Below, piece by piece: positions 1-20,573 of a stretch of 20,573 nt of DNA. Origin of the DNA: an uncultured Acidobacteriota bacterium (GTDB taxonomy: Bacteria; Acidobacteriota; Vicinamibacteria; Vicinamibacterales; UBA8438); NCBI GenBank assembly GCA_913043225.1, contig CAJWLU010000040.1:1-20573 (forward strand), written 5' to 3'. The position numbers were made by a program, and so were the translations under genes. The notes beneath the pieces are model-generated. The model did not search any database. It saw only the letters and a list, made by a program, of their open reading frames with translations, and was not told where the DNA came from. How positions within the stretch are numbered: position 1 is the stretch's first letter; each line of letters begins with the position of its first letter.

Positions 1-507
1 ATCGGCGACATCGGCGGTGATGTCGCCCACCTGCCTGACATAGCCGACGACCTGCCCTCCGAACGCATGGGCAACCAGGCGTTTCGCCACCACGCCGGCC
101 GCCACGCGCACCGAGGTTTCGCGCGCGCTCGACCGCCCACCGCCGCGATAATCCCGCCGACCGTACTTCGCGTCGTAGGTATAGTCAGCGTGCCCCGGAC
201 GGTACTTGTCCTTGATGTCACTGTAGTCGCGGCTGCGCTGGTCCTGGTTCCTGATCAAAATCGCAATACTGGTGCCGGTCGTCTCCCCCTCGAAAACTCC
301 GGACAGGATCTCAGGGATGTCGGCCTCGTCTCGTAGGGTGACGATCCGGCTTTGGCCGGGGCGGCGCCTGGCCAGATCCTTCGAGAAATCGTCCTCGGCC
401 AGCGGTAAACCCGGCGGACAGCCGTCGATGATGACGACATAGCCCGGCCCGTGCGACTCGCCCGCGGTGGTGATGCGGAAGGTGTGCCCGAACGTGTCTC
501 CTGGCAT
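1..507 (-). CDS. aroC: Chorismate synthase, 5' part (runs off the left edge; not in the ORF track)
   Basis: Manual translation from ATG at 507: [22 protein letters not shown]...RRRPGQS...[29 protein letters not shown]. Contains the GESHG, RPGHAD and [10 protein letters not shown] chorismate synthase signatures. Confidence 0.97.
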
Positions 508-564
508 TCCGACGATCTTATCAGCGTAACCAGCAGTACCCCCGGCGTCAGGTAGCATGACGGC
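508..564. promoter_or_regulatory. Compact divergent promoter pair, probably leaderless
   Basis: Minus strand: TGnTAAGAT (523-515) lies 7 nt before the aroC ATG. Plus strand: TAGCAT (553-558) lies 6 nt before ATG 565. No clear SD for either gene. Confidence 0.55.
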
Positions 565-1572
565 ATGTCCAGCGCACCCCGAGCAATGCTCTGCTCGGCC
601 TACGGACCGGCCGACACGCTCGTCTTCACCCAGATCGACCGCCTCGCCCTGGCCGACAACGAGATCCGCATCGGCGTCCATGCCGCGGGCGTAAATTTCC
701 CCGACCTGCTCATCATCGAAGGCAAGTACCAGTACAAGCCTGAGCCGCCGTTCGCGCCAGGCGGCGAGGTCGCAGGCGAGGTGCTGGAGGTCGGCGCCGA
801 GGTCACCGGGTTCGCCGCGGGCGACGCCGTCATCGGTATGTGCCGCTATAACGGATTCGCCGAGGAGACGGTGGTCAAAGCAGACCGCTGCATACGACTC
901 CCGGCCTCTGTCGACATGACCGTTGCGGCCGGACTGGCTCTGACCTACGGCACCAGCATCTACGCTCTGGTCCAGCGCGGAGTCCTGGCAACCGGCGAGA
1001 CGCTGCTAGTACACGGGGCTGCGGGCGGCGTGGGCACCGCCAGCGTCGACATAGGCCAATGTCTGGGCGCCCGCATCATCGCCACCGGCGGCAGCGACGC
1101 GAAGCTGGCGACGATCGCCGACCACTACGGCGTCGAACACGTCGTGAACTACGCCACCACCCCGGACTGGAAGGACGAGGTCAAGGCACTCACCGGTGGT
1201 AAGGGGGCCGACGTAATCTGCGACCCGGTGGGGGGGGAGGTGTTCGAGAAGTCGCTCCGCTGTATTAACTGGAACGGCCGCCTTCTGGTGGTGGGCTTCG
1301 CCAGCGGCACCATCCCATCGGCCCGCGCCAATCTCATGCTGCTGAAGGGCTGTTCGGTGGTAGGCGTGTTTTGGGGCGCCTTTGCCAGCTTGGATCCGGA
1401 GGGCAACCGGGCCAACTTCGCTCGCCTCTTCGACTGGCTCGATGCGGGCAAACTCCGACCGCTGGTAGCGCGCACGTTCCCGCTGCAGGAGGCCGCCGAA
1501 GCGCTCGGCATGATCGAACGGCGCGAAGCCGTGGGCAAGCTCATCCTCACCACCGACCGCCATGCCGACTAA
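565..1572 (+). CDS. NADPH:quinone oxidoreductase family protein (MDR/zeta-crystallin-like)
   Basis: [24 protein letters not shown], nucleotide-binding VHGAAGGVG, and [11 protein letters not shown]. No zinc-ligand cysteine cluster. Confidence 0.93.
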
Positions 1573-2212
1573 ACCAGCGCCCAGGGCCCACCTGCGCGCG
1601 GTCGTGTTCGACCTCGGGGGCGTCATCCTCAACTCGCCGCTCCCGGCCATCACCGACTACGAGCAGAAACTGGGTGCGCCGACGGGCTTCCTCGCGCAAC
1701 TCATCCAAGACAGCGGCAACGACGGTCCGTGGGCCCGCCTGGAGCGGGGCGAGCTTACTGTCGCCGAGTTCGGCACGGCGCTGGGCATCCATTCCGAGGC
1801 CGCCGGCCACCGCATGGAGGCCCCCCAGTTGCTTCGACGTATCGAGCAGGCTGCCACCCCTCGCCCGGCGATGCTCGATGCGATCGACCGACTCCGAACA
1901 ACCGGGCTACGCGTCGCGACCCTGACCAACGCCTGGGACATGCCTGACCGCGGCGCCCGCCTGACATCGGTACTGGGTCGGTTCGACACCGTGATCGAAT
2001 CGTTCCGCGTCGGCATGCGGAAGCCGGAGCCCCGGATCTACGAGCTGACGTGCCAGATCCTCAACGCCCGTCCCACGCAGATGGTGTTCCTCGACGACCT
2101 CGGCGGGAACTTGAAGCCAGCTCGCGCCATGGGGATGGCCACCATCAAAGTTGGCGACCCGACCGAGGCGCTTGCCTCACTTGAAACCCTGACCGGCGTA
2201 TCTCTACGCTAG
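1562..2212 (+). CDS. HAD-superfamily hydrolase (sEH/ACAD10 N-terminal-like phosphatase)
   Basis: Motif I VVFDLGGV, motif II LTN, and RKPEPRIY...FLDD. Overlaps the upstream gene by 11 bp. Confidence 0.92.
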   Translation: MPTKPAPRAHLRAVVFDLGGVILNSPLPAITDYEQKLGAPTGFLAQLIQDSGNDGPWARLERGELTVAEFGTALGIHSEAAGHRMEAPQLLRRIEQAATPRPAMLDAIDRLRTTGLRVATLTNAWDMPDRGARLTSVLGRFDTVIESFRVGMRKPEPRIYELTCQILNARPTQMVFLDDLGGNLKPARAMGMATIKVGDPTEALASLETLTGVSLR

Positions 2213-2387
2213 CTGCTCAGGCCCATTGCGCTGGTGGCCACGTCAAGGAAGACGCATACGCACCACTCCGACGGCCCGGTTCCCTCTCTATGCGGCGAGC
2301 CTGGCCGCCACTGCTTGGAGCGGGATGATGCCGGCATCAGGCCTCCCGCTGTCTCGTGGCACCGCACCGCAGGTCGCGAAACAGGCC

Positions 2388-2570
2388 TCAGTCCCGACGC
2401 CGCTTCCACCGGGCGAACAGGAGCGTCGTGAGCCCCAGCATGACCTCGTCAACAAACAGGATCGGGTCGAGCACAAACAGATCGGCCAGAAACAGTCCGC
2501 CGGCCAGCACGAAGAGCTGCCACGAGCGAAGCCGGTTAAGCCAACCGACGAGACTCCCTTCACCGGACAT
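2388..2570 (-). CDS. Small membrane protein, DUF6116-like (60 aa)
   Basis: MSGEGSLVGWLNRLRSWQLFVLAGGLFLADLFVLDPILFVDEVMLGLTTLLFARWKRRRD. Hydrophobic hairpin with DP(I/L)xFVDE and a basic tail. The start overlaps the end of the dienelactone hydrolase. Family recognised from memory. Confidence 0.75.
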   Translation of the reverse strand: MSGEGSLVGWLNRLRSWQLFVLAGGLFLADLFVLDPILFVDEVMLGLTTLLFARWKRRRD

Positions 2571-3240
2571 GCTCTCGGTAGAAACCGAGCATGCGCGACC
2601 AGCAGGTGGACGCATGGGCCGGATCGTAGACCGCGTCTCTGGTGTCATTAAAGAAGGCGTGGTCGACACCTTCGAGCACGGTGATGTCGGCCGATTTGCC
2701 AGCAGCCTGGAGATCGGCTTCGAACTGCTTTGCGGCAGCTGGCGGGACAAACTCGTCCTTCTCGGCGAAAAATCCGAGCACCGGAGCCTTGAGCGCAGAT
2801 AGGTTGGGCTTCACGTTTGGGTGAATGCCATAAAAGATAACGCAGCCGCCCACCGACGCGTTCTCGCATGCCGCATACAGCGAGAGCTGCCCGCCCATGC
2901 AGAAGCCTACTGTCCCGACAGTGCTACTGGTCACCTCATCACGCCCCAGCAGATAGCCAATGGCGCCGGACAAGTCCTTGGCAGCGCGGTCGATATCAAG
3001 AGCCATCATCAGCTTGCCGGCATCGTCCGGGCTCGACGTGCTCTCGCCGTGATACATGTCTGGCGCTAGCGCCACGAACCCTTCGGCAGCGAAACGGTCT
3101 GCCACGTCCTTGATGTGGTCGACCAGACCCCACCACTCCTGGATGACGATGACGCCGGGACCACCGCCGGACTCGGGCACCGCCAGATAGCCGTTTCCGG
3201 GCTTACCGTTGACAGGAAACGTGACCATCGAACCTGGCAT
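2560..3240 (-). CDS. Dienelactone hydrolase family protein
   Basis: VIQEWWGL, nucleophile elbow GFCMGG, downstream Asp, and HAFFN. SD GGAGGAG upstream. Confidence 0.95.
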   Translation of the reverse strand: MPGSMVTFPVNGKPGNGYLAVPESGGGPGVIVIQEWWGLVDHIKDVADRFAAEGFVALAPDMYHGESTSSPDDAGKLMMALDIDRAAKDLSGAIGYLLGRDEVTSSTVGTVGFCMGGQLSLYAACENASVGGCVIFYGIHPNVKPNLSALKAPVLGFFAEKDEFVPPAAAKQFEADLQAAGKSADITVLEGVDHAFFNDTRDAVYDPAHASTCWSRMLGFYREHVR

Positions 3241-3289
3241 GACTGGATCACTCCTCCGCTATGAGACGACTGAGGGCAGGCCTACCCTA

Positions 3290-4048
3290 TCACTGGGAGG
3301 GTGTGGCCACCTCCCCTTCGATCCGCACGAGTTCGCCTTCCGCATCGTAGTAGCCAACGCTGCCTTGGCCGTCTGGGGCCACCCCCAGCACCAGCCGGGG
3401 ACGCAAGCCATCGCCGAGATTAACCACCGCGGTACCCTGGACGGCGCCCATCGCCACCCGCTGGGCGCCGGTGGCGTCGTAGAGCGAGACAAACGGCGCA
3501 CCGTCGCTGCCCACCGACAACCCGATGCCTCTCTGTCCGGGTGCGCCCAGCAGGTCGATGCTGGGCTCGCCCTGTAGACTGAGATTCGGCCGCCCACTGG
3601 GCGCCAGGGTGGCCTGCATGCGCGATTGCCCACCGTGGGACAGCGCCACCAACGGGGTCTCGTTGATCGCACCCAGGGTCACGTTCCTGGCCCGCGCGTC
3701 ACCAAGCGTGATCGACGGATCGCCGCCGGACAAGGTCGCCTCAAGCAGGGGCGCCCCGGTCGGATCGGTGAACTGGAGGTGCGGGGTGCCATCCAGGTCG
3801 ACGCCGATGAATCCTCGACGCTCGCCGGTCGCGGCATAGAACGCCAGCGTGGTCCGTCCCGCCTCGTCCGACGCCGACAGCAGCGCACGCAGCGTGCCGG
3901 CGCCATCGACGATGTTGATCTGGCTGGCCGTCACCACATTGTGGCCCTGCGCCTTCACGGGACGGTTCAGCAGCGCCGAGGACATCGCCCCACCGACTAT
4001 CGATCCCACCAGCACGAGCACCGGGAACATCCACGTTCGCTTCAGCAT
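3290..4048 (-). CDS. Secreted or membrane-anchored hypothetical protein with degenerate ~20-23 aa beta-strand repeats
   Basis: N-terminal hydrophobic segment ending VKA-Q. Recurrent R-x2-L/I-x4-DG-x-P-x-L-x2-D units. SD-like GGAGTAGGA upstream. Confidence 0.8.
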   Translation of the reverse strand: MLKRTWMFPVLVLVGSIVGGAMSSALLNRPVKAQGHNVVTASQINIVDGAGTLRALLSASDEAGRTTLAFYAATGERRGFIGVDLDGTPHLQFTDPTGAPLLEATLSGGDPSITLGDARARNVTLGAINETPLVALSHGGQSRMQATLAPSGRPNLSLQGEPSIDLLGAPGQRGIGLSVGSDGAPFVSLYDATGAQRVAMGAVQGTAVVNLGDGLRPRLVLGVAPDGQGSVGYYDAEGELVRIEGEVATPSQ

Positions 4049-4080
4049 TTCCTACTCCGTATTCTGCCCGGACCGGCCTA

Positions 4081-5394
4081 CTAGGCCGCCTCGTCGACCG
4101 CCGAGAAATGGCGCCCGCGGGTTTCCGGGCCTAACCAGATAAAGGCGGCCACCAGCAACCCGGACACGACGATACAGACCGACATCGCCGAGCCGGTCGT
4201 CATCCCGCCATCCTGGAGCTGCCCCAGCACAAACGGGGTGGCCGAACCAACCGCCGCCCCCACGTGGTAAGAAAGCCCGGGACCCACGCCGCGTACGGCC
4301 GTCGGGAAGCGCTCGGTCAGATACGCGGGCGCCATACCCCAGATCCCGCCACCGGTAGCCCCCATGGCGACCGACCCGAGTAACAGCACCGTCGAGCTAG
4401 TTGAGCCCAGGAAGATCGGCACGGTGGCAACCCCAGTCAGCGCAGCCAGCGCCACCGCCCCCCGGCGCCCCAGAACCCCTTCCGACACGCGCCCCCAGAA
4501 GGCGATGCCTACTACGGCGGCCGCGTTGAACGCCACCACATACCGCAACGGGTCCAGATCCAGATCAAGCAGGAAGGTCGGATACCAGAACGAGATCGAG
4601 TAGTAGGAGAACATGAAGGCCGACAGCAGCAGCGAGCTCTGCACGGTCACCCACAGCAGGTCCGGCTGAAACAGCCGAAGTATCGAGACCCGGTCCGTCA
4701 GCTCCTGCCCTCCACGCTCCTTCAAATACCGCTGCCGCTCCAGCCAGATCGGACTCTCGTCGACGCCTGTCCGGATCCACAACACGAGAAGCGCCGGGAT
4801 CACGCCGGTCCAGAACATCACCCGCCACCCAAGCGACGAGCCGGGATTGTCGCTGAACGGATCGGCCATCCCCTCGAAGAGCGGATAGACATAAGAGAAG
4901 GTGAGCGCCGACAGGATGTAGCCCCAGTACCAACCGCCCTGCAGCAGGCCTGAGGCCAGACCCCGAAGGCGGGTCGGCCAGTGCTCGATCGCCAGCGGCA
5001 TACCGGCGGCCCACTCCCCGCCCATGCCGATCCCGAACAGGGCCCGAAATGCGAACAACATCGCGTAGGAGGTGGAGAAACCGCTCAGGAACGCGAACAG
5101 CGAGAACCAGAGGATCGACAGCATCAGCGGAAGCTTGCGCCCCCACCGATCCGCCATCATCCCAGCGCCGAGCCCGCCCACTAGCCGGAACAGCAGCGTC
5201 ACCGTCCCCAGCGCACCGGCCAGCGCCGCATCCACCGTAAAACTCTCCTGGATGTCCACCAGGATGAACGTCATGATGGTGAAATCGAAACCATCCAGCA
5301 GCCAGCCCAGAAAGGTAGCGAAGAAGGCGCGCCACTGCTGGCCGTTAACTTCACGGAACCACGGGACGCCAGGTTTCTGCTCTCTGTCGCTCAT
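4081..5394 (-). CDS. MFS transporter, sialate/carboxylate:H+ symporter (SHS/NanT/Jen1-like)
   Basis: FLGWLLDGFDF, motif A GMMADRWGRK, RALFGIGMGGEW, LTERFPTAVRG, and PETRG. About 12 hydrophobic segments. Confidence 0.93.
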   Translation of the reverse strand: MSDREQKPGVPWFREVNGQQWRAFFATFLGWLLDGFDFTIMTFILVDIQESFTVDAALAGALGTVTLLFRLVGGLGAGMMADRWGRKLPLMLSILWFSLFAFLSGFSTSYAMLFAFRALFGIGMGGEWAAGMPLAIEHWPTRLRGLASGLLQGGWYWGYILSALTFSYVYPLFEGMADPFSDNPGSSLGWRVMFWTGVIPALLVLWIRTGVDESPIWLERQRYLKERGGQELTDRVSILRLFQPDLLWVTVQSSLLLSAFMFSYYSISFWYPTFLLDLDLDPLRYVVAFNAAAVVGIAFWGRVSEGVLGRRGAVALAALTGVATVPIFLGSTSSTVLLLGSVAMGATGGGIWGMAPAYLTERFPTAVRGVGPGLSYHVGAAVGSATPFVLGQLQDGGMTTGSAMSVCIVVSGLLVAAFIWLGPETRGRHFSAVDEAA

Positions 5395-5463
5395 CAGGGT
5401 TCAGGCTACAGGCGCTCGTTCCTGATTGGAATCGTGGCCAGGCTCGGGAAAGAAAGGTTAGCG

Positions 5464-5469
5464 ATTATA
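5464..5469 (-). promoter_or_regulatory. Putative sigma70 -10 element for the MFS operon
   Basis: Consensus TATAAT on the minus strand about 70 nt upstream of the MFS start. A divergent TACAAT lies at 5546-5551 on the plus strand. Confidence 0.45.
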
Positions 5470-5624
5470 GCGTTGCTCCTTCGGGCGCCGGGACACCGGA
5501 TTGTCGACAAGGCGAGAATAGCGAGAACCAGGTGGACGCACACACTACAATGGGCGCTTCTGAACACCGATGTGGCAGCTCGCATCGGACGCGCACCCTG
5601 AAAGACACTGGAGGCTCTCTCAAG

Positions 5625-6551
5625 ATGACGACCCTTAACGCGCGCGTGTCGCGGCTCGTGACACCGCTTGGTGCGTTTGCGCTTCTGGCCCTTGGAGTGC
5701 CCCTAGCGACGCCATCGACCGCTTTCGGCCAGGAGCAGGTGCTCTACATCAGCGCGACTGGGGTCACCGGCTCGCCGGTCTCCGATCTCACCGCCGAGGA
5801 AATCGTCGTGCAGTGGGACGGCGAGGACACCGAGATCGTCGAACTCGAATTAATCGAGTGGCCGGTCCAGGTCACCATGATGGTCGACAACGGACGTGGC
5901 GGCCGCGAACACATCGATCAGATCCGGGCCGGCCTAAAGGCGTTCATCGCGGCGCTTCCCGAAGGCGTCGAGATGGCGCTAGTCGCTACCTCTGACGAAG
6001 TGCTGAGCGTGACCGACTACACCAGCGACAAGGCGGCGCTGACGGCCGGGGTCGACGAAATGGAACGGGGCAACGACGACGCCTACTTCCTAGACGCCAT
6101 GATCGCGGCAGCCGCAACAGTGGCCGCAGCCGAGCGCGAGTTCTTCCCGGTATTCGTCAACCTGGCGACCGACAAGGACGAGGGCAGCGAGGGTGACCAG
6201 GCCGCGTTCGAGGGCATGGTAAACAACGTGGCCACAAACGCCGGCACCGTGCATACACGACTGCTCTACACCGAGGATGGCGACGCAGATCAGAGCATGC
6301 AGGCGCTAGTTGGCCCGATCGGCCAGCAGACCCCGGGCGGCTCCTACGAAGCCATCGCGGACGTGACGACCCTCGAGGCGAACCTGACGGCCCTGGCCGA
6401 GAACATCGCCCGCAAGAACGGGCTGGTGAGTGTGCAGTATCGCGTGCGGTACAACCCACCAGCCAACGCCGGCCCAGCGCCTAACATCTCGGTGGCCTCG
6501 ACCCGGGTGGGACTCAACCTAATTCCGACGATCGACGGTAACCTGCCCTAA
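5625..6551 (+). CDS. Secreted VWA-like domain protein (Acidobacteria VWFA-related type)
   Basis: SD GGAGG before ATG 5625. Signal peptide ending AFG-Q. G-x-PV-x-DLT-x-EE N-terminal module, then VTMMVDNG (degenerate MIDAS), DYTSDK, and a C-terminal YRVRY strand. Confidence 0.78.
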   Translation: MTTLNARVSRLVTPLGAFALLALGVPLATPSTAFGQEQVLYISATGVTGSPVSDLTAEEIVVQWDGEDTEIVELELIEWPVQVTMMVDNGRGGREHIDQIRAGLKAFIAALPEGVEMALVATSDEVLSVTDYTSDKAALTAGVDEMERGNDDAYFLDAMIAAAATVAAAEREFFPVFVNLATDKDEGSEGDQAAFEGMVNNVATNAGTVHTRLLYTEDGDADQSMQALVGPIGQQTPGGSYEAIADVTTLEANLTALAENIARKNGLVSVQYRVRYNPPANAGPAPNISVASTRVGLNLIPTIDGNLP

Positions 6552-6581
6552 CTTCTTGACGCACCCGTGTCGTCTGGACGG

Positions 6582-8198
6582 TCACTCGCGACCGTCCGGG
6601 CGCGGGGAATTCTGTCGGGCGCGAGCCAGGTCCTCGAAGACCGTGGCCAACGCCGGGAAGGTCGCGATCAAGGTCCGGAAGTCACCCCGCCCAATCGTCA
6701 GCACATCGACAGGCGTCAAGGCGGTCACAGTCGAATTCCGAGGCACCACATCAAGGAGCGCCGCCTCGCCGAAGTAATCTCCTGCCTCGAGCACAGCCAG
6801 CCGCTCCGGCCGACCGTCGAGACCGCGGCGGCTCACCGCCACCCGACCGGTCCGTACCACGAACAACTTGTCACCGAAGTCACCCTCGCGCACCAGTTCC
6901 TCTCCCTCGTCGAAGTGCTCGGCCGAGATTGAACTGGTCCGGTCGGTCTTGAGCTGCACGATGTCCTGACGCAGGACCAGATCGAGCGTCCAGTCGGTGG
7001 CCACGCGGAGCTTGCGATCCAATCCTGGCAGCTTGAGCAAGTAAACGGTGCGCCACACCCACCAGGCGAACAATCCGGAGAGCTTGAATCCGAATACCTG
7101 GGCCACGGCCGACCGCCGTCCCAACGACACGAGCTGTCCAAGCGACGAGAACGAGAACGTAGTCTGGGCTGAACCATCGATCGCGGCAAGGATATTGTCA
7201 GCGGCGCAACGGGCCTCTCGGATAGCGTGCTGTGCGGTCGGCGGCGCCGGCCGGCCGGTGCGCGTCTCGGTCACCGCCGCGCAATCCCCGACTGCCCACA
7301 CCCGATCTAACCCAGGCACCGCGAGATGCGCGTCGACCGGCACCCGGCCGCGATGCAGCTCTACCGGCAGTGTCTGGAGAAGCGGGTTCGGACCGGAAGG
7401 CACGGTACTAACGATTGTCCTGGTCTCTAGTCGATCGCCCGTCGACATTCGTGCCCCCGTAGCGGTCGCTACTTCGAGCCGGGTGCCAAGTCGGATCTCC
7501 ATGCCCCGCCGGGTCAGCAGCCGGTGGGCGAACCGGCCCAGACTCTCATCGAGCTCAGGCAGAATCCGATCGCCGGAATGCAGCAACACCACACGAAGCT
7601 CGGCCGCATCGAGACCTCGGTAGTCCCGGACGACTTCGTGCACGAAGTCGTTGAGCTCGGCCGCCAACTCCACTCCGGAGAAGCCACCGCCAGCCACGAC
7701 GAACGACATGAGCCCGCGTCGGACCTCCGGGTCGATCTCCACCGCGGCTTCCTCGAGGACGTTAAGTACGTGATTTCGGACTTGCAACGCATCGCCCAAC
7801 GACTTAAACGGAAGGGCATGCTCACGCCCTCCTGGAAGGTCGCCAAGAGCGGGGACGTTGCCCAGCGCGACCACTAGATGATCGAAACCGAGCACCACGG
7901 GCCGAGGGCGCACGCCCGGTCGCAGCGTGACGGTACGAGCCGTTAGATCGACGGAGTCGATCTCCCGGGTGTAGAGCCGGGTGCGGGGACACAGACGACG
8001 GAGCGGTGCGATCGTGTCGACAAGCCCGATACTGGCCGAGACGACTTCGGGGATGAGCGGTTGGAAGATGAGGTAGTTTTCACGGCTGACGAGTGACAAC
8101 TCGACGTCGTCTCGACGCCTGAGCCGCCGCTCGAGCCGCATCGCCGCGTAGACCCCGGCGAACCCGCCACCGAGGATCAGTATCCGTTGTCGATTCAC
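6582..8198 (-). CDS. Type II NADH dehydrogenase-like FAD oxidoreductase fused to a C-terminal cyclic nucleotide-binding domain
   Basis: Two Rossmann motifs (ILILGGGFAG; VVAGGGFSGVELAAEL), FQPLIPEV, WAVGDCA, PPTAQHA and GLFAWWVWRTVYL. Followed by a CAP_ED domain: GEELVREGDFGDKLFVVRTGRV...GDYFGEAALL...PRNSTV. Confidence 0.93.
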   Translation of the reverse strand: MNRQRILILGGGFAGVYAAMRLERRLRRRDDVELSLVSRENYLIFQPLIPEVVSASIGLVDTIAPLRRLCPRTRLYTREIDSVDLTARTVTLRPGVRPRPVVLGFDHLVVALGNVPALGDLPGGREHALPFKSLGDALQVRNHVLNVLEEAAVEIDPEVRRGLMSFVVAGGGFSGVELAAELNDFVHEVVRDYRGLDAAELRVVLLHSGDRILPELDESLGRFAHRLLTRRGMEIRLGTRLEVATATGARMSTGDRLETRTIVSTVPSGPNPLLQTLPVELHRGRVPVDAHLAVPGLDRVWAVGDCAAVTETRTGRPAPPTAQHAIREARCAADNILAAIDGSAQTTFSFSSLGQLVSLGRRSAVAQVFGFKLSGLFAWWVWRTVYLLKLPGLDRKLRVATDWTLDLVLRQDIVQLKTDRTSSISAEHFDEGEELVREGDFGDKLFVVRTGRVAVSRRGLDGRPERLAVLEAGDYFGEAALLDVVPRNSTVTALTPVDVLTIGRGDFRTLIATFPALATVFEDLARARQNSPRPDGRE

Positions 8199-8207
8199 CG
8201 GCGCGGC

Positions 8208-8354
8208 TCACTGGGATTCACGGAAACACGCGGTTAGGCGTTCACCCGTGCCCTCGACCACGGGAAACGGCTCGGTCTCGAAAATGGAGAGCAGGAGGTC
8301 TTCCTCGGTCTTGCGGACGTGACCGGTGTCGGTTTCGGGGTGGGCCGTCACCAT
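8208..8354 (-). CDS. Small hypothetical protein (48 aa; below the ORF-track cutoff)
   Basis: MVTAHPETDTGHVRKTEEDLLLSIFETEPFPVVEGTGERLTACFRESQ. SD-like GAGGGA before the ATG, mostly G/C third positions, stop 9 nt before the NDH-2 GTG, and TAGAAT -10 at 8412-8407. Confidence 0.6.
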   Translation of the reverse strand: MVTAHPETDTGHVRKTEEDLLLSIFETEPFPVVEGTGERLTACFRESQ

Positions 8355-8539
8355 GGCATCCCTCGCGCGATGATCGCGGCCGCCGGGCGAATCCCGACGG
8401 GAGACAATTCTACTTCCCAGGACGGGCCAGATGACTCGTGGACGGGATAATCTCGCGAGGGCCGCCAGCGAACAATCCCGATGTCGGCCGTTACGCTACC
8501 ATACAGTCCGCGGGTCCCTTCAGGGGTCGCATCCCGCCA

Positions 8540-10072
8540 ATGTTCATCCTGAGCTATACCCAGAACGGCGTCGCCCGACGGCACCAGCTACAGCCCGGCA
8601 CCACGCTGGTCGGCCGCGCGCCCGAGTGCGACCTGCTGATCGAAGACCAGAGCATCTCTCGACACCATGCCGAATTTTCGGTGACCGACACGGCGTGCGA
8701 GGTCCGGGATCTGGGAAGCCTCAACGGGACCTATCGTAACGGCCGGGGGGTGACGCGGGTCACGGTGGGCGGCGGCGACACACTCACGCTGGGGCAGTTA
8801 CCGGTCCAGGTGCACGAGTCGCATGAGGAGCAACTTACGCTCACCGACGATGTGGTCGTCCTCGACGAGGAGCGCACGCTCTCCCGGTCGGTGTCCCAGC
8901 TGGGCACCCCAGAAACGAGGGTGTCAGGCGTCGACGCTCCACGCCTACTGTCGCTCCTTTCGGCTCTGGGACGCCTCCTGATCGAGACCGATACCCTCGC
9001 GGACCTCCTCGAGCGAGTCGCCGAACTGGTCTTCGACGCAGTGCCAGCCGATCGGTGCTATCTGCTGCTTGGCGGTCCCGACGACATCCCCAGCCCGCGA
9101 GTGGTGCGGCAGCGAAACGGCCAGCCCCCGGCAGACGCGTCAATCAGCCGGACCATCATCAATCGCGTCCAGCAGGATCAGGTGGCGATGCTGGCGGCCA
9201 ACGCCCAGCTTGACCCGCGGCTAGCTACCGGCGAGAGCATCCAGATGCAGAACATCCGCGCGTTCATGTGCGCGCCATTGTGGAACCGGACCGACGTCAT
9301 CGGTGTGCTCTACGCCGACAGCCCGGAGGTGGACCGCTTCGTCGCCGCGGATCTCGATCTGTTCACCGCGCTGGCGAACTCCGCCGCCGTCCTGATCGAG
9401 CGGGCGCGACTCGCCGATCGGGTGCTGGAAGAAAGGCGCCGACGCGAACGGCTGCAGCGCTATCATTCGCCGGCAGTCGTCGAGCGGATCCTGGACGATG
9501 CCCACGCCGGTGACGGTGCCTTCCTCGCGCAGGAGCGCGAGGTGAGCGTTCTGTTCGCCGACCTAGTGGGCTTCACGAGTCGCGCCGAACGGCTCCCACC
9601 AAATGAAGTGGCCCATCTGCTCAACGGCTGCCTGGGCACGATGAGCGAAGCGGTCTTCGAACAGGATGGGATGCTCGACAAATTCATGGGCGACGCACTG
9701 CTCGCCGTGTTCGGCGCGCCGTTCGATCAGCCCGACCACGCGCTGCGGGCGGTGCGGGCCGCGACTGGTATCCGGAACAGGCTCGACGCCGCGAACCGCG
9801 AGCGTCCGGACGACCCGCTGGCGGTTCGCATCGCGATCAACAGCGGCCTCGTCATGACGGGCGACATCGGCTCACCGAAACGGCGGGAATACACCGTGCT
9901 CGGCGACGTGGTGAACACCGCGTCCCGGCTCCAGTCCCAGGTCGCCGGCGCGGGAGATATCGTCATCAGCCGCGCCACCTATGACCAGATCCGCGATCAA
10001 GTAACCGCACGGTCGCGTGGCCCCATTACTCTCCGCGGCCGGTCCGAGCCGGTTGAGGTCTTCGAACTCTAG
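8540..10072 (+). CDS. FHA-GAF-class III adenylate cyclase
   Basis: FHA: VGR...ISRHHA...DLGSLNGT. GAF: AFMCAPLW...IGVLYADS...DLDLFTALA. Cyclase: FADLVGFT, DKFMGDA, EYTVLGDVVNTASRLQ. Start chosen at MFILSY because FHA homology begins there. TACCAT at 8497-8502. Confidence 0.95.
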   Translation: MFILSYTQNGVARRHQLQPGTTLVGRAPECDLLIEDQSISRHHAEFSVTDTACEVRDLGSLNGTYRNGRGVTRVTVGGGDTLTLGQLPVQVHESHEEQLTLTDDVVVLDEERTLSRSVSQLGTPETRVSGVDAPRLLSLLSALGRLLIETDTLADLLERVAELVFDAVPADRCYLLLGGPDDIPSPRVVRQRNGQPPADASISRTIINRVQQDQVAMLAANAQLDPRLATGESIQMQNIRAFMCAPLWNRTDVIGVLYADSPEVDRFVAADLDLFTALANSAAVLIERARLADRVLEERRRRERLQRYHSPAVVERILDDAHAGDGAFLAQEREVSVLFADLVGFTSRAERLPPNEVAHLLNGCLGTMSEAVFEQDGMLDKFMGDALLAVFGAPFDQPDHALRAVRAATGIRNRLDAANRERPDDPLAVRIAINSGLVMTGDIGSPKRREYTVLGDVVNTASRLQSQVAGAGDIVISRATYDQIRDQVTARSRGPITLRGRSEPVEVFEL

Positions 10073-10220
10073 TCAGGGAATTCGCCATTCGTTCTAGTGC
10101 TCCGCCGCAAGGGTACAAGAGGGTCGCCACACCTCGTACTACAGGGGTTGCGAAGTAGCGACGGGAACACTACTGTTAGCCGGTATCTGCAAGGCTAGAC
10201 TGCCCCCCTCGAGATACGTC

Positions 10221-11828
10221 ATGCGCATCAAGCTCAGAACCGACCCGCCGTCCCGGCCCGGGAACCGGCACAGTATCTCGTTTCTACTGGTCTCCCTGCT
10301 GGCGTCCGGCATACCAGCAATCGCCCAAGTCGGCGGGCCGGCGCAGGTACTCACCGCCGCCGACGTCACCGCGCTGATCACGACGGCGGCGACGGCTCTC
10401 GACGACAGCTCGCTGGCCGTAGCAGTCGTTGACCGCCGAGGCGCCATCCTCGGCGTATACGGGCGGCCGGCCACCCCGCCTCGGACACCTGACATCGCGG
10501 TGTCACTGGCACGGACCACCGCATTCTTCAGTAACGACCAAGCGCCGTTGTCATCTCGCACGGTGAGATTCATCAGCGGCATCCACTTCCCGGCCGGAGT
10601 ACCGAATACCCCCCCGGCGGCACTCTACGGCGTGGAAAACATCAACCGCGGCTGCGACCTTGGCCCGTTCAACTCTGGGGTCGCGATTCCGCGGCCGCGG
10701 TCTCTGGCCGGCACGGTCGGGACCGGAGCGGGCAACGTGCCGCTTCCCTGCAACCCACGCGACACACGTGGCTGCGCGGTCGGGGGACCAATCGAGGGAC
10801 AGGACGGCTCGCCTATCTACTCGCTTGGTATCACGACCGGGAAGCCCAACCTCGAGGACTCGCCGAATGCATTCCCCGCCACCGGTGGCGGTCTCGAGGA
10901 CGTCGATCCGGGCGGAATCCCGCTCTATCGCAGCGGCAAGCTGATCGGTGGCATTGGCGTCGCCGGAGTACCCCCAGACCGTGCTCAATACGCGGCGCTG
11001 GTGGCGGCGGCGGCCACCGGACGCGGACTCACGACGGCGCTGGACTTCCCAAACGCGCTGCCATTCCCTGGCGCGGTCTTTATCGACGGGATCCGGCTGC
11101 CGTTCTACGGGTCGTGCGGCACCAATCTGAGGTGTATCCAGGCAGAGGCTGACGGCCGACCGAGCGGCACCGCGCCCGGGTCATTTAGCCAAGGCAGCAT
11201 GCTGGTGCCACCGCAATCGGGCGCCGACGCTCCCGAGGGCTATCTTATCGGTCCGCGGGGAAGCCCAGGTGGCGGACTAACGCGAGCCGACGTCGAGCAA
11301 ATCGTCAATCAGGCGCTCGCCACCGCCGACATCACCCGGGCGCAGGTGCGGCTGCCCTTCGGGCAGACTGCCAAGGTCATCATCGCGGTCACCGATGCGA
11401 GGGGCGCGGTGCTAGCGGAGTACCGCATGGCTGACGCGCTCTTCGACGCCGTAGACGTGGTGCCGTCGAAAGCGCGTAACGCCTACTACTTCAGCAGCCG
11501 CGAGGGCTATGAAGTGCTCCGTGGCTACGTCGAACGGAGCACGGCGGACGATTACACGTGGGAACCAGAACCGCCGGATCCGCAGTTCGGCTGGGCGCTG
11601 ACCAGCCGCACGATCGGGTTCGGCGGGCAACCGCTGTTTCCGCCGGGAATCGACCTCGAAAAGACGCCGACCGAAGACGGTCCTGGATATCCCACGCCTA
11701 GCGGTAGGACACGCGCCAGATATACAACTTGCGCGCGATCACGGCCTGCCAGCCACAACCCTCAATTCGTCGAAACTGCCCTGAGCTACGCCGTGAACCG
11801 ATCGAACATGTCTTTCGGCGCCCCTTAG
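10221..11828 (+). CDS. Secreted tandem GlcG/HbpS-like heme-binding protein, apparently C-terminally truncated near 11685
   Basis: Signal peptide ending AIA-Q. Domain 1 is complete: LTAADV...AVAVVDRRG...SLARTTAFFS...GGIPLYRSGKLIGGIGVAG. Domain 2 (LTRADV...IAVTDARG...SKARNAYYFS...LTSRT) lacks the closing GG-x-P...GG-x-GV motif. Confidence 0.78.
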   Translation: MRIKLRTDPPSRPGNRHSISFLLVSLLASGIPAIAQVGGPAQVLTAADVTALITTAATALDDSSLAVAVVDRRGAILGVYGRPATPPRTPDIAVSLARTTAFFSNDQAPLSSRTVRFISGIHFPAGVPNTPPAALYGVENINRGCDLGPFNSGVAIPRPRSLAGTVGTGAGNVPLPCNPRDTRGCAVGGPIEGQDGSPIYSLGITTGKPNLEDSPNAFPATGGGLEDVDPGGIPLYRSGKLIGGIGVAGVPPDRAQYAALVAAAATGRGLTTALDFPNALPFPGAVFIDGIRLPFYGSCGTNLRCIQAEADGRPSGTAPGSFSQGSMLVPPQSGADAPEGYLIGPRGSPGGGLTRADVEQIVNQALATADITRAQVRLPFGQTAKVIIAVTDARGAVLAEYRMADALFDAVDVVPSKARNAYYFSSREGYEVLRGYVERSTADDYTWEPEPPDPQFGWALTSRTIGFGGQPLFPPGIDLEKTPTEDGPGYPTPSGRTRARYTTCARSRPASHNPQFVETALSYAVNRSNMSFGAP

Positions 11829-12883
11829 TGCGGCATCTTGATCTGCAGCAGTTCGTACATTCGGACGACGGCGCGCGGATCGGCCTGGTCGGCACGGGCC
11901 CTGTAGTGCTCGCGGTGAGCAGTTAGATCCACCTGCGCGGCCGCCTCATCGACCGGTACGCCGCGCGCGTGCAAGTCTGCCACCTGACCATTGAGATCTC
12001 GCAAAAATGCCTGCAGGTGGTCAATCTGCGACCGGTCGGTAAACGGGTTGCCGTGGCCCGGCACGATGGTATCGAACTGCAGCGCCTTGAGCTCATCGAG
12101 TGCCGCCGGCCACTCCTCCACGAACCCGTCCCCCATGTAGGGCAACATGTGAGCGTCTGGGCTGCCGACGAAAAAGTCTCCAGTGAACACGATACGCTCT
12201 TCCGGCAGGAACACCAGCGTATCGCCACCGGTGTGTCCGCGTCCCGGGAAGTGCAACTGCACCTCGCGGCCACCCTTCACCAACGTCAGTGTGTCGCTGT
12301 AGGTCACATTGGGCGGTGTCGGTACGGTCTCCTGGACTGCCTCAGCGTGCGCCGCGGTGATGCGGAGCTGGGTTTCGAGACGCGCGCGCTCATCACCGGA
12401 GGCCGACGCGACGCGGGCCCGGAGCGCCTCGACCTGGTCCGGCAGGTTCGCGGTGAAGTTTCGGTTCGTCCGCTGCTCGAGCACGTTCGACGACAGCATG
12501 GTACGCACGAAGTCGTGCCCGATGATCTCTGCGTCGTCGCCAAAGATCTGATTCCCGTGCGCGTGGTCGAAGTGGTAGTGGGTGTTGAAGACGTACTTGA
12601 TCGGCTTGTCGGTCAGCGTCTTGATACCCTCAACCAGTCCGCGGGCCGCGGCCGGCGTCACCGACGAGTCGACCACCATCACATGGTCCTCATTGATGAT
12701 GACCAGGTTGTTGCTCATCGTCGTCATCGACCCGGTGCCCGTGGCGAAGTACACGCCGTCGGCCAGCTCCTCGAATCGGTGACTCGGGCTTCCGTCCGGA
12801 CTCTGCCAAGCAGCGCCCGTCTGCCACTGTATTGACAACACTGCCAGCGCCGCGGTCGCCAGCGTCAGGCTCCATCGCTTCAT
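11825..12883 (-). CDS. Secreted MBL-fold metallo-hydrolase (cyclase-like subgroup)
   Basis: THYHFDHAHGN, GHTGGD, FTGD and VPGHG. Signal peptide MKRWSLTLATAALAVL. SD GGAGG and TGATG coupling with the upstream gene support the start at 12883. Confidence 0.92.
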   Translation of the reverse strand: MKRWSLTLATAALAVLSIQWQTGAAWQSPDGSPSHRFEELADGVYFATGTGSMTTMSNNLVIINEDHVMVVDSSVTPAAARGLVEGIKTLTDKPIKYVFNTHYHFDHAHGNQIFGDDAEIIGHDFVRTMLSSNVLEQRTNRNFTANLPDQVEALRARVASASGDERARLETQLRITAAHAEAVQETVPTPPNVTYSDTLTLVKGGREVQLHFPGRGHTGGDTLVFLPEERIVFTGDFFVGSPDAHMLPYMGDGFVEEWPAALDELKALQFDTIVPGHGNPFTDRSQIDHLQAFLRDLNGQVADLHARGVPVDEAAAQVDLTAHREHYRARADQADPRAVVRMYELLQIKMPH

Positions 12884-13716
12884 CAATTCGCCTCCACCGT
12901 CAACGCGGGCCCCGGGTGAACGGGAGCCCGCAAGTTCCACCTCAGTTGTGACTGTGCCACGGTCTGGTCCGGCGCGCCGAATAGCTCGTCGCGCCACGGC
13001 GCCTCAGCCACCCGTCCACCCTGGCCATCGTGGTGATGCTCGATATACAAGAACCCGCTGTATACCCCAGTTCGGTCCGTTCGCTGCGCCTGGTCGCGGA
13101 CATGCACACTCAGGGCTCGAGGCACTTTGGCCTCGTAGCAATTACCCCGCTGGGCTGTGCCGAGATGCAGGTAGGCCATGCGCTGTTCAGGCGCCCGCCG
13201 GTAGCGGGGCCGCTCGTCAGAGCCGACGTCCGAGTAGGCCCCACCGCTGAGCCCATCGATCGGGATCGGCCGGTGGCGCACCGAACGCACGTAGCGGCTG
13301 TTGCCCTGCTCCTCCACCATCACCGTCAGCGCCGCCCGCACCCTGGCTAGCTGCAAACACAGCCCGTCGAGACATTCGGGATGCTCGTCGCTCGTCTCGA
13401 CCAGGTGACTGATCGGGTCGCCAAGCTCGGTCTGCAACGCGGTTAGCTCCGGCCACGGCTCGCCGAAGTAAACCATCCCCTCGGCCTCCTGGATGACGTA
13501 GCAGTCGCCGGGATGGAGGTCCGCCACCTCCACGCCTCCGTGCTGCGCCGGCAGCACCCAGTGATAGGTCTCAGGCCGCGGTCGGCGCCTGGTTTGCTCG
13601 GCAGCTTCGGGATGCGGCAGCACCGGTGCGCCGACGAGCACCAGCGCCACGATTCCGGCCGTATACCCCACGATGGGTGACGGCGGGGGCGGTGGACGCC
13701 GGCTCGGGCTGGGCAC
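12883..13716 (-). CDS. Hypothetical exported protein
   Basis: 277-aa ORF filling the gap, with an N-terminal hydrophobic stretch. Stop overlaps the MBL start. TAGAAT lies 9 nt before the GTG. No family recognised. Confidence 0.68.
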   Translation of the reverse strand: MPSPSRRPPPPPSPIVGYTAGIVALVLVGAPVLPHPEAAEQTRRRPRPETYHWVLPAQHGGVEVADLHPGDCYVIQEAEGMVYFGEPWPELTALQTELGDPISHLVETSDEHPECLDGLCLQLARVRAALTVMVEEQGNSRYVRSVRHRPIPIDGLSGGAYSDVGSDERPRYRRAPEQRMAYLHLGTAQRGNCYEAKVPRALSVHVRDQAQRTDRTGVYSGFLYIEHHHDGQGGRVAEAPWRDELFGAPDQTVAQSQLRWNLRAPVHPGPALTVEAN

Positions 13717-13808
13717 GGTGGAGCCATTCTATCCCGACGTCTGCGACCACCCAAGCTGCGGTCGCAAAGCCACAGGGTATGATGGCGCGGACCCAACGAG
13801 GAGTGCGC

Positions 13809-15851
13809 ATGCCCGGATCTTCACGTGCGATCGGCTGGATGCTGGCCCTGTCGGTGTGGACGGTCCCACTGGCCGACGCCCAGCAAGGCGCCCCGGCGAA
13901 TGGCGAATGGCCCACCTACGGGGGCGACCTCGGCAGCTCGAAATACTCTCCGCTCGACCAGATCGACGCCACGAACTTCGGCGATCTGGAGATCGCCTGG
14001 GCGTGGCAGTCGGCCGACGCCTTCATGAGCAAGACCTCGGCCGACGGTGGCGAGTGGTACGCCGCCTCGAACCTCATCTTCGCGGCCCTGAACGAGGAAG
14101 AACCAAACCGGTGGCGCGACGCCCAACCGCCCTACACCAACAACCTCAAGGCAACGCCGCTCATGGTCGACGGACGCCTGTTCATCAACATGCCCACCTC
14201 CCAGGGCGCCGCTATCGACGCGGCCACCGGCGAAACCTTGTGGGTCTACAATCCGAAGACCTACGAGGAGGGCACCACCACGATGACGGCGCGCTGGAAC
14301 CAGCGCGGAGTAGCCTACTGGAACGATGGCGCTGGCGGACGCGTGTATTGGGGCACGGGCAACGGCTATCTGGTTTGCGTGCATGCGCCCACCGGTCGTC
14401 CCTGTCTCGACTTTGGTGACCAGGGCCGACTCGACCTGATGGACGGCATTCCGCGTGCCGAACGCGGGTCGCGAGACTGGCTGAATGCGCTGCTCTATTC
14501 GGTGCAGTCGCCGCCGCTGGTGGTTGGCGACACCATCATCACCCCCTCGTCGATCTCGTCGTACAACATCACCCGCGGTGCGCCACCAGGCTGGATGCGC
14601 GGGTTCGACACGCGCTCGGGCGGGACGAAGTGGACGTTCCACACCATCCCCCAGGGTGACGAGTACGGCAACGATACCTGGGGTGCCGACTCCTGGCGGG
14701 TAACCGGCAAGGTCGGGGTCTGGACGATGATGAGCGCCGACCCCGAACTGGGGCTCATCTACCTCCCCACCAACACTCCGGCGCCGGACTACTATGGCGG
14801 CCATCGCCCAGGCGCGAATCTCTTTGCAGAGAGCGTGGTGGCGCTCGATATCGAGACCGGTGAACGAGAGTGGCACTTCCAGGCGGTGCACCACGGACTC
14901 TGGGACTACGACTTCCCCGCCGCGCCGAACCTGCTGGACATCGAGGTGGACGGCCGCAGGATCAAGGCGCTGGCCCAGGTCAGCAAGCAAGGCTTCCTCT
15001 ACGTCTTCGACCGGGTCACAGGCGAACCAGTCTGGCCGATCGAGGAGCGGGCGGTGCCCACCGACACCGACATCCCGGGTGAACAGGTCTGGCCCACCCA
15101 GCCGTTTCCCACCCGGCCGGCCGCTTTCGAGTATCAAGGAGTCACCATCAACGATCTCGCTAATTTCACCTCAGAGATCCGCCAAATGGCCATCGATGCC
15201 GTGGACGGGTTCCGGCTGGGCCCGCTCTACACGCCACAAAGCTTGCAGGGCACCATCCAACGCCCCAGCACGGGCGGCGGCGCAAACTGGTCTGGGGCCG
15301 GCGTCGACCCCGAGACCGGCATGCTGTATGTCCCCTCGGTGAACGCATTCTCGGTCAGGAACTACCGGGATCCGGAAGCAGGCGAAGGCGCCACCCTGGA
15401 CATCATCGAGTTGCGGGGAGAGGGCACGCGAGCGCCGACGATGCCGCAAGGGCTCCCGCTCTTCAAACCGCCCTACTCCCGGATGACGGCCATCGACCTC
15501 AATACCGGTGACCACGCCTGGATGCGACCGCTAGGGGAGGGTGGACGCGTCCGCAACCACCCGATGCTGCGAGAACTCGATCTGCCGCCGCTCGGCGGTG
15601 ACCACAGTCGCAGTGGACCGCTGATCACGCAGACGCTATTGATCTACGCCCTCACAACCGGCGGCAGCGACGGCGGGCCGCGCCTGCTGGCGGTGGACAA
15701 GGCGACTGGCGAGGAGCTGGCGTGGGTCGATCTGCCGCGTGGCGCCATCGGCACGCCGATGACCTACCTGCAGGACGGCAAGCAGTACATCGCGCTGACC
15801 GTCGGCGGCTCCCCTGTGCCAGAACTGATCGCGTTGGCCCTGCCGGACTGA
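13809..15851 (+). CDS. Periplasmic PQQ-dependent dehydrogenase (glucose/quinate/shikimate dehydrogenase-like, no N-terminal membrane domain)
   Basis: SD GAGGAG before ATG 13809 and TATGAT -10 at 13778. Signal peptide ending ADA-Q. EWPTYGGD...KYSPLDQI, ATPLMVDG, RGVAYW, HHGLWDYDFP, GGANWSG, and GTPMTY...GKQYI. Confidence 0.94.
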   Translation: MPGSSRAIGWMLALSVWTVPLADAQQGAPANGEWPTYGGDLGSSKYSPLDQIDATNFGDLEIAWAWQSADAFMSKTSADGGEWYAASNLIFAALNEEEPNRWRDAQPPYTNNLKATPLMVDGRLFINMPTSQGAAIDAATGETLWVYNPKTYEEGTTTMTARWNQRGVAYWNDGAGGRVYWGTGNGYLVCVHAPTGRPCLDFGDQGRLDLMDGIPRAERGSRDWLNALLYSVQSPPLVVGDTIITPSSISSYNITRGAPPGWMRGFDTRSGGTKWTFHTIPQGDEYGNDTWGADSWRVTGKVGVWTMMSADPELGLIYLPTNTPAPDYYGGHRPGANLFAESVVALDIETGEREWHFQAVHHGLWDYDFPAAPNLLDIEVDGRRIKALAQVSKQGFLYVFDRVTGEPVWPIEERAVPTDTDIPGEQVWPTQPFPTRPAAFEYQGVTINDLANFTSEIRQMAIDAVDGFRLGPLYTPQSLQGTIQRPSTGGGANWSGAGVDPETGMLYVPSVNAFSVRNYRDPEAGEGATLDIIELRGEGTRAPTMPQGLPLFKPPYSRMTAIDLNTGDHAWMRPLGEGGRVRNHPMLRELDLPPLGGDHSRSGPLITQTLLIYALTTGGSDGGPRLLAVDKATGEELAWVDLPRGAIGTPMTYLQDGKQYIALTVGGSPVPELIALALPD

Positions 15852-16825
15852 TGCGCATCGTCTTCGACACAGACTCAGCCATCTTCAACGATGACGCGGC
15901 GGCGCTGGCGATGCTGCTTCAGCGTCGCGATCTGATCGACATTGCGGCCATTACGGTGGTGGCTGGCAATCACACCGTGCCGCAAGGCTCCGAGCACATG
16001 CTGCATCTGCTCGAGCTGTGTGGAGCCGGTGAGATTCCTCTGCATCTCGGGGCCGAAACTCCGCTGGTCAACAGCCCGGAGCGAGCTGCAGAGCAGGAAC
16101 GACGGTGGGGACCGATCTCATTCAAGGGCGCCTTCGACGAGACATCGCCGGTCCGCCCCCCTCACGGCGGCACATTCGCCTCGGTGCGCCCCAAACCACC
16201 AGACGCCGTGACCGCGCTCACCGAAACGATCAACGACCGCCCGGGCGAAGTAACCGTGGTGGCCGTCGGACCGCTCACCAACTTGGCGCTCGCCCTTCGC
16301 CGCGACCCGTCGCTGGCCGGTCGGATTGCAGGCCTGGTCTTCATGGGCGGTAACGCGCGGGTGCCAGGCAACGTCACGCCAGCAGCCGAGTTCAACATCT
16401 GGTTCGATCCGGAGGCGGCCCACGAGGTGCTCGCGGCCCCTATTCCGCGTGTGGTGATGTTCGGACTCGATATCACCAACCATGCCCCGCTGCACCGGAC
16501 GCGCTTCGACCGCATCGTCAGTATCGATACGCCACTGACCCGGCTCATGCGACACAACATGGGCCCCCGCTACGCCCGAGACACGGCCTCCTCCTACTAC
16601 GTCTGGGACTGCATCACGGCCGCCTGGCTTCTCGACCCTGACATGGTCACCGCCTCAGAACAGTTGCCGATCGCCGTGGATACAACGTTTGGCCCCACCT
16701 ACGGCGGCACTAAGATCGGCACCGCCGAGGAGCGTCCGCTCGAGGTGATGCTCGACCTCGACGTCGAGCGATTCTTCACTATGTATGAAGACCTACTGAC
16801 GCGCCCAATCCCGGTCCCTGGCTGA
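15851..16825 (+). CDS. Inosine/uridine-preferring nucleoside hydrolase family protein
   Basis: N-terminal DTDSAIFNDD Ca-binding motif, VAGN, GPLTNLALA, MGG...GNVTPAAEFNIWFDPEAA, GLDIT and VWD. ATG overlaps the upstream TGA. Confidence 0.93.
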   Translation: MRIVFDTDSAIFNDDAAALAMLLQRRDLIDIAAITVVAGNHTVPQGSEHMLHLLELCGAGEIPLHLGAETPLVNSPERAAEQERRWGPISFKGAFDETSPVRPPHGGTFASVRPKPPDAVTALTETINDRPGEVTVVAVGPLTNLALALRRDPSLAGRIAGLVFMGGNARVPGNVTPAAEFNIWFDPEAAHEVLAAPIPRVVMFGLDITNHAPLHRTRFDRIVSIDTPLTRLMRHNMGPRYARDTASSYYVWDCITAAWLLDPDMVTASEQLPIAVDTTFGPTYGGTKIGTAEERPLEVMLDLDVERFFTMYEDLLTRPIPVPG

Positions 16826-16973
16826 CGCTGGCCGCCAGCCGCCGGCACATCGCCGCTTGGGGTACACTCCCCCCTACGTCTCGTGCCTCATCCCGGGGAG
16901 AAACAACGCTGCCGCCCCGGTCGTCTGACCGTTAGAGTGCGATGCACTCGGAGAGCCCCGGAGACCTGTAGCC

Positions 16974-17870
16974 ATGCGACATTCGACGATCCGTCTCACT
17001 TCGCTCGTGTTTCTCACACTCCTTGCGGTGAGTGTCGCCGGTCCAGCCGACGCGCAGTCACGAGGCCAGCTGTTTGCCCGCATCACCGACCAGGACGGCA
17101 CACCCGTCGAGGGACTGACCGCCGACAAGTTCGTGGTCCAGGAAGGTGGTGCGAACATGGACATCGTCTCGGTCGAGCCGGGGACCACACCGATGAAAAT
17201 GGCGCTGCTGGTCGACAATGGCGAAACGGTGTCGGTCGGGGGTGCGCTGGGCCTCCTCCGAGGTTCGATGCAGAGATTCTTCGAGACGCTGGAAGGCGAA
17301 CATGAGATCGCCATCTACAGCATCGCTGGCAACATTACGGAGGTACAGGACTTCACGAGCGATCGCGAAGTGCTAATCGAAGCCTCAGACGGCCTGTTCG
17401 GCGGCAGAGGCGGCAGCCGATTCATCGATGGCATCATGGAGACCTGGGAACGGCGTTTCTCGCCAGACGACTTCTGGCCGGTCATCACCGTGCTCACCAC
17501 CGACGGTCCGGAAGGCAGCGGCAACGTCAACGAGAACGAGTTCAGCGACTTTGTGATCGACCTGGTGGGCAAGGCCGCCACGGTCAACGTGCTCGTGCTG
17601 TCGACGCAAGGTGGCGGTCTCCAGACCCAGATTGGCCAGAACCTCACCTCGAACACTACCGGCTACTACAACTCAATCGTGGCTCCCAGCGGCCTCTCCA
17701 ATGCGATGGAAGGGATGGCCAACGCCATCAACGAACACTACACCGAGATGTCGGATCGCTACCGGCTGGTGTACGAGCGCCCGGGTGACGAGCCTGGCGG
17801 CCAGGTCGGCGCCGGTGTGGCGGGCCAGCTAAACATGCAACTGTTCGGCGACCGTCGCCGGCAGCAGTAA
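16974..17870 (+). CDS. Secreted VWA-like domain protein (paralog of 5625-6551)
   Basis: Signal peptide ending ADA-Q. DQDGTPVEGLTADKFVVQEGG, MALLVDNG, DFTSDRE, LTTDGPE, and YRLVY. SD GGAG. Confidence 0.82.
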   Translation: MRHSTIRLTSLVFLTLLAVSVAGPADAQSRGQLFARITDQDGTPVEGLTADKFVVQEGGANMDIVSVEPGTTPMKMALLVDNGETVSVGGALGLLRGSMQRFFETLEGEHEIAIYSIAGNITEVQDFTSDREVLIEASDGLFGGRGGSRFIDGIMETWERRFSPDDFWPVITVLTTDGPEGSGNVNENEFSDFVIDLVGKAATVNVLVLSTQGGGLQTQIGQNLTSNTTGYYNSIVAPSGLSNAMEGMANAINEHYTEMSDRYRLVYERPGDEPGGQVGAGVAGQLNMQLFGDRRRQQ

Positions 17871-17899
17871 CGCATCTCGGTTTCGGACGCCCGCGCTGG

Positions 17900-17930
17900 A
17901 GCCTGGCTGGAATGGGTAAAATGCCAGGCT
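17900..17930 (+). promoter_or_regulatory. -10 element bracketed by a perfect 8-bp inverted repeat
   Basis: AGCCTGGC (17900-17907), a 15-nt spacer containing TAAAAT (17917-17922), then GCCAGGCT (17923-17930), immediately followed by ATG 17931. Confidence 0.5.
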
Positions 17931-19340
17931 ATGTCTAGGCTGCCAGCCGCGGGATCCACCGCCCCCGCCTTCTCGCTCGGTGATCGTGCCGGCGGCCAGG
18001 TCGACCTTACCGAGGTCGCTGCCCCTGGCACACTCCTCTTCTTCTTCAAACACGACTGCGACACCTGCGACCTGACGGCGCCGCTCGTGGTTCGCCTACA
18101 AGACGCCCTGGCGACGAGCGGCCTGCTGTTCGTCGGTGTCTCACAGGACGACCCGAGCCACACGACCGTCTTCGTCGACCGTCACCAGCTCAGCTTCCCC
18201 ATTGCGCTCGACTCCGAACTCCATGTCTCGGACGACTACGGGTTCGATGCGGTGCCCGCACTCGTCCTGCTGGGACCGGATCGTCAGGTACTGGCCAGCT
18301 ACGAGGGCTTCGCACGAACCGATCTGGCCGGTCTGATCGAGTTCGCGGCCAAGCAATGTGGCGCCGAGACACCGCCTATCGTGACCGAGAGCGATGGCTT
18401 GCCCAAGATGCGTCCGGGCTGCGGTTCAAAAGCGCACGCTCCGGACGTGGCCCAGCGCCTGGCGGTCCGTCGGGGCGCAGCTGTGCTTAGCGCGAGACGG
18501 GTTCGGGTGCCGGTCGACGACGACCCCTTCGAGTTTCTCGCGGCCCAAGGGCTCGGCGATGGGCTTCCCGTGGTACCTCCCACCGAGGAACGGGTGCTCC
18601 GGATGCTCGAGGGCACGAGTCGCAGCCCATCGGACGTGGTGGCCCACATCCCGCCAAACCTGACCCCGGCGACGGTCGAGAAGGTCGCGATCAATGCGGT
18701 TATGTCCGGCTGTTTGCCCGAGTATCTTCCAGTGGTCATCGCCGCGGCCGAAGCCGCCTGCACCGACGAGTTCAACCTGCACGGCGTGCTGGCCACTACC
18801 TACTTCGCCACGCCGGTGATCGTGGTCAACGGACCGATCCGGGACGAGATCGACGTCAACTGCGGCCGGAACATGTTCGGGCAAGGGTTCCGCGCCAACG
18901 CGACGATCGGACGTGCCCTGCAACTGCTAGTCCGGAACGTCGGAGGCGGACGCCCCGGCGACGTCGACATGTCGACGCTGGGACAACCTGGTAAGTTCAC
19001 CTGCTGCGTGGGGGAGCGGGAAGACCTCAGCCCCTGGGAACCGTTGCACGTCGAGCGCGGATTCTCACCGGAAACCAGTACCGTCACGGTCTTCGCGGGC
19101 GAGGCGCCACGCGCCATTCGCGACCAGCTCTCCCGCTCCGCCCGATCGCTCGGCGCCAGCATGGGCTGGTGCCTCGAATGCCATCGTGATCCGGCGCCGC
19201 ATGTGCGGAATCCAGATCTCGTCACCCAGTTGGAATGGGGATGGGACATGGGAGCCGCGGAGCGACTGGCCGAGGGTGCCCACTGGCTGTCCGCCAATCA
19301 CCTCAACCCGTCACAGGACTGCTCGACATGCCACCGATGA
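17931..19340 (+). CDS. Chimeric ORF: AhpC/TSA-TlpA thioredoxin domain + truncated 'DGLPVVPPT' domain, fused in frame to the ActA C-terminus
   Basis: CDTC thioredoxin motif and cis-Pro VP, RPGCGS linker, GDGLPVVPPTEERV, TVEKVAINAVMSGC, GFRANATIGRALQL. From about 19160 the sequence reads SMGWCLECHR...CSTCHR. Confidence 0.8.
   Translation: MSRLPAAGSTAPAFSLGDRAGGQVDLTEVAAPGTLLFFFKHDCDTCDLTAPLVVRLQDALATSGLLFVGVSQDDPSHTTVFVDRHQLSFPIALDSELHVSDDYGFDAVPALVLLGPDRQVLASYEGFARTDLAGLIEFAAKQCGAETPPIVTESDGLPKMRPGCGSKAHAPDVAQRLAVRRGAAVLSARRVRVPVDDDPFEFLAAQGLGDGLPVVPPTEERVLRMLEGTSRSPSDVVAHIPPNLTPATVEKVAINAVMSGCLPEYLPVVIAAAEAACTDEFNLHGVLATTYFATPVIVVNGPIRDEIDVNCGRNMFGQGFRANATIGRALQLLVRNVGGGRPGDVDMSTLGQPGKFTCCVGEREDLSPWEPLHVERGFSPETSTVTVFAGEAPRAIRDQLSRSARSLGASMGWCLECHRDPAPHVRNPDLVTQLEWGWDMGAAERLAEGAHWLSANHLNPSQDCSTCHR
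19158..19340 (+). pseudogene. actA: 3' remnant of alternative complex III multiheme cytochrome c subunit
   Basis: MGWCLECHRDP and terminal DCSTCHR* match the last two heme motifs of ActA. The stop overlaps the actB start (ATGA), as in act operons. The N-terminal TM helix and earlier hemes are absent. Confidence 0.8.
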
Positions 19341-20573
19341 AGCATGAAGATTCAGGCCGGTCCTACTGGCGAAGCCTCGATGAACTGGCGGATACGCCGG
19401 AGTTCAAGACGTTCATGCACCGCGAGTTTCCAGCGGGCGCATCGGAGTTGATGGAGGATGATCGTCGGTCCTTCCTGAAGATCATGGGCGCCTCCATCGC
19501 GCTTGCGGGCGTGGGTCTTACCGGCTGTCGCCGTTGGCCTGAGCAGATGGTCCTTCCCTACGCCGAGCGACCGGAAGGTTCCGCGCCGGGGATGGCGGAT
19601 GCCTATGCAACAATCATGGAACTCGGTGGCGTGGCCACCGGTACCCTCGTGACGTCATACAACGGCCGACCGACGAAGATCGAGGGCAACCCCGATCATC
19701 CCGGCAGTCACGGTGCGACGACGCGCTACATGCAGGCGAGCATCCTGGACCTCTACGATCCCGATCGTTCCCGCACGCCGAAGATCGCCGGGGAAGAGAA
19801 GCGGACAAGTGCGACGTGGGATGAATGGGACTCCTTCTCCGCAACGCATTTCGATGCCCTCAGGAGCAGCGGCGGGGCGGGCTTCTGGATTCTCTCCGAG
19901 GCGACCCGCTCACCGAGCATCGAGGCGCAGCAGGCAGAGTTGCGATCCCAGTTCCCCAAGGCCACCTGGGTCACGTGGGAACCCCTCCAGAACGCGAACG
20001 AGGCCGAGGGTCTGACCGAGGCCTTCGGCATCCGCGTTCGCCCCGTGCATGACCTGACCAAGGCACGCCTGATCGTCTCCTTCGATTCCGACTTCCTGAA
20101 CGTGAATCCCGATGTCCTGAACATGTCCGGTGGCTGGGCCGCGGGCCGTCGTCCGGACCATGGTTCCATGAGCCGCATGCTGATGGTCGAATCCGGGCTG
20201 AGTGTCACGGGTTCGACGGCCGATGATCGTTGGGCCATGCCCTCCTCGAGGATCCCGGTGCTGGTCGCTCGCGTCGCGGCCAACGTCCTGGGCAACGCCT
20301 CCATCGCCGAACCATTCAAGGACAGCGGCGTCGAGACACCGGACGCGGACCTCATTGCCGATCAACTGAAGGGTGCGGCCGGTACGGGCGCAATCCTGGC
20401 CGGCCCGTCGCAGCCTCCTTTCGTTCACCGCCTCGTCGCGATGATGAATGATGCGTTGGGCAATGCCGGGACCACCGTTTCCCACATTCGCGAGAACGCC
20501 GAGTCGATCCGCACCGCTTCGATCAACGACCTCGCGTCCGGAATGAACGCCGGTGGCGTGGAAACGCTGCTGA
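19337..20573 (+). CDS. actB: Alternative complex III molybdopterin-oxidoreductase-like subunit, 5' part (runs off the right edge; not in the ORF track)
   Basis: Manual translation: MKHEDSGRSYWRSLDELADTPEF...REFP...DRRSFLKIMGASIALAGVGLTGC (TAT signal plus Cys)...GRPTKIEGNPDHP...QASILDLYDPDRS. The frame stays open to the window end. Confidence 0.94.
   Translation, partial: MKHEDSGRSYWRSLDELADTPEFKTFMHREFPAGASELMEDDRRSFLKIMGASIALAGVGLTGCRRWPEQMVLPYAERPEGSAPGMADAYATIMELGGVATGTLVTSYNGRPTKIEGNPDHPGSHGATTRYMQASILDLYDPDRSRTPKIAGEEKRTSATWDEWDSFSATHFDALRSSGGAGFWILSEATRSPSIEAQQAELRSQFPKATWVTWEPLQNANEAEGLTEAFGIRVRPVHDLTKARLIVSFDSDFLNVNPDVLNMSGGWAAGRRPDHGSMSRMLMVESGLSVTGSTADDRWAMPSSRIPVLVARVAANVLGNASIAEPFKDSGVETPDADLIADQLKGAAGTGAILAGPSQPPFVHRLVAMMNDALGNAGTTVSHIRENAESIRTASINDLASGMNAGGVETLL

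Follow-up and report, generated by a model that had tools for sequence, protein, structure and literature searches.

An NDH-2-like flavoprotein with a C-terminal cNMP-binding domain (P0001) and an FHA-GAF-class III nucleotide cyclase (P0003) are encoded head-to-head in the 20,573-nucleotide stretch of DNA analysed here (the window), and we consider it probable, judging from the sequence, that cAMP acts as an allosteric gate on the NAD(P)H:quinone oxidoreductase activity of P0001. Pfam matches, coordinates and a 185-bp gap confirmed this arrangement, which had been proposed in an earlier note on the same DNA. The features of the locus are the following.

6582..8198, minus strand: P0001, NDH-2-like flavoprotein with a C-terminal cNMP-binding domain (538 aa, GTG start; Pfam)
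6609..6929, minus strand: cNMP-binding domain of P0001, residues ~424-530 (pocket G477, E478, A480, R487, N488)
8208..8354, minus strand: remains of a PP2C Ser/Thr phosphatase gene, 48 codons long (similarity to the PP2C of relative G005; dN/dS)
8355..8539, no strand: divergent intergenic region of 185 bp (alignment of 8 family members)
8540..10072, plus strand: P0003, FHA-GAF-class III nucleotide cyclase, predicted adenylyl cyclase (510 aa; Pfam FHA, GAF, Guanylate_cyc)
10221..11828, plus strand: HbpS-like gene, conserved beside the cyclase (PF03928)

P0001 matched Pyr_redox_2 (E 1e-37), NDH2_C (8e-9, above the Pfam cut-off) and cNMP_binding (1e-21, profile positions 2-88/89), and NDH-2s came first among its solved relatives by sequence and by fold, with 9mqy and 4nwz at the top. 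The structure model showed a pLDDT of 91.9 and a whole-chain pTM of 0.86, and replaced an earlier model built on a 38-sequence alignment (pTM 0.67). When the NDH-2 membership criteria of PMC5299459 were applied, both GxGxxG motifs were found in the fusion family: G10/G12/G15 in 174 of 178 sequences, with 4 gaps, and the second motif, GxGxxGxE (G170/G172/G175/E177), in 178/178. The YD/FD pair (F105-D106) and the GD motif (G304-D305) of NDH-2s are present in P0001. Its quinone-site motif is AQxAxR, with Q323 conserved in 178/178 and R327 in 177/178 sequences; AQxAxQ, AQxAxR and APxAxQ are the accepted variants, and AQxAxR occurs in 15% of NDH-2s (PMC5299459). The C-terminal membrane module of two amphipathic helices that characterizes NDH-2s (PMC5299459) was recognized in the model as helices 376-389 and 393-408, and G375 is invariant. 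The electron acceptor of P0001 is presumably quinone.

Two features set P0001 apart from this group. PF00027 at residues 427-513 breaks the rule 'no extra fused domain' of the PMC5299459 data set, a survey of 1,762 NDH-2 sequences that left out fused sequences. In addition, the WxxG motif near the NADH adenine, in which W is 99% and G 100% conserved in NDH-2s (PMC5299459), is replaced by S264-x-x-P267. Across the fusion family W was found in 0/178 and G in 4/178 sequences, with P replacing G in 169/178, whereas the unfused sister clade keeps both W and G. The loss of this near-invariant motif suggests that the NAD(P)H site of the fusion family has been remodelled, and NAD(P)H use by the fusion enzyme is thus not assured. 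Position 207, the NADH-selecting residue that is acidic in canonical NDH-2s, is His in P0001 and His or Gln, never an acid, across the family. H207 and the missing WxxG would be consistent with NADPH as donor, or with dual use.

These changes could also mean that the enzyme is cNMP-gated and yet has no respiratory NADH:quinone role. Its second dinucleotide site, once remodelled, would then accept a different donor or partner; the enzyme might use NADPH alone, work with a partner redox protein or run in reverse, e.g. feeding cytochrome c or Fe-S chains. Operons of cytochrome c and small cNMP-protein genes flank 10 fusion loci in genomes and Fer4-cNMP genes flank several more, which would fit this explanation as the altered adenine site does. 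However, no cytochrome genes of this kind adjoin the P0001 copy, and the enzyme, whose nearest relatives are NDH-2s, retains both GxGxxG motifs, E177, GD, AQxAxR and its pair of membrane helices. Moreover, a single residue does not predict the choice between NADH and NADPH in NDH-2s, according to an excerpt of PMC11670749. We regard this alternative as rather unlikely.

The cNMP-binding domain had been described as complete. The pocket is indeed intact, and the beta-barrel, the phosphate-binding cassette Gly-Glu-x-Ala...Arg and the B/C helices are all present, but the helices that usually precede the barrel (PMC3080414, in part) are absent from the model, in which coil 409-423 is followed by strand 424-429. 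Since the barrel directly follows the linker, the domain is not wholly complete. E478 is conserved in 178/178 and R487 in 176/178 fusion sequences, and the spacing of the pocket is identical to that of PKG (G182/E183/A185/R192/T193; PMC3080414). The dN/dS of the domain was 0.10-0.28, and 0.10-0.15 against close relatives. With Asn (N488) where a Thr would select cGMP, the pocket is probably of the cAMP type, and the domain would be expected to bind cAMP. The whole-chain pTM of 0.86 exceeds ~0.78, the hand-calculated ceiling for a freely floating cNMP domain, and the domain probably docks on the core in a defined position. It matched the Pat-type profile NF058543 weakly (32.6 bits; cut-off 460).

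The start of P0003 was assigned to ATG 8540 and GTG 8438 was rejected, because the starts of orthologues and the 510-aa database calls favour the former. P0003 contains D341 and D385 as metal-binding Asp, K381 and T452 for the substrate, and N459 and R463 for the transition state, that is, every element of the class III adenylyl cyclase set of two metal Asp, Lys plus Asp/Thr, and Asn/Arg (PMC4215837, excerpt). Among solved structures it comes closest to bacterial class III cyclases, it is the only PF00211 match in this genome (G000), and it is predicted to make cAMP. The earlier proposal of cAMP as the signal agrees with the intact catalytic and pocket residues, which are mutually consistent. 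cNMP-binding GAF domains are marked by an NKFDE motif (PMC4411481), of which just Phe and Asp were found by eye in the GAF domain of P0003. With a single GAF lacking NKFDE, P0003 is probably not activated by cAMP as CyaB is. The HbpS-like gene also follows the cyclase in relatives G175, G020 and G130, with 73-74% identity.

In the reading we favour, P0003 would make cAMP, cAMP would bind the pocket of P0001, and the ligand-bound domain would switch the predicted electron transfer from NAD(P)H to quinone. PKA, EPAC and mycobacterial Pat are analogues in which a cyclic nucleotide releases autoinhibition, and activation by such a release would be the slightly favoured direction here. Complex I is present in G000, so P0001 would be a non-pumping bypass under the control of the signal. 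The pair had also been regarded as self-contained, which does not hold, since cNMP domains occur in two G000 proteins, P0001 and a patatin-like protein that carries two of them on contig C3. No Crp HTH match was found in G000. The patatin-like receptor and a CYTH-family protein, also present, are other possible cAMP routes in this genome.

The 48-aa ORF reported between the two genes exists, but it is a decaying fragment of a PP2C gene. It showed 54% identity over 37 aa and 71.5% DNA identity over 123 nt with the PP2C of G005, and the score of 90 compares with a maximum of 48 in 2000 shuffles. An intact PP2C has a catalytic domain of ~250 aa with metal-binding DG motifs, of which the ORF retains ~37-48 homologous codons with the first DG Asp changed. 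Its dN/dS was 0.92-1.04, whereas that among intact PP2C copies was 0.11-0.17; in a sister strain 6 of its 10 changed codons were non-synonymous, and most sister-strain copies of P0001 differed at 6 or 7 of 538 residues. A functional small protein was thus rejected on the dN/dS of ~1, and the ORF may act solely as a translated, passive leader. The 185 bp between its ATG and that of the cyclase presumably serve as promoter region. Although -10-like hexamers were seen by eye at 8407-8412 on the minus strand and 8497-8502 on the plus strand, a sigma-70 scan of this region found no full promoter, and a promoter and terminator scan found nothing above chance. The single RNA run yielded four contigs, 151-288 nt long.

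The locus derives from a marine bacterium. An assembly artefact as the cause of the layout was rejected, because one contig of another seawater run covers 6403-10300, differing by 144 substitutions and by a single 1-nt gap that lies outside the genes, and three of four further sequencing runs span 8100-8600 without indels.

In two relatives the gap between the fusion gene and the cyclase is occupied by genes for PP2C and a double kinase and by a pair of TPR/PEGA genes. Together with the PP2C stump, this indicates that the head-to-head layout arose by deletion and is secondary; before the deletion, the 185-bp region lay opposite a run of PP2C-kinase-TPR-PEGA-NDH genes. G000, G130 and G175 have three different deletion junctions, and the fusion gene and cyclase are intact in each. 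G020 was not counted as independent of G175 because its intergenic DNA is identical and its contig ends, and G173, once taken as a fourth intact reduced form, was withdrawn since both genes are broken there. G005 keeps the cyclase and has a TAG inside the cNMP domain (424-458-aa forms in 9/14 cluster members); in G180 the cyclase, PP2C and a kinase are kept and the fusion was not found. The loss of the pocket in G005, the state of G180 and the two broken genes of G173 speak against gating by the linked cyclase. Among 104 genomes of the family 6 carry the fusion, and in each of these 6 the fusion shares its contig with the orthologue of the cyclase. In the ancestor, cAMP output would have been coupled through the FHA domain to the kinase and phosphatase encoded alongside. 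The earlier note had proposed a phospho-Thr input through the FHA domain; the kinase expected to supply it was not found in G000, where any such input would have to come from unlinked kinases.

It is improbable, in our estimate, that the pairing is a leftover flanking a decayed kinase operon, with cAMP acting elsewhere, e.g. on the patatin-like protein, and the cNMP domain of P0001 being structural or binding another ligand. Such a remnant would explain a layout produced by deletion and the decay of the locus in G005, G173 and perhaps G020, and signalling genes cluster in general. It does not sit well with a nearly invariant pocket, with the low dN/dS of the cNMP domain against close relatives, or with the recurrence of unrelated cyclase types beside the fusion in distant phyla, the pocket type matching. 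Lower still we place a reverse flow of information, in which the flavoprotein senses the redox state of NAD(P)H or quinone and informs the kinase/cyclase circuit of it through its cNMP domain, by way of a partner protein or of ligand affinity. The fusion gene was the last of the kinase/phosphatase run, the NAD(P)H site is altered, and other copies (L056, L060, L070, L095, L022) follow PP2C/kinase genes or themselves carry FHA or CBS domains. Nevertheless, every catalytic NDH-2 residue except WxxG is kept, three genomes have lost the kinase block and kept the flavoprotein, and most copies are without an output domain.

Gating by a linked cyclase, the reading we prefer, agrees with gene neighbourhoods elsewhere. 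The Pyr_redox_2-cNMP fusion is widespread in many uncultured phyla, and the enrichment of class III cyclases near it, a check the earlier note had suggested, was borne out. A cyclase was found within 8 kb (the fetched flank) in 15/63 fusion loci of genomes, where 0.9-1.5 were expected from each genome's cyclase density, and in 0/17 loci of unfused relatives; in metagenomes it lay beside 14/50 fusion and 0/24 unfused loci, 6 truncated loci being left out. The unfused control amounts to a single clade (support 0.99) and one truncated locus, so that it is near a single event, and kin inflate the remaining counts. As a point against the reading, the flanks examined held no cyclase in 48/63 fusion loci of genomes and 36/50 of metagenomes. 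A gene caller and Pfam were applied to 106 neighbour proteins, chosen from 350 selected; six-frame clustering was dropped on account of shadow ORFs. In 7/15 genome loci the cyclase gene immediately precedes the fusion gene in the same orientation, and the sensor modules vary (HAMP, CHASE2, dCache, REC, FHA, DUF5939) and are scattered over the tree. Besides G000, four genomes with a single PF00211 match (G079, G080, G084, G099) have a cyclase in the fusion locus. Cyclase and pocket types were read after excerpts of PMC4215837 and PMC3080414: cGMP-type Arg-Ser/Thr pockets accompany 12/12 predicted guanylyl (E-type) and 1/14 adenylyl (K-type) neighbours, a match confounded by lineage, since the E-type pairs come mostly from one. 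The enrichment of cyclases beside the fusion across phyla and purifying selection on both genes support the module proposed in the earlier note. It is conceivable, though we put it a little below even, that the family as a whole derives from NDH-2 and is gated directly by the cAMP or cGMP that a dedicated cyclase of matching specificity makes. The adenine pocket would have been rebuilt (WxxG to SxxP, acid to His) so that turnover depends on whether the docked cNMP domain carries its ligand, and the present locus would be the minimal version of the system, two genes set apart by repeated natural deletions.

P0001 shares the fold of bacterial NDH-2s (mycobacterial NDH2 9mqy, C. thermarum 4nwz, S. 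aureus 5na1; TM by target 0.78-0.86, ~25-30% identity), the two GxGxxG motifs, catalytic Glu, GD, the AQxAxR variant and the two C-terminal helices, and differs in SxxP for WxxG, His for the acidic residue and the fused cNMP domain. The EF-hand NDH-2s (plant NDB1, fungal Nde1) likewise combine a second-messenger module with an uncharged selectivity residue (PMC11670749, excerpt); they are eukaryotic, respond to Ca2+ through an internal insertion and have no linked signal producer, whereas P0001 has a C-terminal domain for a cyclic nucleotide. Pyr_redox_2 and PF00027 also share one chain in the thioredoxin reductase ATII-TrxR, whose cNMP domain is N-terminal and whose chemistry is that of disulfides; no assay with a cyclic nucleotide is described for it (PMC6544261, in part). 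No description of the fusion was found in the literature, although Marreiros 2016 (Environ Microbiol) or paper supplements may list it; bioRxiv 10.1101/2025.10.14.682086 has no mention of cyclic, cNMP or fused.

The mycobacterial acetyltransferase Pat is a cAMP-gated enzyme that also has a fused cNMP domain, with another catalytic domain and domain order. Cyanobacterial CyaD-type adenylyl cyclases have an FHA-GAF architecture; P0003 shares the FHA-GAF-class III layout and the K/T/N/R active-site set with these and the GAF cyclase CyaB2, and differs in its single GAF without NKFDE (by eye) and its linkage to an NDH-2-like gene.

Bacterial cAMP is known to reach respiration mainly through CRP-type transcription. 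If our reading is correct, electron entry into the bacterial quinone pool would come under post-translational second-messenger control, and a cNMP-gated NDH-2-like enzyme would allow second-scale control of NAD(P)H oxidation in many uncultured phyla, as a bacterial counterpart of the Ca2+-gated EF-hand NDH-2s. Because it has a single class III cyclase match and two cNMP receptors, and nothing that matches Crp HTH, G000 offers a clean two-gene system to reconstitute, for which the full cluster, the three reduced forms, the stop before the pocket and the cGMP-type relatives would be ready natural controls.

The arrangement reported in the earlier note, a flavoprotein-cNMP gene lying opposite an FHA-GAF-cyclase gene with a 48-aa ORF and 185 bp between them, was confirmed by Pfam and was seen in contigs from other runs.

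6582-8198, minus strand: P0001, the flavoprotein (Pfam Pyr_redox_2 + NDH2_C + cNMP_binding)
8208-8354, minus strand: 48-codon ORF
8540-10072, plus strand: the cyclase (Pfam FHA + GAF + Guanylate_cyc)

The facing ATGs of the 48-codon ORF and the cyclase are 185 bp apart. One contig from another run covers 6403-10300, and three of four runs cover 8100-8600 without indels. The window is contig C40 of genome G000, which is 3.85 Mb and 96% complete; close protein relatives carry Vicinamibacterales/Acidobacteriota labels, and the window DNA is present in marine and seawater runs. Elsewhere in the window, two related VWA-domain genes (5532-6551 and 16974-17870) are 28% identical. The match between an HbpS-like ORF (10221-11828; 535 residues) and its relatives stops at residue 484-490, and the ORF may have a truncated or rearranged end. 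An AhpC/TSA-domain ORF overlaps the next ORF, which has no Pfam hits and runs off the contig (17931-20573 together); the ends of the two read like a junction near 19230.

Relatives carry a longer version of the locus. In genome G005, an orthologous cyclase (72% identity) faces genes for PP2C, a double Ser/Thr kinase with a PEGA-like tail, a TPR protein and a PEGA/PDZ-like protein, followed by the flavoprotein (79%); the PEGA and PDZ labels were assigned by reading the sequence, without a profile hit. The 48-aa ORF aligned to the beginning of PP2C at 54% identity over 37 aa, scoring 90 where 2000 shuffles reached at most 48, and its dN/dS was 0.92-1.04 versus 0.11-0.17 among intact copies, a noisy estimate over 37 codons. 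G000 yielded no orthologue of the kinase, TPR or PEGA genes, although it has seven further kinase matches and a separate PP2C. Of 104 family genomes, 6 carried the fusion, and in each of the six its contig also carried an orthologue of the cyclase. The cluster is full and intact in G174, and full in G005, where a TAG interrupts the cNMP domain (L021:8177-8179), a form that recurs in several assemblies. In the protein cluster of this TAG form, 9 of 14 members are 424-458 aa and two are full-length; the TAG form is a natural domain-loss allele. G000, G130 and G175 have reduced forms with three different junctions, both genes being intact in each: in G130 the PP2C start is joined in frame to the tail of the last gene, and in G175, an assembly with 6% contamination, scrambled PEGA pieces remain. 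Both genes are broken in G173; cyclase, PP2C and kinase are present in G180, where the fusion was not found; the G020 and G001 loci run to contig edges. The intergenic DNA of G175 (L108:8258-8440) and G020 (L112:7785-7960) is identical but for one ambiguous base despite their placement in different genera, which points to transfer or mis-binning.

The full cluster in relatives, the PP2C-derived ORF and the three reduced junctions thus indicate, from sequence comparison, that the head-to-head layout arose by deletion. It is real in the window but secondary, the gap having held a gene run. Purifying selection was detected on both survivors (dN/dS ~0.10-0.14 for the core, 0.10-0.28 for the cNMP domain and 0.14-0.25 for the cyclase catalytic domain, with dS near saturation); that their pairing is a mere leftover is improbable.

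PF00027 was carried by 119 of the 120 best protein matches, the query included. At least 80 genome loci from many phyla were sampled (63 fusions and 17 unfused, one of the latter merely cut by a contig end), with up to 8 kb of flank a side. Among the matches listed, a class III cyclase lay in the flank of 15/63 fusion loci versus 0/17 unfused loci (Fisher p 0.018; the unfused sequences form one clade and kin among the loci are non-independent), and a cyclase or another cNMP gene in 28/63 versus 0/17. The number of cyclase-bearing fusion loci expected from each genome's cyclase density was 0.9, or 1.45 with all candidates, so the enrichment beside Pyr_redox_2 + cNMP fusions raised in the earlier note was borne out among these matches; the other 48 of the 63 had no cyclase in the flank. 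A further 80 loci from metagenomes, six of them truncated and set aside, gave a cyclase in the flank of 14/50 fusions versus 0/24 unfused genes. Since the neighbour cyclases carry varied sensor modules (HAMP, CHASE2, dCache, REC, FHA, FHA-GAF or DUF5939) and are scattered over the tree, the data favour their repeated recruitment beside the fusion.

Cytochrome c operons that include a small cNMP protein also recurred beside the fusion (10 loci among the matches listed), as did Fer4-cNMP proteins and pairs of PP2C and kinase genes, the last directly upstream of the fusion in L056 and L060.

L023:3415-4005, L026, L035, L039, L044, L048, L049, L055, L080, L081: ~190-aa cNMP-only protein amid cytochrome c genes
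L040, L045, L056, L079: Fer4-cNMP(-FHA) proteins near the fusion
L095:7899-10058: fusion variant NDH-cNMP-FHA
L070:7638-9620: candidate fusion variant FHA-NDH-cNMP, whose FHA precedes the core in the open frame
L022:8450-10777: fusion variant NDH-cNMP-CBS

In L057, L058, L061 and L062, the gene immediately upstream of the fusion has a metallo-beta-lactamase fold and matches a cyclic-nucleotide phosphodiesterase profile weakly, below cut-off. Next comes a caspase-TPR gene and then, in three of these loci, a CHASE2 cyclase. The L057 record is titled Bordetella parapertussis; its protein groups with Bryobacterales copies, and the label therefore looks wrong.

The window cyclase retains D341, D385, K381, T452, N459 and R463 and intact FHA motifs; its GAF domain, read by eye, lacks the NKFDE motif (PMC4411481, excerpt). 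Adenylyl cyclases are marked by Lys and guanylyl cyclases by Glu (PMC4215837, excerpt). In the P0001 pocket, E478 is conserved in 178/178 and R487 in 176/178 family sequences; the conserved Arg is lost in fusions L087 and L096. The residue after the pocket Arg, the cGMP-selecting Thr of PKG (PMC3080414, excerpt), is Asn in P0001. Where both were readable, a Ser/Thr pocket accompanied 12/12 Glu-type and 1/14 Lys-type cyclases, a pairing confounded by lineage; the count takes in the window and G005 and leaves out two His/Asp neighbours, two unread motifs and three truncated loci. A reverse flow of information, with P0001 acting as a redox sensor, is very unlikely.

A P0001 model from 121 sequences (pLDDT 91.9) placed the cNMP barrel after a 15-residue linker, without N-terminal helices. 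By hand calculation, a 110-residue domain floating freely would hold pTM to about 0.78; the pTM of the model was 0.86, which suggests a defined pose on the core.

The core, whose best solved relatives are NDH-2s, retains both glycine motifs, E177, GD, the AQxAxR variant and the membrane helices. WxxG, 99-100% conserved in 1,762 NDH-2s and near the NADH adenine (PMC5299459, excerpt), is replaced by SxxP in the fusion family (W in 0/178) and kept in the unfused sister clade. Position 207 is His or Gln and acidic in none, which hints at NADPH use, although one residue is a poor predictor of this choice (PMC11670749, excerpt). Because of these two features P0001 is best called NDH-2-like, not canonical. 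A cNMP-gated enzyme with another donor or partner is accordingly conceivable, if rather unlikely.

G000 has one PF00211 match (profile search, 96% complete genome), one CYTH-family protein and a complex I 49-kDa subunit match. Its cNMP domains are those of P0001 and of a patatin-like phospholipase with two (L105:1-2259, contig C3), the sole other cNMP receptor found; no Crp HTH and no other NDH2_C match was found, absences that are likely real given the completeness.

Canonical NDH-2s and EF-hand NDH-2s come nearest among known systems, along with a cNMP-domain thioredoxin reductase (PMC6544261, excerpt). In line with the earlier note, which knew of no characterised example of such a system, no account of the fusion appeared in the open-access literature searched, most subscription journals lying outside that scope, nor any mention in the portions searched of bioRxiv 10.1101/2025.10.14.682086, PMC2853384 and PMC13332983. 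The fusion is real and apparently unstudied, and the window contributes the set of deletion forms, the recognition of the 48-aa ORF as a PP2C remnant, the WxxG loss and the pocket-cyclase matching. We moderately favour a reading in which cAMP made by the cyclase would bind the pocket of P0001 and switch its predicted NAD(P)H:quinone turnover, probably on, so that P0001 would act as a signal-gated bypass beside complex I.
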